Shown piece by piece: positions 1-64,000 of a DNA stretch of 64,000 bases. The stretch's first letter is position 1; each line of letters begins with the position of its first letter. The notes under the pieces were generated by a model. The model was not told the origin of the DNA and ran no database searches. It was given only the letters and a program-made list of their open reading frames with translations. The DNA comes from a bacterium (GTDB taxonomy: Bacteria; Patescibacteriota; Minisyncoccia; UBA6257; HR35). The DNA is taken from positions 38,101-102,100 of the forward strand of contig JBEQAR010000002.1 of NCBI GenBank assembly GCA_041640295.1, given 5' to 3'. Both the position numbers and the translations under genes were made by a program.

Positions 1-1386
1 ATATAAAAGAACATCAACTGGTTGATTAGGCTCAATATTAAAATCGTTTTTTAAATTCAAGTTAGTATCAAAAGCTGCTAAGTATTTTTTACGTACTCCA
101 CCATAAGAATAAAATCGACCGCCTACAAACAGATTTCTATTATTATCTATTTTTAAAACATTGACTCTATCATTTAATGTAAGATTAAAAGATGTTATTC
201 TACCACCAGAAGTAGCATTAACTGACATTAAATAAAACGGCTCCTGATTATTAAATGAACCGCCAACATATAATCTATTATTAGTTTTGTCTAAAGCTAA
301 AGCTAAAACAGAATCAACATCATTATCATCTTTATTAATAGAAGATGAGAAAGAAGAAATAATTGCTCCAGTGTTAGCATTTAAAGCAGTTAAATAAATT
401 GCCGGTGACGCAAACCTTCCTCCAATATAAAGATAATCATCATTTGTTGTTGGGGTATTAAAATCATTATATTCTAAAGCTAAAACAGCATAGTCTAGAT
501 TATTATTAGCTGGATTAAAACCAGATATACTACTTCCATTCGTTGGATTAAGAGCAGCAATATATTTTGTAGGTGTAGTAAAATAACCACCAACATATAA
601 TTTACTATTATCAGGTGATAAAAGCATTGTCCACACAACATCATTAATTGAAGTAGAGAATGTTTCGTTAATAGTAGAAGTGGCTGAAGTTGAATAGTTA
701 ATACTAGCTAAAAATTTTTTATTCGATGTAATATTGGTTATTAAATTTTTAATCCAAACAAATTGACCGCCAACATACAAAGTATTAGTATTGGGATGAA
801 CAACCAAAGAAAAAACATAATCTTCTGGTTCAAAAGAAAAAGTATTTATTAATTGTGGATTATTAAGATCACTAATATCAATTGCTACTAAATACTTCCG
901 ATTAAAATTTAATACTCGTTCAAAAGCACCTCCGATAAATAATATATTATCTTTTAAAGCCATAGCATAAACAGTATCATCAATACCAAGATTAAAATTA
1001 CAATTTACCCTTCCAGAAGAATCAATATATATTAATTTTGCTATTTGGCAATTACCGACTCTATTGAAATCACCACCAATAAACCAACCACCATTACCAT
1101 CTGAAATAGCTGACCAAACTATGCCATCTATTTTATCAACTAAATCACTAGCTGAACCTTGAGAAGAATTAACAATAAAAGCATTTCCTTTATATGGACC
1201 AAGATAAGTAAAATTACCTCCTATATAAACAGTATTAGTAGCAACCGCAATACTATTTACTGAACCATTTGGTACCCAATTAAAATTAAGTCTATTGTTT
1301 ATAGTTATAGCTAAAATATCTTTTGTTCCCACAAAAGAAAACAACAAGACACCTATAATTAAAATAATAATTTTATTTTTATTCAT
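1..1386 (-). CDS. Secreted beta-propeller-type repeat protein (delta-60/YVGG-like repeats). The N-terminus is complete and the C-terminus is cut by the window edge.
   Basis: A reverse-strand ATG (cat at 1384-1386) starts an open frame that runs to position 1. The N-terminal signal peptide reads MNKNKIIILIIGVLLFSFVG. A motif of the form L(Y/F)(V/I)GG-F recurs about every 50-60 aa, for example LYVGGQF, LFIGGAF, IYIGGRF and VYIGGNF, which is typical of propeller blades. Confidence 0.5.
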   Translation of the reverse strand, partial: MNKNKIIILIIGVLLFSFVGTKDILAITINNRLNFNWVPNGSVNSIAVATNTVYIGGNFTYLGPYKGNAFIVNSSQGSASDLVDKIDGIVWSAISDGNGGWFIGGDFNRVGNCQIAKLIYIDSSGRVNCNFNLGIDDTVYAMALKDNILFIGGAFERVLNFNRKYLVAIDISDLNNPQLINTFSFEPEDYVFSLVVHPNTNTLYVGGQFVWIKNLITNITSNKKFLASINYSTSATSTINETFSTSINDVVWTMLLSPDNSKLYVGGYFTTPTKYIAALNPTNGSSISGFNPANNNLDYAVLALEYNDFNTPTTNDDYLYIGGRFASPAIYLTALNANTGAIISSFSSSINKDDNDVDSVLALALDKTNNRLYVGGSFNNQEPFYLMSVNATSGGRITSFNLTLNDRVNVLKIDNNRNLFVGGRFYSYGGVRKKYLAAFDTNLNLKNDFNIEPNQPVDVLLY

Positions 1387-1387
1387 T

Positions 1388-2392
1388 TTATTTAAAATAA
1401 GATTTACGAATTTCATTCCAAATCTCATTACTTATTTTTACTTCTTTTTTTAAAAACTCTCTAGCGCTTTGAAAACTACTACCCAATTTTAAATCATTAA
1501 AAAATAAACTTGTTCCTGTTTTTTTAATTACACCCAATTTCTCTCCTAAATTTAATAAATCAGCTTCGTAGGAAATACCATCACCGTAATAAATTTCAAT
1601 TTCCGCTGTTTTAAATGGTGGAGCAACTTTATTTTTTACTACCCTAGCTTTAACTTTAATACCAATAATTTCATCGCCCCTTTTTATTTGACCAATTTTT
1701 TTAAGTTCTATTCTTACTGAAGCATAAAATTTTAATGCTTTTCCACCTGGAGTTGTTTCTTGGGCGCCAATCATTGCTCCTATTTGCGCTCTTGTTTGGT
1801 TTAAAAAAATTAATATCGTTTTTGTTTTTGAAATCAAAGCTGTTAATTTCCTTAAAGCTTGTGATATTAGCCTTGCTTGAAGTCCGATAAAATGATCACC
1901 AATCTCGCCCTCTAATTCAGCCTTAGGTGCTAAAGCAGCTACTGAATCAACAACAATTACATCAAATAAGCCAGACTTGACTAATCTTTCAACTAAATTT
2001 AAAGCATCTTCGCCAGAATCTGGTTGAGAAATAATTATTTTTTTAATATCAACGCCAATTCTTTTAGCGTATTCAGGATCAAGCGCATGTTCAGCATCGA
2101 TAAATGCCACATTTCCTCCCCTTTTTTGAGCTTCAGCAATTGTTTCTAAAGCTAAAGTAGATTTACCACTTGATTCTGGACCAAAAATTTCTATTATTCT
2201 TCCTCTGGGTAAACCACCAACTCCTAAAGCTAAGTCTAATGATGGTGAACCAGTTGAAATTACTTCAACATTAACTTTAGGAACAGACTCTAATGTCATT
2301 ACAGTTCCTTCACCAAATTCTTTTTGTAATTCTTGGAGTAAACTTTCTAAATTTTCTTTTCTATTTTCTTTTTCTGCTTTCTTTTTGTTCAT
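1388..2392 (-). CDS. recA: Recombinase RecA
   Basis: The protein is 334 aa. It has the Walker A sequence GPESSGKST and the RecA core motifs AFIDAEHALD and VVDSVAAL. It is colinear with RecA over its full length. Confidence 0.95.
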   Translation of the reverse strand: MNKKKAEKENRKENLESLLQELQKEFGEGTVMTLESVPKVNVEVISTGSPSLDLALGVGGLPRGRIIEIFGPESSGKSTLALETIAEAQKRGGNVAFIDAEHALDPEYAKRIGVDIKKIIISQPDSGEDALNLVERLVKSGLFDVIVVDSVAALAPKAELEGEIGDHFIGLQARLISQALRKLTALISKTKTILIFLNQTRAQIGAMIGAQETTPGGKALKFYASVRIELKKIGQIKRGDEIIGIKVKARVVKNKVAPPFKTAEIEIYYGDGISYEADLLNLGEKLGVIKKTGTSLFFNDLKLGSSFQSAREFLKKEVKISNEIWNEIRKSYFK

Positions 2393-2425
2393 ATTTAAAA
2401 ATTTTAAGTTAAATTATTTATAAAA

Positions 2426-2842
2426 TTAAAATTGAATATCCCAAATATTTCCTTCCTGATCAATATTGGTTTCAAAATCTTTAAATTCCTCTGTAGTTTC
2501 TTCTTCTATTGTTTTCGGACCAAAAGTTACATTTTCAGCAATAATTTCAGTGATAAATTTTTTTTGCCCATCAGGAGTAAGCCAATTACGATAATGAATT
2601 CTACCTTCAACAAAAATTAACCTCCCCTTGGTTAAATAATTTTTACATATCTCAGCTAATTTTCCCCAAGCGATTACTCGATGAAATTCTGTTTCATTGA
2701 CTTCCTGGTTATTTCTATCGCGGTAGTTGCGATTAGTCGCAATATTTAAAACTGCTATTTGATTTCCTGTTGGAGCAATTCGAAAATCAACTTCTTTAAC
2801 TAATCTACCTATTAAAAATACTTTATTTAGATTCATGAGCAA
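2426..2842 (-). CDS. ssb: Single-stranded DNA-binding protein
   Basis: The protein is 138 aa with an OB-fold N-terminus (VFLIGRLVKEVDFR...) and an acidic C-terminal tail ending DIQF. It lies directly downstream of rpsF, as in the conserved rpsF-ssb arrangement. Confidence 0.85.
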   Translation of the reverse strand: MLMNLNKVFLIGRLVKEVDFRIAPTGNQIAVLNIATNRNYRDRNNQEVNETEFHRVIAWGKLAEICKNYLTKGRLIFVEGRIHYRNWLTPDGQKKFITEIIAENVTFGPKTIEEETTEEFKDFETNIDQEGNIWDIQF

Positions 2843-3146
2843 TTGGTTGTTCTTTGGGAATAAATGCCTTTCTTTTGATTATAATAAATCTTAAAATATT
2901 AGCAATCTTTAGTAATTCTTGATTAATAATAGCTAAATTTTCTTTTTGTTCAATTTTAAAAATAATATACCCAAAATAACCAATCCTTTGTTTATTAATT
3001 GGATAGGCTAAATTCCGTTTTTTGGGTGATTCTTCAAAAATAATTTCAGCATTGTTGCTTGACAAAACTTTTTTGATTCTTTCTAAATCTTCATTAGTTT
3101 GACTTTCAATTTTTAACCAATAGCCTAATTCATAAATGTTTTTCAT
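2823..3146 (-). CDS. rpsF: 30S ribosomal protein S6. The track ORF extends to 3206, but the internal Met at 3146 fits the S6 N-terminus better.
   Basis: It carries the S6 signature RNLAYPI and the N-terminus MKNIYELGYWL. It lies directly upstream of ssb. Confidence 0.7.
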   Translation of the reverse strand: MKNIYELGYWLKIESQTNEDLERIKKVLSSNNAEIIFEESPKKRNLAYPINKQRIGYFGYIIFKIEQKENLAIINQELLKIANILRFIIIKRKAFIPKEQPIAHESK

Positions 3147-3209
3147 TTCTAGAAGATCTAAATTTTTTTTAAAATTAAATTTTTTAAAATTAAATTTAAA
3201 ATTCAAAAA

Positions 3210-3324
3210 GCTTTGCGGTACCTACTCTCGCGCCTTATCGGCACTACCATCGGCGCTAAGCCGTTTCACCTGCTTGTTCGGAATGGGTAAGGGTGTTTCC
3301 AGCTTAGCTATGCAACCACAAAGC
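3210..3324 (-). rRNA. rrf: 5S ribosomal RNA. It is an orphan, with no 23S gene adjacent.
   Basis: A GC-rich island sits in AT-rich DNA. Its reverse complement reads GCUUUGUGGUUGCAUAGCUAAGCUGGAAACACCCUUACCCAUUCCGAACAAGCAGGUGAAACGGCUUAGCGCCGAUGGUAGUGCCGAUAAGGCGCGAGAGUAGGUACCGCAAAGC. This contains the conserved 5S blocks CCGAAC, GUGAAAC, AGCGCCGAUGGUAGUG and GCGAGAGUAGG. The 5' and 3' ends pair over 10 bp to form helix I. Confidence 0.85.
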
Positions 3325-3339
3325 AATTTAATTATAAAA

Positions 3340-3765
3340 TTAAAATAATTTTTTTTCAAATATAATACTTTTTACTAATTTATCAGCTAATTTATTTTCT
3401 TCCCGAGGAATAATTTTTATTTCTAATAAAGGAAAATCAATTTTTAAATTCCAAAACTTAATAAATAATTTTTGTAATCTTTCCTCTTTTATTTTATATT
3501 TACCTAATAACTGATTACCAACCAATTCACTATCTAAATGAATAATTATTTTATTTGTTTTTATTTCCTTTTTCCCAAGAAGTTGTTTTAATTTTTTAAG
3601 AGCAAAGATAACCGCCAAATACTCCGCTTCATTATTGGTGATATTTTCTACCCTAACTTTATATAATTTATTTTTATTATTAATCATAATCACTACTCCC
3701 AACGCACCAATTCCATTTTCATTAATTACACCACCATCGGTCCAAACTTTTATTTCTTTTACCAT
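3340..3765 (-). CDS. rnhA: Ribonuclease HI
   Basis: The protein is 141 aa and has the RNase H motifs WTDGG, NNEAEYLA, HLDSELV and REENKLAD. Confidence 0.8.
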   Translation of the reverse strand: MVKEIKVWTDGGVINENGIGALGVVIMINNKNKLYKVRVENITNNEAEYLAVIFALKKLKQLLGKKEIKTNKIIIHLDSELVGNQLLGKYKIKEERLQKLFIKFWNLKIDFPLLEIKIIPREENKLADKLVKSIIFEKKLF

Positions 3766-4406
3766 TATTTCTTTTTGTTAATAAATTCCCTTAAGGGACA
3801 ATTTTTATGAGAGCAACGAGCCGGGCAATATTTTCTGCCATAATCAATTAATTTATATGGTAAATCACCCCATCTATTTTTAGGAATAATTTTCATTAAA
3901 TCTTGTTCGATTTTATCTGGATTAGAATGCTGACTTAAGCCGAAAAGCCTGCTTAATCTTCTGATATGAGTATCAACAGGAAAACCCTCAGCTTTTCTAT
4001 AAGCCTGCCACAAAATAATATTAGCAGTTTTTCTTCCTACCCCTGGTAATTTGATTAATTCATCAATTGTTTTAGGAAGTTTACCTTGATATTTTTCTTG
4101 AATAATTTTTGCTGCGGTTAAAATATATTTTGCTTTTTGTTTATATAAACCTAAACGACTAATATCTCGCGCAAATTCCTCTTCGTTTGCTTTCAGATAG
4201 TCTTTTAATGTTTTGTATTTTTGAAATAACTTTTCAGTAACTTGATTAACTACTTCATCTCGATTGCGAGCCGAAAGAACAACAGCTACAAATAATTCCC
4301 AAGGATTAGAAAATTTAAGAGCGATTTTGCTTGATGGAAAAAGTTTATCTAACTTTTGAATAATTTTTTTTGCTTTAATCTTTAAATTATTTAAAGAGGT
4401 ATTCAT
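3765..4406 (-). CDS. nth: Endonuclease III (HhH-GPD DNA glycosylase with an Fe-S cluster loop)
   Basis: The protein is 213 aa. It has the HhH motif LPGVGRKTANI and a conserved Asp in VDTHI. A C-terminal Cys cluster reads CPARCSHKNCP. Confidence 0.85.
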   Translation of the reverse strand: MNTSLNNLKIKAKKIIQKLDKLFPSSKIALKFSNPWELFVAVVLSARNRDEVVNQVTEKLFQKYKTLKDYLKANEEEFARDISRLGLYKQKAKYILTAAKIIQEKYQGKLPKTIDELIKLPGVGRKTANIILWQAYRKAEGFPVDTHIRRLSRLFGLSQHSNPDKIEQDLMKIIPKNRWGDLPYKLIDYGRKYCPARCSHKNCPLREFINKKK

Positions 4407-4417
4407 TGTAATCTAAC

Positions 4418-4612
4418 TTAAATTTTGTGAGTTTTTAGAACTTCTAAGATATTTTTTATTTGCTCTTCTTTTTGTTGATGTAATTTTCGCCACAACTCTT
4501 TACACTTTTTACAATTACCAGCATCTTTTAAATAATATTTCTTTATTCGCCACAAACTTCGATGTTCTTGGGTAAGCTGAGAAATAAGATTATAGATGTG
4601 ATTATTGTGCAT
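4418..4612 (-). CDS. Hypothetical small protein (64 aa)
   Basis: This is only an ORF that fills the gap between nth and thyX on the same strand. I recognised no motif in it. Confidence 0.25.
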   Translation of the reverse strand: MHNNHIYNLISQLTQEHRSLWRIKKYYLKDAGNCKKCKELWRKLHQQKEEQIKNILEVLKTHKI

Positions 4613-4651
4613 AGAAATAATAATAAAATTAATTACGACCTAAATTTAATT

Positions 4652-5587
4652 TTAAACTTTTTTCCAAGAAGTTGTTACTCCCCAAATTCCATCTTCGTAT
4701 TGAACTATTTGATAATCTTGAAACAAAATTGGTTCAACTAATGCTAAACAAAGAAAAATTCTAAAAAATAATTCCCTTATTTCTGTTTCTGCATAATTAT
4801 TAGCCCTCATTTCAATAGTATGTCGCCAGGCACGAATATTGGCAGTTACTACAATTGGTGCTTCGGTTTCGTTAGTAAATAAACTGCGCGCCGTTTGATT
4901 AATTTTTTTTCTTAATTCTGTTTGTAAATGTTTATCATCATCTTTTGTCGAAGGATTTAAAATTTTCAACTCCTCTCTTTTTTCTTGTAAAAGATCATAA
5001 AGTTTTTGGTATTCGTTTTTAATCCGATCAATTCTTTCTTCAAATAATCGGTGTAAATTTTCATCTTTTTGAAATTCAGGTCTTTCAACAAATCTAATTA
5101 ATTTACCAGAAACATATCTTTGACTTTGCTGAGAATAAGCAAAGCCAGCGCGATGCCTAACTAATTCATGCGTTAAACTTCTTGAAACTCCATAAAGCAA
5201 AAAAGTATAATAACTATGCTCTAAAACTGAGCCATGACCAGAAGACATAATGTTTTCAAAATATTTATCAGCATCTTTATTCCAAGTTCTTTTAGGGCCA
5301 AAAGACATATAACAAAGTTGTGCGGAAAATTTAATTAATTGCGTGCCATTAGTTAATTGATCAGGATCATTTAAATAATTTTCAAATTCATTTTGATAAC
5401 CAGCTAAAAATTCTTTAACATTTTCTAATTTGATTTCAGGCTTAGCAATCATTATTACTCCAGGTTGCTTTAAGTAAGGAGTACCATTTTGAGTAAAATA
5501 AACTTTTGAATTAATAACTGGAAAACCATCAATCAATTTTCCACCCAATGATTCAAATAAATTTTTAATTTGCGTTTTCGTGTTCAT
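4652..5587 (-). CDS. thyX: FAD-dependent thymidylate synthase ThyX, with an N-terminal extension
   Basis: It has the ThyX signature HELVRHRAGFAYSQQSQRY (the RHR...S and SQRY motifs). At 311 aa it is longer than typical ThyX proteins. Confidence 0.8.
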   Translation of the reverse strand: MNTKTQIKNLFESLGGKLIDGFPVINSKVYFTQNGTPYLKQPGVIMIAKPEIKLENVKEFLAGYQNEFENYLNDPDQLTNGTQLIKFSAQLCYMSFGPKRTWNKDADKYFENIMSSGHGSVLEHSYYTFLLYGVSRSLTHELVRHRAGFAYSQQSQRYVSGKLIRFVERPEFQKDENLHRLFEERIDRIKNEYQKLYDLLQEKREELKILNPSTKDDDKHLQTELRKKINQTARSLFTNETEAPIVVTANIRAWRHTIEMRANNYAETEIRELFFRIFLCLALVEPILFQDYQIVQYEDGIWGVTTSWKKV

Positions 5588-5693
5588 TTTATTAACTTCT
5601 TTTCAATTATAATCTTATTGCTTATAATTTAAATCTTAAAATAGAAAATTAAAATATACAAATTTTAAAATTTTAATATTCAAATTTTAAACA

Positions 5694-6254
5694 ATGAATA
5701 ATTTTAGAGAAAAAGCTTTACAACTTATTGATCAATATATCAATAACGAAAATTTAAAAAAACATCTTTTAGCAACTGAAGCCTTGATGAAAGCTTTAGC
5801 AAAAAAATTTAATCAGGATGAAATACTTTGGGGTTTAGCTGGTTTACTTCATGATTTAGATTGGGAAATAACCAAAGAAACCCCAGAAAAACATCCATTT
5901 GTAGCTGTTGAAATTTTGGAAAGAGAGAAATTTCCTGAAGAAATTATTTCTGCTATTAAAAAACATAATCATATTCACAATTTAGTACCAGAAACATTAC
6001 TTGAAAAAGCTCTTTATTGTTGCGAAGAAATAACAGGTTTAATTGTTGCTGTTGCTTTGGTAATGCCCAATAAAAAATTATCTGAAGTAACTGTTGATAA
6101 AATAATGTCAAAATTTAAAGAGAATTCCTTTGCTCGAGGGGTTAATCGTGAAATAATAAAACAATGTCAACCTATGTTAGGAATTACTGTTGAAGAATTA
6201 AGCCAAATAGCCCTATCTGCAATGCAATCAATAAGCGATCAATTAGGCTTATAA
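5694..6254 (+). CDS. HD-domain phosphohydrolase
   Basis: The protein is 186 aa. It has a His/Asp metal-binding pattern with H...LHDLDWE and a later KHNHIHN. Confidence 0.6.
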   Translation: MNNFREKALQLIDQYINNENLKKHLLATEALMKALAKKFNQDEILWGLAGLLHDLDWEITKETPEKHPFVAVEILEREKFPEEIISAIKKHNHIHNLVPETLLEKALYCCEEITGLIVAVALVMPNKKLSEVTVDKIMSKFKENSFARGVNREIIKQCQPMLGITVEELSQIALSAMQSISDQLGL

Positions 6255-6341
6255 GTTATCCACAAATTTTTATGTTGACTAAAATTAAATTTATTATTAA
6301 AATTTTACTAATTAAATCAAAACCAAATTAATTAAGCAAAT

Positions 6342-8129
6342 ATGAGCAAAATAAGAATATCTACAATTTATCCGGTTTTATTATTATTTACTTTTTTAAT
6401 ATTATCTAATTCCCTACAAGCTCAAACTATTCCTATGTGCTCTGCTCCCCAAAATTTACTTATTTGGCCTAATATGGCAACAAACACTATACCAGTGGCA
6501 TTAAGTTCTGGTGTTTTAACTAATTCACCAATTACTTATGCGTCTACAACTATTTTTTATGCGGGACAAAGAAGAGATACGGCCGAATTGATTAGAATTG
6601 GAAATTCTGTAAATATATGGAGTAGTAAAGCTACATCGAGAGGAAATAATTGGAGTAATTGGTTAAGGGTAAACTGGGGAGGGATAACTGTGAATGGTCC
6701 CAGAAGAAACTATCATAGTGGTGGTTCAATAACTTTTTTAGATGATTCAACTAGTACTGATAAGTTATTCTTAAATTATTTTACTATTGCTAATCATCCA
6801 TCGTATATGTATTGGCAAACAGAACTTGGAAATCAAAATGTTCCAATAGATGAACCATTATTCCATAATCCAATGAGTTCCGAATATGGTAACTTAAGAT
6901 TCTTCTACTCTGAATACAATCCTACAAATGAATCTATCAGGGGAAGGTTAGGAAGAGATATCCCGCCAGGAAATTATATATATAAAAATTTAATGACACT
7001 AACTTGGGATGGAAGGTTGCTTATTGGAACAACAACCAGAATTGGTTCTACAGGTAGTAATTTGGGAGTTAAAATAGAAGCAGATGATACAAGCAGATTT
7101 GCTGATCATATTAAAATTAACGCAGATATACCTTCTAATGCCACTAATCCCTGGTTTGGTTTTTCTGGTTCAGGATTGGGTCATCATCGAGGAGGTATAG
7201 CATTTAAAAATACAGGTGGTCGCAATGATCCAAGGGGAGATGTAGTTATTTGGGCAAGAAAGGGTGGCAATATAATATTAAATCCAGGAAATTCAATAGG
7301 TTCACAATTAACAACAGAATCAAATGGTAATGTGGGCATAGGAACAGATAATCCAACTGAAAAATTAGAAGTAGTTGGAAATATCAAAGCTAGTGGTTTT
7401 TGTCTTGGTAATGATTGTCGAACTACTTGGTCAGGTGCAGGTACATCTTATTGGATATTATCATTATCAGGAATAAATCTATATGCTACTCCAACTAATG
7501 TTAGAGTAGGTATTGGAACAACTAATCCAACAGAAAGATTGCATGTTATAGGAAATATTAAAGCAACAGGGACAATTTCAGCTGATACAATGCTATCTAG
7601 CGGCGGAAGCCTTAGAGTAAATTATGGTGCTAACCTAGCAATAAATGGAGGCAATGTGGGTATCGGTACCACTAACCCCCAAGCTAAATTACATGTTATA
7701 GGAGATATTAAATCTTCAGCAACAATCACTGCTCCGGTATTTTGTATAGGAAATAGCTGTCGTTCATCTTGGCCAGTTGGTGGCGGAGGAAGTATTAATG
7801 GTACAGCAAATTATATTGCTAAGTTTGCTAATAACAGTACTGTTATTAACTCTCAAATATTTGATAATGGAACCAATGTCGGCATCGGAACAACTAATCC
7901 AAGTGCTAAATTAGATGTTAATGGAGCAATAGCTGTTAAGAATGGTATTTATTTTTATGATAGTGGAATTAAAACTATTAATAGTGGATATGAAAATAGC
8001 AATATTTCTATTCAGGTCTCAAGCATAGAAAAAATTAACATTTCAAGAAATTATTTAGATTTAAAAGGAGAAACTAGAATTTATTCTTCTGATGGTTCAA
8101 GATTAATTTTAGGTATTAGCGAAGAATAA
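6342..8129 (+). CDS. Secreted protein with four tandem repeats resembling tail-fibre or collar repeats
   Basis: The signal peptide is MSKIRISTIYPVLLLFTFLILSNSLQAQ. Four repeats of about 45 aa share the consensus NVGIGT(T/D)NP-x-x-KL-x-V-x-G-x-IKA. They begin near nt 7323, 7497, 7650 and 7869. Two of them are followed by a disulfide-like C-x-G-N-x-C motif. Confidence 0.6.
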   Translation: MSKIRISTIYPVLLLFTFLILSNSLQAQTIPMCSAPQNLLIWPNMATNTIPVALSSGVLTNSPITYASTTIFYAGQRRDTAELIRIGNSVNIWSSKATSRGNNWSNWLRVNWGGITVNGPRRNYHSGGSITFLDDSTSTDKLFLNYFTIANHPSYMYWQTELGNQNVPIDEPLFHNPMSSEYGNLRFFYSEYNPTNESIRGRLGRDIPPGNYIYKNLMTLTWDGRLLIGTTTRIGSTGSNLGVKIEADDTSRFADHIKINADIPSNATNPWFGFSGSGLGHHRGGIAFKNTGGRNDPRGDVVIWARKGGNIILNPGNSIGSQLTTESNGNVGIGTDNPTEKLEVVGNIKASGFCLGNDCRTTWSGAGTSYWILSLSGINLYATPTNVRVGIGTTNPTERLHVIGNIKATGTISADTMLSSGGSLRVNYGANLAINGGNVGIGTTNPQAKLHVIGDIKSSATITAPVFCIGNSCRSSWPVGGGGSINGTANYIAKFANNSTVINSQIFDNGTNVGIGTTNPSAKLDVNGAIAVKNGIYFYDSGIKTINSGYENSNISIQVSSIEKINISRNYLDLKGETRIYSSDGSRLILGISEE

Positions 8130-8830
8130 TGTTTAAAAAAATTAGTGATATTATTTTTGAAAAAAGATTAGTAATTTTAGTGTTATGCTTAATGATTTCT
8201 TTATTATTATTCTTTTCTGCTTATAGCCAAGGACAAACGAGATTTACTGTTTTTAAGACAGATAATCGAGGGTTTAAGTTTATATTTAAAAACAACACAG
8301 TTTATACTCCAGCCTTATATGTAGCTGATATTGGATTAGGAACCTTTTTTAAGGTGCCAGGTTATTTATATATTCAAGAAATAGGCATAAACAACAGAAA
8401 CTCAAGCCAGGTAAGATGCGAATGTGATATAACCGATACAAATGTTGATTGCCCGGCTTATTATTATACTATTAATAACATGGGGCCAGTATGTTATGAT
8501 TGGTATAGAAGAGAAATAGCACAAGATCCGGTAGCCGCTAAATTTAATAAATATAACCAAAATGAGGGATTCTATGGAAGTTTTTTAAGGGTAGGTTGGG
8601 ATGGGAAGGTTGGTATATTGGGTGATTTGATAGTTGAAAAGAATGAAAACAATGATTGCGTTTGGATCCCAGGACCTGAAGAAAACAATTATAGAGATAT
8701 AGATGTAGTAAGCGGTGTAGCAGAAACAATATGTCCGTCAGGTTATTTTATGAAGGGAATTAGATTTAGGGGTTCATCGCGAGATGTTAACTCATTGGAT
8801 ATGTGGAGTATTCAGTGTTGTAAATTGTAA
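8129..8830 (+). CDS. Cys-rich secreted or membrane-anchored protein, translationally coupled to the upstream repeat protein
   Basis: The upstream stop and this start overlap as TAATG at 8127-8131. There is an N-terminal hydrophobic anchor, and 11 Cys residues include CECD, a DCPAYYY motif and a C-terminal QCCKL. Confidence 0.5.
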   Translation: MFKKISDIIFEKRLVILVLCLMISLLLFFSAYSQGQTRFTVFKTDNRGFKFIFKNNTVYTPALYVADIGLGTFFKVPGYLYIQEIGINNRNSSQVRCECDITDTNVDCPAYYYTINNMGPVCYDWYRREIAQDPVAAKFNKYNQNEGFYGSFLRVGWDGKVGILGDLIVEKNENNDCVWIPGPEENNYRDIDVVSGVAETICPSGYFMKGIRFRGSSRDVNSLDMWSIQCCKL

Positions 8831-8891
8831 ATTATTCTAAAAATAATTTAAAATTTTTTTAACTATAATTAACTCTAAATATAAATAAAAC

Positions 8892-9380
8892 CTGTTCGAT
8901 CCTAAATTAAATAAGTTAAAATTAAACAAAGTTAGGTTAATTGATGAAAGTGGAAAACAAATAGGTATTTTAGATTTTAGTGAAGCAAAAAAAATTGCTG
9001 AAGAAAAAAATACCGGACTTATTTTAGTTTCAGAAAAAGCTGATCCACCTGTTTTGAAATTAGGCGATTATTTTAAATATATTTATAATTTAAAAAAAAG
9101 ACAAAAAGATAAAGATATTTCCGAAATTAAAGAAATCAGAATTAGTTTTCAGGAGGCTGAGGGTGATTTAAGAAGAAAAGCAAAACAAGCTGAAGAGTTT
9201 TTACAAGAAGGCGATCAAGTAAGAATTAGAATGATGTTAAAAGGTAGGCAAATGTTACACCTTAATTTAGCTGAAGAAAAAATGAATCAATTTATTAGTT
9301 TTATCGAAATACCGATTAAAATTATTTCTACGATTAAAAAAACTGGCAATAATTTATTCGTTATTATTAGTAAAAAATGA
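8892..9380 (+). CDS. infC: Translation initiation factor IF-3. It must use a non-AUG start. The CTG at 8892 is the best in-frame candidate, and the TTG at 9054 used by the ORF track lies inside the gene.
   Basis: The frame is open from the stop at 8886 and encodes ...KVRLIDESGKQIGILDFSEAKKIAEEKNTGLILVSEKADPPVLKLGDY.... This is colinear with the IF3 N-terminal domain and linker, and the C-terminal domain follows. No ATG, GTG or TTG occurs in frame between 8889 and 8940. Confidence 0.8.
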   Translation: MFDPKLNKLKLNKVRLIDESGKQIGILDFSEAKKIAEEKNTGLILVSEKADPPVLKLGDYFKYIYNLKKRQKDKDISEIKEIRISFQEAEGDLRRKAKQAEEFLQEGDQVRIRMMLKGRQMLHLNLAEEKMNQFISFIEIPIKIISTIKKTGNNLFVIISKK

Positions 9381-9556
9381 AAAAGAGAGATGCGCTTTTA
9401 AAAAGAATAAAAATAACTAAGAAAGGAAAGATCTTAAGAAGAGTTAGTGGACTTTCTCATTTTTTAGCTAAAAAATCATCAAAAAAAATTAGAAAGAAAA
9501 GAAAATTAAAAGAAACTAAAGATTTATATTTAAGATATCTTGAATATACAAATTAA
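9377..9556 (+). CDS. rpmI: 50S ribosomal protein L35
   Basis: The 59-aa basic protein MKKRDALLKRIKITKKGKILRRVSGLSHFLAKKSSKKIRKKRKL is L35-like. Its ATG overlaps the infC stop, which matches the canonical infC-rpmI order. It is missing from the ORF track because it is below the length cut-off. Confidence 0.75.
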   Translation: MKKRDALLKRIKITKKGKILRRVSGLSHFLAKKSSKKIRKKRKLKETKDLYLRYLEYTN

Positions 9557-9568
9557 AATAACCCTAAA

Positions 9569-10126
9569 ATGGAAAAAAAATTAAAAATAGTAATTTCCGG
9601 AGCAGCTGAAACCTCTCATTGCTCTGAAAAAGTTAATGAATTTGCTTATGAAATCGGTAAATATTTGGCAATGAACGATGTGATTACTATTACTGGGGCA
9701 ACAACTGGATCACCTTTTTGGGCAGCTAAGGGAGCATTTGAAAATGGCGGATATGTAATTGGTGTCTCTCCAGCAATAGATGAAAAAGAACATATAGAAG
9801 TCTATAATTTGCCAACAGATTATCATCATTTAATTTTTTATACTGGTTTTGGCCATTCTCTAAGAAATTTAATTTTGGTTAGATCTGGTGATGGAGTAAT
9901 ATTTGTTTGTGGTAGAACCGGAACACTGAATGAGTTTGTTATTTCTTATGAAGAAAAAAAACCAATGGGTATTTTATTAAATTCTGGTGGAGAGGAAAAA
10001 TATATGGCAGAGATTGTTAAAGAATCTCATAAAGAGCATAACAAAATAATTTGGGAATCAGATCCTCAAAAATTAGTTGAGAAAATTATTAATTTAATTA
10101 AAAATGAGCGATATTCCAATAATTGA
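9569..10126 (+). CDS. LOG/TIGR00725-family Rossmann-fold protein (lysine-decarboxylase-like)
   Basis: The protein is 185 aa. Its motifs VISGAAE, ITGATTGSPFWAAKGA and CGRTGTLNEF match the LOG-family GGxGxM and PGGxGTxEE patterns. It sits where rplT would normally be. Confidence 0.6.
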   Translation: MEKKLKIVISGAAETSHCSEKVNEFAYEIGKYLAMNDVITITGATTGSPFWAAKGAFENGGYVIGVSPAIDEKEHIEVYNLPTDYHHLIFYTGFGHSLRNLILVRSGDGVIFVCGRTGTLNEFVISYEEKKPMGILLNSGGEEKYMAEIVKESHKEHNKIIWESDPQKLVEKIINLIKNERYSNN

Positions 10127-10523
10127 AATTATTTATCGATTAATTTTAGGAGCAACCATTGGTGCGATTATCGGCGCTGAAAGAAGTTTTTTTCATAAAC
10201 AAGCAGGCTTAAGAACTTTTTCTTTAGTTTGTTTAGGAGCAACCTTGTTTTCGTTAATTGCTCTTAAATTTTCACCAGATGCCAGTTCAAGAATTTTAGC
10301 TAATATTGTTATTGGTATTGGTTTTTTGGGGGGTGGTTTAATTTATTTCTATCAAGAAAAACTTCAAGGAGCAACAACGGCTGCTGCTTTGTGGGTAACA
10401 GCTTCTTTAGGTAGTGCTATTGGTTTAGGATTATATCTTGAAACTTTTTTAGTCGCCTTCTTGGTTGTTCTGATTCTTGCTTTTTTGCCTTATTTAGAAA
10501 AGAAAATTTCTAATGAGAAATAA
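10104..10523 (+). CDS. MgtC/SapB-family membrane protein
   Basis: The protein is 139 aa. It has the MgtC N-terminal domain signature GAERSFFHKQAGLRTFSLV and is predicted to have four TM helices. Confidence 0.65.
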   Translation: MSDIPIIEIIYRLILGATIGAIIGAERSFFHKQAGLRTFSLVCLGATLFSLIALKFSPDASSRILANIVIGIGFLGGGLIYFYQEKLQGATTAAALWVTASLGSAIGLGLYLETFLVAFLVVLILAFLPYLEKKISNEK

Positions 10524-11607
10524 TTTGATTTATGGTTCTTTAATATTGATTAGCACAATTGTTGGTTTAGGAATTTTTACCCTACCTTATATTGCTAAAG
10601 AATCAGGTATATTTTTTTATTTTTGGTTAATTTTTATTCCATTTTTGATTTTTATTTTACATTTAATTTATGGTGAAATAATTTTTCAGGTTGAAGAAAA
10701 ACACAATTTACCAACTTTGGTGGCTAAAATAATTAATCCGAAATTTAAAACCCCGGTTTGGTTTTTTGATTTTGTTGGACTAACGATGGTTTTTATTGTT
10801 TATTTAATAGCAATTAACCAAATTTTAAAAGAAGTTTTTATTATTAATCTTAATTTTAAATTGCTTTGCTCCATTATTATTAGTTTTTTGATTATTTTTA
10901 GAAATAATATATTTGCTAAAGTCGATTCAATTTTGTCGTTTTTATTAATCTTCTTTTTTCTTTTTTTCTTTTTTTATAGTTTTCCGAAAATCAATATTAG
11001 CAATCTTTTACCTCAAGAAAATAATTTCTGGTTAAGTTACGGAGTAATACTTTTTTCATTTGCCGGTTATCAATCTTTGCAGATTATTTATGATCTAATA
11101 GGAAAAAATAAAAAATCTTTTTTAAAAGTAAATTTAATAAGTTTAATTATAGTTTTTTTAATCTATTTACTTTATGTCATTTCAACCCTCGGTTTAGCAG
11201 GAGAGAATATCCCTCCGCTCAGTATAATTTTTTTATTAAACTATTTGGAGAATCTTTATCTTGATTACTTTATTTTAGTTCTCTTCCTTTTAAGTATTTT
11301 AACAACCTTTGTTTCCTTAGCTTATTATCTTAAAAGAGGATTAATTGCTGATTTTAATTTAAATGAAAAATTATCTTGGTTGATTATTAGCCTTTTAATT
11401 GTATTACTTAGTTTCTATAATTTAGATAATTTGATAAGAATAATTAGATTAATAGGTAGTTTATTTATTGGTATCAATTTAATTCTTATTATGGTTTGTT
11501 ATCTTAAATTAAAAAATTTATACTATTTTAAATTTTCTAAAATAATTATTTATTTGTTGATTGTAATTTTTGGTTTAGGTTGGTTGTTCAACTTATTAGT
11601 TGAGTAA
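10513..11607 (+). CDS. Polytopic integral membrane protein, possibly a permease, of unknown function
   Basis: The protein is 364 aa and has about 10 hydrophobic segments. I recognised no catalytic motif. Confidence 0.5.
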   Translation: MRNNLIYGSLILISTIVGLGIFTLPYIAKESGIFFYFWLIFIPFLIFILHLIYGEIIFQVEEKHNLPTLVAKIINPKFKTPVWFFDFVGLTMVFIVYLIAINQILKEVFIINLNFKLLCSIIISFLIIFRNNIFAKVDSILSFLLIFFFLFFFFYSFPKINISNLLPQENNFWLSYGVILFSFAGYQSLQIIYDLIGKNKKSFLKVNLISLIIVFLIYLLYVISTLGLAGENIPPLSIIFLLNYLENLYLDYFILVLFLLSILTTFVSLAYYLKRGLIADFNLNEKLSWLIISLLIVLLSFYNLDNLIRIIRLIGSLFIGINLILIMVCYLKLKNLYYFKFSKIIIYLLIVIFGLGWLFNLLVE

Positions 11608-11630
11608 GCTGTGATATAATTAATATTTAA

Positions 11631-11703
11631 GGGCTCGTAGCTCAGTTGGTAGAGCACTGCTATGGCATGGCAGGGGTCGCGGGTTCGAGTCCCGCCGAGT
11701 CCA
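11631..11703 (+). tRNA. tRNA-Ala (anticodon GGC)
   Basis: It folds as a cloverleaf. The anticodon loop AUGGCAU has U33 and A37. The acceptor stem carries the Ala identity pair G3:U70. The T-loop is UUCGAGU, and no CCA is encoded. Confidence 0.85.
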
Positions 11704-11744
11704 CAAAATTTTAATTTATTTTAAATAAAATAATAATCAATAAG

Positions 11745-11818
11745 CGGGGTGTGGCCTAACGGATTAAGGCGCTTGGTTTGGGACCAAGAGATTGTGGGTT
11801 CGAATCCCACCACCCCGA
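11745..11818 (+). tRNA. tRNA-Pro (anticodon UGG)
   Basis: The acceptor stem is CGGGGUG/CACCCCG. The anticodon loop is UUUGGGA, with G37. The T-loop is UUCGAAU. Confidence 0.85.
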
Positions 11819-11964
11819 GTTTTATTTTGTCTCTTTATTTTTAAATATTTTTTTGATATAATTTAATATATATTAAAAATAAACTAATAAGTTATTCAAT
11901 CATAATATTTAATTAGCAATAAACAAAAATTGCGAAGGTTTATTTTATTTTACCAAAATAAATA

Positions 11965-12171
11965 ATGAAAAAAGAAGTTGTTGAAGGTATAGTTATTGAA
12001 AATCTTCCCGATACTACTTTTAGAGTTAGATTAGAAAATGGTAATGAAGTGTTGGCTTATTTGTCGGGAAAGATGAGAGTTAACTATATTAAAATTGTGC
12101 CAGGAGATGAAGTAGTTGTTGAACTATCTCCTTATGATAAAACGCGAGGAAGAATAATTAAAAGAAAATAA
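11965..12171 (+). CDS. infA: Translation initiation factor IF-1
   Basis: The 68-aa S1-like OB protein reads [32 protein letters not shown]. Confidence 0.9.
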
Positions 12172-12177
12172 TCAAAA

Positions 12178-12291
12178 ATGAAAGTAACAACTTCAGTTAA
12201 AAAAAGGTGTAATAAATGTAAGGTCGTTAGAAGAAATAAGAGAATTTATATTATTTGTGAAAATCCAAAACACAAACAAAGACAAGGATAA
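12178..12291 (+). CDS. rpmJ: 50S ribosomal protein L36
   Basis: The 37-aa protein is [37 protein letters not shown]. It has the CxxC...C...H zinc ribbon and lies between infA and rpsM. It is below the ORF-track size cut-off. Confidence 0.85.
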
Positions 12292-12674
12292 TGGTTAGAA
12301 TAGCTGGTTCAGAAATTCCTAATGAGAAAAGATTAAAATTTTCTTTACCATATATTTATGGGATTGGTGTTAGTTTGGCAGAAAAAATTTGCCAAGAATT
12401 AAACATTGATCCAATGAAAAAAACTGCAGATTTGACTCCAGAAGAAATTGGTAAGATAGAAAAGTACATTGATGATAATCTAAAAATTGGTAATGAACTT
12501 AAAAGAGAAATTCAAACAAATATTAAAAGATTAATTGAAATAAATTGCTATCGTGGCTTAAGACATAAAAGAAAATTACCAGTCAGAGGACAAAGAACTA
12601 GAACTAATGCTCGTACCAGAAAGGGTCCAAGAAAAACAGTCGGATCAGGAAGAGTAAAAATCACTAAAAAATAA
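12291..12674 (+). CDS. rpsM: 30S ribosomal protein S13
   Basis: The N-terminus [15 protein letters not shown] and the basic tail GLRHKRKLPVRGQRTRTNARTRKG match S13. Confidence 0.9.
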   Translation: MVRIAGSEIPNEKRLKFSLPYIYGIGVSLAEKICQELNIDPMKKTADLTPEEIGKIEKYIDDNLKIGNELKREIQTNIKRLIEINCYRGLRHKRKLPVRGQRTRTNARTRKGPRKTVGSGRVKITKK

Positions 12675-13108
12675 TGGGTAAAACAAGGACAAAATTAGTT
12701 GAAGGAGGAGAAGTAAAAGAAGTTAAGAAAGAAAAAACCAAAAAAAGCAAGAAAAAATATTTAGATTTAGGTATTTTTTATATTAATGCTAATTTAAATA
12801 ATACATTAATAACTTTTACTGATGCTCAAGGAAATGTTTTAAAATGGTCATCTGCTGGTCATATCGGTTTTAAAAATACAAAAAAATCAACACCTTATGC
12901 TGGAGCAAAAGCTGCTGAGGGGTTAATTAATAAAATTAAAGAATTTTTTGATGTTAATGAAGTTAAGGTAATCGTTAAGGGTATTGGACCGGGTCGAGAA
13001 TCGGCTTTAAGAATTATTTTTAATTCTGATTTTAATATAACCGCTGTCGAAGATCGGACACCCATTCCTTTTGGTGGTCCGACACCACCCAAACCAAGAA
13101 GTGTTTAA
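12674..13108 (+). CDS. rpsK: 30S ribosomal protein S11
   Basis: The S11 core includes ...GIFYINANLNNTLITFTDAQGNVLKWSSAG.... It has a Lys-rich N-terminal extension. Confidence 0.9.
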   Translation: MGKTRTKLVEGGEVKEVKKEKTKKSKKKYLDLGIFYINANLNNTLITFTDAQGNVLKWSSAGHIGFKNTKKSTPYAGAKAAEGLINKIKEFFDVNEVKVIVKGIGPGRESALRIIFNSDFNITAVEDRTPIPFGGPTPPKPRSV

Positions 13109-13110
13109 AA

Positions 13111-13728
13111 ATGAAAATCGAAGCTAAGTGTAAAATTTGCCGAAGATTAGGACAAAAACTTTTATGGAATGAACGATGTGCTTCTGGTAAATGTGCTTTA
13201 AGTCGAAGAAGAGTTAGACCAGGAATGCATGGTTATAAACCAAGAACTCTTTCAGATTACGCTCGACAATTAATTGAAAAGCAAAAATTAAGATATTTTT
13301 ATATTTTGAAAGAAAATCAATTAAAAAATATTTTTGAAAAGGCAAAAAAACTTAAAGAACCACTTCCTTCAGCAATAATTAAAATTTTAGAAAGCAAATT
13401 GGATATTGTTATTTGGAGATTAGGTTATACAAGCTCTAAACTTCAAGCCAGACAATTAGTTAATCATGGTCATTTTTTAGTTAATGGTGAAAAAGTTAAC
13501 ATCCCCACTTATTTTTTAAAACCAGGTGATATTATTGAGATTAAACCGAAAAGTAAAAATTTGGCTATCTTTAAAGACTTAAATAAAAAATTAAAATCTT
13601 ATCAAATACCTTCTTGGTTAAAAATAAATTTCGATAATTTAACTGGAGAATTTAATCGCTATCCTGAATTAGAAGAGGTAAATTTACCTTTTGATATTCA
13701 ATTAGCTTTACAACTTTATGGTAAATAG
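13111..13728 (+). CDS. rpsD: 30S ribosomal protein S4
   Basis: It has an N-terminal Cys4 zinc ribbon (CKICRR...CASGKC). The S4 domain includes GYTSSKLQARQLVNHGHFLVNG. Confidence 0.9.
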   Translation: MKIEAKCKICRRLGQKLLWNERCASGKCALSRRRVRPGMHGYKPRTLSDYARQLIEKQKLRYFYILKENQLKNIFEKAKKLKEPLPSAIIKILESKLDIVIWRLGYTSSKLQARQLVNHGHFLVNGEKVNIPTYFLKPGDIIEIKPKSKNLAIFKDLNKKLKSYQIPSWLKINFDNLTGEFNRYPELEEVNLPFDIQLALQLYGK

Positions 13729-13755
13729 TCGAACTTAAAAATTAAAATTTTAACA

Positions 13756-14454
13756 ATGATAAAAGAAATTATTATCCCAGACAATTTTAAAATAGTCTCA
13801 CTGGAAAAAAATAAAGGTATATTTGAGATTTACCCTCTTTATCCTGGATATGGAATAACTATTGGTAATTCTTTAAGAAGAGTTTTGCTTTCTTCGATCA
13901 AAGGATCAGCAATTACTACTGTTCATATCGATGGGGTATTGCATGAATTTTCTACGCTGCCAGGAGTATTAGAAGATGTTTTAGATATTATTTTGAGAAT
14001 AAAGCATATTAGGGTAAAATATTTAGGCGATGATAGTGTTGAATTGGAATTAAATAAAAAAGGCGAAGGTGAAGTTTTTGCTTCTGATATTAAATGCCCT
14101 GTTGGTGTTGAAATTGTTAATAAAGACCATCTAATTGCTACTTTAACTTCAAAAGATGCCGAATTAAAAATGAAACTAATTGTAGAAAGAGGTTGTGGTT
14201 ATTCACCTGCTGAGGAAAGAGAAAAAGAAAGAGTTGAACCGGGCACTTTAGTTTTAGATGCAATTTTTTCACCGATTACTAATGTTACTTATGAAGTAGA
14301 AAATATTGTTTATAAAGAGCGAGCTGATTACAATTTATTAAGATTAGTAATTGAAACTGATGGAAGTATTGATCCTGTTGATGCTCTTAAAGAAGCTACG
14401 GGCGTTTTAATTAAACATTTTTCTGTTATCAATGAGGCATTTGGTCAAAACTAA
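13756..14454 (+). CDS. rpoA: DNA-directed RNA polymerase alpha subunit, N-terminal domain only (232 aa)
   Basis: It is colinear with the RpoA N-terminal domain (GYGITIGNSLRRVLLSSIKG...). It ends right after the dimerisation/assembly domain, and no alpha C-terminal domain is encoded. Confidence 0.85.
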   Translation: MIKEIIIPDNFKIVSLEKNKGIFEIYPLYPGYGITIGNSLRRVLLSSIKGSAITTVHIDGVLHEFSTLPGVLEDVLDIILRIKHIRVKYLGDDSVELELNKKGEGEVFASDIKCPVGVEIVNKDHLIATLTSKDAELKMKLIVERGCGYSPAEEREKERVEPGTLVLDAIFSPITNVTYEVENIVYKERADYNLLRLVIETDGSIDPVDALKEATGVLIKHFSVINEAFGQN

Positions 14455-14782
14455 AAAATTCCATAGAAAGAGAGACCAAAGAAAAGCTTTGTTTAAAATT
14501 TTAGCTCACCATTTGATTATGAAAGAAAAAATAAAAACGACAACAGCTAAAGCTAAATATTTAAAAAGAAAAGTAGAAAAATTAATAACCAAAGCAAAAA
14601 AACAAGATTTAAGTACTTTAAGATTATTGTTAAGTCGATTGCCTAAAAAATCTGCTTATAAATTATTTTATGAAATTGCCCCTCGTTATCAAGAAAGAAA
14701 CGGTGGGTATTTAAGAGTAGTTAAATTACCATTAAAAAGATTAAAAGACGGAGCGGAATTAAGTATTATTGAATTTGTTTAA
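14432..14782 (+). CDS. rplQ: 50S ribosomal protein L17
   Basis: The N-terminus MRHLVKTKKFHRKRDQRKALF and the motif GGYLRVVKL match L17. It overlaps the rpoA 3' end by 23 nt. Confidence 0.85.
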   Translation: MRHLVKTKKFHRKRDQRKALFKILAHHLIMKEKIKTTTAKAKYLKRKVEKLITKAKKQDLSTLRLLLSRLPKKSAYKLFYEIAPRYQERNGGYLRVVKLPLKRLKDGAELSIIEFV

Positions 14783-15072
14783 TGTTAGTTATTAGATTTC
14801 AACCAGTAGGAAAAAAACATCAAAAAATTTTTAGAATTGTTTTACAAGAAAAAAGAAGTAAATTGTCTGGAAAAGTGATTAAAAAATTAGGTTGGTGGGA
14901 TCCAAGAATAAAAAAAGGAGAATTTAATTCTGATTTAATAAGATTTTATATTCAAAATGGTGCTCAAGTTTCTGATAGTGTTTGGAATTTATTAATTAAG
15001 AAAAAGGTTATTGAGGGTAAAAAAAGAAAAATAACTATTAAAAGCAAGAAAAATAAAGATGAAAACTCCTAA
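14782..15072 (+). CDS. rpsP: 30S ribosomal protein S16
   Basis: The N-terminus MLVIRFQPVGKKHQKIFRIVLQEKRSKLSGKVIKKLGWWDP is S16-like. Confidence 0.8.
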   Translation: MLVIRFQPVGKKHQKIFRIVLQEKRSKLSGKVIKKLGWWDPRIKKGEFNSDLIRFYIQNGAQVSDSVWNLLIKKKVIEGKKRKITIKSKKNKDENS

Positions 15073-16348
15073 AATTTTAAAATCAGAATCAGGTTTAACT
15101 TATTTGCTTTATTCATCTAATGAGCTGAATACAGCCACTGTTTTAGTTTTAGTTAAAACTGGCACTGATTATGAAACAAAAAATTTAAATGGCATTTCCC
15201 ATTTCATTGAACATTTGTTTTTTAAAGGAACAACAACTTACCCTTCACCCAAAATTTTGGGTTTAGAATTAGATAAAATTGGAGCTGAATATAATGCTTT
15301 TACTTCTTATGAATATACCGGTTATTATATAAAAACCTTACCCGAATATTTAGAAAGAGCAATTTACTTAATCTCTGATATTCTTAATAATCCCCTTTTC
15401 GACCAGTCAGAATTAGAAAAAGAAAGGGGAGTTATTTTAGAAGAAATTAATTTTCACTATGATACACCAACTAGTTTTGTTTTTGATGAAACTCTTAAGT
15501 TAGCTTATGGTGATCAACCAGCTGGTTGGCCAATATTAGGTAATAAGCAAACTCTTACGAGAATTAATCAAAAGGAAATAAAAAATTATTTTCGCTCTAA
15601 CTATACTACTAAGAATACTTTAATAGTTATTGTTGGGAATTTTAATATTAAAAAAATTAATAAAAAATTTTTAGATCAAGCTTTTAAAAATTATTCTAAA
15701 ACTAAACCACCAACTAAATATAAATTTCAAGAAAAACTTTCTGGTCCTAAAATGAAAACGATTAAAAGAAATGATATTAAGCAAAGTCATTTAATCTTAC
15801 TTTTTAAAACTAACGGTTTACAAAAATTAAAAAAAAGAAGATTTTCTTTAAGTTTATTAACCAGTATTTTGGGTTACGGTTTTAGTTCAAGAATGTTTGT
15901 TATATTACGAGAAGAATTAGGTATTACTTATTATGTTAGAGTGAATAATGATTTTTACACTGATCGTGGATATCTTTATATTCAAACTGGATCAACTATT
16001 GAAAAAACTAATTTAACTTTTGAAAAAATTATCAATGAATTAGTTAAATTAAAAAAAGAAAAATTATCTGCCGAAGAGATAGAAAAAGCTAAAGCTTTAT
16101 TAGAATCATCAATTCTTTTTACTGCTGAATCATCGCTTCCTATTGCTTTGTTTTATGGATTAGAGTATTTATTAAATAATAGGATTATTTTACCTCAAGA
16201 TTACCTTAAACAAATTAAAGCTATTAAGGAAAATGAAGTAAAAAGAGAAATTTATGATTGGTTACATAAGAAAAATTTAATATCCGTTATTTTGAGTTCT
16301 CAAGATTTTCAACCACAGCCTTTTTTAAAAACAATTAATAAATTATAA
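15059..16348 (+). CDS. M16-family (pitrilysin/insulinase-like) zinc peptidase
   Basis: It has the inverted zincin motif HFIEHLFFKGT (HxxEH) with a downstream Glu. At 429 aa it has the typical M16 length. Confidence 0.75.
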   Translation: MKTPKILKSESGLTYLLYSSNELNTATVLVLVKTGTDYETKNLNGISHFIEHLFFKGTTTYPSPKILGLELDKIGAEYNAFTSYEYTGYYIKTLPEYLERAIYLISDILNNPLFDQSELEKERGVILEEINFHYDTPTSFVFDETLKLAYGDQPAGWPILGNKQTLTRINQKEIKNYFRSNYTTKNTLIVIVGNFNIKKINKKFLDQAFKNYSKTKPPTKYKFQEKLSGPKMKTIKRNDIKQSHLILLFKTNGLQKLKKRRFSLSLLTSILGYGFSSRMFVILREELGITYYVRVNNDFYTDRGYLYIQTGSTIEKTNLTFEKIINELVKLKKEKLSAEEIEKAKALLESSILFTAESSLPIALFYGLEYLLNNRIILPQDYLKQIKAIKENEVKREIYDWLHKKNLISVILSSQDFQPQPFLKTINKL

Positions 16349-16361
16349 TTATTTCTGAACA

Positions 16362-16628
16362 ATGCCTATAACCAAATCAGCAAAAAAAGAATTAAGAAAA
16401 AATTTAAAGAGAAGACTGAGAAATTTAGAAAAAAGAAGATTAATCAAAAAAACAATTAAGAATTTTTATCAAGCTTTGATGAATAAAAATAAAGAAGAGG
16501 CAGAAAAACTGTTGACTTTATGTTATAAATATCTTGATAAAGCAAGCAAAACTTTTCTTCATAAAAATAAAGCCTCGCGCTTAAAATCTAAATTAGCAAA
16601 AAAATTTAATCTAACTTTTAATAAATAA
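16362..16628 (+). CDS. rpsT: 30S ribosomal protein S20
   Basis: The 88-aa basic helical protein begins MPITKSAKKELRKNLKRRLRNLEKRR. Confidence 0.8.
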   Translation: MPITKSAKKELRKNLKRRLRNLEKRRLIKKTIKNFYQALMNKNKEEAEKLLTLCYKYLDKASKTFLHKNKASRLKSKLAKKFNLTFNK

Positions 16629-17832
16629 CTTTTTTATTAACCAATAAACCCCTTTGATCATAAATTTTTATTTCATCATATTTGTTCTGGGTAAAAGTAG
16701 TAATATCAGGAATAAAGATAAACCAGTCTTTTAAGTAAAAATTTGAATCATTTTTTCTATTTTGATAACAGCCTTGATAAGTGTAATTATTTTCGAAAAA
16801 TCTATAACAACTTGAATCAAAATCAATTTTTAGCCAGTCTTGAGGTTTAGGTCCAGAACAGGGAATTTTTTCTAAAATATTTAAACAATTATTAGATAGC
16901 CGATATTTATATTTAATCTCAAGTAATTGTTGTTTAGTTAATCTTTCACAAGGAAAAACAAAATTTTTTAAATATGGTTTTAATTCCCCTCTCGATTCGG
17001 CTAAATATTTAAAACATTTGTTTAATTTAAAGTTATATCCTAAGGGCGAATTATAAAGATTAGAATAAATAATTGCGCGTTCTCCTGGATTAAGAAGAAT
17101 ATTTTCTAATTTAATATTTAAATCAGGAGGAATATCTTTTACTGCCTGAGGAATAAAAAAATTAGCTCTAGAAGAAATAATACGCCAACCAGTTAGATTA
17201 ATTTGATTTTTACTTTTATTTTTAAGAATTATTTGGTCTTTTTTAAAATTGATATCAATGCTAATATCTTGATAAAAAGGAGAAATATTGGTATAAAGAT
17301 AAGCAACAGCTGGTGTTGGATCAATTTCATAATTTTTATTAATTGCTCGAACATAGATAGTGTAGAAATTTGTTCCTTTGGGCAAGGAAAATCTTCTTTG
17401 TTGACCATATAATTTTTGCCACTCAGTATGAATTGGCTCTATTTTATATTCGAAATATATTCTTTCTAAGGGATTCTTTTTATTTTGTCCAGAAACAACT
17501 AAATCAAAAATATTATTTTCTAATATTGTTAAAGGTAGGGGGTTAATTATGGAGGTTTCTAAATTTTTATTTGGTTTATATTTTGCTTTTGATTGAGCAT
17601 AAACTTTATTTAAAAATAAATAAGGTAATTTCTCTTTTGGTTTATTTTTTTCAAAATCAAAAAAAGTTCCCCTTGGTAAAACCCCTCGCTCTGCTGGTTC
17701 AATATTTTTTTTAGTTTTAAAAACAGGCACCGAGCCAGTTTTAAATTGGAAATAATAAATAACTAAAGATAAAAATAGGAGAATATAGACTATGCTGATA
17801 ATCAAGCTTTCTAATTGTCCCTTATTTTTCAT
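16618..17832 (-). CDS. Membrane-anchored protein with a lamin-tail-domain (LTD)-like region
   Basis: It has an N-terminal TM helix. The LTD-like segment reads NQINLTGWRIISSRANFFIP...LLNPGERAIIYSN. Confidence 0.5.
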   Translation of the reverse strand: MKNKGQLESLIISIVYILLFLSLVIYYFQFKTGSVPVFKTKKNIEPAERGVLPRGTFFDFEKNKPKEKLPYLFLNKVYAQSKAKYKPNKNLETSIINPLPLTILENNIFDLVVSGQNKKNPLERIYFEYKIEPIHTEWQKLYGQQRRFSLPKGTNFYTIYVRAINKNYEIDPTPAVAYLYTNISPFYQDISIDINFKKDQIILKNKSKNQINLTGWRIISSRANFFIPQAVKDIPPDLNIKLENILLNPGERAIIYSNLYNSPLGYNFKLNKCFKYLAESRGELKPYLKNFVFPCERLTKQQLLEIKYKYRLSNNCLNILEKIPCSGPKPQDWLKIDFDSSCYRFFENNYTYQGCYQNRKNDSNFYLKDWFIFIPDITTFTQNKYDEIKIYDQRGLLVNKKVIY

Positions 17833-17957
17833 TAGAATTTTAAATTAAAATCTATTATAATTATTATCTATTGTCATTTTTCTTATTATTTAAATTATAA
17901 GCTTAAATTTTAATTGAATGAATTTTTGAATTAAGTATTTTAAAGCACAATTAAAAA

Positions 17958-19166
17958 ATGATTAATATTAAACAATTCCAAAATTTAATTGAAGAAATTA
18001 GTGAAGATAAGGATTTGAATGAAATAGAAGTTAAAGAAGCAATTTTAAGTGCGTTAGCTGCTGCCTATAAGAAAGATTTTCGTCATAAAGAAGAAAGAGT
18101 TGAGGGTAAATTAGATCCAAGTGGTCGATGGGTGGAATTTTATTTAGTAAAAACAGTTGTTGATGATAATGACCAAGAAATTAGATTTAATCCTTATCGA
18201 CATATTAGACTTTCTGAAGCAATGAAAATCAATCCAGGAATTAAGGTAGGTGATGAAATTAAATTACCACTGGAACCAAAAGATAATTTCAGTCGAGTAG
18301 CTACTCAGACAGCTAAACAAGTTATTTTACAGAAAATAAAAGAAATAAGTAAAAATAAAATTTACGAAGAATTTAAAGCAAAAGAAGGTAAGATTGTTTT
18401 AGGGGTTATTCAGAAAGTAGATAATAAAATGGTTTATGTTGATTTAGGAAAAACAATTGGTTATATGTTTCGCAGTGAGGCTATTCCTGGTGAATTTTAT
18501 CGAATCGGTAATCGAATGAGATTTTATGTTTATGCCGTAGAAAAAACTTCAAGAGGTGTAGAAGTTTATCTTTCGCGTTTTCATCCTTTATTTATTAGTT
18601 CAATCTTTGCTTTTGAAATTCCCGAAATAGCAGAAAATCAAATAGAAATTAAAAATATAGTTAGAATTCCTGGCGTAAGAACAAAAATTGCTGTAAAGTC
18701 TAATGTTGAAAACCTCGACCCTGTTGGTGCGTGTATCGGTCCAAAAGGAGTAAGGGTTTTAAGTATTTCTAACGAACTTAATGGAGAAAAAATTGATATT
18801 ATTTTATACTCTGATGATCCTGTTCAGTATGTGATTAATGCTCTTTCTCCAGCTAAAGTAATTAGCGCTGAGGTTTTACCAAAGAGAACAATTAAAGTTT
18901 ATGTTAGCGAAGATCAACTACCTATTGCTTTAGGAAAAAATGGTCAGAATATTAAATTAGCAGCAAAATTGACTGGTTGGCGAATTGATGTAAGATTAGC
19001 CGAAGAACCAGAAAAAGAAATTGAAGGAGGTGTTGCTGAGGTAGAAGAAAGCCAGCCAGAAAACAACACTCAACAATCCGAAGAAAGCATTCAAAAAGAT
19101 ATTTTAGAAACAACCGAAGAACCTAAAACTAATTCGGAGATTGATCAACAAGAGTCGATTAATTAA
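17958..19166 (+). CDS. nusA: Transcription termination/antitermination factor NusA
   Basis: The protein is 402 aa with an N-terminal domain, an S1 domain and two KH domains (GVRTKIAV...GACIGPKGVRV, ALGKNGQNIKLAAKLTGW). It has an acidic tail. Confidence 0.9.
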   Translation: MINIKQFQNLIEEISEDKDLNEIEVKEAILSALAAAYKKDFRHKEERVEGKLDPSGRWVEFYLVKTVVDDNDQEIRFNPYRHIRLSEAMKINPGIKVGDEIKLPLEPKDNFSRVATQTAKQVILQKIKEISKNKIYEEFKAKEGKIVLGVIQKVDNKMVYVDLGKTIGYMFRSEAIPGEFYRIGNRMRFYVYAVEKTSRGVEVYLSRFHPLFISSIFAFEIPEIAENQIEIKNIVRIPGVRTKIAVKSNVENLDPVGACIGPKGVRVLSISNELNGEKIDIILYSDDPVQYVINALSPAKVISAEVLPKRTIKVYVSEDQLPIALGKNGQNIKLAAKLTGWRIDVRLAEEPEKEIEGGVAEVEESQPENNTQQSEESIQKDILETTEEPKTNSEIDQQESIN

Positions 19167-19183
19167 CTTTTTTAATTTTAAAA

Positions 19184-19660
19184 ATGGAGATCGATGTTTT
19201 TATTGAAATTTCTCAAAATAGTTCAATTAAATATGAATTAGATAAAGAAAAAAATATTTTAAGAGTTGATCGATTTTTATACACCGCTATGTTTTATCCT
19301 TTTAATTACGGTTTTATTCCAAATACTCAAGCAGAAGACAACGATCCCATCGATGTATTAGTTTTATCCTCTTTCCCTGTTTTGCCTGGAAGTTTAATAA
19401 AATGTCAACCAATTGGTGGTTTAGAAATGGAAGATGAGGCTGGTAAGGATGAAAAAATAATTGCTATCCCTTTAGCAAAAATCGATCCTTTTTGGCAAGA
19501 ATATCAAGAAATTTCTTTACTTCCAGAAAGTTATAAAAATCAAATTAAACACTTTTTTGAAAATTACAAAACATTAGAACCAGGGAAATGGGTAAAAATT
19601 AATAACTGGTTTAGTAAAGATAAAGCTATTGATTTAATCAATAAATATTCTAAAAAATAG
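19184..19660 (+). CDS. ppa: Inorganic pyrophosphatase (family I)
   Basis: The protein is 158 aa with the motifs YPFNYGFIPNT and DNDPIDVLVL. Confidence 0.9.
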   Translation: MEIDVFIEISQNSSIKYELDKEKNILRVDRFLYTAMFYPFNYGFIPNTQAEDNDPIDVLVLSSFPVLPGSLIKCQPIGGLEMEDEAGKDEKIIAIPLAKIDPFWQEYQEISLLPESYKNQIKHFFENYKTLEPGKWVKINNWFSKDKAIDLINKYSKK

Positions 19661-19675
19661 AATCTAAAAATAAAA

Positions 19676-22600
19676 ATGGAGAACTTCAATCGGATAGAAG
19701 AAAAAATAATCAAATTTTGGCAAGCTCATAATATTTTTCAGCTAAGCGTAGAAAAAAATAAAAATAATAAACCATTTGTTTTTGTTGAAGGACCACCCTT
19801 TGCAAACGATAAACCTCATATCGGTCATTTTTTAACTCGAATCTACAAAGATGTTATTTTAAGATTTAAAAATATGTTAGGTTATTATGTAGAAAGAGTA
19901 GCCGGGTGGGATACTCATGGTTTACCTATTGAGGTGGCAACAGAAAAATTTTTAAACTTATCAAATAAAAAAGAAGTAATTAATTATGGAATAGATAGGT
20001 TTAATAATATATGCCGAGAATTAGTGATGAAATATAAAAAGGACTGGGAAGATTTTGATAAAAGAATTGGTTTTTGGATAGATCATCAGAGATCATATAT
20101 TACTTATGAACCTCATTATATGGAAAGTTGTTGGTGGTTAATAAAAAAAATTTATGATCAAGGCTTTTTAAAAGAAGAATATCGAGTTTTTCCTTACTGT
20201 CCAAGGTGTGAAACAGTATTATCTCAAGCAGAAGTAGGTCAAGTAGATGCTTATAAAAAGGTTTTAGATCCAGATTTATATGTTAAATTCCCTATTAAGA
20301 ATAAGGAAAATGAATATTTTTTGGTTTGGACAACTACTCCTTGGACATTAATTTCTAACTTAGCTTTAGCTATCAATCCTAATTTTAACTATAGCCTTTA
20401 TCAATTGGCTGATGAAAAATATTGGGCAGTTGAAAATTTAGCTGATAAGTTATCAAAATTGACTAATAAAGAAATTAAAGTTATTGAAACTATATCAGGC
20501 GAAAAATTAATTGGACAAGAATATCAACCATTATTTTCATTAACTAAATTAGAAAATTTTGATAATTGTTATAAAATCTATCCGGCAGATTTTGTTAGCC
20601 AAGAAGAAGGAACTGGAATTGTTCATATTGCTCCGGCTTTCGGTGAAGAAGATTTTGAATTAGCAAAAAAATTTAATTTACCTATTTTTAATCCTATTAA
20701 TGTTAATGGTAAATTTAATTCTGATGAACCCGAGCCAATTATAGATAAAATTAATAATCTTTTCTTTAAAGAAGCTAATCCAATTATCGTTGATGAACTC
20801 AAACAAAGGAATTTAGTTTTTTATATTAAGCTTAATGGTTATGAACATGATTACCCACATTGTTGGCGATGTAAAAATCCTTTAATTTATTATGCTACTC
20901 AAAATTGGGTTATTAGGGTAAGTCGCTTTAATCAAAAATTAATCCAGCTAAATAAAAAAATAAGATGGTTTCCTCCGGAAGTTGGTAGCGGTAGATTCTA
21001 TGAATGGTTAAAAGAAGGTAAAGATTGGAACTTATCACGAACTAGATTTTGGGGAATTCCTTTGCCAATTTGGAGATGTGATCGTTGTGGTTCTACCGAA
21101 ATAATTTCTAATTTACAAGAATTAGCTAATAAATTTAAATCGCAAAATAGATATTATTTAATGAGACACGGCGAAGCAGTAAGTAATGTTAAAAAAATTT
21201 TGTCCTCATATCCAGAATTATTTTTTAATCCCTTGACTAATAGAGGTGTTAAACAAGTTAAAGATAATTTAAAGAAAATAAAAAAATTAAATTTAGATTT
21301 AATCGTTACTTCACCGCTTTTAAGAGCTAAACAAACTGCTGAAATTATTGCTCAAGAATTACATTTACCCATTGTTATCGATTTTGATTTAAGAGAAATT
21401 GATTTTGGTGAATTTAATGGTAAAAAAGAAGAAACATATAATCAACTGATTAAAGATCAATATAATCAATATTTTACTAAACCCACTGGAGGAGAAAATT
21501 TAACTGAAGTTAAAAGACGAATGATTAAGGTTATTTTAGAATTAGAGAAAAAATATGAAAAACGGAATATTTTGATTATTTCACACCAAGATCCTCTTTG
21601 GGCATTATTGGGAGAAATGCATGGATTATCAATTAATCAAACAATTAGCAGAAAAGATTTTATTTTAAATCCAGGCGAGATTAAAGAAGGAAAATTTTTA
21701 GTCTTACCTCGTGATGCTGATGGTGAGATAAATATCCATCGCCCATATATTGATCAGTTTCAGTGGCAATGTAAATGCGGTGGTCTTAAAAGCCGAGTAG
21801 AAGAAATTATTGATATTTGGTTTGATTCAGGCGCTGCACCTTTTGCTTCCAGACATTATCCCTTCGAAAATAGAAAAGAAATTGATGAAAATAAAATTTA
21901 TCCAGTTGATTTCATTGTCGAAGGAATTGATCAAACAAGAGGTTGGTTCTATACCTTATTGGTTTTAGGTTATTTAATTAAAAAAGATATCTCATATAAA
22001 AATGTTGTTTCGTTAGGTTTAGTTTTAGATCAAGAAGGCAAAAAAATGTCTAAATCTTTAGGGAATGTAGTCAATCCCTTAGAAGCTATTGAAAAATGGA
22101 GTAGTGATTTGCTTAGATTTTATTTTTATTATGTTAATAGTTCTGCCGATAATAAAAAATACGACGAAAAATCAATCAATGCTTTGAAAGCAAATTATTT
22201 TAATCTGGTTTTTAATATTTTAAATTTTTATCGGATATATTATGATCCAGAAAAAAATAAATTGAAGAATATAAAAAGTGATAATATTTTAGATCAATGG
22301 TTCGATATTAGACTTCGTTCAGCTTATTATAATGTTTTTTATTATTTAGAAAATTACAATCCAAATAAAGCTAGTCGCGAGCTTTATGATTTGATTAATG
22401 ATTTTTCTCACTGGTGGTTAAGAAGAAGTAGAAAAAGATTTCAAAAGCCTCAAAATAAAAAAGAAAAACTAATTGCCTTATTAAAACTTGAAGATTATCT
22501 TTTAGATTTTTCTATTATCTCTGCTCCGCTTCATCCAATTTTTAGTGAATATTTATACCAAGAATTAAGAAATGAAGTTAGAAACAGAAGGAAAACTCAT

Positions 22601-23188
22601 TTAAGTGTTCATTTAGAAAAACTCTCCCCACCATCCAAAATTAAAACTAAAGAAGAAATTATTTTAAAAACAATGAGTCATATTAGAGAAATAGTTTCCT
22701 CGATAATGATGTTAAGAAAAACTAATAATATCAAGACTCGTCAGCCTTTATTAGATTGTTATTTAGCAGAAAAAATCCCAATGGAGTATTTAGAACTTAT
22801 TAAAGATGAGACAAATATTAAAAATATTTATATAGGTGAACCTAAAAATAAAGAAAATTATTTAGAAGCCCAAGAACCAATTTTAATTTGGTTAAACAAA
22901 AATATCACTAATGAACTCAAGGAAGAGGGTATTGTTAATGATTTTATTAGGTATATACAGGATGGAAGACAAGATTTAAAACTAACTCCTTCGCGTCAAA
23001 TTAATATTTATCTAAAATTACCTGATAATCTTAAAAAAATCATAAAAGAACATCAAAAACGACTTAAATACGAAACAAATGCTAAAAAGATAGAATTTAT
23101 TAAACCTAAGAAATTTCATTTGGAAAAAGAATTTACCTATGAAACTTTTGGTAAAGTGATAATCTGGTTAGATTTAAATTTAAGTTAA
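19676..23188 (+). CDS. ileS: Isoleucyl-tRNA synthetase carrying an inserted histidine-phosphatase-like domain of about 185 aa
   Basis: It has the HIGH motif PHIGH, the IleRS signature WDTHGLPIE, the editing-domain motif WTTTPWTL and the KMSKS motif. The insert lies between the WRCDRCG and HRPYID...CKCGG zinc-knuckle halves. The insert begins YYLMRHGEAV and contains SPLLRAKQTAE and ISHQDPLWAL, which are the RHG and second-His motifs of the phosphoglycerate mutase / histidine phosphatase superfamily. Confidence 0.9.
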   Translation: MENFNRIEEKIIKFWQAHNIFQLSVEKNKNNKPFVFVEGPPFANDKPHIGHFLTRIYKDVILRFKNMLGYYVERVAGWDTHGLPIEVATEKFLNLSNKKEVINYGIDRFNNICRELVMKYKKDWEDFDKRIGFWIDHQRSYITYEPHYMESCWWLIKKIYDQGFLKEEYRVFPYCPRCETVLSQAEVGQVDAYKKVLDPDLYVKFPIKNKENEYFLVWTTTPWTLISNLALAINPNFNYSLYQLADEKYWAVENLADKLSKLTNKEIKVIETISGEKLIGQEYQPLFSLTKLENFDNCYKIYPADFVSQEEGTGIVHIAPAFGEEDFELAKKFNLPIFNPINVNGKFNSDEPEPIIDKINNLFFKEANPIIVDELKQRNLVFYIKLNGYEHDYPHCWRCKNPLIYYATQNWVIRVSRFNQKLIQLNKKIRWFPPEVGSGRFYEWLKEGKDWNLSRTRFWGIPLPIWRCDRCGSTEIISNLQELANKFKSQNRYYLMRHGEAVSNVKKILSSYPELFFNPLTNRGVKQVKDNLKKIKKLNLDLIVTSPLLRAKQTAEIIAQELHLPIVIDFDLREIDFGEFNGKKEETYNQLIKDQYNQYFTKPTGGENLTEVKRRMIKVILELEKKYEKRNILIISHQDPLWALLGEMHGLSINQTISRKDFILNPGEIKEGKFLVLPRDADGEINIHRPYIDQFQWQCKCGGLKSRVEEIIDIWFDSGAAPFASRHYPFENRKEIDENKIYPVDFIVEGIDQTRGWFYTLLVLGYLIKKDISYKNVVSLGLVLDQEGKKMSKSLGNVVNPLEAIEKWSSDLLRFYFYYVNSSADNKKYDEKSINALKANYFNLVFNILNFYRIYYDPEKNKLKNIKSDNILDQWFDIRLRSAYYNVFYYLENYNPNKASRELYDLINDFSHWWLRRSRKRFQKPQNKKEKLIALLKLEDYLLDFSIISAPLHPIFSEYLYQELRNEVRNRRKTHLSVHLEKLSPPSKIKTKEEIILKTMSHIREIVSSIMMLRKTNNIKTRQPLLDCYLAEKIPMEYLELIKDETNIKNIYIGEPKNKENYLEAQEPILIWLNKNITNELKEEGIVNDFIRYIQDGRQDLKLTPSRQINIYLKLPDNLKKIIKEHQKRLKYETNAKKIEFIKPKKFHLEKEFTYETFGKVIIWLDLNLS

Positions 23189-24211
23189 GTAAAATTTTCC
23201 CTCGCGATTTTTGATAATTCCTTTAATTTCCATATAACTTAAAATAACTAAAAGCTCTTGAATAGCTATTTTTGTTTCTTTATTTAATTCCTCAATTGTT
23301 TTTTCCTTGATTTTTAAGCTATCATAAATTAATTCTTCTTGTGGAGCCAGCTTTAAATTTTTTAACTTTCTATTAACTTGATAGTCAAAGTTAAATTCAG
23401 TTAAAATATCTTCTATGTTAGTTATTAGTTTAGCTCCCTGCTTGATTAAATTATGGCTACCTTCAAAATTTTTATTAGTAATTTCTCCTGGAATAACAAA
23501 AATATCTTTCCCATACTTTAAACCATAATTAGCCGTTATCAGAGCGCCGGATTGAATTGGCGCTTCAATAATAATCACCCCATCACTAAGACCAGCGATA
23601 ATTCTATTTCTTAATGGGAAATGATATGGCAAAGGTGGAGTAGTGGGAGAAAATTCTGAAATAATTAAACCATCATTTTCAATTATTTTTTCGATAATTT
23701 TTCTTTTAGTTGTTTGAAGAGCAAAAACAATACCTTCACCCAAGATAGCAATTGTTTTGCCAGGATTTTTCAGTGTTGCTTTATGGGCAGCAAGATCGAT
23801 ACCATAAGCTAAACCACTAATAATACTTATACCTAATTCTGATAATTGTTGACTAAATCGCGAAGCGATCCTTAAACCGTACTCTGAAGCTTTTCTCGTA
23901 CCCACAATCGCTAAAGTTAGTTGACTATTTTTAATTATTTCTTTATTACCCAATAAATAAATTCCCAATGGTGGTGTATCAATATTTTTCAATTTTTCTG
24001 GATAATCAATATTGCTTAAAGTTAAAATTTCTATTCCAAATTGTTTTAATAATTTTTCTTCTTCTTCAAAGTTGAATTCCTCAAATTTATTTTCATTTTT
24101 TAAATAATTATAAAGAGTTTCAAAATTGCCAAATTTATGATATAATTTAATTATCTTAGGTTGATAAGGTTTAAAAATTTTATTGATAACATTAAAATAA
24201 ACCTCCTCCAT
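23180..24211 (-). CDS. dprA: DNA processing protein DprA (Smf)
   Basis: The DprA Rossmann core includes LAIVGTRKASEYG, SGLAYGIDLAAH and GALITANYGLKYGKDIFV. A C-terminal wHTH domain follows. Confidence 0.85.
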   Translation of the reverse strand: MEEVYFNVINKIFKPYQPKIIKLYHKFGNFETLYNYLKNENKFEEFNFEEEEKLLKQFGIEILTLSNIDYPEKLKNIDTPPLGIYLLGNKEIIKNSQLTLAIVGTRKASEYGLRIASRFSQQLSELGISIISGLAYGIDLAAHKATLKNPGKTIAILGEGIVFALQTTKRKIIEKIIENDGLIISEFSPTTPPLPYHFPLRNRIIAGLSDGVIIIEAPIQSGALITANYGLKYGKDIFVIPGEITNKNFEGSHNLIKQGAKLITNIEDILTEFNFDYQVNRKLKNLKLAPQEELIYDSLKIKEKTIEELNKETKIAIQELLVILSYMEIKGIIKNREGKFYLT

Positions 24212-24236
24212 TTTTTATTTTTGATTAAATTATAAA

Positions 24237-24566
24237 ATGATTCAATTATTTTGGGCAATTGATTTTGTTGGTATATTTTTATCAAGATTAATTATTGCTT
24301 TTATATTTTTTGATTTTTTTGTTAAGTATCTTAAGATAGATAAAATTCTTGCTTTTATTTATCTAATTTCCGCTCTTCTTATTTTTTTAGGCTTATATAG
24401 TTCAATTGTTGCTATTAGTTGGATAATTATATTTATTTTGAAATTGTTTAACGAAAAACAAATTAATAGTCTATACTTAAGTTTAATTTCTTATTTAATT
24501 CTTCTTCTTTCAGTTGGTCCAGGTAAATTAAGTTTAGACAGATTTTTTGATATTAGATATTTTTAA
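24237..24566 (+). CDS. Small hydrophobic membrane protein (DoxX-like)
   Basis: The protein is 109 aa with three or four hydrophobic helices. The call rests on the ORF alone. Confidence 0.35.
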   Translation: MIQLFWAIDFVGIFLSRLIIAFIFFDFFVKYLKIDKILAFIYLISALLIFLGLYSSIVAISWIIIFILKLFNEKQINSLYLSLISYLILLLSVGPGKLSLDRFFDIRYF

Positions 24567-24567
24567 A

Positions 24568-26475
24568 ATGAGCTATAAAGCAGAGGACATTCAAGTTTTA
24601 GAAGGTATTGAGGCAGTTCGAAAAAGACCAGGAATGTATATTGGAGGTACGGGCAAAGATGGTCTTCACCATTTAGTTTATGAAATTGTTTCTAATGCTA
24701 TTGATGAAAGTTTAGCAGGTTATGCTAAAAATATAGAAGTAAAAATTCTTAAAAATAATAAAATTTCAGTTTCTGATGATGGTCGTGGAATTCCGGTTGA
24801 TATTCATCCAAAAACAAAGAAATCAGCTTTAGAGACAGTGTTAACTTACCTTCATGCTGGAGGTAAATTTTCTCAAAAACTTTATAAAGTTTCTGGTGGT
24901 CTTCATGGAGTAGGTCTTTCTGTTGTGAATGCTTTAAGTAAATATTTAAAAGCAGTTGTTCATCGTGATGGTTTCGAATGGGTACAAGAATATGAACGGG
25001 GTATACCTAAGTTTCCATTAAAAAAGATTAGACCATCAAAAAGAACAGGTACCACAATTATTTTTGAACCAGATAATAAAATTTTTTCTGAAATTAATTT
25101 TGATCGTAATATAATTTTGGATTATTTAAGACATCAAAGTTATTTAACTCCCGGTTTAAGAATTAATTTTTATGACGAACGCGATGAATTTGCTTATGGT
25201 TTTTATTTTGATGGTGGTTTAGTGAGTTTTTTGAATCATCTAACTAAATTTAAAAAAGTTGTTAATCCCCATCATATATTTGGAAAAATTGTTGATGAAG
25301 ATAAAGAATTTGAGTTTTGTTTTAATTATTTAGAAACTCCAGAAATAAAAGAGTTAGCTTTTACTAATAATATTCTTAATCCCGAAGGTGGTACTCATCT
25401 TATTGGTTTTAGAAATGCTTTAGTTAGAATTTTTAATGATTTAGGAAAAGAATTCAATGTTTTAAAAAATAATAAAAGTTTAATTACTGAAGATATTCGA
25501 GGGGGATTAGTGTTAATTATTTCTTTAAAAATTCCTGAACCACAATTTGAAGGTCAAACCAAGGCTAAATTAGGTAATCCGGAGATAAAAAATTTTGTTG
25601 AAGGTAGAGTGGTTAATTATTTAAGAGAGTATTTTGGTAAATTTCCCGAAGAAGCTAAAAATATTCTTAATAGATTAACAATCAATTTAGAAGTTAGAGA
25701 AGCTGAAAAATCTAGTAGAGAGTCAGTGTTTAAAAAAAGAATTTCGGTTTCTTTAATGCTTTCTGGAAAATTAGCCGACTGCTCTTCTAAAGATTTTTCT
25801 AAAAGAGAATTATTTATTGTTGAAGGTGATAGTGCGGGTGGAAGTGCAAAACAAGCTAGAGATAGAAATATTCAAGCTGTTTTACCCCTAAAGGGAAAAA
25901 TTTTAAATGTTGAAAAATCTAATTTAATTAAAATTTTAAAATCAAAAGAGGTTAAAGATTTAATCACCGCCCTTGGTACTGGCATTGGTAAAGATTTTAA
26001 TTTAAATAATTTAAGGTATTCTAAAATAATTATTGCTACTGATGCAGATTCTGATGGTAATCATATTAGAACTCTTCTTTTAACTCTTTTTTATAGGTTT
26101 TTCAAGCCATTAATTGAAGAAGGCTATATTTATATTGCCCAACCACCGCTTTATAAAATTCAAATTGGTAAAGAAATTTATTATGCTTATAGTGATGAAG
26201 ATAAAGAGAAAATTATTAATGATTATCAAAAGAAGAAAGGTAAAAAAATTTTAGATAATTTAAATGTTCAAAGATATAAAGGATTAGGCGAAATGAATCC
26301 AGAAGAATTATGGGAAACAACTCTTGATCCTAGCCGAAGGCTGTTAAAAAAAATTACCCTAAAAGATGCTGAAAAAGCTGATGAATTGTTTTCAATTTTA
26401 ATGGGTAGCGAAGTCGAACCAAGAAAAAAATTTATTGAAGTATATGCTCAAGAAGTCAAAGACCTTGATATCTGA
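24568..26475 (+). CDS. gyrB: DNA gyrase subunit B. Its start is taken at MSYKAEDIQVL.
   Basis: The GHKL ATPase domain has YEIVSNAIDE and GLHGVGLSVVNALS. The TOPRIM domain has EGDSAGGSAK, and a C-terminal tail follows. The protein is 636 aa with no intein. Confidence 0.9.
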   Translation: MSYKAEDIQVLEGIEAVRKRPGMYIGGTGKDGLHHLVYEIVSNAIDESLAGYAKNIEVKILKNNKISVSDDGRGIPVDIHPKTKKSALETVLTYLHAGGKFSQKLYKVSGGLHGVGLSVVNALSKYLKAVVHRDGFEWVQEYERGIPKFPLKKIRPSKRTGTTIIFEPDNKIFSEINFDRNIILDYLRHQSYLTPGLRINFYDERDEFAYGFYFDGGLVSFLNHLTKFKKVVNPHHIFGKIVDEDKEFEFCFNYLETPEIKELAFTNNILNPEGGTHLIGFRNALVRIFNDLGKEFNVLKNNKSLITEDIRGGLVLIISLKIPEPQFEGQTKAKLGNPEIKNFVEGRVVNYLREYFGKFPEEAKNILNRLTINLEVREAEKSSRESVFKKRISVSLMLSGKLADCSSKDFSKRELFIVEGDSAGGSAKQARDRNIQAVLPLKGKILNVEKSNLIKILKSKEVKDLITALGTGIGKDFNLNNLRYSKIIIATDADSDGNHIRTLLLTLFYRFFKPLIEEGYIYIAQPPLYKIQIGKEIYYAYSDEDKEKIINDYQKKKGKKILDNLNVQRYKGLGEMNPEELWETTLDPSRRLLKKITLKDAEKADELFSILMGSEVEPRKKFIEVYAQEVKDLDI

Positions 26476-27025
26476 AAATTTTTTATTATTTTTGGCTTTA
26501 GTCTTTACAAGTATTTTCTTTTATTTAACTTTTTTAAATTATAATTTTTTAATTATTTTATTTATTTTGTTATTATTTTTTAATTTTTATTATCTCAGAG
26601 GTTTAAATGTTATTTTCTTCTCTTTAATTAGCCCTCTACCTTTTTATTTTTTAGCCATTTTAGTGAAAATTAACCCCTTGATCATTATTCCGCTTTGGGT
26701 TATTTATTATTTTCTTCTTTTAAAAAATAATTATTTAGCTATTATTGGTCTTTTCTTTTTTATTATGATTAATGTTTTTTTCTTGTTTGATCACTTAAGC
26801 TTATTTTTTGTTTTTTTGATCTTTTTTATTTTAGTATGGTTAATTTTCTACTTGCCACTTAAAAATAACTATTTCCAAAGTTTAATTAAAACTTCACTTT
26901 TGGGCCAATTTTTATGGTTAAGTTATTTTTTACCAGCCAATTTTTATGTTAGTCTTTTAATTATGTTTATAGCTTTTATTTATTTTGCTAAAGTAAATTT
27001 CTTAATAGCTAAAGAAACAATTTGA
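26435..27025 (+). CDS. Polytopic membrane protein of unknown function
   Basis: The protein is 196 aa and very hydrophobic. The true start is probably downstream of the overlap with gyrB. Confidence 0.4.
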   Translation: MKYMLKKSKTLISENFLLFLALVFTSIFFYLTFLNYNFLIILFILLLFFNFYYLRGLNVIFFSLISPLPFYFLAILVKINPLIIIPLWVIYYFLLLKNNYLAIIGLFFFIMINVFFLFDHLSLFFVFLIFFILVWLIFYLPLKNNYFQSLIKTSLLGQFLWLSYFLPANFYVSLLIMFIAFIYFAKVNFLIAKETI

Positions 27026-27062
27026 TAAATTTAATTAAAATCTTTATGTTATAATAATATTA

Positions 27063-27389
27063 ATGCTTAATATTGAAGAAATAAAAAATAAACTTTTAAA
27101 AGAAAAGGAAGAAATTAAATTAATCTTGGAAGAATTGAACAAAGAAATGATGGTAATTAAAGAAAGTCAAGAATATGAGTATTCCGGAGTTTCTGAAATA
27201 TTCGAAGAAAAACAAGATATCCATGTTAAGAAAGAATTTTTAAGTTCACGACTAGAGGCGATAGAAAAAGCATTAAATAAAATTAATAATAATACTTTCG
27301 GTTTATGTTTAGAATGCGGAAAGCCAATTGAAGAACAAAGAATTCATCTCGATCCTACTATTGAATATTGTCGAAAACATTCTCGTTAG
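27063..27389 (+). CDS. DksA/TraR-family zinc-finger protein
   Basis: It has a coiled-coil N-terminus. The C-terminal region GLCLECGKPIEEQRIHLDPTIEYC resembles the DksA C4 zinc finger but is partly degenerate. Confidence 0.5.
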   Translation: MLNIEEIKNKLLKEKEEIKLILEELNKEMMVIKESQEYEYSGVSEIFEEKQDIHVKKEFLSSRLEAIEKALNKINNNTFGLCLECGKPIEEQRIHLDPTIEYCRKHSR

Positions 27390-27399
27390 TAAGAGCAAA

Positions 27400-27831
27400 T
27401 TATTTTCTATAATAAATAATTATTTTATCTACCTGAGGGGAGCTTAAGTCTTCACAACTACCTAAAAAAACCCGATATTTGAAATAACGGATACTTTTAT
27501 GTGGATGGTCCTGATTAAACAAGAAAAATGTAAATGGTTGAATATCGATGTAATTATTAGAAAAATTTTCTCCATAAAAAATCCATGGTCCAGATGTCGA
27601 ATTAGCACTAGCTATTTGGAAGCCAACAAAATGTTTTTCTGTTTTTTCTCCTTGCCAACTTATTTTAGTTAAATTATAACTACTTCCCAAATCAAAAATT
27701 GGTGATTCAAGATAGCCTGAAATAACAGCATTATCTAAATTGCATACTTCTTCAGAAAAAACACTATTAAAGAATAACAAAACACTAAGGACGAAAACTA
27801 AAAAAATTTTTAATTTTTTGGAACCAGCCAT
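27400..27831 (-). CDS. Secreted hypothetical protein
   Basis: It has a signal peptide (MAGSKKLKIFLVFVLSVLLFFNSVFS). I recognised no other motif. Confidence 0.4.
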   Translation of the reverse strand: MAGSKKLKIFLVFVLSVLLFFNSVFSEEVCNLDNAVISGYLESPIFDLGSSYNLTKISWQGEKTEKHFVGFQIASANSTSGPWIFYGENFSNNYIDIQPFTFFLFNQDHPHKSIRYFKYRVFLGSCEDLSSPQVDKIIIYYRK

Positions 27832-28924
27832 ATTCTTTGTTAATTACTTCTTTATTTAAAAGCGCACATCCTACCGAGGCTGAATATTTTAAAATATCGT
27901 CATCTTTTTCAAAAATATCATAAATATTTTTTGGTAATTTAATTTGAATATCAAATATATTTTTTAGTAAATTATCAAAATTTAAAATTTTAGCAAAGCT
28001 CCCTACAGCAATTATTCCTCCAGGAAGACGAAAAGAAGATTTTATTTCTTTTAAATAACTTTTCAAGCCACTTTTTTCTACATATTCTTTAATTTTCTTT
28101 TCAATGAATTTTTTCACCTTAGACTTTTTTTTACTATCTTTATCTAAGTAGTTGTTAAAAAAATCTAATTTTAATTTTTCCGCCTCTTCTAAATCTATTT
28201 TTAAATAAAGGGCTAAATCTTCTGTTAATTTTTCACCACCAAAATCAAATGAATGATAATTAATTAATTTCCCGCGCTGAAAAACTGCTAAGGTAGTATT
28301 TTCTGCACCTAAATCTAAAAGAATTGTTCCAATTTCTTTATCTCTTTTAGTTAAACATACTTTACTGGCTGCATAAAAAGCAGGGTAAAAAACTACTTTA
28401 TTAATCTTTAATTCATTCAAAATATTGCTAAACTTATTGATAATTGATTTATGGCAAGTAATAAAAAAAACTTCAACATCTAATCTTCTACCACTAAAAC
28501 CAAGCGGATCTCTGATTTCTTGATGTCCATCTAAAAAAAATTTTATTGGTTCTTCTACTAATATTTCTTGGTTATTGATAAGTAAAGAAGTTCTAGCTGT
28601 TTTTATAGCTCTTTCAATGTCTTCTTCTTTAATATTTCCTTCAAAGATAGAATGTCCCTTCTGAAGATAACTTTGGAAATAAGAAAAATTAAAACACACT
28701 CCAAGGTTGTTGATTTTGGAAATATTAAAACTTGATAGAGTATTATCAAAAAGATTAGCCAAACTATTAATTAAATCATCTGTTTCTAAAATTTCTCCCT
28801 TTTTTAAATATTCATTCTTAATACTGTGATTATAACTAATTAATTTACCAGAAATATCTTCTTCAAGAATACTTAATTTAATTTCATAATGACCTAAATC
28901 TAAGCCAAAATATAACTCCTTCAT
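27785..28924 (-). CDS. Actin-fold ATPase of the FtsA/PilM family
   Basis: The N-terminal phosphate-1 motif is GLDLGHYEIKLSI, and the adenosine motif is GGEKLTEDLALYLKIDLEEAEKLK. The 379-aa length fits PilM better than FtsA. Confidence 0.6.
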   Translation of the reverse strand: MKELYFGLDLGHYEIKLSILEEDISGKLISYNHSIKNEYLKKGEILETDDLINSLANLFDNTLSSFNISKINNLGVCFNFSYFQSYLQKGHSIFEGNIKEEDIERAIKTARTSLLINNQEILVEEPIKFFLDGHQEIRDPLGFSGRRLDVEVFFITCHKSIINKFSNILNELKINKVVFYPAFYAASKVCLTKRDKEIGTILLDLGAENTTLAVFQRGKLINYHSFDFGGEKLTEDLALYLKIDLEEAEKLKLDFFNNYLDKDSKKKSKVKKFIEKKIKEYVEKSGLKSYLKEIKSSFRLPGGIIAVGSFAKILNFDNLLKNIFDIQIKLPKNIYDIFEKDDDILKYSASVGCALLNKEVINKEYGWFQKIKNFFSFRP

Positions 28925-29193
28925 CCTTCATATTTGATTTCGTTAATATATCGTTTAGCCATATCTAAAGCTTTTTCTAAACTCCAACCTTCTTTTAATT
29001 TCTGTTCAATAAAAGCTTTAATTTTTAGTCTATATAATCGATACTCAAACTTCCTTCTCTCATTCCATTTTCTTGTTTTATACATTCGTTTTTTTACTTC
29101 ATTAGCAATTCCACTTTTTTGATAACGACTACTAAATCTTTTTAATAACTGCAAATTGCTTTCCCCTTTATGTTTTTTTGCCTTAATTCTCAT
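28921..29193 (-). CDS. rpsU: 30S ribosomal protein S21-like
   Basis: The segment LLKRFSSRYQKSGIANEVKKRMYKTRKWNERRK aligns with the S21 core [33 protein letters not shown]. There is a C-terminal extension. Confidence 0.55.
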   Translation of the reverse strand: MRIKAKKHKGESNLQLLKRFSSRYQKSGIANEVKKRMYKTRKWNERRKFEYRLYRLKIKAFIEQKLKEGWSLEKALDMAKRYINEIKYEG

Positions 29194-29593
29194 TTTTTAA
29201 TAATTGATAAATTTCCTCAACAGATTGTGAGGGAGGATTATAGACTACTGAATGAATTGATCCGCCTTTATCATTAATAAATCGAGGAATAATATGAAAA
29301 TGAAGATGATCAATTAATCGACCAGCTAATTTACCTTCATTAATTCCAATAGTAAAATCTTTTGTTTTTAATTTTTCTGATATTCTTAAAATTGTCTTTT
29401 TTAAAATGGAAATAAGCTTTTCCGCTGATGCTTCTGGTAAATCAACAAAATTAGGGATATGTTTTTTTGGAATCACTAAAGAGTGTCCTGGAGCATGAGG
29501 TTTAATATCTAAAAAACATATAAAGTCTTCATTTTCTTCAATAATAAAAGCTGGTAAATTTTTATTCGCTATTTTACAAAAAATACAATCCAT
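29183..29593 (-). CDS. HIT-family (histidine triad) nucleotide hydrolase
   Basis: It has the HIT motif HLHFHIIPR and an N-terminal CxxC motif. Confidence 0.8.
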   Translation of the reverse strand: MDCIFCKIANKNLPAFIIEENEDFICFLDIKPHAPGHSLVIPKKHIPNFVDLPEASAEKLISILKKTILRISEKLKTKDFTIGINEGKLAGRLIDHLHFHIIPRFINDKGGSIHSVVYNPPSQSVEEIYQLLKNEN

Positions 29594-29599
29594 TATATA

Positions 29600-30871
29600 T
29601 TATTTTAATCTCTTTTTAATTTCTTCGACTAAATTAGATAAGAAAATAACTTCTTGAGATCTTTTTTCCATATCTTTCAAAATAACAGTTTTATTTCCTA
29701 TTTCCTGATGACCAACAATTAAACAATATTTAATTCCTAATTTATTAGCTAATTCAAGTTGATTAGAAAGACTGGTTTTTTCAAAATTTTCAGCTATTTT
29801 AATATTATGTCGAATTAATTCGTCATAAATTTTGATAGCGTACTCTTTAGTCTTTTCAGTTGTTTGGGCAATAAAAATATCAGCTTTTTTTGCTGTTTTT
29901 AATTTTATATTATGGATTTTAAAAACCTCTATTAATCTTTCTAAACCTAAAGCTCCACCCGTTGCAGGAGTAGGTTTTCCTCCTAAATATTGAATTAAAT
30001 TATCATATCTACCACCTCCGCCAATAGCTAAATTGCTTTCAGTAAAAAATACTTCAAAAACTAATTGTTGATAATAATCAAAACCTCTTACTAATAATTG
30101 ATCAATTTCATATTTTATTTCTAATATATCTAAATATTCTAAAACTTTACTAATATGATCTTCACAATCTTTACAAAGATAATTAATAATTGAGGGGGCA
30201 TTAGTTTTATATTCTTGATCTTTAGGATGTTTACAATCTAATAATCGTAAGGGATTTAAATGATATCTTCTTTGACAATCTTTACATAAATTTTTTAAAT
30301 TTTTTTTATAATAATTTTTTAGATCTTTGATATATTTTTTTCTATCCTTTTTACATCCTAAGCTGTTAATTTTAAAAACATAATCACTTAATTTAAATTT
30401 TCTAAAAAACCTATCAAATACTTGGATTATTTGAGCATCATATATTGGATCTTTAGCTCCAATAATTTCTAATCCCCACTGATGATGTTCTCTGAACCTG
30501 TTAGCTTGAGGTTTTTCCCTTCGATACATTCGATCAATATAAAAAAGTTTAACTGGCTGAGGTAGGGAGTGCATTCCATTTTGGAGATAAGCTCGAGCTA
30601 CTGAAGCTGTTCCTTCGGGTTTGAGAACATATTTAGTTGCTCCTTCTTTTTCTTTGATATAAAACATTTCTTTTTCAATTACATCAGTTGATTGACCTAA
30701 TGAGCTAGTAAAAACTTTTTCGTCTTCTAAAGCTGGTGTTTGGATATAAGAAAAAGAATAAAGTTGAGTATGTTTAATAATTTCGTTTTTTAAAGAAATC
30801 AAAAAATCAGCTTCCTCAAATAAAAAATCATTCATTCCACGCGGTCTTTGAATAACGATTTTAAATTTCAT
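29600..30871 (-). CDS. hisS: Histidyl-tRNA synthetase
   Basis: It has class II motifs including YIDRMYRREKPQANRFREHHQWGLE, the HisRS motifs GGGRYD and a C-terminal anticodon-binding domain. Confidence 0.9.
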   Translation of the reverse strand: MKFKIVIQRPRGMNDFLFEEADFLISLKNEIIKHTQLYSFSYIQTPALEDEKVFTSSLGQSTDVIEKEMFYIKEKEGATKYVLKPEGTASVARAYLQNGMHSLPQPVKLFYIDRMYRREKPQANRFREHHQWGLEIIGAKDPIYDAQIIQVFDRFFRKFKLSDYVFKINSLGCKKDRKKYIKDLKNYYKKNLKNLCKDCQRRYHLNPLRLLDCKHPKDQEYKTNAPSIINYLCKDCEDHISKVLEYLDILEIKYEIDQLLVRGFDYYQQLVFEVFFTESNLAIGGGGRYDNLIQYLGGKPTPATGGALGLERLIEVFKIHNIKLKTAKKADIFIAQTTEKTKEYAIKIYDELIRHNIKIAENFEKTSLSNQLELANKLGIKYCLIVGHQEIGNKTVILKDMEKRSQEVIFLSNLVEEIKKRLK

Positions 30872-30872
30872 T

Positions 30873-31421
30873 TTAAATATTATTTGGTCTTAAAATATTA
30901 ATAAGTTTTTTAAATAAACCTACTTTAAAAATTACTTTACCAACAATATCTTTTTCTTTAAGCGGTTTATTCCATTTTCGAGAATCAAAACTTTCATCTC
31001 GATTATCACCTAAAACAAAATATTCATCTGATCCTAAACTAAATTCCGTATCTTCCATATAAAACCTTTCACCCTTTAAATAAGGTTCAGAAATTTTAAT
31101 TGGTTGAGATGAATTAGGCTTTAAGATAAAGATATTATTATCTTTTATAATTACTTTTTCGTTAGGTAAGCCGATAATTCTTTTAATATAATATTTTTTT
31201 TTATCAACTGGCGGAATGAAAACAATTACTTCAAATCTTTCTGGTTTCTTTAATTTAGTACATATTTTACAAACAATTAAATAATCAGATTCATCAAAAT
31301 TAGGTTTCATACTTTCTCCAATAACAATAAATGGCTCAAAAATGAATAATCTTATCGGAATAAAAACAAAGACGAAAATTAAAAATAATTCTATTAAAGT
31401 AGATAAAATTTCTTTAAACAT
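30873..31421 (-). CDS. lepB: Signal peptidase I
   Basis: It has an N-terminal TM helix, a catalytic Ser in GESMKPN, a catalytic Lys in YIKRIIGLP, and GDNRDESFDSR. Confidence 0.8.
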   Translation of the reverse strand: MFKEILSTLIELFLIFVFVFIPIRLFIFEPFIVIGESMKPNFDESDYLIVCKICTKLKKPERFEVIVFIPPVDKKKYYIKRIIGLPNEKVIIKDNNIFILKPNSSQPIKISEPYLKGERFYMEDTEFSLGSDEYFVLGDNRDESFDSRKWNKPLKEKDIVGKVIFKVGLFKKLINILRPNNI

Positions 31422-31527
31422 TTTTAGAAAACTTTATTTACTTCTTAATTCAAAAAATAATAAATTAAAATAATATTAACCGAAAAATTAAAAACAATTA
31501 TCAAAAATAATCTAATATAATAATTAT

Positions 31528-32088
31528 ATGAAAAAAACTAATAAAATCAAATTAATATTCGGCTTAGGGAATCCAGGTGATAAATTTATTAATACCCCAC
31601 ATAATTTTGGTAGAGATTTATTAGTTGCTGTTTCTGAAAAAAAGTTGATTTATCAAAATAATAACTTCCAATTAGATCGCTATGGTGATATTTATTTAGC
31701 AATCTCAAAAAAATATATGAACGAATCAGGAATAGTTCTTAAAGAAATATTAACTAAGTTCAATTTAAAAACCGAAGAAACATTGATAATACATGATGAA
31801 GCTGATTTACCCTTTTTATGGGTTAAGTTGACTTTTAATAAGCAAGCTTCAATGCATAAAGGCGTTGAGTCAATTTATCAAAAATGCGGTAAAAATATTT
31901 GGAGATTAAGAATTGGTATTCAGGGAGTTAAACGAAAAAAAGCTGATAAAATAATTTTGACAAAATTAAAAGGTAATTCTTTAATATCTTGGTTAAAAGC
32001 GAAAAAAAAATTTAAAATATTTTTAGATTTGATTAACGATAAAGATATTCAAAAAATAAGTTTACCTAAATTATTTTTTTTGGATTAG
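31528..32088 (+). CDS. pth: Peptidyl-tRNA hydrolase
   Basis: It has the motifs LIFGLGNPG and TPHNFG. Confidence 0.85.
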   Translation: MKKTNKIKLIFGLGNPGDKFINTPHNFGRDLLVAVSEKKLIYQNNNFQLDRYGDIYLAISKKYMNESGIVLKEILTKFNLKTEETLIIHDEADLPFLWVKLTFNKQASMHKGVESIYQKCGKNIWRLRIGIQGVKRKKADKIILTKLKGNSLISWLKAKKKFKIFLDLINDKDIQKISLPKLFFLD

Positions 32089-32930
32089 AGATAACCGAGA
32101 GCCTTTAGTTGATCTCGATATTCCCATTCCCAAAGTTCTTTACAGGCTAAAAATCCCTTAAAATCCTCTTCTGGATTATCAAATTCTTTAAATTCCCATT
32201 CATCCTGAATTTCACCAAATTTATGCTGACAGTTAACTTCTCCTCCTTTTATTTTATCTCCCATTCTTCTTAAAATTTTTTTAGCACCACATAATTCACA
32301 TATTTGAATTTGATTAATTCTCAAAATATATCTTTTTTCAATATTCTTTGGTAAGATAATTTTTTTATTTTTATCTAATAAAATTGGTTCATCATTTAAA
32401 GCAAAAAAATAAGCTGAAGTTTGCAAACGATAATCATCATAAATTTCTGTTGCTGTTTTAATATCAATTAAAGAAAAAACCCCATCAACTTCAGCTAAGA
32501 TATCAAATGTTCCACTATAACGATAATTGCTATGCTTTATTCTTTTTTCAATCCATTCCGCTTTAGTAAATAAACTATAATTTTTCAGAAAATTTTCAAA
32601 CCCCTTTTTGAAGCCGATATATTCAGGAGGAACAATAATTTCACGATCTCGAACAATTGATTCTAATATTTCATGAACTATTGTTCCTTCATAGGCTGCC
32701 TCTCTTTTTTTATTTTGGGCTTCAGTAAAATTTTCCGCTGCTGCATAAAAATAATATAATGCCGGTTTACTTTTAATATCAACAATTGAAGTTACTCGTG
32801 GGTACCAAACGCCATCAATTACATATCCATGCCTTTTTTTGAACTCGTCTAAAGATAAATTTTTATTATTAAGCATTTTTAACCTCTTTAAATTTAAATT
32901 AATTTTACTAAAATTGTATATTATAATCAA
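32085..32930 (-). CDS. RecB-family PD-(D/E)XK nuclease-domain protein with a C-terminal Cys cluster
   Basis: The motif order is D(ILAEV)D ... LIDIKT (ExK-like) ... QTSAY (QxxxY). A C-terminal CxxC...C...C cluster follows. Confidence 0.55.
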   Translation of the reverse strand: MIIIYNFSKINLNLKRLKMLNNKNLSLDEFKKRHGYVIDGVWYPRVTSIVDIKSKPALYYFYAAAENFTEAQNKKREAAYEGTIVHEILESIVRDREIIVPPEYIGFKKGFENFLKNYSLFTKAEWIEKRIKHSNYRYSGTFDILAEVDGVFSLIDIKTATEIYDDYRLQTSAYFFALNDEPILLDKNKKIILPKNIEKRYILRINQIQICELCGAKKILRRMGDKIKGGEVNCQHKFGEIQDEWEFKEFDNPEEDFKGFLACKELWEWEYRDQLKALGYL

Positions 32931-32987
32931 AAATAATTTAAATTATATTAATAATAATAATATTAAACAATCTTAAAAACAAAAGCA

Positions 32988-33452
32988 ATGGACTATAATA
33001 TTTTGATTTACCCTAATAATTTTTTAAGAAGAAAAACTAAACCAGTAGAAATATTTGATAGTCAATTAATTAAAATCGTTGATCAAATGAAAAAAATTAT
33101 GTTAGCTAATAAAGGTGTTGGTTTAGCAGCTAATCAAATAGGATTAAATATTTCCCTTTTTGTAGCTCGACCAAAAGAAAAGTTTTATATTTTTATTAAT
33201 CCGGAAATTATTGATCAGAAAGAAGAAGAACTAAAAGAAGAAGGTTGTTTAAGTTTACCCAATAAATGGGGATTAGTAAAAAGATTTAAAGAAGTTAAAA
33301 TTAGTTATCAAGATTTAAGAGGTAAAAGAAGAAAATTGAAAACCAGTGGTTTATTAGCTCATATTATTCAGCACGAAATTGATCATTTAAATGGAAAATT
33401 ATTTATTGACCAAGCTTTGGAAGTTTATGATTTAACCGAAAAAAATGACTAA
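32988..33452 (+). CDS. def: Peptide deformylase
   Basis: It has GVGLAANQIG, EGCLSLP and HEIDHLNG. Confidence 0.9.
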   Translation: MDYNILIYPNNFLRRKTKPVEIFDSQLIKIVDQMKKIMLANKGVGLAANQIGLNISLFVARPKEKFYIFINPEIIDQKEEELKEEGCLSLPNKWGLVKRFKEVKISYQDLRGKRRKLKTSGLLAHIIQHEIDHLNGKLFIDQALEVYDLTEKND

Positions 33453-34386
33453 AAAATTAGATTTTTGTTTTTTTGGTTCAAGTAGTTTTTCTTTGTATTG
33501 CTTAAAAGAAATAATAAAAAAATTTATACCATCATTAGTTATTACTTTACCTGCTAAACCAAAAGGAAGAGGTTTGAAATTGCAACCTAATGATGTTTAT
33601 GTTTTTTGTTTAAAAAATAAATTAGCAGTTATTGAATTAAAAAATTGGTCAGAATTTAATTTATCTTTTGAATTTGGTTTAATAGCCGGTTTTGGTAAAA
33701 TAATTCCCTTTGAGGTATTTAAAAATTTTAAAAAAGGGATACTAAATATTCATCCATCTTTATTACCTAAATATCGAGGTGCTAATCCTATTCGGGAAAC
33801 CATTCTTAATGGAGATCAATTAACTGGAGTGACTATAATTTTAACCGATGAATTGGTTGATCATGGTCCTATCATTGCTCAAAAGGAAATTACATTAACC
33901 CAACAAGAGTATTATTTAGAATTAGAAGAAAAGCTTGGAAAATTGGGTGGACAAACTTTTAATGAAATTATCGATGATTATTTGCAAAATAAAATTAAAC
34001 CTATAGAACAAAATCATTCTTTAGCTACTTTTACTAAAAAAATTACCAAAGAAGATGGATTACTGAGCATCAAAGATAAATTTTTTATTTGGGATAGAAA
34101 AATTAGAGCTTTTAATCCTTGGCCCGGAACTTTCATTAAAATTTTGATTAAAAATGAAGAAAAAATTCTTAAAATTTTTAGAATTGAAAAATTAGAACCA
34201 ACCGATAAGCATTTAACCAACTTAGAAATCGGAAGTTTTTTTCGATATCAAAATGAATTAGGCTTAAGAATAATTGATAGTTTTATTCTTATTAAAGAAC
34301 TTCAACTTCAAGATAGAAAGAAAATGTCCTCTAAAGAATTTCTTAATGGTTATAAGTTAGAATATTTAAAAATACTAGAAAAATAA
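33445..34386 (+). CDS. fmt: Methionyl-tRNA formyltransferase
   Basis: The formyltransferase core includes NIHPSLLPKYRGANPI, and a C-terminal domain follows. It pairs with def in a def-fmt unit. Confidence 0.9.
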   Translation: MTKKLDFCFFGSSSFSLYCLKEIIKKFIPSLVITLPAKPKGRGLKLQPNDVYVFCLKNKLAVIELKNWSEFNLSFEFGLIAGFGKIIPFEVFKNFKKGILNIHPSLLPKYRGANPIRETILNGDQLTGVTIILTDELVDHGPIIAQKEITLTQQEYYLELEEKLGKLGGQTFNEIIDDYLQNKIKPIEQNHSLATFTKKITKEDGLLSIKDKFFIWDRKIRAFNPWPGTFIKILIKNEEKILKIFRIEKLEPTDKHLTNLEIGSFFRYQNELGLRIIDSFILIKELQLQDRKKMSSKEFLNGYKLEYLKILEK

Positions 34387-34425
34387 TCCTTGAGATAAAT
34401 TTAAACTAAATTAAGATTTATAAAA

Positions 34426-35115
34426 CTAAAGATTAGGATAAAAATAAGTGCTTGTTGAAGAAGGTAGAATAGTTTTATCAGGTCCAATCTCATAAATGTA
34501 TGGATTATTCCCACCATCATTATTTTCATCAGTATTATTTGGATTCTCTAAATTAGCATTTAATTCATATGTAAGATCAGTTCTACAAGCAAAAGTATAA
34601 TAGAAAGAAGGATTAGAATTAGCTGCTGAATTACTATTTCTTGGATCTAAGGGTAAGCTTGGTAGATTAACAACAGTAGAAGTTCCTAATGGTACAGGCA
34701 ACCAACCAGGAGGATCGCTAGTTGTAGAAGTAGCAACTGTTCTTGAATTTGTTGCCCGAGCACCCGTGAAACCACTTCCAACAACTCCCTCTACACTTGC
34801 TGCAGAATAAAAAATTGTCGGTGTTGCTCCACCTAAACACCCATCATTGGTTTTTGTTAAGGTAACCCCCGATGGTTGGTTTAATTTTGTACTACTTGGA
34901 GTTAAAACCGCCTCTCTGCCGCTATTTGTCATATCAGTTAAATATATATCTATGGCACTACTTAAACTTTTTAAATCAGATTTTCTTTGAGTATCTCTCA
35001 TATTCATAAAAATTTGTTGAGGCTTAACAATAGTAATTAAAATTGCTGCTAAAGTAGCTATAATAGCTAAAACTACTATTAATTCAATGAGGGTGAACCC
35101 AACGCTTTTTTTCAT
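34426..35115 (-). CDS. Type IV pilin / pseudopilin-like protein
   Basis: It has the class III signal and N-methylation motif KKSVGFTLIELIVVLAIIATLAAI (G|FTLIE). The C-terminal region is rich in Thr, Ser and Asn. Confidence 0.7.
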   Translation of the reverse strand: MKKSVGFTLIELIVVLAIIATLAAILITIVKPQQIFMNMRDTQRKSDLKSLSSAIDIYLTDMTNSGREAVLTPSSTKLNQPSGVTLTKTNDGCLGGATPTIFYSAASVEGVVGSGFTGARATNSRTVATSTTSDPPGWLPVPLGTSTVVNLPSLPLDPRNSNSAANSNPSFYYTFACRTDLTYELNANLENPNNTDENNDGGNNPYIYEIGPDKTILPSSTSTYFYPNL

Positions 35116-35245
35116 ATTGTTTTTATTGATTAAATTTAATTAATCGACTTTTGATATTATGATTAAAAAATTTTTTATTATAGTAATTATATTAAAAAAA
35201 TAAAATAAAAATAAAGTAAATTGTGGATAACTTAAGGAATATTAA

Positions 35246-35620
35246 TTAGCTGATTGGAATACCGGCGAACTCTTTTATTTTTAAAACTAATTCGTCTAAA
35301 GAAAGACCTGCTTTTACAAAATAAGCTTTTACACCCAAGCTTTTTCCTCTTTGAATATCTTCTGGCTGGCCCAAATTAGAAATAATAAAAACTGGTATAT
35401 TTTTTAAATTAACATCTTTATTCATTTCCTCTAAAACATAAAAACCACTTTTTTTAGGCAAAATAATATCCAATAAAACTAAATCTGGTTTTTCGATAAC
35501 TATTTTATCAAGAGCTTCTTCGCCATCACTTGCAGTGGCTATTTCAAAATTTTCATTTTTAAATTTTTTTTCTAGCAAAGTTCTTAAAAATTTATCGTCT
35601 TCTACTATTAAAATTTTCAT
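35246..35620 (-). CDS. Single-domain response regulator (CheY-like receiver)
   Basis: The 124-aa protein has the acidic pocket DD, a phospho-acceptor Asp in LVLLDIILP and a conserved Lys near the C-terminus. Confidence 0.8.
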   Translation of the reverse strand: MKILIVEDDKFLRTLLEKKFKNENFEIATASDGEEALDKIVIEKPDLVLLDIILPKKSGFYVLEEMNKDVNLKNIPVFIISNLGQPEDIQRGKSLGVKAYFVKAGLSLDELVLKIKEFAGIPIS

Positions 35621-35739
35621 TAAAAATTAAATAAGCTAATTTAATAGACAAATATAAAAATTAGTATTCCCTATCATTTTGAGGTTTTTAATTATCCTGG
35701 TTAGGTTCGGCTAAATTAGATAATTAAAATTTGATTTTA

Positions 35740-37256
<1,517 letters not shown>

Positions 37257-37393
37257 AAACCTAACCAGGATAATTAAAAACCTTTTTAATATAAATTTTA
37301 GTGTACAATAAAATCATCAAATCAAAAACAATCTTAATAATTTACTCAACCAACATTTATAATTCAATTCCACAATTTAGAAAGATAAGTATT

Positions 37394-37420
37394 ATTATAA
37401 ATTAAAATTTAAATAAATCA
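37394..37420 (-). promoter_or_regulatory. Candidate sigma70-like promoter for the 16S gene
   Basis: On the minus strand TTGATT is followed by a 15-nt spacer and TATAAT, about 135 nt upstream of the 16S 5' end. In DNA this AT-rich such hexamers also arise by chance. Confidence 0.25.
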
Positions 37421-37560
37421 AGAATTTGAAAATATTTAAATCAATCAAAATCTATTAAATTTTTAAAGTCTAAATTATTAATTTTTATTGTTTGCTTTTA
37501 GTTTTGTTTTTATTAATACTTTCAACAGGTGATTAGATTAATTTTAAATTTTTATTTTTG

Positions 37561-37632
37561 TGCCGTGGGAGGGAATCGAACCCCCGACGCCATGCTCTTC
37601 AGGCATGCGCTCTACCACTGAGCTACCACGGC
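37561..37632 (-). tRNA. tRNA-Phe (anticodon GAA)
   Basis: The reverse complement reads GCCGUGGUAGCUCAGUGGUAGAGCGCAUGCCUGAAGAGCAUGGCGUCGGGGGUUCGAUUCCCUCCCACGGCA. The anticodon loop is CUGAAGA. It lies upstream of the 16S gene on the same strand. Confidence 0.9.
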
Positions 37633-37972
37633 TTAAGTTTTTGTCTAATTAAGAAAATTTTATCTTAATCTAATTTATGATTTTTGTGAAATCGGTAAGG
37701 TTTTATAATTGTTTATTTCTAATTTTTAAATTTGTTCTGGTTATAATCTTAAAAGGTTTATTAAAATTAATTATAACAAAATTTTTATTTTAAGACTATA
37801 TTTTAACTATATTTTAACAGAATTTAAGCAATTTTGACTTTTTTATAAATTCTGTTATAATTTAAAATGTAAAGTAATATTTAATAAATTTCAAATTTTA
37901 TATTTTTAATTTATAATTTAAACATAAAAAATTTAAAACTTTAATTAATTATCTCAAAACCAAAATATAAAA

Positions 37973-38590
37973 ATGGAATATTCACAGTTAATACCTTATG
38001 TTATTGAAAAAACCCAACAAGGCGAGAGAGCTTATGATATTTATTCTCGACTTTTAAAAGATAGAATAATAATCTTGGGTACACCAATTAATGATCAAGT
38101 TGCTAATATTATTATTGCTCAGTTGTTGTTTTTAGACCACGAAGATCCAGAAAAGACAATCTATCTTTACATTAATTCTCCGGGTGGTGTCGTTACTTCA
38201 GCATTAGCAATTTATGATACTATGCAATTTATTAAAGCAGATGTTTCAACTATTGGTTTAGGTATGGTTGCTTCAGCTGCTTCACTTTTATTAGCTGCTG
38301 GAACAAAGGGTAAAAGAATGGTTTTGCCAAATACAGAAATTTTACTCCACCAAGTTATGGGACAAGCTGAAGGTCAAGCAGTAGATATTGAAATTACAGC
38401 TAAACAAATATTAAAAATAAAATCTAAGGTTAATAAAATTTTATCTTTACATACTGGTCAGCCATTAGAAAAAATAGAAAAGGATACTGATCGAGACTTT
38501 TATTTAACAGCCGAAGAAGCCAAAGAATATGGATTAGTAGATAAAATAATTGAGTATTCAAAAATAAAAAATGATTTTAAAAAAGGCTAA
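37973..38590 (+). CDS. clpP: ATP-dependent Clp protease proteolytic subunit
   Basis: It has the catalytic Ser in GMVASAAS and a His in LHQVMGQ. At 205 aa it has the typical ClpP length. Confidence 0.9.
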
Positions 38591-40145
38591 TATTTTACCA
38601 ATTATTTTAGCTTTAATCACGGGCGGTGTTATTAGTTCTATAGCAGTTTTGAGCTATTTCAAATATATACAATCTAATAACTTATCTGCTTTTAATAAAA
38701 CTCCCCAATTCAATTTAGAATCTTCTACCTTAAAAGAAAATTTAAATTCTGAAGAAGTTAATAATCTAACTTCTAATTTAACCAATGTTCAAAATAGTAG
38801 TTTTCAAGAAATTTCTTATCAAGAAATTAACAGAAATACCAACTCATTAAAGACTCAATCAACTAAAAATAAATTAGAAAATCAGAATAAAAACAAGACA
38901 AAAACTTTAAGTAATTCTTCCCAAATAAATGATAATAATCAAAATTTATTAGCTAATTTTTTGGTTTTTTTATCTAAAATTAATCAATCCAACAATCAAA
39001 ATTTAACTTCCAACAATTATTCAACATCCACCTCAAATTATAATACTTCTTCCAATAATCAAAATAACCAAAGTCAAAATAACCAAAATCAGAATCGAAA
39101 TAATTCAAACAACAATCAAAACAATTCCAATAATCAATCTAATAATCAAAACAATAATCAAAATAACAACTCTCAAAATAATAACAACAATAACAATAAT
39201 AACAATGAAAATGATGATAATGAAAATATAAATTTAGGTAATCAATCTTCAGGAACAAAAATTTTAATTTCTGAAATTTTAATTGACGGAGGAAGCGCTA
39301 ACGATGAATTTGTTGAATTATATAATCCAAATAATTTTTCAGTCAATCTGACTGGTTGGAAATTAGTTAAATTTAATAAAAATAATAATCAACAAACTCT
39401 TATTGGACAAAGAACAAGAAATACTTTTAGCAATAAAATAATTCCTCCCTATTCTTATTTATTAATTGCTAATGAAACTGGAAGTTATGCTCAACAAGCA
39501 GATTTAGTTTATTCTGAAAGCTATAATTTAGCTAAAGATAATTCTCTTGTTTTAATTAATAATAATAACGAAGTAGTTGATTTAGTTGGATGGGGATCGG
39601 CACCAAGATATGAAAGTAATGCCTTTAGCCAAAATCCAGGTCAAGGAGTTTCTTTGGTTAGAAAAGCTGGTTTTGAATCAACTCAGGAAAGTATGGTTTC
39701 TAATGAAATTAATTTTGGTAACTCTTTAGATACAGATAATAACAATTTTGATTTTGTCCTGCTTAATCCAGAACCACAAAATAGCCGAAGTCAAGCAGAA
39801 CAACCTCCTCAAGAAATTAGGTTAATTAATTTTGATAATACCGAGAACAATTTAATTTTTGAGATTATTTCCCCATATCGAATTTCCAATAATAGCCGAT
39901 ATGTTTTATTAACTTTTAATATAGAAGACAATCAAGATATAGATAACTATCTTAGAACTAATTGGCAAAATCTTAGTTTGAATTATACTTTACCAGCAGT
40001 AGAAAGAAATGGTAAAAGACAAACAATTCAGGTAACTATTAATAATCAAGAAAATAATGAAAGTGATGAAAATGAACAAATATATCTTTTAGGCTTAGTT
40101 GTTGATAATCAATTGATAAATTGGGTTCCAGACTTGAATGATTAA
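38571..40145 (+). CDS. Membrane-anchored lamin-tail-domain (LTD) protein with a long Asn/Gln/Ser-rich low-complexity linker
   Basis: It has an N-terminal TM helix. A poly-N/Q/S region follows (...[35 protein letters not shown]). The LTD then reads [23 protein letters not shown]...LTGWKLV...[17 protein letters not shown]. Confidence 0.6.
39040..39230 (+). repeat. Low-complexity AAT/CAA-rich coding repeat encoding poly-Asn/Gln
   Basis: The nucleotide sequence is dominated by aat, caa and aac codons, and the protein is low-complexity. Confidence 0.6.
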
Positions 40146-40291
40146 ATTAATTAATTTATAATCTTTACTAACGATAGTCTTTAAATGATTAAAAAGGATT
40201 TTTTATTAATTCTAATATTAGTATTGTATTTAAAGTCAACTCCAATTTTATTTTATTACCATTCATTTACATTTCACAGATCATCTAATAG

Positions 40292-40363
40292 GGGCCGGTA
40301 GTTCAATGGTAGAACATCGGTTTTGCACACCGAAGGTTGTGGGTTCGATTCCCACCCGGTCCA
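40292..40363 (+). tRNA. tRNA-Ala (anticodon UGC)
   Basis: The acceptor stem GGGCCGG/CCGGUCC has the G3:U70 pair. The anticodon loop is UUUGCAC and the T-loop is UUCGAUU. Confidence 0.85.
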
Positions 40364-40371
40364 ATTTTATA

Positions 40372-40444
40372 CTCCCGGTAGCTCAATAGGAAGAGCAGGT
40401 GCGTTCTAAGCACAAGGTTGGGGGTTCGAGTCCCTCCCGGGAGG
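40372..40444 (+). tRNA. tRNA-Arg (anticodon UCU). The anticodon stem contains one G.A mismatch.
   Basis: The acceptor stem is CUCCCGG/CCGGGAG. The D-arm is GCUC...GAGC. The anticodon loop is GUUCUAA and the T-loop is UUCGAGU. Confidence 0.7.
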
Positions 40445-40524
40445 CAATTTGTTAAGTAAGCAAATTCAAAATTAAACATTTTAATTTCTTATAAAGAAAA
40501 TTCATAAAATATTAAAAAATAAAA

Positions 40525-40556
40525 AGAAAAGAGCCTTATGAGGCTCTTTTCTTTTG
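40525..40556 (+). terminator. Rho-independent terminator hairpin, palindromic and possibly bidirectional
   Basis: The sequence aaaagaaaaGAGCCuuauGAGGCUCuuuucuuuu sits downstream of the tRNA-Ala/tRNA-Arg pair. Confidence 0.6.
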
Positions 40557-40917
40557 GAAAAATATCAGAAAAGAAAAGGAGGAGCCGCTAATAAATAACC
40601 TGCTCCAATCCTTTGCAATAAAAATTATATTATAATATTTTCAGTAATGAAAGATGTAGTAAAAACAAATTATAAATATATTTTAGTTTTTTTATTAGTA
40701 TTTTTATTATCTTTTTTATTTTTTCAAATAGGAATAATTTATGGTTCAAAATTCTATCAACCTTGCGAAATAAAAATTTTTAAAAATGGAAATAATTGAA
40801 AAAATTATAGATTTTTTAGGAAGATTAATTCTATTATTTGTTTTAATTTGGATTATTGTTAATGAAATATTTAATAGAATTTTTTCAAAACTAACTTCTT
40901 ATGGTTTTGGTAAATAA

Positions 40918-42180
40918 ATGAAATCCTACTATAAAAATTTAAAACTATTTTTAATATTCTTAGATATTTTGCTTTTTTATCTATCTCTTTTTATTTTCCT
41001 TTATTTAAGATATGGTTTAGAAAAAAATTTTGTTCGCGATCACTTGTTTGGTTTTAGTATTATTTTACCATTCTGGTTAATTGCCTTTTATTCACAAAAT
41101 TTTTATTCCTTTAATATTTTTAAAAATAAATTCTCTTTAAGAATAATTAAAGCCTTTAGCATTGGTTTTATTATTTCTATTGTTTTTTTCTATTTTTTAC
41201 CTCAACTTAAAATATCACCAAAAACAAATTTGATTATTTTCTCAATTATTTATTTAGCTAATTTTATTATTTTCAGAAACTTGATAGAAAATAATTTAGC
41301 CAGAAAGAAAAAATTTAAAATTTTAGTAATAATTCCTAAAAATTTTGTTGATAAATTTATTAATGATTTTAAAGATTTTAGTTTTTATCAATTTACTATT
41401 GCCGAGGAGAATTTGCTCTATAATTACAATGAATTCGATGCTATTGTGATTAGCCAAAAAATTAAAAACGAAGAGCTGATTAATTACATTATAAAAAAAA
41501 TCAACTATCAAGTGCCAATTATTGAATTAATTGAGTTTTACGAAAAAAATCTAAACCGCATTCCCTTAGAAGAAATTAATGAATATTGGATTTTGAAAGA
41601 AATTATTAATCCCGAATTGGGCTTTCAATTATTAATAAAAAGAGCTTTCGATATCTTGTTAAGCTTATTAATAGGATTAGTCAGTTTACCTTTCTTACCA
41701 TTAATTGCTTTGGGGATTTATCTTAATTCTCCTGGACCGATAATTTTTAAACAAAAAAGAATCGGTAAAAATAATAAAGAATTTATTATTTATAAATTCA
41801 GAACTATGAAAAACTTAACTGATCCCGGAATTTGGGAAAAAGAAAAAGATGAAAGAATATTTTTCTTTGGCAAAATTTTAAGAAAGTTACATTTAGATGA
41901 AATACCTCAGATAATTAATGTTTTGAAGGGCGATTTATCTTTTATTGGACCTCGTCCTGAACAAGTAAATATAGTTAAAGAATTAGAGAAACAAATACCA
42001 TTTTATAATATTAGACATATAGTTTTGCCAGGTATTACTGGCTGGACACAGGTTAATTATAAAAAACCATACAATTTAGAAGAAACCAAAATTAAACTTG
42101 AATATGATTTTTATTATTTAAAGAATAGAAATTTCTTTTTAGATTTAATAATATTTTTTAAAACTATATTTAATATTTAA
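40918..42180 (+). CDS. Polyprenyl-phosphate glycosyl-1-phosphate transferase (bacterial sugar transferase, WbaP/EpsL-like)
   Basis: It has four N-terminal TM helices. The C-terminal sugar-transferase domain reads KRAFDILLSLLIGLVSLPFLPLIALGIYLNSPGPIIFKQKRIGKNNKEFIIYKFRTM...GPRPE. Confidence 0.8.
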   Translation: MKSYYKNLKLFLIFLDILLFYLSLFIFLYLRYGLEKNFVRDHLFGFSIILPFWLIAFYSQNFYSFNIFKNKFSLRIIKAFSIGFIISIVFFYFLPQLKISPKTNLIIFSIIYLANFIIFRNLIENNLARKKKFKILVIIPKNFVDKFINDFKDFSFYQFTIAEENLLYNYNEFDAIVISQKIKNEELINYIIKKINYQVPIIELIEFYEKNLNRIPLEEINEYWILKEIINPELGFQLLIKRAFDILLSLLIGLVSLPFLPLIALGIYLNSPGPIIFKQKRIGKNNKEFIIYKFRTMKNLTDPGIWEKEKDERIFFFGKILRKLHLDEIPQIINVLKGDLSFIGPRPEQVNIVKELEKQIPFYNIRHIVLPGITGWTQVNYKKPYNLEETKIKLEYDFYYLKNRNFFLDLIIFFKTIFNI

Positions 42181-43895
42181 AAGTCATAATCATCAAACTT
42201 TATCTCCTCAAAATATTTCAAATTCTCTAATAATTTTTTTAAATTAAGATAATTTTTCGATTTGATTAAAAGATACATTTGATATCTTTTCTTAATTTTA
42301 AAAATCCTTTCTAAAAAAGGCCCGGTGATTTCTATTTCTTCTTTTTCAAAAAGAATTCTTTTTTTAAGCTCTTCTTTCAAATTAATCAATCTTCTATTTA
42401 ATTCTTGTAAATTACTAAGACGAGAAACTATTTTTATTTGATAATAAAATGGTGGCAGTTTGTTTATTGCTCTTTCCTCAATAATATCTTTAATAATTAA
42501 ACCAGCTCTAATTTTTTCTAATAATTGAGTGTTCAATCGGCTATGAAAGAAAAGATTTTTTGATGTTTCTTTCAAACAATGGGCTAATCTGATATACTTT
42601 TCTTTAAGAAAAATATTTTCTGAAAAAAAACCGATATCAAAATTAATAAAAAAAGAATTAGCTGTAGGTAAATGAAGAATATGCCAATCTCCCAGGATTA
42701 TACACCCATTTTCTATTTTTTTATTTATTTTCTTTAGATCTCTTTTTTGATTAATTTCATAAACCTGAAACCCTTTATTGATTAAGAAATTTCTTAACCA
42801 TTGTTTACCTATGCTTTTAATTGACAAATCATTTTTCTGACAATTAGGGCAAATATTAATCAATGGGTAGTCTTTATGACATTGATAACAAAATAGTTTA
42901 TCTTCAAAAATTGTTAAATAAGATCCGCAATGAGAACACTCAAATTGATAATAACAATTTAAACAAATTAATTTTCTACCTAAACTTTTTTGAAGAATAA
43001 ATATTTTATTAGTAGTCTTGGGGTTGATTAATCTAATTAGAGATGAAAAATCTTTAAAGGTGGAAAAATCTAATTGAGGTAAACTAATATTTTTTTGATT
43101 AAGATAGATATTTAAACTATAAAAGTTATCAACATAAACTAACTTACATTTAAATAATTTAGCATAATCTTCAATAATTTCTAAATAGTTTATTTTCGGA
43201 ATTTTAAAAAACTCTCGATAAAAAAGACTTCCTTCTTTAATAACTACAATGACCTCAATATTCACCCAAGGTAAAAAAATTATTTTTTTATTTCCTATAA
43301 AAACATTTTTTTCGTTAGAAAGAATATCATTTAAATAACGAGGAATATTTTTCAAGTCTTTTAAGTAAATTAAATTTTCTATATTATTTTTTAGTTTTGA
43401 ATACCAAATCTCCGAATCTGCTAATGTGGGGCAAACAATTAATGTTTTTTTATTCTTAATTAACTCAAAAGGAAATTCATTTTTAACTATTAAAGAAAAA
43501 TTTTCTTTTTTGTTAATAATTTTATCAGGAAGAGAAAAATTAAAATTAAAATTTTTGTAAAAATTTAAAAAAAGATAAAAAGCGTGAGAAAGAGATAAAT
43601 AATACCTCCGGCTTAACTTAAAGGCTAATTTTTTTTGATATTCTGTTAGGGGTGTATTTTCAGTTAATACTTTCTTAATCGGTTTTATTTGATAATCTAA
43701 ATTCTTTATAAAATATTTTAAGTCTCTTACTTGTTCTAAATCTAAAACATAGCCAATTTGTTCTTTTTTTTGAAAATCAATTTTTACCAAACTACCAACC
43801 TTAATTTTTTCATTATAAAAATATAGAAAATAATCAGGAGAATTTGGTGGTAATGGTTGAATCGGGATAACTTTTATAATATAATTTCTTTCCAT
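42177..43895 (-). CDS. PriA-like primosomal protein N' homolog with degenerate helicase motifs
   Basis: The N-terminal 3'-DNA-binding-like domain reads IIKVIPIQPLP...VGSLVKIDFQKKEQIGYV. A Cys4+Cys4 zinc-binding region matches the PriA insertion. Where PriA has its Walker A box GSGKT, this protein has SLIVKNEFPF. Where PriA has DEEH, it has IKEGS. Confidence 0.6.
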   Translation of the reverse strand: MERNYIIKVIPIQPLPPNSPDYFLYFYNEKIKVGSLVKIDFQKKEQIGYVLDLEQVRDLKYFIKNLDYQIKPIKKVLTENTPLTEYQKKLAFKLSRRYYLSLSHAFYLFLNFYKNFNFNFSLPDKIINKKENFSLIVKNEFPFELIKNKKTLIVCPTLADSEIWYSKLKNNIENLIYLKDLKNIPRYLNDILSNEKNVFIGNKKIIFLPWVNIEVIVVIKEGSLFYREFFKIPKINYLEIIEDYAKLFKCKLVYVDNFYSLNIYLNQKNISLPQLDFSTFKDFSSLIRLINPKTTNKIFILQKSLGRKLICLNCYYQFECSHCGSYLTIFEDKLFCYQCHKDYPLINICPNCQKNDLSIKSIGKQWLRNFLINKGFQVYEINQKRDLKKINKKIENGCIILGDWHILHLPTANSFFINFDIGFFSENIFLKEKYIRLAHCLKETSKNLFFHSRLNTQLLEKIRAGLIIKDIIEERAINKLPPFYYQIKIVSRLSNLQELNRRLINLKEELKKRILFEKEEIEITGPFLERIFKIKKRYQMYLLIKSKNYLNLKKLLENLKYFEEIKFDDYDF

Positions 43896-43920
43896 TATTT
43901 GTTAAAATTTTAAATGAGAA

Positions 43921-44925
43921 ATGCTTATTAAGATAGGAATAGATTTAGGTACAGCTAATACTACCGTTTATTTACCAAATAAAGGTATTGTTTTAACTGA
44001 ACCCACAGTAGTAGCGGTTGATGAATTGACTAAAAAAATTTTAGCTGTTGGGCAAGAAGCCAAAGAAATGATTGGCAAAACCCCTGGCGACATTAAAATC
44101 TACCGGCCATTAAGAGAAGGGGTCATTGCTGATTATAAATCAACCTTAGCTATTTTGAGGTATTTTTTAAATAAAGCTAAAATCCCTAAATTATTTAAAC
44201 CATTATTAATAATTTCTGTTCCTGCTGGTATTTCTTCTACTGAAAAAAAGGCAGTTATTGATGCAGCAATAGAAGCTGGAGCCAAAGAAGTTTATCCAAT
44301 TCGAGAACCACTTTTAGCAGCCTTAGGAGCTGATTTGCCAATAAATTCCTCTTCAGGCCATATGATTGTCAATATCGGTGGAGGAACTACGGAAATTGCA
44401 GTTATTTCTTTAGGAGGAATAGTTAGTTGGGATTCAATTAGAATTGCTGGCGATAAATTTGATGAATCAATAAGAGATTATTTAAGAAGAAAGTTTAATT
44501 TAGCGGTTGGTGAAAAAACAGCCGAATTAGTTAAAATCCAAGTTGGAGCAGCAGTAGTTAATAAAAATAATAATTTAGAAATGAATGTTAATGGTATTAA
44601 TATATTAACTGGTTTACCAGAAACCATTAAAATTTCTTCTGCCCATATTGTTGAAGCCCTTCAGAGAGATTTAAGAGAGATTATTATCGGTATAAAAAAA
44701 GTTTTAGCCAATACTCAACCAGAATTGGTGGCTGATATTATGGAAAAAGGAATTATTCTTTCCGGTGGTGGTGCACTTTTAAGAAATTTAGATCAATTAA
44801 TTTATGAGCAGACTGGAGTAGCGACTTTTGTTGCCGAAGATCCTCTTTATTGTGTTGCGCGCGGTACAGGTAAAATAATTGAAAAATTGGATACTTATCG
44901 AAGAATATTAATTGCTCATAAATGA
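43921..44925 (+). CDS. mreB: Rod shape-determining protein MreB
   Basis: It has GIDLGTANT, the adenosine motif GGGTTEIAVISLGG and ILSGGGALLRNLD. Confidence 0.9.
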   Translation: MLIKIGIDLGTANTTVYLPNKGIVLTEPTVVAVDELTKKILAVGQEAKEMIGKTPGDIKIYRPLREGVIADYKSTLAILRYFLNKAKIPKLFKPLLIISVPAGISSTEKKAVIDAAIEAGAKEVYPIREPLLAALGADLPINSSSGHMIVNIGGGTTEIAVISLGGIVSWDSIRIAGDKFDESIRDYLRRKFNLAVGEKTAELVKIQVGAAVVNKNNNLEMNVNGINILTGLPETIKISSAHIVEALQRDLREIIIGIKKVLANTQPELVADIMEKGIILSGGGALLRNLDQLIYEQTGVATFVAEDPLYCVARGTGKIIEKLDTYRRILIAHK

Positions 44926-45710
44926 TTATTGGCCATCAATTACAAAAAGAAATTATCAATAAGATTTTACAAAACTATAATCAGGGATTATTTTTGCTTT
45001 TTGGTCCCGAAGCGGTTGGTAAGTTTTATCTTTTAAAAAGTTTGACAGAAAAATTTAAACCACTGATTTTTAATTCTGACGAAACTATCTTAAAAATTAA
45101 AACTTCAGAATTAATTCAAAAAATATTATTATTAAAAAGTAAAGAAAAGCAAATTATTATTGTTAATGATTGTCATAAATTTAATAAAGAAGCTCAAAAT
45201 AAATTATTAAAAATTTTAGAAGAAATACCATCACAATCTTTAGTTTTTTTAATTTCTCATAAGCTATTTAAAATTTTGCCAACTATTCGTTCTCGAGCAC
45301 AAAAAATAAGATTCTCTTTAGTTGATAATGACGAAATTAGAAATTTTCTTATTAAAAATTACCCCAGCGCTGATGTTAATTTCCTTTTAAAAATTTTTCC
45401 GGGTCAAATTGGTAAAATAGTTTATTTTCTTAACAATAAAGAAAAATTTAAGACTATCCAAAAAATTATTATCAGCAATGATTTATTTGAAAAATTTCAA
45501 TTATTTTATAAAATTGAAAAAGAAATTACTTTAGAAGAATTAATTTACTATTTTATAATTTACGAGCGGGATAATTTAATCAAAAAGAATAAAGAATCAT
45601 TAAAAAAATTAAGATATTTGTTGTCTTTACACGAAGATAGTAGTTATTTTTTAAACAAAGAAATGCAGTTTGCTAATATTGTCTTAAATATTTATGGGGC
45701 GGGCATTTAA
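44922..45710 (+). CDS. holB: DNA polymerase III delta-prime-like clamp-loader subunit
   Basis: It has a degenerate P-loop (FGPEAVGKF), IIIVNDCHKFNKEAQNKLLKILEE (the box after Walker B) and the sensor-1 motif TIRSRAQ. Confidence 0.6.
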   Translation: MIIGHQLQKEIINKILQNYNQGLFLLFGPEAVGKFYLLKSLTEKFKPLIFNSDETILKIKTSELIQKILLLKSKEKQIIIVNDCHKFNKEAQNKLLKILEEIPSQSLVFLISHKLFKILPTIRSRAQKIRFSLVDNDEIRNFLIKNYPSADVNFLLKIFPGQIGKIVYFLNNKEKFKTIQKIIISNDLFEKFQLFYKIEKEITLEELIYYFIIYERDNLIKKNKESLKKLRYLLSLHEDSSYFLNKEMQFANIVLNIYGAGI

Positions 45711-45848
45711 TTTTATCAAAATTATATTTTTTTTTATTGCTTTTGTTTATTTAATAGGTTTTGCTATTACTGATGAATTTTTAAGAAAATTTATTAATGA
45801 AGCAGGTTCGAAATTAGCTCCTTACGGTATCGAAATTTTACACTTAAG

Positions 45849-46391
45849 ATGATTGACAATTTTTTAAAAAATTTAAATAGCTTATTAAGAGAATTTGAAG
45901 AGAAATTAAAAAGCATCCGTAGTTATAAATTTGCTCTTCATTGGTTAGAAAATGTCGAAATTAATGCTTATGGTAAAAAATACGAATTAAAATCTTTAGC
46001 AAGTATTAGCCAGTTAGATTATGCAAAATTCAAATTAGTTTTATGGGATGCTAATATTATTAATGATGTTGAAAGAGATTTAAGAAAAACAAATTTCGGT
46101 GGTAGCATTAATCGAGAAAAAGATAGTTTGATAGTAACCTTTCCCCCAATTACTGAAGAAACTAAAAAAAATTTATTAAAAACCTTAGGACAACTTAAAG
46201 AAGAATTTAGAATTAAAATTAGGGTTTTAAGAGACGAAGCATTAAAGGAGTTAAAAAAAAATAAAGAAGAGAAAAAAATTAGCGAGGATATGTTTTATAA
46301 AAATAAAGAAAAAATAGATCAAGAGGTCGAAAAAGCTAATAAAAAAATTGAAGAATTATTTAAAAATAAAGAAAAAGAAATTTTATCTTAA
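45849..46391 (+). CDS. frr: Ribosome recycling factor
   Basis: The 180-aa protein has an RRF-like domain layout and a Lys/Glu-rich helical C-terminus. It sits upstream of rseP, which preserves the frr...rseP...proS linkage. Confidence 0.8.
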   Translation: MIDNFLKNLNSLLREFEEKLKSIRSYKFALHWLENVEINAYGKKYELKSLASISQLDYAKFKLVLWDANIINDVERDLRKTNFGGSINREKDSLIVTFPPITEETKKNLLKTLGQLKEEFRIKIRVLRDEALKELKKNKEEKKISEDMFYKNKEKIDQEVEKANKKIEELFKNKEKEILS

Positions 46392-46393
46392 AA

Positions 46394-47458
46394 ATGATCA
46401 TTATTAATATTCTTCTTTTTTTAATTGTTTTAGGTGTTTTAATTTTTATTCACGAACTTGGTCATTTTTTGGTAGCTAAGAAATTAAAAGTTCCTGTTGA
46501 AGAATTTGCTATAGGGTTTCCACCAAGATTATTTAGAAGAAAAATTGGTGAAACAGTTTATAGCCTAAATTTATTTTTTTTTGGTGGTTATGTTAAATTA
46601 AGAGGGGAGTTAGATGCTAATGATCCTGAAGGTTTTTTAAACAAACCAAGCTGGATCAAAATTTTAGTTGTTTTAGCTGGTGTATTTTTTAATTTAATTT
46701 TAGCTTATTTTCTATTTTCTTTTGGTTATTTAATTGGTTTACCCGAATATTCAGCTAATTCCTCTAAGGTTTCTATTATTCAAGTTGTGAACAACAGCGT
46801 TGCCGAAAAAGCAGGATTAAAAATGTTAGACAAATTAATTTATCTTAAAGATCAAAATAATAATGTTATTTACCTGAAAAATGCTCAAGAGGTAAGAAAT
46901 ATTATTGAAAACTATCGAGGTCAAGAAATTATTTTAGGTATAGAAAGGGGTAAAGAAAGTTTTGAAATAAAATTAATTCCTGAAAGCAATAAAAATCTTC
47001 CACCCCTAGGAGTTCAGTTAAGCCATTTAGAGTTAGTTAAATATTCATTTCCGGCAAATTTCTATTTTGGTTTTATTAAGATTAAAGATTCACTTTTAGC
47101 AATATCAGAAGGTTTAAAAGATTTTTTTATTAAAATATTTAAAGGAGAAAAAGAAGTTATTAATCAAGTTGTTGGTCCTTTAGGAATTTTTGATATTTAT
47201 AATCAATTTTTGGCTCTTGGTTTTAATTATTTATTATATTTTCTTGCTTTCATTTCGTTAAATTTAGCTGTTTTAAATATCTTACCTATTCCTGCTCTTG
47301 ATGGCGGAAGATTTATTTTTTATTTTTATGAGTTTATTACCAGAAAGAGAGTACCAGCTTCTCTCGATAATTTGATCAATATTATTGGTTTTCTATTTCT
47401 TTTGTTATTGACCATTGTTATTACTATTAAAGATATTCTTGTAAAGTTGAATAGATAA
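46394..47458 (+). CDS. rseP: RseP-type site-2 zinc metalloprotease
   Basis: It has the HExxH motif HELGHFLVAKK in its first TM helix, a PDZ domain, and a C-terminal LDGG motif. Confidence 0.85.
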   Translation: MIIINILLFLIVLGVLIFIHELGHFLVAKKLKVPVEEFAIGFPPRLFRRKIGETVYSLNLFFFGGYVKLRGELDANDPEGFLNKPSWIKILVVLAGVFFNLILAYFLFSFGYLIGLPEYSANSSKVSIIQVVNNSVAEKAGLKMLDKLIYLKDQNNNVIYLKNAQEVRNIIENYRGQEIILGIERGKESFEIKLIPESNKNLPPLGVQLSHLELVKYSFPANFYFGFIKIKDSLLAISEGLKDFFIKIFKGEKEVINQVVGPLGIFDIYNQFLALGFNYLLYFLAFISLNLAVLNILPIPALDGGRFIFYFYEFITRKRVPASLDNLINIIGFLFLLLLTIVITIKDILVKLNR

Positions 47459-48702
47459 TGAGACAATCGCAACTTTTTTATAAAACTTATAAAAATTTAA
47501 CTCAAGAAGAAGAAGCTAAAAATGCTCAATTGCTAATAAGGGCTGGTTATATTGAAAAAATAAGTGCTGGTATTTATAATTTTTTACCCTTAGGATTTTT
47601 AGTTTTAGAAAAAATCAAAAAAATTATTAGGGAAGAATTAAATAAATTAAACTGCCAAGAATTATTATTAGCCAATCTTCATCCTAAAGAATATTGGCAG
47701 ATAACAGGTCGCTGGTCAAAATTTGATGTTTTGTTTAAAATAAAAAGCCAATTAGGTCAGGAATATAGTTTAGCGCCAACTCATGAAGAAGTTATTTTTC
47801 CGTTAGTAAAAAAAATTATTCATTCTTATAGAGACTTACCTATCGCTCTTTATCAAATTCATTCTAAATATCGAGATGAATTAAGAGCAAAATCGGGTTT
47901 ATTAAGAAACAAAGAATTTATTATGAAGGATTTATATAGTTTCCATATTAATCATAGCGATTTAGAAAATTTTAAAAAAGAAGTAGAAAAAACCTATCTT
48001 AAAATTTTTAAAAGATGTGGCTTAAAAGCTATTCCAACCTTAGCCAGCGGTGGAAGTTTTTCTAAGTTTTCTTTAGAATTTCAAGTTATTACTCCAGCTG
48101 GGGAAGATACGATTTTCTATTGTTATCAATGTCAACAAGCTTGGAATAAAGAAATTTTAAATCAAAAAAAATGTCCTCAATGTCAAAATGATTTAGAAGT
48201 TTTTAAAAGTATTGAAGTAGGTAACACTTTTAATTTGGGTACTAAGTTTTCTAAATCATTTAATGTTTATTTTCTTGATAAGAATAATAATAAGAATTAT
48301 GTTTGGGCTGGTTGTTATGGAATTGGTATTACCAGGCTTTTGGGGGCGATCGTTGAAATTAATAATGATGATTTTGGCATAATTTGGCCTAAAGAAGTTA
48401 GTCCTTTTGATGTTCATTTAATTCTTTTCCAATACAACAAAAATGAAACTGATAAAAAATTAAAAAAATTATCTGAAAATGTATATCAATTTTTAATGGA
48501 TAACAAAATTGAGGTGCTTTTTGACGATCGCTTAAATATCTCAAATGGTCAGAAATTAATCGAAAGTGATTTAATTGGTATTCCACATCAAATTATTATT
48601 GGCGAAAATAGTTTAAAGAATAATTTATTAGAAGTAAAGATTAGAAAAAAGAGAAAATCATTTAAAATAAGTAAAAATAATTTATTAAAATGGTTAAAAT
48701 AA
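47458..48702 (+). CDS. proS: Prolyl-tRNA synthetase, short form with no INS editing domain and a CxxC-x13-CxxC insert
   Basis: The class II motifs include LIRAGYIEKISAGIYNFLPLGFLV, SLAPTHEEVIFPL and IEVGNTFNLGTKFSKSF. The zinc-ribbon-like insert reads CYQCQQAWNKEILNQKKCPQCQ. Confidence 0.85.
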   Translation: MRQSQLFYKTYKNLTQEEEAKNAQLLIRAGYIEKISAGIYNFLPLGFLVLEKIKKIIREELNKLNCQELLLANLHPKEYWQITGRWSKFDVLFKIKSQLGQEYSLAPTHEEVIFPLVKKIIHSYRDLPIALYQIHSKYRDELRAKSGLLRNKEFIMKDLYSFHINHSDLENFKKEVEKTYLKIFKRCGLKAIPTLASGGSFSKFSLEFQVITPAGEDTIFYCYQCQQAWNKEILNQKKCPQCQNDLEVFKSIEVGNTFNLGTKFSKSFNVYFLDKNNNKNYVWAGCYGIGITRLLGAIVEINNDDFGIIWPKEVSPFDVHLILFQYNKNETDKKLKKLSENVYQFLMDNKIEVLFDDRLNISNGQKLIESDLIGIPHQIIIGENSLKNNLLEVKIRKKRKSFKISKNNLLKWLK

Positions 48703-49703
48703 TAAAACAACTTGAATTAGGTATTGATTTAGGAACATCAAATACTTTAGTTTATTTGAAGAATAAAGGAATAATTTTTGATGAACCATCTTATATTGTT
48801 TTTGATAAGAGAAATTTAAGTATTGTTGCCATTGGCCATGAAGCAAAAAAAATGTTGGGTAGAGTGCCTAATTATTTGAATGTTGTTAAGCCAATTAATT
48901 TTGGTGTGGTAACTGATTTTGAAGCTACCGCCAGTTATTTAAGTAAAATTTTTGAAATGTTAAATAAAGAATATTTCTCTCTTTTTAAACCTAAAGCTAT
49001 TATCGGCGTGCCTTTAAATTTGACTGAAGTTCAAATAAGGGGAGTTGTTGATGCTGGCTTGTCGGCTGGTTTTAAGGAAGTTTATACTATTGAACAACCA
49101 ATTGCAGCTGCTTTGGGTGGAAATCTAAATATTGACGAGGCTAAGGGACTAATGATTATTGATATTGGTGGTGGAACTACCGAAATTTCAGTCATCTCAT
49201 TAGGTGGAGTAGTGGTAGGTAAAAGTATAAAAATTGCTGGCGATAGATTTAATTCTAATTTTCTTAATTATATTAGGCTTAAATATAATCTTATAGTCGG
49301 TGAAAGTCAAATTGAGGAAGCAAAAATTAAAATCGGCTCAATTATTGGTAAAAATAATTTAATATCTCTTAAGGGGCGCGATGCATTAACCACCCTACCT
49401 AAAGAAATAACTGTTTCCAGTTTAGATTTAAGAGAATCATTAACTTCCATTTTAAATGATTTAGTTTACGAGATAAAAGATATTCTTAACATTACGCCAG
49501 CAGAATTGATAGGAGATATTGTTGCTAATGGTATTTATTTAACGGGTGGAGGAAGTTTAATTGATGGCTTAGCAGAGTTTTTAGAAAAAGAATTAAATGT
49601 CAAAATTAATAAACTTGACAATCCGCTCCATTCAGTTGTTTTGGGCTTAGGAAAAATTATCGAGAACTTTAATTACTATAAAAAGTTTTGCTATACTTAT
49701 TAA
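48690..49703 (+). CDS. MreB paralog (actin-like rod-shape protein)
   Basis: It has GIDLGTSNT, DIGGGTTEISVISLGG and LTGGGSLIDGL. Confidence 0.85.
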   Translation: MVKIIKQLELGIDLGTSNTLVYLKNKGIIFDEPSYIVFDKRNLSIVAIGHEAKKMLGRVPNYLNVVKPINFGVVTDFEATASYLSKIFEMLNKEYFSLFKPKAIIGVPLNLTEVQIRGVVDAGLSAGFKEVYTIEQPIAAALGGNLNIDEAKGLMIIDIGGGTTEISVISLGGVVVGKSIKIAGDRFNSNFLNYIRLKYNLIVGESQIEEAKIKIGSIIGKNNLISLKGRDALTTLPKEITVSSLDLRESLTSILNDLVYEIKDILNITPAELIGDIVANGIYLTGGGSLIDGLAEFLEKELNVKINKLDNPLHSVVLGLGKIIENFNYYKKFCYTY

Positions 49704-49767
49704 AATTTGATTTGCTCAAAAAATTTTTTATAATAATTTAAGCTAATTAAGCAGAATTTTTTAAATT

Positions 49768-50493
49768 ATGAGATTAGATAAATTTTTTATAATTTTTATC
49801 ATTTTCAGTTTATTATACTTTTCTAATCTCAATTCAGTTTTAGCTAATAATTATGAAAACATTTATATCGCCTCTTTTAATCTACAATTATTTATTAATC
49901 ACTTAAAAAATAAAGTTAAAAACCTATTTTTTTCTGATGATGAAGAGTATAAAGAAAAATACTATCAATTACTAAGAAATTTAGCTCAACTTAAATTAGC
50001 TGAACAAGAAGAAATCTTTAATAAATCATTTGAATTATTAAAGAAAAGATTTCCTAATGCAAAAGAAGCTAAAGTTTTTGCTAATGATTTAGGAATAATT
50101 TATCTTCAAAAGATCGATCAGGTAACTAATAGTGCTTTTGTGGTTGACAATAATTGGTTATTAGTTGGTAAAGTGGTTGAGATATCTAATAATTATTTAA
50201 AGGTTAGATCCTTAAATCATGCTGATTTTCAATTTAATGTTAGTAATAGCAAGGGAGAATTTTTAGGTTTAGCTAAATCAACAGGGTTAAATTATTTAAT
50301 TGTTGATAAAATAGATGCAAATATAAAATTAGAAAAAGGAGATTTGATATTAACAGCTGGTAATGACAATATCTTTCCGCCTGGTTTTTTGGTAGGCGAA
50401 ATAGTTAATATCGAAAATTCTGGTTATTTTAAAAAGATTCAAATATCTCCTTTAGCTAATTTTGGTAGCGAGCGGTTAATCATTCTTCAATGA
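49768..50493 (+). CDS. mreC: Rod shape-determining protein MreC
   Basis: It has an N-terminal TM anchor and a coiled coil. The C-terminal beta domain reads GDLILTAGNDNIFPPGFLVGEIVNI. Confidence 0.65.
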   Translation: MRLDKFFIIFIIFSLLYFSNLNSVLANNYENIYIASFNLQLFINHLKNKVKNLFFSDDEEYKEKYYQLLRNLAQLKLAEQEEIFNKSFELLKKRFPNAKEAKVFANDLGIIYLQKIDQVTNSAFVVDNNWLLVGKVVEISNNYLKVRSLNHADFQFNVSNSKGEFLGLAKSTGLNYLIVDKIDANIKLEKGDLILTAGNDNIFPPGFLVGEIVNIENSGYFKKIQISPLANFGSERLIILQ

Positions 50494-50900
50494 TTTATTT
50501 TTTTGTTTTTGTTATTGATTTACTTATTAAATTAATTTTTACTAAACTAATTTTTATTTCTTTAATAGTTGCTTTAATTTTTTTTCTCCATAATAAGTCT
50601 CAGTTTTTACCTATTTATTTTTTTGGATCATTAATTAATGATTGGTTATTAATTTTACCATTTGGTTTTACTGGTTTTTATTTTGGATTAATTTTAATTT
50701 TGATTAAGATCATCAATAAATATTTATCGTTTGAAAAAGAACTAATTATTTATTTAATTTCATTTTTAGCTTTAATTTTATTTTTTTTAGTTTTGTGGTA
50801 TTTGTTTTTTAAGATAAGTTTAAATTTATCATTTTTTATTTTGCTTATAATTAATTATGCTATTTTTTTGATTATTAATCTTCTGTACAAAAATATCTAA
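50490..50900 (+). CDS. mreD: Probable MreD
   Basis: The 136-aa protein has four or five TM helices and sits between mreC and the PBP2 gene. Confidence 0.45.
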   Translation: MIYFFVFVIDLLIKLIFTKLIFISLIVALIFFLHNKSQFLPIYFFGSLINDWLLILPFGFTGFYFGLILILIKIINKYLSFEKELIIYLISFLALILFFLVLWYLFFKISLNLSFFILLIINYAIFLIINLLYKNI

Positions 50901-50911
50901 AATATAAAACA

Positions 50912-52750
50912 ATGCGCTGGATTGAAGAAGAAATCCTTTTACCCAATTCATCCCAGTTATTTAAAAAAATTCATTTTCCTTATTATCTAAAAATTTTGTT
51001 TATTATAGCTTACTTAGTATTATTTTTCTTCGCTTTTAAAATTTTTATTATTAACAAGAATCAATGGTTAATTTTAGCCCAAGCAAATAATAGACTTAAT
51101 ATTATTACTCCAGCTCCGCGCGGTTTAATTTTAGATAGAAATAATAAAACTTTAGCTGCTAACGAGGTTTCCTTTGATTTAATTATTAATCTTAATTTAA
51201 TTACAGACCAGGAAAGATTATTTTTTGAAAAATTAATTGCAGAAAATCAATTAGATTCAACCATTAATTTTAATCAATTGATTATCAAAAATATTCCAAA
51301 ACAATTAGCTTCATCAATAGTCGTTCAATATAATAATTTTTTAAAAGTTAGGTTAATTGATTCTTATAAAAGGGTTTATCCCTTAGGTTTAGGGTTTGGT
51401 AATTTGATTGGTTATTTAGGTTTTCCTTCTGCAGATGAAATTGAAAAATATAATTATGAGCCTAATATTTATATAGGTAAATTAGGTATCGAAGCTTATT
51501 ATCAAAATTATTTATCTGGTAAAAATGGTGAAATTATTCTTGAGAAAGACAATAAATTAAATATTATTAAAACCATTAGAGACAAAGAACCACAAATAGG
51601 TTATTCACTTAAATTAACTATTGATAGTAATTTTCAAAAAAAAGCTTATGAGATAATTGATAACTATATGAAAGAAAATGGTTATCATAAGGGTGGTTTA
51701 ATTGTCATAAATCCTTACTCGGGAGAGATTCTAAGTTTAATTTCTTATCCTGATTTTGATAATAATTTATTTATTAATAAATCCGAGAAAGTAAAAGAAA
51801 TTTTAATTGATCCTAAGCAACCATTGTTTAATAGAATAGTTTCAGGTTTATATGCACCAGGATCAGTAGTTAAACCTATTGTTGCCTTAGCTGCCTTGGA
51901 AGAAAAAATTATTAATCCCGAAAAAAAAATTTATTCAAGCGGAGAACTAAAAATACCTAATCCTTATTTTCCTGAAAGATATTCAATATTCAAAGACTGG
52001 AAGGTTCATGGTTGGGTTAATATGAAAGAAGCAATTGCTAACTCTGTTAATGTTTATTTTTATACGATTGGTGGTGGTTATAATGAACAAAAGGGTTTAG
52101 GGGTTTATAAAATTAAAAAATATTTCGAACTTTATGGTTTGGGGCAAAAAACTGGTATTGATTTTCCTGGAGAGAAAGATGGCTTTATTCCAGATCCAGA
52201 AACAAAGAAAAATAATTTGGTAGATAAAATTTGGCGATTAGGAGATACTTATAATTTAAGTATTGGTCAGGGGGATTTAACAGTTACTCCTCTTCAAATT
52301 GCTATTTTCACTTCGGCTTTAGTAACAAATAGATTAATTAAACCCTATTTAGTTAAAGAAATTTTAGATGAAAAACAAAAAATAATTTTTAAAAATCAAC
52401 CCCAAGTAATTAAAGAAAATTTAGCATCACCTGAAAATTTAAAAATTATCCAGGAAGGAATGAGAATGACTGTTACCCAAGGGACTGCTAAACAATTAAA
52501 TTATGCTATAGTGTCGATTGCTGGAAAAAGTGGTACCCCTGAAATTTTAGGTAAAAAAAAGCTTAATGCTTTTTTTACCGGCTATGCTCCTTATGAAAAT
52601 CCTGAAATTGTTATGACGTTGTTTATTGAAGAAGTTCCTATTGGTTCAATTGCTACCCTTCCTCTTTATCGTGATCTAATAAACCTTTATTTTGAAAATA
52701 AATATAAAAAAAATAATAATGACGAAAATTTAAATTCGTTAGAAGAATAG
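50912..52750 (+). CDS. mrdA: Penicillin-binding protein 2 (elongation transpeptidase)
   Basis: It has an N-terminal TM helix. The motifs are SxxK (PGSVVKP), SxN (NSVN) and KSGT. Confidence 0.85.
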   Translation: MRWIEEEILLPNSSQLFKKIHFPYYLKILFIIAYLVLFFFAFKIFIINKNQWLILAQANNRLNIITPAPRGLILDRNNKTLAANEVSFDLIINLNLITDQERLFFEKLIAENQLDSTINFNQLIIKNIPKQLASSIVVQYNNFLKVRLIDSYKRVYPLGLGFGNLIGYLGFPSADEIEKYNYEPNIYIGKLGIEAYYQNYLSGKNGEIILEKDNKLNIIKTIRDKEPQIGYSLKLTIDSNFQKKAYEIIDNYMKENGYHKGGLIVINPYSGEILSLISYPDFDNNLFINKSEKVKEILIDPKQPLFNRIVSGLYAPGSVVKPIVALAALEEKIINPEKKIYSSGELKIPNPYFPERYSIFKDWKVHGWVNMKEAIANSVNVYFYTIGGGYNEQKGLGVYKIKKYFELYGLGQKTGIDFPGEKDGFIPDPETKKNNLVDKIWRLGDTYNLSIGQGDLTVTPLQIAIFTSALVTNRLIKPYLVKEILDEKQKIIFKNQPQVIKENLASPENLKIIQEGMRMTVTQGTAKQLNYAIVSIAGKSGTPEILGKKKLNAFFTGYAPYENPEIVMTLFIEEVPIGSIATLPLYRDLINLYFENKYKKNNNDENLNSLEE

Positions 52751-52761
52751 AAAATTTTTTA

Positions 52762-53274
52762 TTAAATTTTATAAATATAAAAATTTCCAATATTTTTAAT
52801 CATATTTAAATTTTTAAATTGAAAGGCGAAATTTATTATTAAAGCCCCCCTTTTTGCTTCTTTTATAATTTTTTTCTCTAATAAATTATTAGCTAATTGA
52901 TATTGAAAAAGAAAAATCACATCGAAATCAGATAAATTAATTTTCCACATATTTCCCCAGATAATTCTTGCTCTTTTTTCTTTTTTTAATTTTATCTTAA
53001 GCCAACTGATTAAAGCCAAAATTGGATTTATTTCAATACCATAAGATTCATATCCATTTTTAGCAAATTCAATAACTACTTTTCCATCTCCAGAACCTAA
53101 ATCAATAAATTTATTATTTTTATATCCAGATTTTTTAAGAAAATTAAAAACTTCTTGCAAATCATTTAAATCTTTAGATTTCATTAAAGAAGGTAAAAAC
53201 GGAGCACCGAAAAAAATAAGAGGTATAACTAAAAAAATAAAACCTAAAATTATTAAAAATTTAATAAAAACCAT
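52762..53274 (-). CDS. Class I SAM-dependent methyltransferase with an N-terminal TM helix
   Basis: Motif I is FIDLGSGDG, and an acidic post-I residue follows in YGIEIN. Confidence 0.55.
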   Translation of the reverse strand: MVFIKFLIILGFIFLVIPLIFFGAPFLPSLMKSKDLNDLQEVFNFLKKSGYKNNKFIDLGSGDGKVVIEFAKNGYESYGIEINPILALISWLKIKLKKEKRARIIWGNMWKINLSDFDVIFLFQYQLANNLLEKKIIKEAKRGALIINFAFQFKNLNMIKNIGNFYIYKI

Positions 53275-53404
53275 TACTGTTTTTCATATTAGGTCAATAT
53301 AAATAAATTTATACGGAAAGTTGAAAAACCCTTAACATCTTATTATAATAATATTTAATAATATTATTAATATTAATTACTTTATTTTATTATAACGAAA
53401 AATT

Positions 53405-54700
53405 TTGACCATAATGAAAAGATTATTAAACTTTATAGTTTTCTTCTATCTATTTATTTTGTTATTAACCGTAAATATTAGTTTAGCGAATAATAATTTC
53501 AGATTAGGTGATATTTTTAATTATTTTAAAAATTTGGTTTCCTCCCCCAACTCTAATAATTTAATTATTCCTGAAAGTACAGAAAATTTATTTCAAAATA
53601 TTCCCGAATATAAACCAGTTGTTGATTATGAAAATTTGATTACCCAAACAATTGAAAAAGTTTCACCAGCAGTTGTAAGTATTGTGATTAGTAAAGATGT
53701 GCCTGTTTTTGAAAAATATTATTATAGTCCTTTTGATGAGGATGAAGATTTCATTCCCCCAGAATTTAGAGAATTTTTTAAATTTGAAATTCCTCAATAT
53801 CGACAAAAAGGTACAGAAAAAAAGCAAGTTGGTGCGGGAACAGGTTTTATTATTTCAGCTGATGGTTTAATTGCTACCAATAAGCATGTTGTTGGAGATG
53901 AAAAAGCTGAATATACAATATTTTTAAATGATGGTAGAAAATTTAATGGTAAAGTAATTGCTGTTCACCCCCGAGACGATTTAGCTTTAGTTAAAATTAA
54001 TGCTAAAAATTTACCATCAATTAAATTAGGCGACTCTGATAAGATTAAATTAGGACAAACAGTAATTGCTATTGGCAATGCTTTAGGTGAATTTCAAAAT
54101 ACTGTTAGTGTTGGTGTTGTTTCTGGCCTAAGGCGAGCAATTACTGCAAGTGATGAAAGGGGAAATATTGAAAGATTAGAAAATCTTATCCAAACAGACG
54201 CTGCCATTAATCCTGGCAATTCCGGTGGACCATTAATTAATTTAAGGGGCGAAGTTATTGGCATAAATACTGCTATTGTAAGCGGAGCTCAAAATATCGG
54301 TTTCGCTATACCGATTAATAGATTAAAAAAGATGATTAATGAAGTTTTAACTAGAGGAAAAATTGAAATCCCATATTTGGGAATTAGATATATTTTAATT
54401 ACCGAAGAAGTGAAAAATAAATTTAATTTACCATTCGATTATGGAGCTTATATTTATTCTGACAATCCCAAACAGCCAGCAGTTATTCCTAATTCACCAG
54501 CTGAAAAATCAGGCTTAAAAGAAAAAGATATTGTCTTAGAATTAGATGGCCAAAAAATTACCCCTCAAAATAGTTTAGCTTATATGATTACTAATAAGAG
54601 AGTGGGAGAAAAGGTGAATTTAAAAATTTGGCGCAACGGTGAAATAATTAATCTTCAGGTAGTTTTAGAAAAGTTGCCCACTGAGCTTGAGAATCAATAA
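53405..54700 (+). CDS. htrA: HtrA/DegP-family serine protease (trypsin-like domain plus PDZ)
   Basis: It has a signal peptide. The catalytic His is in GLIATNKHVV, the Asp in RDDLALVK and the Ser in GNSGGPLIN. A C-terminal PDZ domain follows. Confidence 0.85.
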   Translation: MTIMKRLLNFIVFFYLFILLLTVNISLANNNFRLGDIFNYFKNLVSSPNSNNLIIPESTENLFQNIPEYKPVVDYENLITQTIEKVSPAVVSIVISKDVPVFEKYYYSPFDEDEDFIPPEFREFFKFEIPQYRQKGTEKKQVGAGTGFIISADGLIATNKHVVGDEKAEYTIFLNDGRKFNGKVIAVHPRDDLALVKINAKNLPSIKLGDSDKIKLGQTVIAIGNALGEFQNTVSVGVVSGLRRAITASDERGNIERLENLIQTDAAINPGNSGGPLINLRGEVIGINTAIVSGAQNIGFAIPINRLKKMINEVLTRGKIEIPYLGIRYILITEEVKNKFNLPFDYGAYIYSDNPKQPAVIPNSPAEKSGLKEKDIVLELDGQKITPQNSLAYMITNKRVGEKVNLKIWRNGEIINLQVVLEKLPTELENQ

Positions 54701-55226
54701 TCATCAATTCTAACAGCCCTTTTTCTATTACTCGAATAATAGCCAAACCTTCTTCTCGAGAAATTTCTAATTTTTCTTTTTTGCTTTTTATTACTTCTAA
54801 AACCTTAATTGCTTTTAAAAAATCTTTTTTATTATTAAAAACTGACTCGGGAAATTGATTATATTTTTCAAATAAATCATTGCCAGGATATTCATAGAGA
54901 TTAATAATTTCATTAAGATACTTATAAACTTTATTTAAAGCTGATAGGTGATCAACTAAAAATATATCTTTAATTTTTAACCATTCCTGATTAAAATTTT
55001 CCTGTTTTAAAAAAGCTTCTAAAAAATTTTTAATATTAGTTATTAAAATTGAAGTACCAATTTTGTATTTTCTTTCTAAATAAAAAAAATAATATAAAGC
55101 TAAAATAGAAAAAGTAAGAGAAATAATCATTAAGATTATCTTTAATTTTTTAAATTCAGGGGTGCCAAAAATTAAACCAGCGAAACTCCCAATAATTTCT
55201 AAAATCCTTTGAGCTAACTCGATCAT
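54648..55226 (-). CDS. Hypothetical membrane protein
   Basis: The protein is 192 aa with two TM segments and a helical region. Confidence 0.35.
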   Translation of the reverse strand: MIELAQRILEIIGSFAGLIFGTPEFKKLKIILMIISLTFSILALYYFFYLERKYKIGTSILITNIKNFLEAFLKQENFNQEWLKIKDIFLVDHLSALNKVYKYLNEIINLYEYPGNDLFEKYNQFPESVFNNKKDFLKAIKVLEVIKSKKEKLEISREEGLAIIRVIEKGLLELMIIDSQAQWATFLKLPED

Positions 55227-56605
55227 AGCGGTTCAATTAATTTAGCTAATTCAAAAATTTTATATTCATCAAAAATATTCCCAATAACCTGAAGACCAAC
55301 AGGCAAATTATCTAAAAAACCAATAGGTATATTTAAGGCAGGTAAACCAGCTAAATTCGCCGGAATAGTGAAAATGTCTGATAAATACATTTCTAATGGA
55401 TTAGTAATTTTTTCTCCTAACTTAAAGGGTAAGGTAGGTGAAGTTGGTGCAATAATTAAGTCAACCTTTTTAAATGCATTCTGAAAATCTTCATAAATTG
55501 CCTTTCTTAATTTTTGAGCTTGAAGATAATAAGCTTCATAATAACCATGAGAAAGAACAAAAGTTCCAAGAATAATTCTTCTTTTTACTTCTTTGCCTAA
55601 AAATTTATCTCGGCTTAATTTATATATTTTCCAAAAATCGTTATTAACTACTCTCTGTCCATATCTAATGCCATCATATCTAGCTAAATTTGCACTGACT
55701 TCAGATGGCATCAAGATATAATAACAATGAATAGCATATTTAACATATTCTAAAGAAATTTCTTCAATATCGAAAGGTAATTTTTCTATTTTTTTTAAAA
55801 TTAAATTTTTAATCTTAACATCAAGGTTATCAAAGAATTCTTTCGGTAAGCCTATTTTTTCTATTTTGGTATCATTTATTTTCTCTTCAGGAAAACTAAC
55901 GCTTGTTGAATCTTTATTATCCTTTCCCCTTATTATATTAAAAAGCAAAATTAAATCATCTAAATTTCGAGCCATCGGACCTATTTGATCCAAAGAAGAA
56001 GCCATAGCAATTAAACCATATCGAGAAACAACTCCGTAAGTTGGTTTAAGTCCATAAATTCCGCAAAATCCAGCTGGTTGACGAATAGAACCACCAGTAT
56101 CAGATCCTAAAGCGACGGGTATTAACCCAGCACCAACCACAGCTGCTGATCCTCCCGATGAACCACCCGGAGTTCTTTGATTATCAAATGGGTTATAAGT
56201 TAATTGATAGGCAGAGTTTTCAGTTGAAGAGCCCATTGCAAATTCATCTAAATTAGTTTTACCAACAATCACTCCACCAGCTTGAATTATTTTTTCAACA
56301 ACTGTTGCATTATAAGGAGCAATATAATTTTCTAAAATTTTTGAACCAGCAGTACATTTTTCTCCCTTAACCAAGATATTATCTTTAATAGCAATTGGAA
56401 CACCATAAAGCGGTAATTCATCTGCGTTTTTATTTTTTAATTTATGAATTAATTCAAAAGCTAAATTTTCAGTAAAAAAAAGAAAGGCATTTAAATTTTC
56501 CTCTTTTTTCAACCACTCAAAATAATTTTTATAAAAATTTTCCAAACCTATTTTCCCTATAATTTTTTTTATATCAGAAATAGCCAAATTTCTAAAATTT
56601 TCCAT
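55223..56605 (-). CDS. gatA: Glu-tRNA(Gln) amidotransferase subunit A (amidase signature family)
   Basis: The amidase signature GGSSGGSAAVVGAGLIPVALGSDTGGSIRQPAGFCGIYGLKPTYG is nearly identical to GatA. No gatB or gatC is adjacent. Confidence 0.8.
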   Translation of the reverse strand: MENFRNLAISDIKKIIGKIGLENFYKNYFEWLKKEENLNAFLFFTENLAFELIHKLKNKNADELPLYGVPIAIKDNILVKGEKCTAGSKILENYIAPYNATVVEKIIQAGGVIVGKTNLDEFAMGSSTENSAYQLTYNPFDNQRTPGGSSGGSAAVVGAGLIPVALGSDTGGSIRQPAGFCGIYGLKPTYGVVSRYGLIAMASSLDQIGPMARNLDDLILLFNIIRGKDNKDSTSVSFPEEKINDTKIEKIGLPKEFFDNLDVKIKNLILKKIEKLPFDIEEISLEYVKYAIHCYYILMPSEVSANLARYDGIRYGQRVVNNDFWKIYKLSRDKFLGKEVKRRIILGTFVLSHGYYEAYYLQAQKLRKAIYEDFQNAFKKVDLIIAPTSPTLPFKLGEKITNPLEMYLSDIFTIPANLAGLPALNIPIGFLDNLPVGLQVIGNIFDEYKIFELAKLIEPL

Positions 56606-56640
56606 AAATATTTTTATTTTGAAATTTTTTATCTAATTTG

Positions 56641-56712
56641 AGCGGCGGACGGGATTTGAACCCGCGGCCTCCTGCATGGCAAGCAGGCGTTCTACCACTG
56701 AACTACCGCCGC
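56641..56712 (-). tRNA. tRNA-Gly (anticodon GCC)
   Basis: The reverse complement reads GCGGCGGUAGUUCAGUGGUAGAACGCCUGCUUGCCAUGCAGGAGGCCGCGGGUUCAAAUCCCGUCCGCCGCU. The anticodon loop is UUGCCAU. Confidence 0.9.
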
Positions 56713-56823
56713 TTTTTAGATGTATTATTTTAATTTAATTTTATAATAATTATATCATCATACCTTAAAAATTATTATAATTTATAAATTAAAAAATTTA
56801 GAAATAGAGAAAACACAAAACAA

Positions 56824-57687
56824 ATGATCGAAGAACTTCATGACGAAAAAGTAAAGTTTTTAGAAGAGAAGGCGAATGAAATAAGGCAGTTAATAATTGA
56901 GATGCTTTTAGAAGCTGGCTCAGGCCACTCTGCTGGACCACTTGGTATGGCTGATATTTTTTCTGCTTTTTATTTTCATATTTTGCGTCACGATCCTAAA
57001 AACCCCGACTGGGAAGATAGAGATAGATTAGTTTTATCAAATGGTCATATTTGCCCGGTTCGTTATGCAGCAATGGCACTTACTGGTTATTTTCCTGTTG
57101 AAGAATTAAAGACACTAAGAAAAATTAATACGCGGCTTCAAGGTCATCCTCACCGGACCGCTCTTCCTGGAGTTGAAACAACATCTGGTCCACTTGGTGA
57201 AGGAATCTCTCAAGCTATTGGTATGGCTATTGCTGGAAAACTTGATAAAAAAGATTACCATGTCTATTGTATAACTTCTGACGGTGAGCATCAAGAAGGA
57301 AATACCTGGGAAGCTTATATGTTCTTGGGCAAAAATCAACTTGATAATTTAACAATAATCATTGATAGAAACTATATTCAAATTGATGGAGTAACTGAAG
57401 ATGTTATGCCACTTGAACCATTAAAGCAGAAATTAGAAAGTTTCGGACTTCATGTTTTAGAAGTTGATGGTCATAATATTCGAGCTTTTGTTGATGCTAT
57501 AAGAGAAGCAAGATCAGAATGGCGAAGAACTTCGGTAATTATTGCTTATACAATTCCGGGCAAAGGAGTTGATTTTATGGAAAAGAAATTTGAATGGCAC
57601 GGTAAACCACCCAACAAAGAAGAAGCCAAAAAAGCCTTAGATGAACTAAGAACCTTAGGAGGCAAAATTCAAAGTGAACATCAATAA
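56824..57687 (+). CDS. Transketolase, N-terminal (TPP-binding) subunit
   Basis: It has GSGHSAGPLGMADI and the TPP motif SDGEHQEGNTWEA. At 287 aa it has the typical size for a split transketolase. Confidence 0.85.
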   Translation: MIEELHDEKVKFLEEKANEIRQLIIEMLLEAGSGHSAGPLGMADIFSAFYFHILRHDPKNPDWEDRDRLVLSNGHICPVRYAAMALTGYFPVEELKTLRKINTRLQGHPHRTALPGVETTSGPLGEGISQAIGMAIAGKLDKKDYHVYCITSDGEHQEGNTWEAYMFLGKNQLDNLTIIIDRNYIQIDGVTEDVMPLEPLKQKLESFGLHVLEVDGHNIRAFVDAIREARSEWRRTSVIIAYTIPGKGVDFMEKKFEWHGKPPNKEEAKKALDELRTLGGKIQSEHQ

Positions 57688-57755
57688 ACGCGAATGCTTG
57701 TGAATAAGATAATGTTCAATTTGTTTTATATGATAATCTGGTATAATTAAATAAA

Positions 57756-57926
57756 ATGTTAAAAACAGAAAATAAAAAAATATTAAGAACTAGATACCCA
57801 AAAGCTACGACGAAAGAATATACTGCAAAATGGGATAAATTTTTAGAATTAGGTAAAAAATTAAATAAATTTTGGAAAACAGATAAAACATTTCTAGAAA
57901 TTTTAAAAGAAGAAAGAATAAAATAA
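57756..57926 (+). CDS. Putative antitoxin partner of the downstream PIN toxin (56 aa)
   Basis: This small ORF ends 1 nt before the PIN gene start. It has no recognisable fold, so the call rests on its position only. Confidence 0.35.
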   Translation: MLKTENKKILRTRYPKATTKEYTAKWDKFLELGKKLNKFWKTDKTFLEILKEERIK

Positions 57927-57927
57927 A

Positions 57928-58332
57928 ATGTACTGTCTCGATGCTAGTGTAATTGTAAGTAGTCAATTAAAAAAAGAAGTATTCTATTTTCAAAGTAAAA
58001 GATTTTTAGAGCGAGTCAAAAGAGAAAAGATTAAAATTTTTTTACCTGAAATTGTCATTCCTGAAATAATTTCAGGAGTTTTTAGAGGTACGCAAAATAA
58101 GAAATTAACTTTAGAATTTGTATCTCTATTAAGAGAATTACCTAATTTTTTATTTATTCCGGTAGATGCTAAATTATCTAATCTTGCTGGATCTATAATT
58201 ACAGAAACAGGCTTAAAAGCCAATGATGCTATTTATGTAGCTTTAGCCTATGATTATGATTTAGAATTAATTACTCTTGATAAGGACCAATTAGAAAAAG
58301 GTAAAAAATTTGTAAAAACTAGAATGCCTTAA
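57928..58332 (+). CDS. PIN-domain (VapC-like) toxin
   Basis: The protein is 134 aa. The four acidic PIN residues are in register (LDASVIV, LPEIVIPE, NDAIYVALA, LITLDKD). Confidence 0.7.
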   Translation: MYCLDASVIVSSQLKKEVFYFQSKRFLERVKREKIKIFLPEIVIPEIISGVFRGTQNKKLTLEFVSLLRELPNFLFIPVDAKLSNLAGSIITETGLKANDAIYVALAYDYDLELITLDKDQLEKGKKFVKTRMP

Positions 58333-58333
58333 A

Positions 58334-58444
58334 ATGCTAAATCCAGAACTTAAATTAAATCCAAAAATTTTTTAAGAAGCGGAGCAAAAGTCGATAAGAG
58401 ATGGTTATGGTGATGCTTTAGTTGAATTCGGTGAGAAAAATTAA
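58334..58444 (+). pseudogene. Decayed duplicate of the 5' end of the transketolase C-terminal subunit gene
   Basis: Positions 58334-58371 are identical to 59092-59129 (atgctaaatccagaacttaaattaaatccaaaaatttt). Then comes an indel and a premature TAA, and then the identical block agatggttatggtgatgctttagttgaa. Confidence 0.6.
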
Positions 58445-58565
58445 TAAAGGTCTTTGTTATTAAAAAGTATAAGAGAATTACTAAAAGATAAAACTTTAGT
58501 ACTTGAAAATTTTAACCAGAAAGTGATCCTTGGGTCTGTCTTAATTAATGTTATAATTTAATATC

Positions 58566-58799
58566 ATGAAGAAAAAAATTTACAATTATACAGCCATTTT
58601 TGAAAAAAATGAATTAGGCGGATATACTGTTATTGTTCCTGCATTGCCCGGTTTGGTTACTGAAGGAAATGATTTAATAGAAGCAAAGAAAAATGCTGAA
58701 GAAGCTATTAGATGCTATCTAGAAGGTTTATTAAAAGATAAGAAAAAGATTCCTGAAGAAAAAGAAATTGCTCAGATGAGGCTTGAAATCAAAATTTAA
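58566..58799 (+). CDS. hicB: HicB-family antitoxin
   Basis: The sequence YTAIFEKNELGGYTVIVPALPGLVTEGNDLIEAKKNAEEAIRCYLE matches the HicB N-terminal domain pattern Y.A.FE...GGY.V.VPDLPGC.T.G.T.EEA...A.EAI. Confidence 0.75.
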   Translation: MKKKIYNYTAIFEKNELGGYTVIVPALPGLVTEGNDLIEAKKNAEEAIRCYLEGLLKDKKKIPEEKEIAQMRLEIKI

Positions 58800-59042
58800 A
58801 TGCCTAAATTACCGAGAATTTCTTCACAAAAATTAATAAAAGCTTTATTAAAATTAGGATTTTATATACATCATCAAGTAGGCAGTCATATTCATTTAAA
58901 ACATTTCTCTAAGACTCATTTAAGAGTAGTTATTCCAGCTAAAAGAGAATCATTATCTCCCAAAACTTTAAAATCAATATTAGTTCAGGCAGAGATTACA
59001 ATAGAAGATTTAAAGAAAGTTATTATAATTAATAGAAAATAA
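58800..59042 (+). CDS. hicA: HicA-family mRNA interferase toxin
   Basis: It has the HicA motif (L)LKLGF...QVGSHIHLKH and a C-terminal ...TLKSILVQAEI. It starts immediately after hicB. Confidence 0.75.
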   Translation: MPKLPRISSQKLIKALLKLGFYIHHQVGSHIHLKHFSKTHLRVVIPAKRESLSPKTLKSILVQAEITIEDLKKVIIINRK

Positions 59043-59091
59043 AGATTAATAGAAAATAAATATTTTTTTAATTAGAATTTTTTTAACACAA

Positions 59092-60546
59092 ATGCTAAAT
59101 CCAGAACTTAAATTAAATCCAAAAATTTTTGATCAAGATGTTGAGCAAAAGCCGATAAGAGATGGTTATGGTGATGCTTTAGTTGAACTTGGAGAAAAAA
59201 ATCCTAATGTTGTTGTTTTAACGGCTGATTTGGCTGAATCAACAAGAGCTCATAAGTTTGCCGAGAAATGGCCAGAAAGATTTATTGAGTGCGGAGTTGC
59301 TGAACAAAATATGGCGGGAATTGCTGCTGGCCTTGCTGTTTCTGGAAAAATTCCTTTTATTTCTTCTTATGCAACTTTTTCTCCTGGTAAAAACTGGGAA
59401 ACAATAAGAACAACAATAATATATAATGATGCAAATGTAAAAATTGCAGGCCATCATTCTGGAATTGTTACTGGTCCTGATGGGGCTACGCACCAGGCAA
59501 CAGAGGATATTGCTATTACAAGATGTTTGCCAAATATAAAAGTTATTTCTCCGTGTGATTACTTCGAAGCAAAAAAAGCAACTTTATATTCAGCTGAAAC
59601 TTATGGACCATTTTATATAAGATATGTAAGAGATAAAACGCCAGTAATTACTACTGAAGAAACACCGTTTAGATTTGGAAAGATTGAATGTTTTTGGTTA
59701 CCGCGGATTAACACGGATAAGACACGGATTGACGCGGATGATGCACGAATAGATGCGGATAAAAATTTATTATATGAGGATTTGACTTATCAATTGAGAA
59801 ATATATTTTTTACAGTATATAACAAAGTAGGAGGTGGTCATAAGGAAATAATTTATAAAAATAGTGTAGAAAATGAGTTAAAAGGTAGAGGGATCAGTTA
59901 TTCAAGGGAACCGGCAATAGAAATAAAGTATAAAGATCAAGCAGCAGGAGTATATAGACCAGATTTTATTATAGATGGAAAAATAATAATTGAAATTAAA
60001 GCTGATAGAAAATTAATCAAAGAGCACATACGTCAAGCCTTTTCTTATCTAAAAGCATCTCCGTATAAATTACTCTTGCTTGTAAATTTTGGATATACAA
60101 AGCTAGAAATAAAAAGGTTTATAGATATGAAAAAATCTAATCCGCGTGAATCCGTGTTCATAGATCCGCGTAGATCCGCGGTAGCTATTTTTTCGACGGG
60201 GCATTTGGTTTATCAAGCGCTGCTTGCAGCTAAAGAATTAGAAGAAGAGGGAATCGATATTTGCGTTTTAAATGTTCATACAATAAAGCCCTTAGATGAA
60301 GAAAAAATTTTAGACGTTGCCAGTAAAGTTAAAGGGATTGTTACCTTGGAGGATCATCAGGTACACGGTGGATTAGGAAGTGCCATTGCTGAAGTCATTG
60401 TTCAAAAAAGTGAGTCTAAACCAAAAATGCTCTTTCTTGGTCTTCAAGATACTTTTGGTGAATCAGGAAAACCTGATGAATTAATCAAAAAATACGGAAT
60501 GGATAAGGAAGCTGTTAAAAATGCTGTTAAAAAATTATTATCTTAA
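59092..60546 (+). CDS. Transketolase C-terminal (Pyr plus C-terminal domain) subunit carrying an in-frame insertion of about 160 aa
   Basis: The N-terminal part (GVAEQNMAGIAAGLAVSGKIPF, HHSGIVTGPDGATHQ) and the C-terminal part (AVAIFSTGHLV...NVHTIKPLDEE) are colinear with transketolase C subunits. The segment between FRFGKIE and AVAIFSTG is foreign. It carries GGGHKEIIY (GxxExxY) and DFIIDGKIIIEIKA (D...ExK). Confidence 0.8.
   Translation: MLNPELKLNPKIFDQDVEQKPIRDGYGDALVELGEKNPNVVVLTADLAESTRAHKFAEKWPERFIECGVAEQNMAGIAAGLAVSGKIPFISSYATFSPGKNWETIRTTIIYNDANVKIAGHHSGIVTGPDGATHQATEDIAITRCLPNIKVISPCDYFEAKKATLYSAETYGPFYIRYVRDKTPVITTEETPFRFGKIECFWLPRINTDKTRIDADDARIDADKNLLYEDLTYQLRNIFFTVYNKVGGGHKEIIYKNSVENELKGRGISYSREPAIEIKYKDQAAGVYRPDFIIDGKIIIEIKADRKLIKEHIRQAFSYLKASPYKLLLLVNFGYTKLEIKRFIDMKKSNPRESVFIDPRRSAVAIFSTGHLVYQALLAAKELEEEGIDICVLNVHTIKPLDEEKILDVASKVKGIVTLEDHQVHGGLGSAIAEVIVQKSESKPKMLFLGLQDTFGESGKPDELIKKYGMDKEAVKNAVKKLLS
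59701..60181 (+). mobile_element. In-frame insertion element inside the transketolase C-terminal gene, bounded by GC-rich imperfect terminal inverted repeats
   Basis: The left arm is ccgcggattaacacggataagacacggattgacgcggat.... The right arm is ...atccgcgtgaatccgtgttcatagatccgcgtagatccgcgg. The reverse complement of the right arm shares ccgcggat and acacggatt(g/c)acgcggat with the left arm. GC content is locally high in an AT-rich gene. The element encodes the GxxExxY/PD-(D/E)XK-like module. Confidence 0.45.
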
Positions 60547-60589
60547 ATATTATGTTCTCATTAGTCCATAGGAAAAAAATTTAAAAAAA

Positions 60590-60770
60590 GATTATTAAAC
60601 TATACAATAATTTTAGAACCAGCCGAAGAAAGTGGTTATGTTGTTATTTACCAGCTTTGCCAGGCTGTGTTACACAAGGAGGTACATTTTAAGAAGCTTT
60701 AGAAATTGCTAAAGATGCTATTTGGGGATATTTAGAATTTTTAAAACTATTAAAAGAATAATTATATTAT
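60590..60770 (+). pseudogene. HicB antitoxin pseudogene, disrupted by a frameshift and a nonsense codon
   Basis: Two frames together read NYTIILEPAEESGYVVIY / PALPGCVTQGGTF*EALEIAKDAIWGYLEFLK. This is colinear with the HicB at 58566 and with the HicB consensus. It has no start codon and no hicA partner. Confidence 0.55.
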
Positions 60771-61040
60771 TAATATAAAAATATAGAATGCCTATTCTAA
60801 AAATTTACACGCTTCAGTATAATTAATATCATTTATTTTTATAATACCAGGCTTTTTACTAATTTAGTTTTATTATCTTAATAAATAAAATTTAAAATCT
60901 CCTTATTCATTAATGTTTATCATAATTAAAATTTTAAAAACGTGGATTTTTATTTGAATTTTAAAATTAAGCGAAAATAGGGTAAAATTAATTTGAAATA
61001 GTTAAAAATAAAGGTCGTTAATTAAATTTATTTTATAAAA

Positions 61041-61322
61041 ATGGTTATTTCGGTAATAAAAAGCGATGGTAATGTAGAAGATTTCAATATCGCTAAACTA
61101 AAAAAATCAATTGAAAATGCAGCTTTGGATGCTGGTTATGAAGAAGATAAAGTATTTCAAATTGTTGAGGATGTTAGCCAATATGTTTTAGAATCAATTA
61201 ATGATTTAGAAAGAGTTGATACAAAATCTATCAGAGATTTGATTTTAAATAAACTTGATCAAGATTATCCTAATATTGCTAAAGCTTGGCGTGATTATGA
61301 CTCTCAAGTAAAAAATCAATGA
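61041..61322 (+). CDS. Stand-alone ATP-cone domain protein
   Basis: The 93-aa sequence VIKSDGNVEDFNIAKLKKSIENA... fits the ATP-cone pattern (V.KR.G..E.F...KI...I). It overlaps the start of the downstream oxidase gene. Confidence 0.5.
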   Translation: MVISVIKSDGNVEDFNIAKLKKSIENAALDAGYEEDKVFQIVEDVSQYVLESINDLERVDTKSIRDLILNKLDQDYPNIAKAWRDYDSQVKNQ

Positions 61323-62950
61323 GTGATGATTTAAAAAATAAGGTTAAGAATTTAATTGAAGGTGATTTATTAGAAACAAGTTATGAAGAATTTAGTTATG
61401 ACAAAAGTCTCTTTAAAATAACTCCGCAGTTTGTTATTTTTCCCAAAAACGAAGAGGATATTAAAAAATTAGTCAATTTCGCTCGAGTAAATAATCTTTA
61501 TCTTACTGCTAGATCAGCTGGGACTGATATGTCTGGTGGTGCGCTTTCTGATTCAATTTTACTTGTTTTTACTAAATACTTTAATAAGATATTTGAAATT
61601 AACGAAACTGAAAAATATGTTATTCTCCAGCCAGGAGTATATTTCCGCGATTTAGAAAAAGAATTGACCAAATATAATTTGCTTATGCCCGCTTATCCTG
61701 CTTCAAAAGAATTATGTGCTATTGGTGGAATGGTTGCGAATAATTCTGGGGGAGAAAAAACAATTAAATATGGAAAGATAGAAAAATATGTTTTAGGTTT
61801 AAATGTTATTTTAGCTGATGGTAATGAATATTACTTTGAAAAAGTAACAGGTGAGAGATTAAAAGAAAAATTATCACTCAAAAATTTTGAAGGTGAAATT
61901 TACCGTCAAATTTATCAGCTAATTAAAAATAATTTAGAATTGATAAGAAACTCCAAACCAAAAGTTTCTAAAAATTCAGCCGGTTATAATATTTGGGATG
62001 TTTACGGTCAAGAAAATAATGAGGAATATTTAGACTTAACTAAAATTTTCGTCGGCGCTCAAGGAACATTAGGAATTATTACTAAAATTAAATTAGCCTT
62101 AATAGAAAAACCTCAAATTAATAAATTAGTAGTTATTTTTCTAAAAAATATTAATCAAATCAATCAAATATTAGACGAATTGCTTAAATTGCAACCTGAT
62201 AGTTTAGAAATTACCGATGATCATACTTTTAAAATATTTATGAAATATTTTAGAGAGATGGCTGAAATATTAGGTTTTAAGGGTATTTTTTCAAACTTAA
62301 AGTTATTTTTGCCAGAGATTAAACTTATTATTACTAAAGGTATTCCTAAATTAATTATTCTTGTTGAATTTGAAAGCAATAGCGAGGAAGAAATTAATAA
62401 AAAAATTAACCAATTGATTTCCTTTAACAAAATAAATAAAATCAATACTATTGTTTGTCAAAATGAAATTGAAAAACAAAAGTATTGGAAGATTAGAAGA
62501 GACACTTATAAATTATTGAGAGAAAAAATTAAAGATAGAATCGCTGCTCCTTTTATTGATGATTTAATAGTTGATCCCCATTATTTTTCTGAATATTTAC
62601 CTCAGCTAATTTCTCTTTTAGATAAATATAATTTCCTTTATACTATTTCAGGACATTTGGGTGACGGTAATCTACATATCATCCCGCTTTTAAATATTAA
62701 AAATGAAAAAGACAAAATTTTTCCAGCAATGGAAGAAATTTATAATTTGACTTTGAAATACAACGGTTCAATTACTGCGGAACATAATGATGGTTTAATT
62801 CGTGGTTGGTATTTGGAAAAAATGTTTGGTACAGAAGTGTTTAATATTTTTTGTGAAATCAAGAAAATTTTTGATCCGTATAATATTTTCAATCGTTACA
62901 AAAAAATTCAAGCAACAAAAGAATATTCTTTTTCTCACTTAATTTCTTAA
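61319..62950 (+). CDS. FAD-binding oxidoreductase (FAD-linked oxidase, GlcD/D-lactate dehydrogenase family)
   Basis: The FAD_binding_4 region reads ARSAGTDMSGGAL and GGMVANNSGGEKTIKYG. A C-terminal oxidase domain follows. Confidence 0.7.
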   Translation: MSDDLKNKVKNLIEGDLLETSYEEFSYDKSLFKITPQFVIFPKNEEDIKKLVNFARVNNLYLTARSAGTDMSGGALSDSILLVFTKYFNKIFEINETEKYVILQPGVYFRDLEKELTKYNLLMPAYPASKELCAIGGMVANNSGGEKTIKYGKIEKYVLGLNVILADGNEYYFEKVTGERLKEKLSLKNFEGEIYRQIYQLIKNNLELIRNSKPKVSKNSAGYNIWDVYGQENNEEYLDLTKIFVGAQGTLGIITKIKLALIEKPQINKLVVIFLKNINQINQILDELLKLQPDSLEITDDHTFKIFMKYFREMAEILGFKGIFSNLKLFLPEIKLIITKGIPKLIILVEFESNSEEEINKKINQLISFNKINKINTIVCQNEIEKQKYWKIRRDTYKLLREKIKDRIAAPFIDDLIVDPHYFSEYLPQLISLLDKYNFLYTISGHLGDGNLHIIPLLNIKNEKDKIFPAMEEIYNLTLKYNGSITAEHNDGLIRGWYLEKMFGTEVFNIFCEIKKIFDPYNIFNRYKKIQATKEYSFSHLIS

Positions 62951-62982
62951 CTTATCTTTGATATAATTTAATTGTTAATTTT

Positions 62983-63053
62983 TGCCGGGTCGTCTAATGG
63001 TAGGACACGAGGCTCTGGACCTCGGAATCTAGGTTCGAATCCTAGCCCGGCAG
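62983..63053 (+). tRNA. tRNA-Gln (anticodon CUG)
   Basis: It has a U1:A72 acceptor pair (UGCCGGG/CCCGGCA), which is characteristic of bacterial tRNA-Gln. The anticodon loop is CUCUGGA and the T-loop is UUCGAAU. Confidence 0.8.
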
Positions 63054-63064
63054 AAAAACAATAT

Positions 63065-63135
63065 TGCGGGGTGGTGTAACGGTAGCACAGCGGCCTTTGG
63101 AGCCGTTAGTCTTGGTTCGAATCCAAGCCCCGCAG
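63065..63135 (+). tRNA. tRNA-Gln (anticodon UUG)
   Basis: It has U1:A72 (UGCGGGG/CCCCGCA). The anticodon loop is CUUUGGA and the T-loop is UUCGAAU. It sits in tandem with the preceding tRNA-Gln. Confidence 0.8.
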
Positions 63136-63144
63136 CAATTAATT

Positions 63145-63597
63145 ATGAGAAAAAACAATAAAGTAGCAATTTATTGTGCTTTTAAAGAAAAAGGAGAAAT
63201 TTTTTATATCCTCGTCCAAAGAAGTAAAAAGCGAGGTGGGTTTTGGCAAGGAATTACAGGTGGAGAAGAGGACTTTGATAATAATGATTTAAATAAAACA
63301 GTTATTAGGGAAATAAAAGAAGAACTAGGTATAAATATTTCAAAAAAACAAATTTTCCCAATACCCTATTCTTTTAAATTTATAAACAGAAAAGGCGTTA
63401 AAGAAACAGAATATTGTTTTGGAGTAATTTTATCTTTAAAGCAGAAGAAAAATATTAGCCTTTCAGATGAACACACTGCTATTATTTATTCAAAAGATCC
63501 AAAATACTTAATATCTCTTTTGAAATTTAAAGAAAATAAAATTGGATTCAAAAAATTCACTAAATTGTTGAAAGAGAGGCTTGAATATTTAAATTAA
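63145..63597 (+). CDS. NUDIX hydrolase
   Basis: The Nudix box is GGEEDFDNNDLNKTVIREIKEELGI (Gx5Ex7REUxEExGU). The start is taken at the ATG at 63145, downstream of the tRNA. The upstream part of the track ORF overlaps tRNA-Gln. Confidence 0.75.
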   Translation: MRKNNKVAIYCAFKEKGEIFYILVQRSKKRGGFWQGITGGEEDFDNNDLNKTVIREIKEELGINISKKQIFPIPYSFKFINRKGVKETEYCFGVILSLKQKKNISLSDEHTAIIYSKDPKYLISLLKFKENKIGFKKFTKLLKERLEYLN

Positions 63598-63628
63598 AAA
63601 TTATCAAATTACCTAATAAATATTTTCT

Positions 63629-64000
63629 ATGAAAACAATTGGTTTTTGTGGATTGCCTAATTCTGGTAAATCAACATTTTTAAAGCTTATAACTCAAACA
63701 GAAACTTTAATTGCTAATTATCCATTTACAACAATATCACCCAAATTAGCTAAAGGTTATTTTAAATCCGATAATTTATTAAAACTTCATTCTTTAACCA
63801 AAACACCACAATTAATTCCTGCTCATCTTAATTTTTTAGATGTTCCCGGTTTAATTCGTGGTTCTCACAAGGGTTTAGGTTTAGGAAATGAATTTTTAAG
63901 CTATTTAAGACAAGCTGATGTTGTTTTAGAGATTGTAAGAAATTTTAAAAGAGAAGATGTTATTCATAGTGAAGGAAAAATTGATCCCGAAAGAGATATT
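63629..64000 (+). CDS. ychF: Ribosome-binding ATPase YchF (Obg-family GTPase/ATPase), 3' end cut by the window
   Basis: The sequence MKTIGFCGLPNSGKSTFLKLIT...NYPFTTISP...FLDVPGLIRGSHKGLGLGNEFLSYLRQADV is colinear with the YchF G1-G3 motifs. Confidence 0.85.
   Translation, partial: MKTIGFCGLPNSGKSTFLKLITQTETLIANYPFTTISPKLAKGYFKSDNLLKLHSLTKTPQLIPAHLNFLDVPGLIRGSHKGLGLGNEFLSYLRQADVVLEIVRNFKREDVIHSEGKIDPERDI

Follow-up and report, generated by a model that had tools for sequence, protein, structure and literature searches.

Here we describe two adjacent genes, A and B, found in a 64,000-nt stretch of bacterial DNA (the window), together with related loci in other genomes and metagenomes. By sequence homology, the product of gene A is a fibre of the capping-loop type, and gene B belongs to a set of interchangeable cassettes. 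We judge it somewhat better than an even proposition that A is a surface fibre resembling the mosaic adhesive trimer (MAT) fibres, with a binding tip that is separately encoded and exchanged by recombination. The bacterium carrying the pair is tiny, of the Parcubacteria type (Patescibacteria) and probably dependent on a host.

Gene A (6342..8129) encodes a 595-aa protein, the putative secreted fibre shaft, recognised from its open reading frame, its PHROG and 8OND matches and the family alignment. Gene B (8129..8830) encodes a 233-aa protein, the putative secreted tip-cassette protein, and is translationally coupled to A (TAATG); these and all features given below are on the forward (+) strand. 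The junction reads GAAGAATAATGTTTA, where base 8129 is common to the TAA stop of A (8127-8129) and the ATG start of B (8129-8131), hence a one-base overlap. Both reading frames and their stop/start overlap are as a preliminary description of this DNA had given them. A promoter-like TTGACT-17-TAAAAT sequence (6275..6303; 10/12 matches) is located 39 nt 5' of gene A, and is suggestive at most, since this AT-rich region contains 31 such sites and its shuffles 22 +/- 5. A scan of 5500 to 9600 found no terminators.

The neighbours of the pair in the window are housekeeping genes, and its context is cellular, not viral. The gene order ThyX-HD-A-B-IF3 is common to the window and its closest relatives, KatS3mg095 (L003) and KatS3mg094 (L010), and in one further metagenome lineage (L006) the A tail is again followed by a B homologue. 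The linkage of the coupled genes, on which the preliminary description had made its proposal of a module depend, is thus conserved in these relatives. The gene after the cassettes is infC or leuS. Besides the window pair, no second open reading frame in the 64 kb has the three family motifs together. The RVT_3 label on a neighbouring gene corresponds to an RNase H.

The signal peptides of both proteins were read heuristically, by eye and from hydropathy. Protein A begins with MSKIRIS, a 14-aa hydrophobic core and SNSLQA|Q, which is the layout of a Sec-type signal peptide (aa 1-27, 6342..6422) with predicted cleavage at LQA|Q. Every A-family member has a hydrophobic N-terminus followed by [A/S/G]|Q, and the layout is the same in all 12 relatives. 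The next part (aa 28-228, 6423..7025) is a family-specific N-terminal domain of ~200 aa, recognised from invariant alignment columns. It is strand-rich and 38-40% identical to its KatS3mg095 and KatS3mg094 orthologues; its invariant motif IP(M/I)C-x-(A/S)P-x-x-L-x-x-WP includes one unpaired Cys, Cys33, and GPR..-S-GG..F-D-S is present as well. No match to it was found in Pfam, NCBIfam or PDB, and PDB profile searches with this domain and with the B profile returned noise alone (E>0.2). Lipoprotein anchoring via Cys33 was rejected, as the preceding T-I-P-M-C is unlike a lipobox and Cys33 itself is located 6-8 residues past the predicted signal peptidase I site. A variable insert (aa 229-329, 7026..7328; alignment columns 260-390) leads from this domain to the first fibre motif; it is missing in most relatives, and corresponding inserts occur in P0004 and P0008.

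The fibre motif, [NR]VGIGTxNPxxxLxVxGxI, occurs in A in four copies, starting at aa 330, 388, 438 and 512, in the form NVGIGTxNPxxKLxVxGxI. Copy 1 is NVGIGTDNPTEKLEVVGNI (aa 330-348, 7329..7385), copy 2 RVGIGTTNPTERLHVIGNI (aa 388-406, 7503..7559), copy 3 NVGIGTTNPQAKLHVIGDI (aa 438-456, 7653..7709) and copy 4 NVGIGTTNPSAKLDVNGAI (aa 512-530, 7875..7931). Two of the four are followed by FC[LI]GN[DS]C: FCLGNDC (aa 353-359) after copy 1 and FCIGNSC (aa 467-473) after copy 3, with their Cys loops CLGNDC at aa 354-359 (7401..7418) and CIGNSC at aa 468-473 (7743..7760). Residues C354, N357 and C359 are invariant or nearly so across the A family. At the DNA level the copies are direct repeats of 61-78 nt at 7332, 7506, 7656 and 7866 that are 65-77% identical. 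The preliminary description had reported a signal peptide and four tandem repeats of ~45 aa, two of them with C-x-G-N-x-C motifs. The signal-peptide layout, the number of copies and both Cys motifs agree with our reading; the repeat unit does not, since the copies start 58, 50 and 74 aa apart and what recurs is a conserved motif of ~19-25 aa with varying spacers, not a strict tandem repeat.

Protein A ends in a conserved tail, YSSDGSRLILGISEE (aa 581-595, 8082..8126), defined by the family alignment. Its consensus in the relatives, YSSDGSRLLxEIxEE, is nearly invariant: Y581, G585, R587, E594 and E595 are invariant in 12 family members, and S582, S583, D584, L588 and I592 nearly so. The central regions of the same 12 proteins differ in length by hundreds of residues, the N-terminal domain and tail being constant and the number of fibre modules between them varying. 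An AF2 monomer model of full-length A from a 12-sequence alignment had a pLDDT of 30.5 and supports neither an N-terminal fold nor a trimeric beta-helix, a low value that is expected because a monomer of an intertwined trimer was modelled with a shallow alignment.

The resemblance of the repeats of A to known fibres is far beyond chance, with 1727 database proteins matching the repeat region at E<=1e-3 and PHROG matches at E~1e-16. The latter are to tail-fibre and tail families (E 7e-16 to 1e-6). With phmmer, aa 320-559 align with the sequence of the Bd2133 crystal structure (8OND, chain 8OND_A; E=1.4e-5), three motifs being in register: copy 1 is aligned to GNLGLGTAAPTSALHV, copy 3 also to Bd2133, and copy 4 to NVGIGATAPTAKLEVAGTI; the MyRF stalk is matched weakly. 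There are also matches at 28-30% identity to two Thermus phage fibre proteins, and several distant homologues of the repeat region carry an S74 domain. The capping-loop motif is that of the trimeric beta-helical fibres of Bdellovibrio MAT proteins, S74 phage fibres and MyRF, with the MAT consensus V-G-G/N-pi-x-x-P-x-x-x-L (PMC10769870). The likeness to phage tail fibres and adhesins pointed out in the preliminary description is true homology, as the PHROG, 8OND and Thermus phage matches indicate, and its statement that the pair resembles nothing nameable no longer holds, the repeat of A being this known motif. No Pfam domain was found in A, and PF13884 (C-terminal S74, catalytic SDxxxK) matched neither A nor B at E<=1.

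Protein B starts with a signal peptide or N-terminal hydrophobic helix (aa 1-33, 8129..8227; predicted cleavage AYS|Q), with a mean Kyte-Doolittle value of 2.8 over 19 aa from residue 14 and an AF2 helix at aa 2-33. A [S/A]|Q site after the hydrophobic stretch is conserved in 12/12 cassette proteins, and for this reason a cleaved signal peptide appears more likely than a permanent anchor. Nine Cys are present, of which C97, C99, C108, C122, C177, C202, C230 and C231 are invariant in its three homologues. The mature protein would begin with a head, QGQTRFTVFKTDNRGFKFIFKNN (aa 34-56, 8228..8296), that is common to all cassette proteins. Its consensus is SQGQ-R[FY]TVFKT-N-GFKF, ending in GF[KR]F in the family form, and Q34, G35, R38, T40, F42, T44, N46, F49 and F51 are invariant in 7 heads. 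Two four-Cys units follow: a module (aa 76-145, 8354..8563; VRCECD...DCP...G..CYDWY; pLDDT 86-96) and a C-terminal tip domain (aa 163-233, 8615..8827; pLDDT 80-89 for aa 175-233) with the pattern GDLxVxxNxxNxCxW...CPxGYFMKGIxFRG...LDMWxIxCCKL, whose general ending is LDMWxIxCCxL. Both units fold confidently in the AF2 model. A degenerate fibre-like stretch, DIGLGTFFKVPGYLY, also occurs within B.

Both units recur elsewhere. A profile search with B (hmmsearch) against 1.8 billion representatives gave 57 matches, 36 of which contain the four-Cys module in 42 copies by regular-expression count; in long fibre proteins, 15 copies are placed 30-44 aa behind a fibre motif. All 13 proteins that have the tip motif carry it to within 2-3 residues of the C-terminus; among them are the long fibre proteins P0142, P0146 and P0148, and P0137, a YadA-repeat protein with weak YadA-head repeats. 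By its modular make-up B is a head plus two modules that are elsewhere parts of fibres. It had been described as an anchored, Cys-rich partner of A; the Cys-richness stands, the anchor is the less likely reading of its N-terminus, and the protein is more than a partner, namely one of several interchangeable cassettes built of fibre modules. Sequence searches of Pfam, PHROGs, NCBIfam and PDB gave no relevant match to B, nor did 50,697 phage genomes. A Foldseek search, as had been proposed, placed the Mu fibre-chaperone complex at no better than E=5.5. The motif CPxG...G...F...LD.W.I.C in the tip is reminiscent of a VMO-I-like beta-prism repeat; a beta-prism reading of the tip was set aside, being unsupported by Pfam, PDB and Foldseek.

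In 9/9 related loci, a gene with this head starts -4 to +5 nt from the end of a fibre gene with the A tail, and one or two head-bearing genes come directly after the fibre gene in each. The 12 cassette proteins from these loci align over approximately the first 58 residues alone unless they are of the same class, and among their C-terminal domains at least five unrelated classes can be told apart. One combines the Cys module with the CCxL tip and one has the CCxL tip by itself; others are a Cys-rich domain of 180-199 aa that contains a fibre motif, a domain of 369-383 aa and, in the alternative cassette of L002, a Peptidase_S74 fibre (S74 at E=4.5e-19). Four loci (L001, L002, L008, L009) have flanks that are 96-99% identical and differ in cassettes and in fibre-module number. 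At L001, the 30 nt that end the fibre gene (SRL codons through TAA) recur together with the A-rich spacer before the second cassette, within a 217-nt repeat that is 95% identical, and at L013 the A-tail coding DNA is likewise duplicated before a second cassette.

We provisionally define a ThyX-linked fibre/tip-cassette family by an IP(M/I)C-x-(A/S)P..L..WP N-terminal domain, a C-terminal YSxDGxRLxxEIxEE tail, and a distance of <=5 nt to a gene with the SQGQ-R[FY]TVFKT-N-GF[KR]F head. The window and loci L001, L002, L003, L008, L009, L010 and L013 have all of these; at L006 the tail and the head-bearing gene are seen, and the N-terminal part of the fibre gene is off the contig. Two proteins with divergent heads are found elsewhere: P0145 (L012), which has no upstream fibre gene and follows RRF and an M50 protease, and P0129 (L011), with no fibre tail in the 287 nt upstream. 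From these, the head may be a general export or wall-docking signal and not a fibre-specific adaptor. The family looks rare in the sequences searched. A profile of the A N-terminal domain, from a narrow alignment, recovered KatS3mg094 alone from GTDB representative genomes; of two metagenome scans, both with narrow back-translated patterns, the first gave no match and the one with the cassette head gave one further locus, L013.

The locus is evolving about twice as fast as its neighbours, as judged from sequence identities. Flanking proteins are 71-81% identical to those of KatS3mg095 and KatS3mg094 (58% for the downstream permease), against 34-35% for A and 37-46% for B. Variability between strains, which the preliminary description had raised as a check, is seen at this locus as cassette polymorphism and as differences in fibre length. 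Fast evolution and strain variability together fit a recognition module, and a second gene that close strains replace by unrelated versions is what one would expect of a recognition device. Variation by a diversity-generating retroelement (DGR) was rejected, there being no reverse transcriptase or template repeat near the locus.

We propose the following arrangement. Protein A would be exported by the Sec pathway, its signal peptide being cleaved, and would form a trimeric, beta-helical capping-loop fibre at the cell surface. By analogy with MAT fibres, its N-terminal domain of ~200 aa would be the cell-proximal end, followed by a stack of fibre modules of variable number and, in place of a binding domain, the 15-aa tail. 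Protein B would supply the missing fibre end in trans: after signal-peptide cleavage it would consist of the ~20-aa head, the disulfide-knotted module and the small disulfide-bonded terminal domain, the head joining the A tail and the rest forming the distal, ligand-binding tip. If the helix of B were an uncleaved anchor, this polarity would change. The constant junction (fibre 3' end, short spacer, cassette 5' end) could serve as a recombination handle that lets strains exchange, duplicate or delete entire tip cassettes, and recombination between the DNA repeats inside A could change fibre length. The pair would probably serve this reduced-genome bacterium in recognising the cell it depends on and in attaching to it. 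More tentatively, and as a possibility that we rate below an even chance, the locus may be a two-piece, phage-like device: a constant trimeric shaft with a docking tail, onto which head-bearing secreted tips plug, swapped as whole-gene cassettes at one hotspot by thyX and setting which host cells can be attached to, both disulfide modules of B being undescribed folds.

The MAT fibres, intertwined homotrimers at the cell surface, are those of Bdellovibrio bacteriovorus, which lives on other bacteria (Caulton et al. 2024, PMC10769870). Like A, MAT proteins (e.g. Bd2133, PDB 8OND; Bd3182) are cellular, with a signal peptide and repeated capping-loop modules, and both systems combine a family-constant N-terminal domain with a mosaic, swappable distal end. 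Compared by length alone, the N-terminal domain has ~200 aa in A and ~130 aa in the conserved, beta-rich domain of MAT. MAT proteins, however, have ~1000 aa and carry the C-terminal tip or S74 domain in the same polypeptide, whereas A ends in its tail and the tip-type modules are in B, whose separate gene encodes a signal peptide and a constant head of its own. Furthermore, MAT proteins are 21 dispersed paralogues, and here there is one hypervariable site. Bdellovibrio is a Gram-negative predator, whereas Patescibacteria are generally regarded as single-membrane bacteria. The capping-loop motif G-x-V-G-I-x-T-x-x-P-x-x-x-L is also shared with T5 pb1, K1F endosialidase and eukaryotic MyRF. S74 phage fibres and spikes have an S74 chaperone, unlike A and B, which lack this domain, are both predicted to be Sec-exported and lie in a chromosomal housekeeping context. 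YadA-family trimeric autotransporter adhesins are modular, repetitive, trimeric surface fibres, as is proposed for A; no YadA head, stalk or anchor family matched A or B, and in a cell with no outer membrane an autotransporter anchor would have nothing to insert into. The gene arrangement resembles T4/T2 gp37-gp38, Mu S-U (with the Gin-invertible segment), P2 H-G and lambda stf-tfa, in which a fibre gene is also followed by a small gene that determines or completes its receptor-binding end, with alternative C-terminal cassettes, a constant joint and recombination at the joint. Unlike these, the A-B locus has no invertase or inverted repeats, and its cassettes are complete tandem genes, each with a start codon and a signal peptide.

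The genes for tail-fibre assembly proteins such as Tfa, gp38 and gpU lie immediately 3' of phage fibre genes, and the position of B, directly downstream of and coupled to A as in stf-tfa pairs, together with the lack of an S74 intramolecular chaperone in A, would suit a fibre assembly chaperone in place of a structural or binding part. We regard this role as improbable. Tfa-type proteins are cytoplasmic, whereas B has a hydrophobic N-terminal signal and eight conserved Cys, expected of an extracellular disulfide-bonded domain; it has no Tfa family match in Pfam or PHROGs and no sequence similarity to Tfa or gp38; elsewhere both of its modules occur as fused parts of fibre proteins, internal or terminal; and the alternative cassettes include a complete S74-terminated fibre segment, which is a structural part. 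An origin of the pair as a remnant prophage or tailocin tail-fibre module, to which the PHROG tail-fibre matches and the two Thermus phage matches might point, is the least credible of the explanations weighed here: phage fibres lack the Sec signal peptides that both proteins have, the housekeeping flanks keep the same order across lineages at ~75% flank nucleotide identity, B is unmatched in the phage genomes, and no other phage gene lies nearby.

A more substantial alternative, though still an unlikely one, is that A and B are independent, co-expressed surface proteins, each fixed in the envelope by its own conserved N-terminal region and not docked end to end, and that hypervariability, like that of a variable surface coat, reflects escape from phages or predators for which they are receptors. 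Phage pressure commonly results in variable surface proteins, and the variation between strains also agrees with evasion of phages or predators in place of host recognition. Head-bearing proteins occur away from fibre genes (L012, L011), and B, with the fibre-like stretch DIGLGTFFKVPGYLY, may itself be a mini-fibre. Against independence, inspection of mature A and B revealed no recognisable anchor (no further transmembrane segment, lipobox or LPXTG), the A tail and the cassette head are adjacent and coupled in every one of the nine loci, the fibre 3' end travels with the cassettes, and the B tip domain covalently ends fibres in other organisms. The constant N-terminus, variable C-terminus and tandem spare cassettes are also features of the CdiA-CT and Rhs polymorphic toxin loci, and the cassettes could be read as polymorphic effectors or toxins, a constant N-terminal delivery part with a variable C-terminal payload, that the fibre presents to neighbouring cells. 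This seems very doubtful, as the cassettes are followed by no small immunity-like gene, Pfam revealed no toxin domain, and fibre motifs, an S74 chaperone and Cys-knotted modules of a binding type are found among the variable domains.

For host attachment by ultrasmall Patescibacteria, the literature has pointed for the most part to type IV pili and unnamed "adhesins" of Saccharibacteria (PMC10633639, PMC12206443, PMC11665869), and none of the papers covered by our search links MAT-type or phage-type fibres with Patescibacteria. With the proposed fibre and exchangeable tip, the A-B locus would be a specific candidate, open to testing, for what determines host specificity in Parcubacteria-type bacteria. 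Since near-identical strains carry different tip cassettes, it offers a built-in natural experiment, in which strain-resolved metagenomes could show whether cassette type correlates with host taxa. The small, putatively disulfide-bonded tip domains, once expressed, could be used as probes for the hosts of uncultivated lineages. The locus would also extend the fibre principle recently found in Bdellovibrio to bacteria that differ greatly from it and are presumed to depend on other cells, and in a split version, with the shaft and the tip as separate genes.

Gene A (6342..8129, +) and gene B (8129..8830, +) are open reading frames of 595 and 233 aa, encoding a fibre-like protein and its Cys-rich downstream partner. 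Their junction, GAAGAATAATGTTTA, has one base common to the TAA stop of A and the ATG of B. Both frames and the stop/start overlap of the preliminary description were exact in their coordinates; the two genes are tightly linked. The window has a low G+C content of about 27% and contains a bacterial 16S rRNA gene. Among named assemblies it is most closely related to KatS3mg095 and KatS3mg094, both 'Candidatus Parcubacteria bacterium', whose flanking proteins are 71-81% identical to its own. The 16S rRNA (35740-37258, -) and 5S rRNA (3210-3323, -) genes lie about 32 kb apart and no above-threshold 23S rRNA match was found across the 64 kb window, so the rRNA genes are unlinked here. Behind gene B lies infC (IF3; 8886-9380, +), whose listed ORF begins at TTG 9054 and encodes 108 aa, the C-terminal domain only. 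The open frame reaches back to about 8886 and takes in the N-terminal domain as well (NLFDPKLNKLKLNKVRLIDESGKQIG...), in agreement with the 162-aa IF3 of KatS3mg095. The start is probably a non-ATG codon, as is frequent in infC, and this earlier start would leave a spacer of only about 60 nt behind gene B.

The N-terminus of protein A is a Sec-type signal in which MSKIRIS and SNSLQA (before Q) bracket a hydrophobic core of 14 residues. The protein carries four copies of the motif [NR]VGIGTxNPxxxLxVxGxI, starting at aa 330, 388, 438 and 512, with FCLGNDC behind copy 1 and FCIGNSC behind copy 3. The copies are also diverged DNA repeats, 65-77% identical. The four repeats and two Cys motifs first described were recovered, but not the tandem unit of about 45 aa: the spacings are 58, 50 and 74 aa, and what recurs is a conserved motif between spacers that vary, which falls short of a strict tandem repeat. 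No match for A was found in Pfam or NCBIfam. In PHROGs, tail-fibre and tail families match it with E = 7e-16 to 1e-6, all via the repeat region, and among PDB sequences only Bdellovibrio bacteriovorus Bd2133 matches significantly (8OND, E = 1.4e-5, aa 320-559), aligned with three motif copies in register; the next PDB match, a weak one, is the MyRF stalk. Both searches bear out the suggested likeness to phage tail fibres and adhesins. Bd2133 belongs to the 'mosaic adhesive trimer' (MAT) fibres, in whose structures the motif forms capping loops edging an intertwined trimeric beta-helix; the capping-loop consensus, V-G-G/N-pi-x-x-P-x-x-x-L, is shared by MyRF and S74 phage fibres (PMC10769870). 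Given this alignment and the published role, the repeat, part of a module first described as not clearly homologous to anything nameable, is a capping-loop motif, and A, judged by its sequence, is a member of the broad capping-loop fibre superfamily.

Through its repeat region A matches more than 1700 database proteins, whose sources include Patescibacteria, DPANN archaea and Cytophagales; Peptidase_S74 is present in some of them. Phage genomes gave only two weak matches, both from Thermus phages at 28-30% identity. DPANN archaea (Woesearchaeota, Aenigmatarchaeota) supply several of the better matches (P0018, P0019, P0082), which places capping-loop fibre proteins in the two groups of prokaryotes that are ultrasmall and putatively episymbiotic. 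End-to-end homologues of A number only about a dozen, with total lengths of 388 to 863 aa. Behind the signal peptide they have an N-domain of about 200 aa, with invariant IP(M/I)C-x-(A/S)P..L..WP and GPR...S-GG..F-D-S, a single unpaired Cys and no relative in Pfam or PDB; two to about nine fibre modules follow, and a nearly invariant tail, YSSDGSRLLxEIxEE, stands at the extreme C-terminal end. A is a capping-loop fibre protein with conserved ends. A monomer AF2 model of A had a pLDDT of 30 and was unusable.

Protein B has a strongly hydrophobic N-terminus and nine Cys, eight of them invariant among homologues. It has no match in family databases, the PDB or phage genomes; a word-index search returned only three homologues. 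When 1.8 billion representative proteins were searched exhaustively with a profile, 57 matched, and their spread divides B into three parts. Residues 1-58 hold the signal peptide and a constant head (QGQ-R[FY]TVFKT-N-GF[KR]F) that is also N-terminal in otherwise unrelated proteins. Residues about 76-145 form a four-Cys module, (P)RCxCD...DC...G..CYD, present, by regular-expression count, in 36 of the 57 profile matches (42 copies); fifteen copies lie 30-44 residues past a fibre motif, within long multi-motif fibre proteins. Residues about 163-233 read GDLxVxxNxxNxCxW...CPxGYFMxGIxF...LDMWxIxCCxL, and this CCxL tip motif ends 2-3 residues short of the C-terminus in 13 of 13 proteins, which include the long fibre proteins P0142, P0146 and P0148, and P0137 with YadA-like repeats. 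From where its modules occur elsewhere, B is built of parts that otherwise belong to the fibre polypeptide itself, notably its distal end.

Directly before the Cys module, at aa 60-75 of B (window 8306-8353), there is a degenerate, shortened fibre motif, ADIGLGTFFKVPGYLY, and the related head-bearing protein P0129 has a full fibre motif, GNIGIGTKNPEGKLDI, at the equivalent place; B may derive from a short fibre segment. Downstream of the stand-alone P0129 on contig L011, overlapping small ORFs of 66 and 74 aa (1762-2179, +) resemble a toxin-antitoxin pair only in their arrangement and in the style of their sequences. The modules of B are reused on other surface scaffolds, as seen in P0127 (480 aa), which has three tandem copies of the C-terminal tip motif past a very Cys-rich region, and in P0140 (255 aa), in which a type IV pilin-like N-terminus (GFTLVELLV) is joined to the four-Cys module.

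Every long related contig has RecA-SSB-S6-RNaseH-Nth-(64 aa)-ThyX in this order ahead of the fibre gene. KatS3mg095 and KatS3mg094 share with the window an HD-domain gene before the fibre gene (in the window at 5694-6254 (+), behind thyX) and a B homologue, then infC, after it; a fourth lineage, L006, has the A tail with a B homologue directly behind. A second group of loci (L001, L002, L008, L009, L013) has no HD-domain gene between thyX and the fibre gene; one or two genes separate the fibre gene from leuS downstream. The downstream boundary differs between the groups (infC versus leuS). Across lineages the thyX side is the only fixed side of the fibre locus. These contigs derive from JGI 3300077104, ENA ERZ27247256, SRR34065980 and the DRR290133/KatS3 samples.

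The downstream gene, or cassette, starts -4 to +5 nt from the fibre stop in all 9 loci compared. The first 58 or so residues are common to all twelve downstream proteins, beyond which there are at least five unrelated classes: the Cys module with CCxL tip (B and homologues), the CCxL tip alone (first cassette of L013), a 180-199-aa Cys-rich domain that includes a fibre motif, a 369-383-aa domain without match, and a fibre segment with a genuine Peptidase_S74 domain at its end (L002, E = 4.5e-19). Like its alternatives, B is an exported protein in which a constant head precedes a C-terminal domain that varies and is of fibre-tip type. As to whether the pair is conserved or variable, a point raised in the preliminary description, A and B stay together in the window, KatS3mg095, KatS3mg094 and L006, and cassettes vary between strains.

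L001, L002, L008 and L009, three of them from one sample, have flanks 96-99% identical and differ by fibre-module indels and by the presence, absence or replacement of cassettes. The L001 fibre gene contains 300-nt repeats that are 97% identical. Second cassettes are preceded by a duplicate of the final 30 nt of the fibre gene (SRL codons to the TAA stop) and of the A-rich spacer (217 nt, 95% identical, in L001; same arrangement in L013), so the moving unit takes in the junction of fibre tail and cassette head. When the window is compared with the KatS3 genomes, protein identity is 71-81% for the neighbours and 58% for the downstream permease, whereas it is 34-35% for A and 37-46% for B, with no nucleotide-level match over the A/B region. 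At strain level the locus is a hotspot of recombination, and its evolution is faster than that of its surroundings.

We propose that the signal peptides of A and B would both be cleaved, as suggested by a small residue followed by Gln past the hydrophobic core in all of them. A would be trimeric, with its constant N-domain placed at the cell surface, in line with what has been proposed for the MAT fibres. The head of B would join the tail of A, and B would be the distal, ligand-binding end, with a ligand on the surface of the cell on which this reduced-genome bacterium depends. This reading as a whole, a split fibre with a cassette-exchanged tip serving recognition, is the one we lean towards, by a little. 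Specific docking between tail and head is more tentative and falls somewhat short of an even chance. The main counter-evidence to our reading comes from proteins with a more divergent head whose genes stand apart from any fibre gene (L012, L011), which suggest that the head might be a general export or wall-docking signal. The main rival, that A and B are independent surface proteins whose variability serves phage evasion, we consider unlikely, and we rate the chaperone, polymorphic-toxin and prophage-remnant readings below it.

In its proposed action the A/B module most resembles the MAT fibres of Bdellovibrio and those phage receptor-binding fibres whose ends are exchangeable. A has the signal peptide and capping-loop modules of the MAT family but lacks a tip or S74 domain within the same polypeptide, and A/B is therefore classed as a variant of the MAT kind: a split fibre, in a Parcubacteria-type bacterium, whose tip would be separately encoded and cassette-exchanged. 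A literature search found no paper tying MAT-type or phage-type fibres to Patescibacteria. The initial guess of a role in attachment or recognition was reasonable and is now better founded, and the strain-level exchange of cassettes, together with the fibre-tip make-up of B, gives the locus an interest beyond that first seen in it.

What the first reader, a model, noticed from the sequence alone, without database searches (positions are those of the whole stretch)
21146..21700. Histidine-phosphatase (PGM-like, RHG-motif) domain inserted in frame inside isoleucyl-tRNA synthetase
The flanks are a continuous IleRS. It has PHIGH, WDTHGLPIE, the editing domain, and KMSKS later on. Between the two halves of the catalytic-core zinc knuckle (WRCDRCG ... 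HRPYIDQFQWQCKCGG) lies an extra domain of about 185 aa. That domain begins YYLMRHGEAV and contains SPLLRAKQTAE and ISHQDPLWAL. These are the catalytic RHG histidine, the conserved Arg and the second-His motif of histidine-phosphatase superfamily branch 1. All catalytic residues look intact, so this is probably an active phosphatase or mutase module fused into an essential aaRS. I know of no described IleRS architecture like this. Possible roles include trimming a phosphorylated nucleotide or aminoacyl-adenylate by-product, or a moonlighting regulatory function.
Basis: partly seen in the sequence, partly recalled or inferred. Interest (0 to 1): 0.8.

Follow-up and report, generated by a model that had tools for sequence, protein, structure and literature searches.

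The report
Phosphatase domain nested inside isoleucyl-tRNA synthetase
An essential protein-synthesis enzyme (isoleucyl-tRNA synthetase) of a tiny symbiotic bacterium carries a complete, apparently active phosphatase enzyme inserted in its middle, and this turns out to be a conserved but undescribed feature of a whole bacterial radiation (Patescibacteria), in which the same phosphatase is otherwise encoded right next to the synthetase gene.

Summary
ORF 19676-23188 (+) is one continuous 1170-aa type-2 IleRS. It scores 801 bits on TIGR00392 and has intact HIGH, KMSKS and editing elements. About 195 aa (residues 489-687, nt 21140-21736) are nested between the two Cys pairs of its CP3 zinc knuckle. 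This insert is a histidine phosphatase branch-1 domain (PF00300, E=3e-37). AlphaFold2 gives pLDDT 97 for it, and its best fold match is PhoE (1H2E). It is not an artefact: the identical protein occurs on at least 10 independent contigs.

It is also not unique. All 120 best full-length homologues (down to about 40% identity, all Patescibacteria) carry the insert. The catalytic residues are conserved across these 120: R497, H498 and H637 are invariant, R550 is kept in 118, and E574 is always E or D.

The new result is that in sister lineages, including cultured Minisyncoccus archaeiphilus, the closest relatives of the insert are stand-alone ~190-aa genes. They are wedged, often overlapping, between argS and an insert-less ileS (argS-HP-ileS-recO). 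Other variants fuse the phosphatase to ArgRS or to TsaC/Sua5 next to ileS, or nest 2-4 copies in IleRS at two sites.

The domain is therefore a conserved, probably active phosphomonoesterase partner of IleRS. Its substrate is unknown. No paper describing this was found.

The parts
19676..23188 (+). ileS: single 1170-aa ORF encoding a type-2 isoleucyl-tRNA synthetase with a nested phosphatase domain
   Evidence: ORF. (TIGR00392 800.9 bits, above the 621.4 cut-off). (best fold match is P. megaterium IleRS2 8c8v, TMt 0.84). (AF2 mean pLDDT 93.5, pTM 0.87).
19814..19828 (+). HIGH signature (PHIGH, aa 47-51) of the synthetic site
   Evidence: H51 is nearly invariant in the 104-sequence alignment.
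20279..20710 (+). CP1 editing domain (Pfam tRNA-synt_1_2 match aa 202-345; WTTTPWT aa 218-224 invariant)
20198..20209 (+). CPRC (aa 175-178), first half of the CP-core zinc site; its partner CWRC is at aa 396-399 (nt 20861-20872)
   Evidence: C175, C178, C396 and C399 are invariant.
21071..21091 (+). WRCDRCG (aa 466-472): first Cys pair (C468, C471) of the CP3 zinc knuckle, upstream of the insert
   Evidence: The CP3 assignment comes from PMC7191050.
21140..21736 (+). Inserted histidine-phosphatase (branch 1, PhoE/CobC-like) domain, aa 489-687. It replaces about 5 residues of the CP3 loop found in insert-less relatives.
   Evidence: PF00300, E=2.9e-37, aa 494-655. (boundaries). (pLDDT 96.8; 1H2E TM 0.79).
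21164..21169 (+). R497-H498 of the RHG motif: phosphate-binding Arg and nucleophilic His
   Evidence: Both are invariant in 120/120 homologues.
21323..21325 (+). R550 (SPLLRAKQTAE): second phosphate-pocket Arg
   Evidence: 118/120 conserved.
21395..21397 (+). E574 (DLREIDFG): putative general acid
   Evidence: E in 104 and D in 16 of 120. It aligns to the LxE...G motif of PhoE and CobC.
21584..21586 (+). H637 (ISHQDP): second catalytic-pocket His
   Evidence: 120/120 conserved.
21737..21784 (+). HRPYIDQFQWQCKCGG (aa 688-703): conserved IleRS DLHRPYxD motif and second Cys pair (C699, C701) of the CP3 zinc knuckle
22043..22057 (+). KMSKS loop (aa 790-794)
22292..23110 (+). Anticodon-binding domain (aa 873-1025) and type-2 C-terminal domain DUF5915 (aa 1051-1145)
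19184..19660 (+). ppa: family I inorganic pyrophosphatase, 15 nt upstream of ileS. It is context only, not part of the fusion.
   Evidence: PF00719, E=1.5e-56. The nusA-ppa-ileS-dprA order is conserved in close relatives.

Best explanation
This is a genuine three-enzyme-site protein. A complete type-2 IleRS (synthetic site plus CP1 editing site) carries a PhoE/CobC-like histidine phosphatase rigidly nested in the loop of its CP3 zinc knuckle.

Shown: the architecture is real and is the norm across a large part of Patescibacteria (Paceibacteria/Parcubacteria-type lineages). The phosphatase evolves as slowly as the synthetase and keeps its catalytic residues. It belongs to one Patescibacterial clade of ~190-aa phosphatases. 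In sister lineages these are separate genes, translationally coupled to ileS in the conserved block argS-HP-ileS-recO.

Inferred: a pre-existing partnership between a free phosphatase and IleRS was made covalent by moving the neighbouring gene into a tolerant surface loop, for example by duplication and deletion of the HP-ileS 5' segment. The IleRS part charges and proofreads tRNA(Ile) as usual. The inserted domain works as a phosphomonoesterase through a phospho-His498 intermediate. R497, R550 and H637 hold the phosphate and E574 acts as the acid.

Guess: the substrate is a nucleotide-type phosphomonoester tied to tRNA charging. I favour a blocking 2'/3'-terminal phosphate on tRNA, which would make the tRNA chargeable, or else a nucleotide by-product. 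I give this specific substrate guess only about 0.2. The stated confidence refers to 'active phosphatase that is a functional partner of IleRS'.
For: Identity and reality.

Fold and rigid docking: the full-length AF2 model has pLDDT 93.5 and pTM 0.87, and both linkers have pLDDT of at least 94. The insert alone has pLDDT 96.8 and matches PhoE, Rv2419c and CobC.

Lineage-wide occurrence: 120 of the 120 best homologues carry PF00300. Of the top 150 50%-identity cluster representatives of the insert, 84 are embedded in IleRS. 43 of 80 GTDB species loci have the insert.

Catalytic residues: conserved in the 120 homologues and in every copy of the multi-copy proteins.

Same rate as the IleRS body: for example 75/73/69% and 43/44/35% identity for the N-part, insert and C-part.

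Genomic partnership: stand-alone homologues lie between argS and an insert-less ileS in L007, L009 and L011 and in 20 GTDB loci. Genes overlap, for example by 4 nt in the cultured M. archaeiphilus.

Independent further links to ileS: Sua5/TsaC-HP fusion genes sit directly downstream of ileS. There are ArgRS-HP fusions. A second insertion site lies after KMSKS, and IleRS can carry 2-4 copies.

Nucleotide-type substrate lead: the best sequence matches among solved structures are CobC alpha-ribazole-5'-phosphate phosphatases, and the second-best NCBIfam hit is the RNase H/acid-phosphatase fusion PRK07238.
Against: No activity was measured and no substrate can be read from the sequence. The insert falls below the cut-off of every equivalog model (dPGM_arch, CobC, PspA).

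One published description places CP3 on the side opposite CP2, which does not settle the question.

The G of RHG is replaced in 41 of 120 sequences and N504 in 53 of 120, so some lineages may have altered or weakened chemistry.

Gene adjacency in a conserved housekeeping cluster can be historical. ArgRS fusions are rare (3 clusters) and may be simple stop-codon losses.

The domain is near-universal in a core operon. That fits a housekeeping role but not specifically tRNA-end repair. Charge analysis was uninformative.
Confidence: 0.55

Rival explanations
1. Co-expression hitch-hiker. The domain is an ordinary housekeeping small-molecule phosphatase or mutase of these reduced genomes, for example a phosphoglycerate mutase, a phosphoserine or sugar-phosphate phosphatase, or a nucleotidase for salvage. 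It happened to lie next to ileS and was fused into a tolerant loop. The fusion only guarantees constitutive expression and has no mechanistic link to aminoacylation.
For: The best NCBIfam hit is archaeal dPGM (124.6 bits), and other hits are PhoE-like, PspA and GpmB metabolic enzymes. The closest folds are all small-molecule phosphatases. CP3 is the most variable IleRS subdomain and so is tolerant of insertions. The cluster around it (pyrH, infC-rpmI-rplT, smpB, argS, recO) is generic housekeeping. ArgRS fusions are few and can be explained by adjacency.
Against: The phosphatase has been joined to ileS in at least four different ways: as an upstream overlapping gene, as a CP3 insert, as a second insert after KMSKS, and as a Sua5-HP gene immediately downstream of ileS. 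It has also been multiplied to 2-4 copies inside IleRS. That is hard to explain by chance adjacency alone. The linkers are conserved and confidently modelled, which suggests fixed docking. All metabolic equivalog cut-offs are missed by a wide margin, and the dPGM residues after the catalytic Glu (ERHYG) are absent (EIDFG).
Confidence: 0.3
2. Protein phosphatase or assembly module. The domain acts on proteins rather than small molecules. It might remove inhibitory Ser/Thr/His phosphorylation from the synthetase (a counter to HipA-type kinases, from my own knowledge). Alternatively it might serve mainly as a dimerisation or scaffold module that brings IleRS, ArgRS and TsaC together.
For: The same domain is attached to three translation enzymes: IleRS, ArgRS and TsaC/Sua5. 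There is a weak partial match to SixA phosphohistidine phosphatase. Many family members are dimers (my own knowledge). Tandem and multiple copies exist.
Against: The closest sequence and fold relatives are small-molecule enzymes, not SixA, Sts or PGAM5. Full conservation of the catalytic residues, including in every extra copy, argues against a purely structural role. There is no kinase in the conserved neighbourhood.
Confidence: 0.1
3. Artefact or selfish element: a chimeric assembly, a mis-called fused ORF, an intein, or a mobile-element insertion into ileS.
For: None beyond the unusual architecture. The data are metagenomic.
Against: The identical protein is on at least 10 contigs from independent samples. 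More than 100 diverged homologues have the same insertion point and length (225-238 aa between the Cys pairs). There are no stop codons, no composition shift, no flanking repeats, and no intein, transposase or endonuclease domain.
Confidence: 0.01

Closest known systems
Broad-specificity phosphatase PhoE (Geobacillus stearothermophilus, PDB 1H2E/1EBB) and alpha-ribazole-5'-phosphate phosphatase CobC (6NRU, 6E4B)
   Same: They share the ~200-aa branch-1 histidine-phosphatase fold (TM 0.75-0.80). They have the same catalytic set (RHG His, two Arg, Glu, second His), a similar short cap region, and the 'RLREI..G' motif.
   Different: Those are free-standing proteins, whereas this one is nested inside an aminoacyl-tRNA synthetase. 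Identity is only 24-26%. It scores below the CobC equivalog cut-off (90.5 against 162.9). Its substrate is unknown.
Type-2 (eukaryote/archaeon-like, mupirocin-resistant type) IleRS, e.g. Priestia megaterium IleRS2 (8C8V) and Thermus thermophilus IleRS (1ILE) with Zn-binding CP3
   Same: The domain order is the same: Rossmann fold, CP core Zn site, CP1 editing, CP2, Zn-knuckle CP3, KMSKS, anticodon domain and type-2 C-terminal domain.
   Different: In known IleRS and in insert-less Patescibacterial IleRS the two CP3 Cys pairs are 29-39 residues apart. Here they are 227 apart because a whole enzyme is inserted. None of the solved IleRS chains matched by the fold search contains such a domain.
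Bifunctional RNase H / acid phosphatase (NCBIfam PRK07238, M. tuberculosis Rv2228c type)
   Same: A CobC-like histidine phosphatase is covalently joined to an enzyme that works on nucleic acid. It is the second-best NCBIfam hit of the insert (93.7 bits).
   Different: That is an end-to-end fusion, not a nested insertion. The partner is RNase H rather than an aaRS. The score is far below the cut-off (326). The role of that fusion is also unresolved (my own knowledge).
IleRS with an extra enzymatic domain: 'isoleucine--tRNA ligase, N-acetyltransferase domain-containing' (NCBIfam NF040702)
   Same: It is a precedent, curated by NCBI, for an IleRS carrying an additional unrelated catalytic domain (listed).
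   Different: The added domain is different (GNAT rather than histidine phosphatase). The window protein scores 276.5 bits against a cut-off of 1999, so it is not a member.
Stand-alone phosphatase gene upstream of ileS in Minisyncoccus archaeiphilus PMX.108 and in Staskawiczbacteria/Nealsonbacteria MAGs
   Same: It belongs to the same Patescibacterial phosphatase clade (31-45% identity to the insert) with the same catalytic residues. It has the same genomic partner, ileS, and overlapping or abutting reading frames.
   Different: It is a separate polypeptide, and the partner IleRS has a short, ordinary CP3.

Membership tests
Histidine phosphatase superfamily, branch 1 (Pfam PF00300 His_Phos_1) | Match to the family HMM above the gathering score | tested here: met
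   128.7 bits against a cut-off of 21.7, E=2.9e-37, aa 494-655, profile positions 2-165 of 194.
Histidine phosphatase superfamily, branch 1 (Pfam PF00300 His_Phos_1) | Catalytic core: RHG nucleophilic His with its Arg, second Arg, acid Glu/Asp, second His | tested here: met
   R497, H498, R550, E574 and H637 are present. Across 120 homologues they are conserved 120, 120, 118, 120 (E or D) and 120 times. G499 and N504 are present here but variable in the family.
Histidine phosphatase superfamily, branch 1 (Pfam PF00300 His_Phos_1) | Alpha/beta/alpha phosphoglycerate-mutase-like fold | tested here: met
   The AF2 insert model has pLDDT 96.8. Foldseek matches 1H2E (E=1e-14, TM 0.79), 4QIH and 6NRU.
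Histidine phosphatase superfamily, branch 1 (Pfam PF00300 His_Phos_1) | Phosphatase or mutase activity via a phospho-histidine intermediate | not testable with these tools
   This needs enzyme assays (wild type compared with H498A).
Cofactor-dependent phosphoglycerate mutase (NCBIfam NF038349 dPGM_arch; TIGR01258 pgm_1) | Score above the curated equivalog or subfamily cut-off | tested here: not met
   dPGM_arch scores 124.6 against 225, and pgm_1 scores 30.8 against 81.7. The sequence after the catalytic Glu is EIDFG, not the ERHYG of dPGM (the motif is from my own knowledge).
Alpha-ribazole phosphatase CobC (TIGR03162) | Score above the curated equivalog cut-off | tested here: not met
   90.5 against 162.9.
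Phosphoserine phosphatase PspA (NF045917) | Score above the curated equivalog cut-off | tested here: not met
   74.6 against 350.
Isoleucine--tRNA ligase (TIGR00392 ileS) | Score above the equivalog cut-off; HIGH and KMSKS motifs; CP1 editing domain | tested here: met
   800.9 against 621.4. PHIGH is at aa 47, KMSKS at aa 790 and WTTTPWT at aa 218. There is a Pfam editing-domain match.
Type-2 IleRS | Type-2 C-terminal organisation and closest structural similarity to IleRS2/eukaryotic IleRS | tested here: met
   DUF5915 is at aa 1051-1145. The best folds are 8c8v IleRS2 (TMt 0.84), yeast 8wnd and T. thermophilus 1ile, ahead of type-1 8c9f, 8wng and 1qu2.
Acquired mupirocin-resistance IleRS MupA/MupB (NF000257/NF000258) | Score above the exception-model cut-off (1900) | tested here: not met
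   649.6 and 688.2 bits. This reflects general type-2 similarity only.
IleRS with GNAT domain (NF040702) | Score above the cut-off (1999); presence of an N-acetyltransferase domain | tested here: not met
   276.5 bits. There is no GNAT Pfam hit.
Intein / mobile insertion | Hint/intein or homing-endonuclease domain, or flanking repeats | tested here: not met
   Only His_Phos_1 is found in the insert. There are no flanking direct or inverted repeats of note.

The most novel reading that the evidence does not exclude
IleRS of these bacteria has a third catalytic site that acts on its own RNA substrate. The nested (or, in sister lineages, separately encoded and bound) histidine phosphatase would remove a blocking 2'/3'-phosphate or pyrophosphate from the tRNA 3' end. 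Such ends arise after RNase damage or toxSAS-type pyrophosphorylation, which is known to prevent aminoacylation (10.1101/2021.04.30.441581; PMC11559606). Removal would happen immediately before charging. This would amount to a built-in tRNA-end repair or licensing step coupled to aminoacylation, shared with ArgRS and the t6A enzyme TsaC.
Probability: 0.15. Interest if true: 0.9.

Novelty: new variant of a known kind. Interest (0 to 1): 0.62.

Why it matters
Aminoacyl-tRNA synthetases are among the best-studied enzymes. Their added domains (editing, tRNA-binding, signalling) have repeatedly revealed new biology.

Here an unrelated, apparently active enzyme sits inside an essential synthetase across a major and poorly understood bacterial radiation. 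Comparative genomics shows that the link between the two genes predates the fusion and was re-made several times: as a neighbour, as an insert at two sites, as multiple copies, and as fusions to ArgRS and TsaC. This points to an uncharacterised phosphatase-dependent step associated with tRNA charging, or at least with translation, in Patescibacteria.

The idea is directly testable, because a cultured relative (Minisyncoccus archaeiphilus) carries the split version and the fused proteins model with very high confidence.

There is also a practical point. The embedded domain can make metabolic reconstructions of CPR genomes score a 'phosphoglycerate mutase-like' gene that is really part of IleRS. 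Current annotation ('class I tRNA ligase family protein', 'hypothetical protein') hides the architecture.

Tried and rejected
1. Assembly chimera, intein or mobile element. Rejected: the identical protein is on at least 10 contigs. There is no composition shift, no repeats, no antisense ORF and no other Pfam domain in the insert.

2. A known lineage-specific IleRS subdomain. Rejected: insert-less relatives have only 29-39 residues at that point, and the insert is a bona fide PF00300 domain.

3. Assignment to a specific enzyme (dPGM, CobC, PspA, GpmB, SixA). All scores are below the curated cut-offs.

4. Geometry of the phosphatase pocket relative to the tRNA path. Not possible: model coordinates are not exposed to the sandbox and the afdb50 library was unavailable.

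5. Direction and number of insertion events. Neighbour-joining trees of IleRS (insert removed) and of the phosphatase interleave fused and split forms and do not resolve this. I do not rely on them beyond 'one Patescibacterial phosphatase clade distinct from non-CPR stand-alones'.

6. Charge and pI as a hint of RNA binding. Stand-alone forms are basic (median pI 9.1) but inserted ones are not (median 6.4). This is uninformative.

7. ArgRS fusion as strong Rosetta-stone evidence. Downgraded: only 3 clusters exist, which can be explained by adjacency.

8. The first genome scan with a 31-sequence insert alignment failed because the alignment was too diverse. It was repeated with 7 close sequences, so the species count is a lower bound biased toward relatives of the window.

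9. Literature. No paper links IleRS (or aaRS in CPR) with a histidine phosphatase. A TsaC/Sua5 paper mentioning phosphatase referred only to alkaline-phosphatase treatment. A 2026 survey of IleRS domain evolution does not mention the architecture.
Full report
**1. What is in the window**

The region 21146-21700 lies inside one uninterrupted ORF, 19676-23188 on the + strand, encoding 1170 aa.

Pfam splits the class-I synthetase match into two stretches and places His_Phos_1 (PF00300) between them. That match covers aa 494-655 with E=2.9e-37 and 128.7 bits against a cut-off of 21.7. NCBIfam identifies the flanks as IleRS (TIGR00392, 800.9 bits against a cut-off of 621.4).

The region has no GC or skew anomaly. 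It has no antisense ORF of 40 aa or more and no flanking repeats. The exact 1170-aa protein is encoded on at least 10 contigs from independent samples (ENA and Logan assemblies), always with the same neighbours.

**2. Anatomy**

AlphaFold2 on a 104-sequence alignment gives a very confident full-length model: mean pLDDT 93.5, pTM 0.87, and no segment below 50. Both linkers into and out of the insert have pLDDT of at least 94. This suggests a fixed, docked domain rather than a floppy tether.

The body is a type-2 IleRS. Its best PDB matches are P. megaterium IleRS2 8c8v (TMt 0.84), yeast IleRS-tRNA 8wnd and T. thermophilus 1ile. None of the solved IleRS chains matched by the search contains an extra domain.

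The insert modelled alone has pLDDT 96.8. It superposes on PhoE (1H2E, TM 0.79), Rv2419c, CobC, the riboflavin-pathway HFP and PspA. By sequence, its best solved relatives are CobC alpha-ribazole phosphatases (E=5e-16).

Alignment with insert-less relatives defines the boundaries. In ordinary Patescibacterial IleRS the two Cys pairs are 29-39 residues apart (C..C....EVIGSxEELxxx-[~5 aa]-DLHRPxID....C.C). In the window protein and its kin they are 224-238 apart, because about 195 residues (aa 489-687) replace the ~5-residue loop tip.

The split zinc knuckle belongs to the CP3 subdomain. In T. thermophilus IleRS this subdomain is zinc-binding, and it is structurally the most variable CP element among IleRSs (PMC7191050). 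It is not the catalytic core proper.

**3. It is a lineage-wide architecture**

All 120 best full-length homologues in a 5.8-billion-protein collection carry PF00300 inside IleRS. They range from 100% down to about 40% identity. Where named, they come from Patescibacteria, Parcubacteria or Minisyncoccia MAGs and are annotated only as 'class I tRNA ligase family protein', 'isoleucyl-tRNA synthetase' or 'hypothetical protein'.

Across these 120, R497, H498 and H637 are invariant, R550 is kept in 118, and E574 is E (104) or D (16). The G of RHG is kept in only 79 of 120 and N504 in 67 of 120.

A full HMMER scan of 1.84 billion cluster representatives with the insert alone found 18,924 relatives. 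Among the best 150:
- 84 are embedded in IleRS (32 of these are full-length);
- 56 are stand-alone proteins of about 190 aa;
- 2 are fused to Sua5/TsaC;
- 1 is fused to ArgRS;
- 3 are tandem HP-HP proteins;
- 4 are unclassified proteins of 238-289 aa.

The insert diverges at the same rate as the synthetase around it. Examples for the N-part, insert and C-part are 75/73/69% and 43/44/35% identity. This indicates strong purifying selection.

**4. The decisive context result**

The closest stand-alone homologues (P0005, P0006 and P0009; 42-45% identical to the insert) are encoded between argS and an insert-less ileS of 971-1000 aa. The block is pyrH-like kinase, argS, HP, ileS, recO, with overlapping or abutting frames.

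A scan of one genome per GTDB species returned 80 loci, which I classified by tblastn:
- In 43 loci the phosphatase is inside ileS, often in the order argS-ileS::HP-recO. These include Paceibacteria, Sungbacteria, Yanofskybacteria, Wildermuthbacteria, Uhrbacteria, Colwellbacteria and Elulimicrobiales.
- In 20 loci it is a separate 180-207-aa gene directly upstream of ileS. These include Staskawiczbacteria, Nealsonbacteria and others. Several further loci cut off by contig ends show the same gene order.
- The split group includes the complete genome of the cultured Minisyncoccus archaeiphilus PMX.108 (PMC12281837). There the HP stop overlaps the ileS start by 4 nt, and the IleRS has a short CP3.
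- A few non-Patescibacterial stand-alones (Arenicella and other Gammaproteobacteria, Cryomorphaceae) have no synthetase nearby and branch apart.

Further variants all involve ileS or its neighbour:
- Sua5/TsaC-HP fusion genes start exactly at the stop of ileS in two of three contigs.
- ArgRS-HP fusions exist in three clusters. In one genome the fusion is followed by recO, with ileS elsewhere.
- Some IleRS carry a second phosphatase at a different site, after KMSKS and before the anticodon domain. Others carry tandem copies, up to four.
- Every copy keeps the catalytic residues R, H, R, E, H.
- Five fused IleRS have lost all four CP3 cysteines yet keep the phosphatase.

In the window's own subclade argS has been replaced upstream by nusA-ppa, giving nusA-ppa-ileS::HP-dprA. 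This order is conserved in six relatives.

**5. How it most likely works**

Shown:
- The protein is a complete IleRS with a nested, well-folded, sequence-intact branch-1 histidine phosphatase.
- The gene partnership with ileS is older than the fusion and has been re-made repeatedly.

Inferred:
- The phosphatase is catalytically active through a phospho-His498 intermediate. R497, R550 and H637 form the phosphate pocket and E574 is the acid, as established for the superfamily.
- It is a functional partner of IleRS rather than a passenger.
- The fusion could have arisen by duplication of the HP-ileS 5' segment followed by in-frame deletions, which turns HP-IleN-IleC into IleN-HP-IleC.

Guess:
- The substrate is a nucleotide-like phosphomonoester. 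The nearest characterised relatives include CobC, which acts on a ribose-5'-phosphate nucleotide analogue, and the RNase H/acid-phosphatase fusion.
- My favoured candidate is a blocking terminal phosphate on tRNA. tRNA 3'-pyrophosphorylation by toxSAS enzymes is a documented way to prevent aminoacylation (10.1101/2021.04.30.441581; PMC11559606).
- None of the eight tRNA genes in the window encodes CCA, so 3'-end maturation is entirely enzymatic.
- I put this specific substrate at about 0.15-0.2.

The main rival (about 0.3) is a housekeeping metabolic phosphatase fused only for co-expression. A protein-phosphatase or scaffold role is less likely (about 0.1).

**6. Comparison with what is known, and novelty**

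The insert passes every testable criterion of PF00300 membership. It fails the curated cut-offs of dPGM, CobC, PspA, GpmB and SixA, so it should be called a PhoE/CobC-like histidine phosphatase of unknown specificity.

The host is a bona fide type-2 IleRS. It is not MupA/MupB and not the GNAT-containing IleRS.

Domain insertion into the CP region of class Ia synthetases is a known principle (CP1 editing). Extra enzymatic domains on IleRS have a curated precedent (NF040702). Histidine phosphatases fused to nucleic-acid enzymes also exist (PRK07238).

A histidine phosphatase nested in CP3 of IleRS, with its split, fused and multi-copy relatives, was not found in any paper searched. That includes a 2026 survey of IleRS domain evolution. 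I therefore rate it a new variant of a known kind: real, widespread, unannotated and mechanistically open.

**7. Verdict**

The added value of this second look is fourfold:
- It shows that the architecture characterises a large part of Patescibacteria.
- It traces the architecture to a neighbouring, translationally coupled gene that is still separate in a cultured species.
- It documents additional fusion forms.
- It delimits what can and cannot be said about function.

Interest is 0.62.

Noticed in passing
window 19184-19660 (+), with 17958-19166 (nusA) upstream and 23180-24211 (dprA, -) downstream: A family I inorganic pyrophosphatase gene lies 15 nt upstream of ileS. The order nusA-ppa-ileS::HP-dprA is conserved in six close relatives (L014-L018, L022). 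More distant relatives have argS upstream instead. PPase removes the PPi made by aminoacylation, so the adjacency may be functional. dprA overlaps the ileS 3' end convergently by 9 nt.
   Followed up: partly
P0251 (1419 aa), P0314, P0328, P0321, P0242 (representative-library proteins): Some IleRS carry two to four histidine-phosphatase domains. The copies are either tandem in CP3 or placed at a second insertion site after the KMSKS loop and before the anticodon-binding domain. All copies retain the catalytic R, H, R, E, H residues. P0242 has four copies behind a divergent class-I synthetase N-terminus.
   Followed up: partly
L010 820-1992 and L095 828-2009: Sua5/TsaC (threonylcarbamoyl-AMP synthase) fused C-terminally to the same phosphatase clade (46-49% identical to the window insert). 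The fusion gene starts exactly at the stop codon of an upstream ileS. Whether that ileS also carries an insert is unknown because the contigs are short.
   Followed up: partly
L096 6001-8070; L097 6001-8163: ArgRS with the phosphatase fused to its C-terminus (three 90% clusters only). In L096 the fusion is followed directly by recO, so ileS has left the locus while the phosphatase stayed with argS.
   Followed up: partly
L035, L041, L060, L063, L064 (IleRS CP3 region): Five insert-bearing IleRS have lost all four cysteines of the CP3 zinc knuckle (for example N/D/I/- or E/G/S/N at those positions) but keep the phosphatase domain. The zinc site is therefore dispensable once the domain is present.
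   Followed up: no
window 35740-37258 (-) and 3210-3323 (-): A full-length 16S rRNA gene and a 5S rRNA gene lie about 32 kb apart, and no 23S gene was reported in the window. The rRNA genes are therefore unlinked. This fits a Patescibacterial genome of about 27% GC.
   Followed up: no
window tRNA genes at 11631, 11745, 37560, 40292, 40372, 56640, 62982, 63065: None of the eight tRNA genes encodes a 3'-CCA, and their 3' flanks are A/T-rich. All CCA ends must therefore be added enzymatically. tRNA-Arg(TCT), the AGA reader expected to dominate in this AT-rich genome, is present.
   Followed up: partly
L068 5402-5887 and 6001-6570: Two tandem stand-alone phosphatase genes lie directly upstream of an insert-less ileS. 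This may be an intermediate form in gene duplication.
   Followed up: no
L055, L075, L091 (IleRS, just before the first CP3 Cys pair): An extra low-complexity insertion of about 25-50 residues (Q/N/S/P-rich) lies between 'PLPIWxC' and the CxxC of CP3 in some Uhrbacteria-like IleRS, in addition to the phosphatase insert.
   Followed up: no

Follow-up and report, generated by a model that had tools for sequence, protein, structure and literature searches.

A probable three-layer patch of selfish DNA in and around a split transketolase operon, including an in-frame nuclease cassette that behaves like an unspliced, intein-like mobile element

We analysed a 64-kb stretch of DNA (the window) from an uncultured bacterium of Parcubacteria/Paceibacteria type (27.6% GC), in which transketolase is encoded by two genes, tktN and tktC (Table 1). 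tktN is 96% identical to that of the related locus L001, and the gene order gatA / tRNA-Gly / tktN / tktC / ATP-cone / FAD-oxidase recurs in loci L004 and L013, bearing out an earlier note's description of an accessory patch within a conserved housekeeping stretch. Every element listed in that note was located: a small ORF and PIN toxin between the transketolase halves, a decayed copy of the tktC 5' end, a hicB-hicA pair ahead of the real tktC, and a frameshifted, nonsense-mutated hicB pseudogene after it. Searches with the PIN, HicA and HicB models all returned matches (PF01850, PF07927 and PF15919). The list omitted the most unusual part, a nuclease cassette lying in frame within tktC, the only such cassette in the window.

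Table 1. Features in and around the split transketolase genes (window coordinates).
Feature	Position	Strand	Basis or remarks
tktN, transketolase N-terminal (thiamine diphosphate-binding) subunit	56824..57687	+	PF00456 (Transketolase_N), E 2e-60
ORF56, 56 aa, presumed antitoxin partner of the PIN toxin	57756..57926	+	position before PIN, kept in L161
PIN-domain (VapC-like) toxin	57928..58332	+	PF01850, E 1e-16
Direct-repeat copy 1, decayed duplicate of tktC nt 1-111	58332..58444 (ATG at 58334)	+	self-comparison
Inserted hicBA segment, bounded by both direct repeats	58445..59089	+	missing from otherwise collinear L161
hicB antitoxin, 77 aa	58566..58799	+	PF15919, E 6e-12
hicA toxin, 80 aa	58800..59042	+	PF07927, E 1.7e-14
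Direct-repeat copy 2, functional tktC start	59090..59202	+	self-comparison
tktC, transketolase C-terminal subunit, single 484-aa ORF	59092..60546	+	PF02779 aa 22-183, PF13366 aa 230-343, PF02780 aa 359-475
Recombination patch in tktC	59326..59679	+	15% diverged from L164; stops 20 nt short of the cassette
GxxExxY cassette, 485 nt, in frame in the Pyr/C-domain linker	59699..60183	+	reads TA, CCGCGGAT...ATCCGCGG, TA
Cassette 5' arm, CGGAT-type units	59699..59763	+	translated as PRINTDKTRIDADDARIDADK
GxxExxY PD-(D/E)XK nuclease core, aa 225-344 of tktC	59764..60123	+	PF13366, E 4e-29; TIGR04256, E 1.3e-29
Cassette 3' arm, ATCCG-type units	60124..60183	+	translated as ...NPRESVFIDPRRSA
hicB-like pseudogene	60570..60762	+	HicB match in two reading frames; lost start, one frameshift, one in-frame TAA

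These features are not an assembly artefact. The source is a metagenome-assembled genome and repeats can mis-assemble, which might raise the suspicion of a chimeric contig of unrelated reads; yet an independent JGI assembly carries the same architecture at 98.9% identity over 5.6 kb without gaps, contig fragments from ENA and NCBI also match and span the junctions, and related cassettes occur in dozens of independent assemblies, leaving the chimera a negligible probability. An identical HicA protein is found on six contigs from JGI, ENA and NCBI. Compared with the near-identical strain L164, the window has 62 mismatches over 5.6 kb, 54 of them in one tktC patch where the window is the more aberrant sequence when judged against L161; a second, small divergent patch lies in tktN.

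The junction between tktN and tktC varies among relatives. The two genes are directly adjacent (0-14 nt apart), free of toxin-antitoxin (TA) genes, in 13 related loci, as a synteny check proposed in the earlier note would have it; in 16 other related loci the gap is occupied by unrelated genes for membrane or secreted proteins and not by TA genes, which speaks against the part of the proposal calling this a TA-specific hotspot. Locus L161 has ORF56, PIN and tktC with an identical junction and lacks hicBA, the duplication and the cassette. Given the L161 arrangement, the 13 adjacent pairs and the presence of hicBA homologues in unrelated contexts, we therefore see here a junction of variable content that has taken up an accessory patch.

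The ORF56 stop is separated by 1 nt from the PIN start codon. The PIN protein has acidic residues D5, E41, D100 and D118 (read from the sequence) and is 76% identical to its L161 counterpart (dN/dS 0.14). ORF56, which matched no family in Pfam, NCBIfam or PADLOC and no recognised antitoxin family, also lies upstream of PIN in L161, with 61% amino acid identity and dN/dS 0.20. There the pair is fused directly to the tktC start and, on this comparison, it predates the hicBA insertion. The older layer of the patch would be a VapC-like PIN toxin with its 56-aa partner directly upstream of tktC, the PIN stop lying 1 nt ahead of the tktC ATG, an arrangement common to a relative.

This arrangement is interrupted by hicBA, in which the hicB stop abuts the hicA start; hicB showed a HicB-like fold only, with no DNA-binding domain detected. 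Upstream of the pair, the decayed copy matches positions 59090-59130 over 41 identical nucleotides (counting two bases before the ATG) and then acquires a 3-nt gap and an in-frame TAA, for an overall identity of 99/114 over the 111-nt duplicate. It occupies the exact site of the real tktC start in L161, after the junction CCTTAAAATGCT, and it shares with the real start all 6 of 6 synonymous states that distinguish the window from L161. By these shared states the stretch at 58334-58444 was genuinely duplicated from the tktC start of this very genome and has since decayed. The TA functions of the PIN, HicA and HicB modules are putative, being assigned from sequence.

How the duplicate arose bears on the earlier note's model of a TA hotspot, in which a hicBA cassette, on moving in, left a long target duplication and a dead hicB records a previous arrival there. 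In its favour, the two direct repeats lie precisely at the edges of the hicBA segment, the tktN-tktC junction does vary among relatives, and the closest hicBA homologues (73-81% identical) adjoin rplS or sit between rpoD and a reverse-gyrase gene, contexts that differ and so indicate that the pair moves. However, known transposases make target duplications of 2-15 nt, and the 111-nt repeat is too long, by about ten times, for an ordinary target-site duplication. No transposase or integrase accompanies the segment, and conserved cassette ends were not found: homology to the nearest hicBA, that of L168 (81.5% at the nucleotide level), is confined to the coding region of the two genes. The gap in relatives holds membrane or secreted proteins instead of TA genes, PIN is older than hicBA, and the dead hicB belongs to another junction and another lineage. 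That pseudogene, downstream of tktC, has ATA at the expected position of its ATG; once repaired, it passes the gathering threshold of PF15919 (E 1.7e-8). The dead gene is only ~53% identical to the live hicB and is orthologous to an intact solo hicB-like gene in a relative (L005:3313-3525), which argues against a repeated insertion at one site. We consider the target-duplication model unlikely. A recombinational origin of the duplicate fits these sequences better: a mobile hicB-hicA pair would have entered later, 111 nt into tktC, duplicating those 111 nt, perhaps when a circular piece integrated through a single crossover and not by transposition. The downstream copy would then have stayed the working gene start while the upstream copy decayed. 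The separate hicB-like gene downstream of tktC has died.

The third layer lies inside tktC itself. The protein is 484 aa long, against ~330 aa, because a 485-nt cassette sits in frame in its inter-domain linker, giving the order Pyr domain, inserted nuclease domain, C-terminal domain. Homology to L161 ends at 59697 and resumes at 60184. The nuclease is flanked by nested, GC-rich inverted repeats (I21 and I22; 59699-59739 / 60140-60183), whose terminal RNA/DNA stem has z = -4.05 and whose arm duplex is predicted at -70.5 kcal/mol with 58 pairs. The family-invariant residues G43, E48, D87, E97 and K99 are present in the core, a putative active nuclease. The core is modelled at pLDDT >90, with Cas4, lambda exonuclease and Hjc as the nearest folds; across AF2 models the nuclease domain reaches pLDDT 76-92 and the arms stay below 50, the 5' arm being predicted as disordered. 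In the 3' arm, the host frame is the sole open frame.

A tblastn search for tktC that used only the Pyr domain, and was thereby free of bias from gene calling, recovered 52 complete genes, each a single ORF (52/52). A full cassette occupies site 1 in 14 of the 52; the remaining alleles are empty there (11-13 aa) or carry footprints (15 aa) or hairpin-only inserts (18-60 aa). At a second site the inserts are all hairpin-only and 22-89 aa long. 'Empty' alleles have a different linker (SENPQ or KNENAK) and no clean excision product. Host-frame stops are absent from all 32 distinct inserts, while nearly all other frames contain stops (up to 29). With dN/dS of 0.04-0.16, the nuclease core is, by this measure, under purifying selection, and host flanks of insert-bearing alleles give 0.04-0.09. 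Frame conservation, selection and structure prediction together suggest that the cassette is translated by read-through and that the enzyme tolerates the 153-aa insert.

Might the cassette instead be removed before maturation, either as a hairpin excised from the mRNA with subsequent ligation (like a 23S rRNA intervening sequence or a bulge-helix-bulge intron) or by intein-like protein splicing? Paired into a stem of 36-60 bp, the arms place the two host junctions side by side, the RNA ligase RtcB is among the cassette's hosts elsewhere, and inteins likewise lie in frame in housekeeping genes. Yet with RNA excision the 3' arm and the hairpin-only remnants would be free to gather stops, whereas 32/32 distinct inserts are open, and only in the host frame; no Rfam family matches, group I and II introns included. 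Protein splicing is opposed by the lack of a Hint or intein domain and by junction residues (P|R and A|V here, others elsewhere) without the intein Cys/Ser/Thr and His-Asn. We judge removal in either form to be improbable.

A fixed, vertically inherited domain fusion, immobile and giving transketolase a new role of benefit to the host, would account for an insert that preserves the frame, evolves under strong purifying selection and is present in ~40 tktC sequences from different samples. Its distribution is nevertheless patchy. The nearest relatives (P0027/L161 and L001) have no cassette, and on the host tree alleles with a full cassette, a hairpin alone, a footprint or nothing are intermixed. 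The divergence of the insert fails to follow that of the host, in either direction: L087 and L090 have flanks 97% identical (dS 0.18) around inserts 68% identical (dS 1.76), and the window and P0016 have flanks at 90% and inserts at 42%, whereas L082 and L087 have inserts with dS 0.00 in flanks with dS 0.28, and P0028 and L090 have inserts 85% identical in flanks only 74% identical. In neighbour-joining trees (no support values), the inserts at this one site form two unrelated clades, one nested among free-standing nuclease genes, and the filled host alleles fall at scattered places between empty ones. The arms of embedded copies recur in free-standing copies. P0028 is mosaic: its insert, the 70 aa that follow and the hairpin at site 2 were all drawn from a different lineage.

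The same habit is seen in many other genes. A phmmer search against 1.84 billion representatives gave 7184 matches; among the best 150, 52 proteins are 300-907 aa long, and in most of these the nuclease domain lies internally. Embedding hosts include LepA, GatB, DHFR, GT2, GT4, RecG, RtcB, LeuRS, AsnB, a P-type ATPase, Wzy and enolase. The cassette often splits a catalytic domain of these unrelated enzymes, a further point against a beneficial fusion, which we hold to be very improbable. All eight embedded proteins whose sequences were read have the arm-core-arm peptide layout, and the DNA of the DHFR and LepA loci likewise shows these inverted arms.

Overall, we think it probable that selfish DNA has accumulated in three layers in and around this split operon: the PIN pair, hicBA, and a mobile nuclease cassette in frame within tktC. 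The cassette, with its nuclease between GC-rich inverted-repeat arms, would be a mobile, intein-like parasite of coding sequence that dispenses with splicing. The ribosome would read straight through it, with the translated arms serving as disordered linker peptides and the nuclease forming an additional domain that loops out from an enzyme that still works. It would pass from one tktC allele to another at a fixed site, the likeliest route being gene conversion, set off by the nuclease or mediated by recombination, that carries flanking sequence along, and would decay into hairpin-only (MITE-like) inserts and short footprints, all keeping frame. The incongruence and mosaic tracts could also come from ordinary homologous recombination between alleles, visibly frequent here, in which case the nuclease need not cut the empty site.

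We found no description in the literature of in-frame, hairpin-flanked nuclease inserts of housekeeping genes, and each layer resembles known systems in part. The PIN toxin with its small upstream partner is like VapBC, but the partner falls outside all known antitoxin families and the toxin role is putative. As in HicAB systems, HicA and HicB domains are encoded by abutting genes that are mobile between genomic contexts; here the order is hicB then hicA, HicB is a minimal 77 aa, and the pair's activity is putative. For the cassette, intervening sequences of 23S rRNA (S23p / four-helix-bundle) likewise place a small ORF in a long inverted-repeat stem within an essential gene, but they are cut from a structural RNA by RNase III, whereas the cassette is part of an mRNA whose reading frame it preserves. 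REP/BIME elements with their RAYTs, and IS200/IS605, share a nuclease gene set between inverted repeats that form hairpins, along with short hairpin derivatives that have no ORF; RAYTs, however, are HUH/Y1 enzymes with extragenic repeats, whereas the cassette has a PD-(D/E)XK enzyme and coding repeats.

Rickettsia palindromic elements (RPEs) are palindromic DNA inserted in frame in unrelated metabolic genes, translated and tolerated by the host protein (PMC10969869). At both tktC sites, 1 and 2, the hairpin-only inserts closely match this picture and that of other intragenic MITEs, but the full-length cassette has a conserved, selected PD-(D/E)XK nuclease between its arms, adds a whole folded domain of ~120 aa, re-occupies the same site in diverged alleles, and is hosted by Patescibacteria rather than Rickettsia. 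To our knowledge, no cognate enzyme gene of RPEs has been described. Homing endonuclease genes, free-standing or intron-borne (such as that of the PD-(D/E)XK enzyme I-Ssp6803I), similarly occupy one site in a conserved gene, spread horizontally and co-convert flanks; the cassette differs in having no ribozyme and an ORF without its own start or stop, fused to the host at both ends, and its homing is putative. Inteins with nested homing endonucleases are likewise in-frame, selfish, nuclease-encoding inserts of conserved housekeeping genes, with sporadic distribution, phylogenies in conflict with those of their hosts and degenerate 'mini' forms. The cassette departs from them in lacking a Hint splicing domain and splice-junction residues, in using a PD-(D/E)XK nuclease rather than LAGLIDADG or HNH, in its long inverted-repeat DNA arms and in its apparent retention in the mature protein; judged by its sequence, it behaves like an unspliced, intein-like mobile element.

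The split transketolase operon lies in DNA of 27.6% GC, between gatA (minus strand) and a tRNA-Gly gene on one side and an ATP-cone/FAD-oxidase gene pair on the other. Every item reported in the earlier note is present: a 56-aa ORF (ORF56), a PIN toxin gene, a decayed copy of the start of tktC (the transketolase C-terminal subunit gene), a hicBA pair, the real tktC and a dead hicB. The first five elements, in the order ORF56, PIN, tktC-start copy, hicB and hicA, fill the 1404 nt between tktN (the N-terminal subunit gene) and tktC. The whole architecture is reproduced in an independent JGI assembly (locus L164) and in ENA and NCBI fragments. tRNA genes are classic integration sites; neither an integrase nor an att-like repeat was seen at this tRNA-Gly gene. 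A promoter and terminator scan was uninformative in such AT-rich DNA (33 promoter-like sites versus 23 expected).

Table. Features of the transketolase region, with window coordinates where available.
Feature	Position	Strand	Remarks
tRNA-Gly(GCC)	56640-56712	minus	111 nt upstream of tktN
tktN	56824-57687		Transketolase_N, E 2e-60
Patch differing from L164, in tktN	57480-57534		6 differences
Decayed tktC-start copy	58334-58444		111 nt, right after PIN
TTG-started ORF	58454-58561		35 aa, between decayed tktC copy and hicB; no family match
17-nt tandem duplication	59022-59060		across hicA stop codon
tktC	59092-60546		484 aa versus 325-335 in relatives
Patch differing from L164, in tktC	59326-59679		54 differences; ends 20 nt from cassette
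GxxExxY cassette	59699-60183		485 nt, in frame in tktC
Dead hicB	60570-60762		HicB match in two frames, in-frame TAA, no ATG
Empty site in L161 (no cassette)	TTTTGGAAACCGCAG...GCTATTATGGC region		

The earlier note had interpreted the tktN-tktC interval as a toxin-antitoxin (TA) insertion hotspot and had proposed a synteny comparison with relatives. Among 160 related loci, gathered by scanning genome and metagenome collections with the Pyr domain of tktC, the two genes are 0-14 nt apart in 13, including the closest locus, L001 (96% and 94% amino-acid identity to the window). The gap is filled by unrelated genes in 16 loci, mainly for membrane or secreted proteins, and in many others tktN lies more than 5 kb from tktC. 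The accessory island and the variable junction thus stand, but the TA-specificity does not: the tktN-tktC junction is truly variable and not reserved for TA genes. L004 and L013 share the order gatA, tktN, tktC, ATP-cone, FAD-oxidase. In L161 (1-606) and L005 (3814-5262), the gene ahead of the tktC region is not tktN but a homologous one for a large membrane or surface protein, so in several close relatives the two transketolase halves are not linked. Two tktN-tktC operons (L007 and L009), about 54 kb apart on BPJI01000001.1, occur in one Parcubacteria genome (KatS3mg096); their tktC starts are identical, and the two genes are adjacent in one operon and parted by a 405-aa ORF in the other. The junction between tktC and the ATP-cone gene is also variable (L004, L011, L081, L088, L090), holding in relatives a 423-aa TRAM/SAM-methyltransferase-like gene, alone or together with a gene of 107 aa, and in the window nothing except the dead hicB and 278 nt of non-coding DNA at 15.5% GC.

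The history of the island is best read against L161, the closest relative with an uninterrupted tktC (95% and 92% amino-acid identity). There the arrangement is ORF56-PIN-tktC with a junction (CCTTAAAATGCT) identical to that of the window, and hicBA, the duplication and the insert in tktC are all absent; in the window, single nucleotides separate ORF56 from PIN and PIN from the tktC-start copy. To this arrangement the window therefore adds a hicBA segment of 645 nt, with the first 111 nt of tktC directly duplicated on either side of it. The earlier-proposed model searches all returned matches: PIN (PF01850, E 1e-16), HicB (PF15919, E 6e-12) and HicA (PF07927, E 1.7e-14). NCBIfam and PADLOC matched none of the TA proteins. 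VapBC-type antitoxins have a recognised DNA-binding fold (AbrB, RHH, PHD or MerR); ORF56 lies upstream of PIN, as expected of an antitoxin, and is conserved and under selection, with no family match in libraries that included NCBIfam and PADLOC. In both genomes the PIN protein has acidic residues D5, E41, D100 and D118 (by reading the sequence), and dN/dS between window and L161 (0.20 for ORF56, 0.14 for PIN) indicates purifying selection on both genes, which together are an older, conserved pair.

The earlier note's reading of the decayed copy as a duplicate of the tktC start holds. It shares 41 identical bases with the real start (counting two before the ATG); beyond these come a gap of 3 nt, a TAA and some ten substitutions, and overall identity is 99/114. 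The 3-nt gap and a serine match natural variants in L005, L014 and L015, which could make the copy a different tktC allele; the comparison with L161 led us to reject this, as the copy shares six of six window-specific synonymous states with the live gene and its own differences are private. It is thus a genuine duplicate of this gene's own start that decayed later. The note had further attributed it to a long target duplication left by cassette insertion. Transposon target-site duplications are short, about 2-15 nt, and surround an element whose ends are defined and which has a transposase; here the repeat measures 111-113 nt, no transposase is present, and no ends are conserved with the closest hicBA. 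The repeat is far above the size a transposase would leave. A recombinational origin fits better: a circular fragment with tktC 1-111 in common may have integrated by a single crossover, or recombination may have taken some other course.

The hicB and hicA genes abut, and their domain matches make HicA a putative toxin and HicB its putative neutraliser. Their nearest relatives (73-81% identical) are neighbours of rplS or lie between the genes for rpoD and a reverse gyrase, and homology to them ends where the two genes end; the pair moves, yet no transposon ends can be recognised. A 17-nt tandem duplication (GATTAATAGAAAATAAA) makes HicA 80 aa long, versus 75 aa in its closest homologues. The 35-aa ORF preceding hicB is probably not a gene. 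The closest hicBA homologue (L168) is flanked by GTCTGCG and CGCGAA repeat units (880-905 and 1430-1450) similar to the cassette arm units described below, and its neighbouring genes may contain coding hairpins. The dead hicB, which the earlier note took as a sign of repeated insertion at one site, scores above the PF15919 threshold once repaired; it belongs to a different lineage, being only about 53% identical to the live hicB, its intact counterpart is a solo gene in L005, and a search for a hicA remnant after it found none. Repeated insertion at the same site is not borne out. The TA island is ordinary: a tidy, well-dated case of addiction modules that settled in a reduced genome, at an operon junction that permits it.

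The excess length of tktC comes from an element that the earlier note overlooked. Residues 230-343, between Transket_pyr and Transketolase_C, match PDDEXK_3/GxxExxY (PF13366, E 4e-29, 101.7 bits against a cut-off of 22; TIGR04256, E 1.3e-29, 102.9 bits against a cut-off of 35). DNA homology to L161 ends at 59697 and resumes at 60184, delimiting a cassette with the layout TA-CCGCGGAT...ATCCGCGG-TA. Inverted repeats, nested and rich in GC (51-55%, in a genome of 27.6%), can form a stem of 58 bp (predicted dG -70.5 kcal/mol, z -4.05). The arms are open in the host frame alone, where they translate as PRINTDKTRIDADDARIDADK (5' arm) and NPRESVFIDPRRSA (3' arm). Terminal arms of 36-60 bp (dG -48 to -72 kcal/mol) occur in 11/11 distinct full elements, and inserts consisting of the hairpin alone range from -40 to -83; the arm units are lineage-specific yet complementary (CGGAT/ATCCG, CGAAC/GTTCG, CGGAC/GTCCG, CAGAC/GTCTG). 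The core carries the GxxExxY motif and the D...ExK catalytic residues, as GHKEIIY, RPDF and IEIK, and G43, E48, D87, E97 and K99 are invariant in 105 sequences, the window's included. AF2 models the nuclease domain confidently (pLDDT 76-92 within the fusion, 86 alone) and with a PD-(D/E)XK fold, with Cas4 (4ic1, E 2e-4), lambda exonuclease and Hjc as the nearest Foldseek folds; in the model the translated arms are disordered tethers and the transketolase C-domain is unaffected.

We considered whether the insert is spliced out. Inteins are recognised by the blocks of their Hint domain, by Cys, Ser or Thr at the N-terminus and His-Asn at the C-terminus, and by a nucleophile at +1; here there is no Hint domain, PDDEXK_3 is the sole match in the insert, and the junctions (P/R and A/V) are devoid of intein residues and vary between hosts. 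An Rfam E-value scan of 56500-61200 returned tRNA-Gly only, with no group I or group II intron or other RNA family in the cassette. The frame is conserved in both full and ORF-less forms, arguing that the ribosome reads through and the insert probably stays in the protein. The tktC product would then carry a nuclease domain on disordered arm tethers, as the AF2 model suggests.

Whether the insert is mobile or a fixed domain can be judged from its distribution. In a protein search, about 29 tktC clusters proved to have this domain inside them, and uninterrupted clusters are interspersed among them. We recovered tktC by tblastn with the Pyr domain as sole query, which removes gene-call bias, and each of the 52 complete genes forms one ORF. 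At site 1, the cassette position in the linker between Pyr and C-domain, 14 of these hold a complete cassette of 161-185 aa; the rest have an empty site (11-13 aa), ORF-less hairpins of 18-60 aa or 15-aa footprints, which retain one 5' arm unit and the first nuclease-ORF codons (DKNL). Both tktC copies of KatS3mg096 bear such a 15-aa footprint. A second position in the C-domain (site 2) holds hairpin-only inserts (22-89 aa) with the same arm units. Host-frame stops are absent from 32/32 distinct inserts, while nearly all other frames have them, up to 29. Low dN/dS in the nuclease core (0.04-0.16) and in the host flanks of filled alleles (0.04-0.09) indicates that both are still functional.

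Insert and host histories are decoupled in both directions. Inserts have diverged far more than flanks between L087 and L090 (dS 1.76 versus 0.18) and between the window and P0016 (42% versus 90% identity), and far less between L082 and L087 (dS 0.00 versus 0.28) and between P0028 and L090 (85% versus 74% identity). In neighbour-joining trees, which carry no support values, the inserts of tktC fall into two clades, of which one lies within the free-standing genes, and filled host alleles are scattered among empty ones, the window being sister to the empty P0027. P0028 is a mosaic whose Pyr domain belongs to its own lineage and whose insert, next 70 aa and site-2 hairpin belong to another, which reads as a co-conversion pattern. 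Across 5.6 kb, the window and the near-identical strain L164 differ at 62 positions, all except two of them in the two patches listed in the Table, which are imported allele fragments. They point to a population in which homologous recombination is frequent, perhaps through natural transformation, and the smaller patch, in tktN, shows that allele recombination is common here regardless.

The same insertion site in diverged alleles, presence/absence polymorphism, incongruent phylogeny and flank co-conversion are all seen here, as in homing endonuclease genes. Nuclease cleavage of the empty target site is putative; spread would be site-specific, by gene conversion that may or may not be nuclease-triggered, with the arms acting as cis elements that double as harmless linkers and with decay yielding MITE-like coding hairpins. 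Precise excision through cruciform resolution by an Hjc-like nuclease was set aside, as its topology would give hairpin-capped breaks and not an excised element. The 64-kb window holds one cassette copy; relatives have the two tktC sites and a free-standing copy about 4 kb away, and in 1.64 Mb of related loci searched for further embedded cassettes, the tktC copies and one free-standing locus were all that appeared. The free-standing gene about 4 kb upstream of tktC is of a different subfamily (36-38% identical; L006:1591-2070, L082:1986-2465, L088, L090-L092, L098) and occurs in genomes whose tktC bears group 1 or group 2 cassettes. A split methyltransferase in L087, considered as an out-of-frame insertion, showed small indels only.

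Beyond tktC, a word-indexed homologue search with the insert alone returned free-standing genes only and missed every embedded copy, a 100% match included; exact-protein look-ups for the window tktC and P0001 gave no record. Run exhaustively against 1.84 billion representative proteins, phmmer yielded 7184 hits. Among the best 150, 52 are 300-907 aa long, with the domain internal in most. Pfam shows the host domain split in two in LepA, GatB, DHFR, GT2 and RtcB, and further hosts include RecG (seven representatives), GT1/GT4, LeuRS, asparagine synthase, P-type ATPase, O-antigen ligase, alpha/beta hydrolase and enolase. The arm-core-arm peptide layout was present in 8/8 embedded proteins read at sequence level, and the DHFR and LepA loci (46-50% GC) have CGCGGAT/ATCCGCG arms as in the tktC cassette. 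Free-standing family members also bear translated arm fragments. About 30 of the best 150 hits have two tandem GxxExxY domains per protein (P0244, P0255, P0256, P0278, P0286-P0288, P0297-P0302 and others; 250-280 aa).

Taken together, it is quite possible, though we propose it tentatively, that GxxExxY cassettes are an unrecognised autonomous mobile-element class for life inside coding genes, in which a PD-(D/E)XK nuclease with palindromic arms constrained to stop-free disordered linkers is translated through, spreads by nuclease-driven homing or transposition into essential-enzyme loops and leaves MITE-like coding hairpins behind. If so, a large family (7184 representative clusters matched), the widespread GxxExxY/PF13366 family now listed as of unknown function, would gain a testable one, and oversized housekeeping proteins of Patescibacteria would be explained. 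Embedded fusions are now named simply 'GxxExxY protein', a warning to annotators. The cassettes could also yield new site-specific nucleases, and show protein engineers where insertions are naturally permitted. They suggest a third way for selfish DNA to persist in essential genes, next to introns or inteins that splice themselves out and to very short palindromic repeats: with its own nuclease and ends coding for harmless linkers, tolerated as an extra domain.

The in-frame cassette is the region's notable feature. Our literature search, of incomplete coverage, found no account of GxxExxY cassette behaviour, and an earlier description may exist. Among described elements, the in-frame Rickettsia palindromic element (RPE; reviewed in PMC10969869) comes nearest. 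The cassette might be a new class of element, and the description that suits it best is that of a variant within the in-frame selfish elements: like an RPE-like MITE, it has terminal inverted repeats and sits in ORFs with the frame preserved, but unlike one, it encodes a nuclease under selection, in the window and in 13 other copies, and the hairpin-only derivatives alone are non-autonomous.
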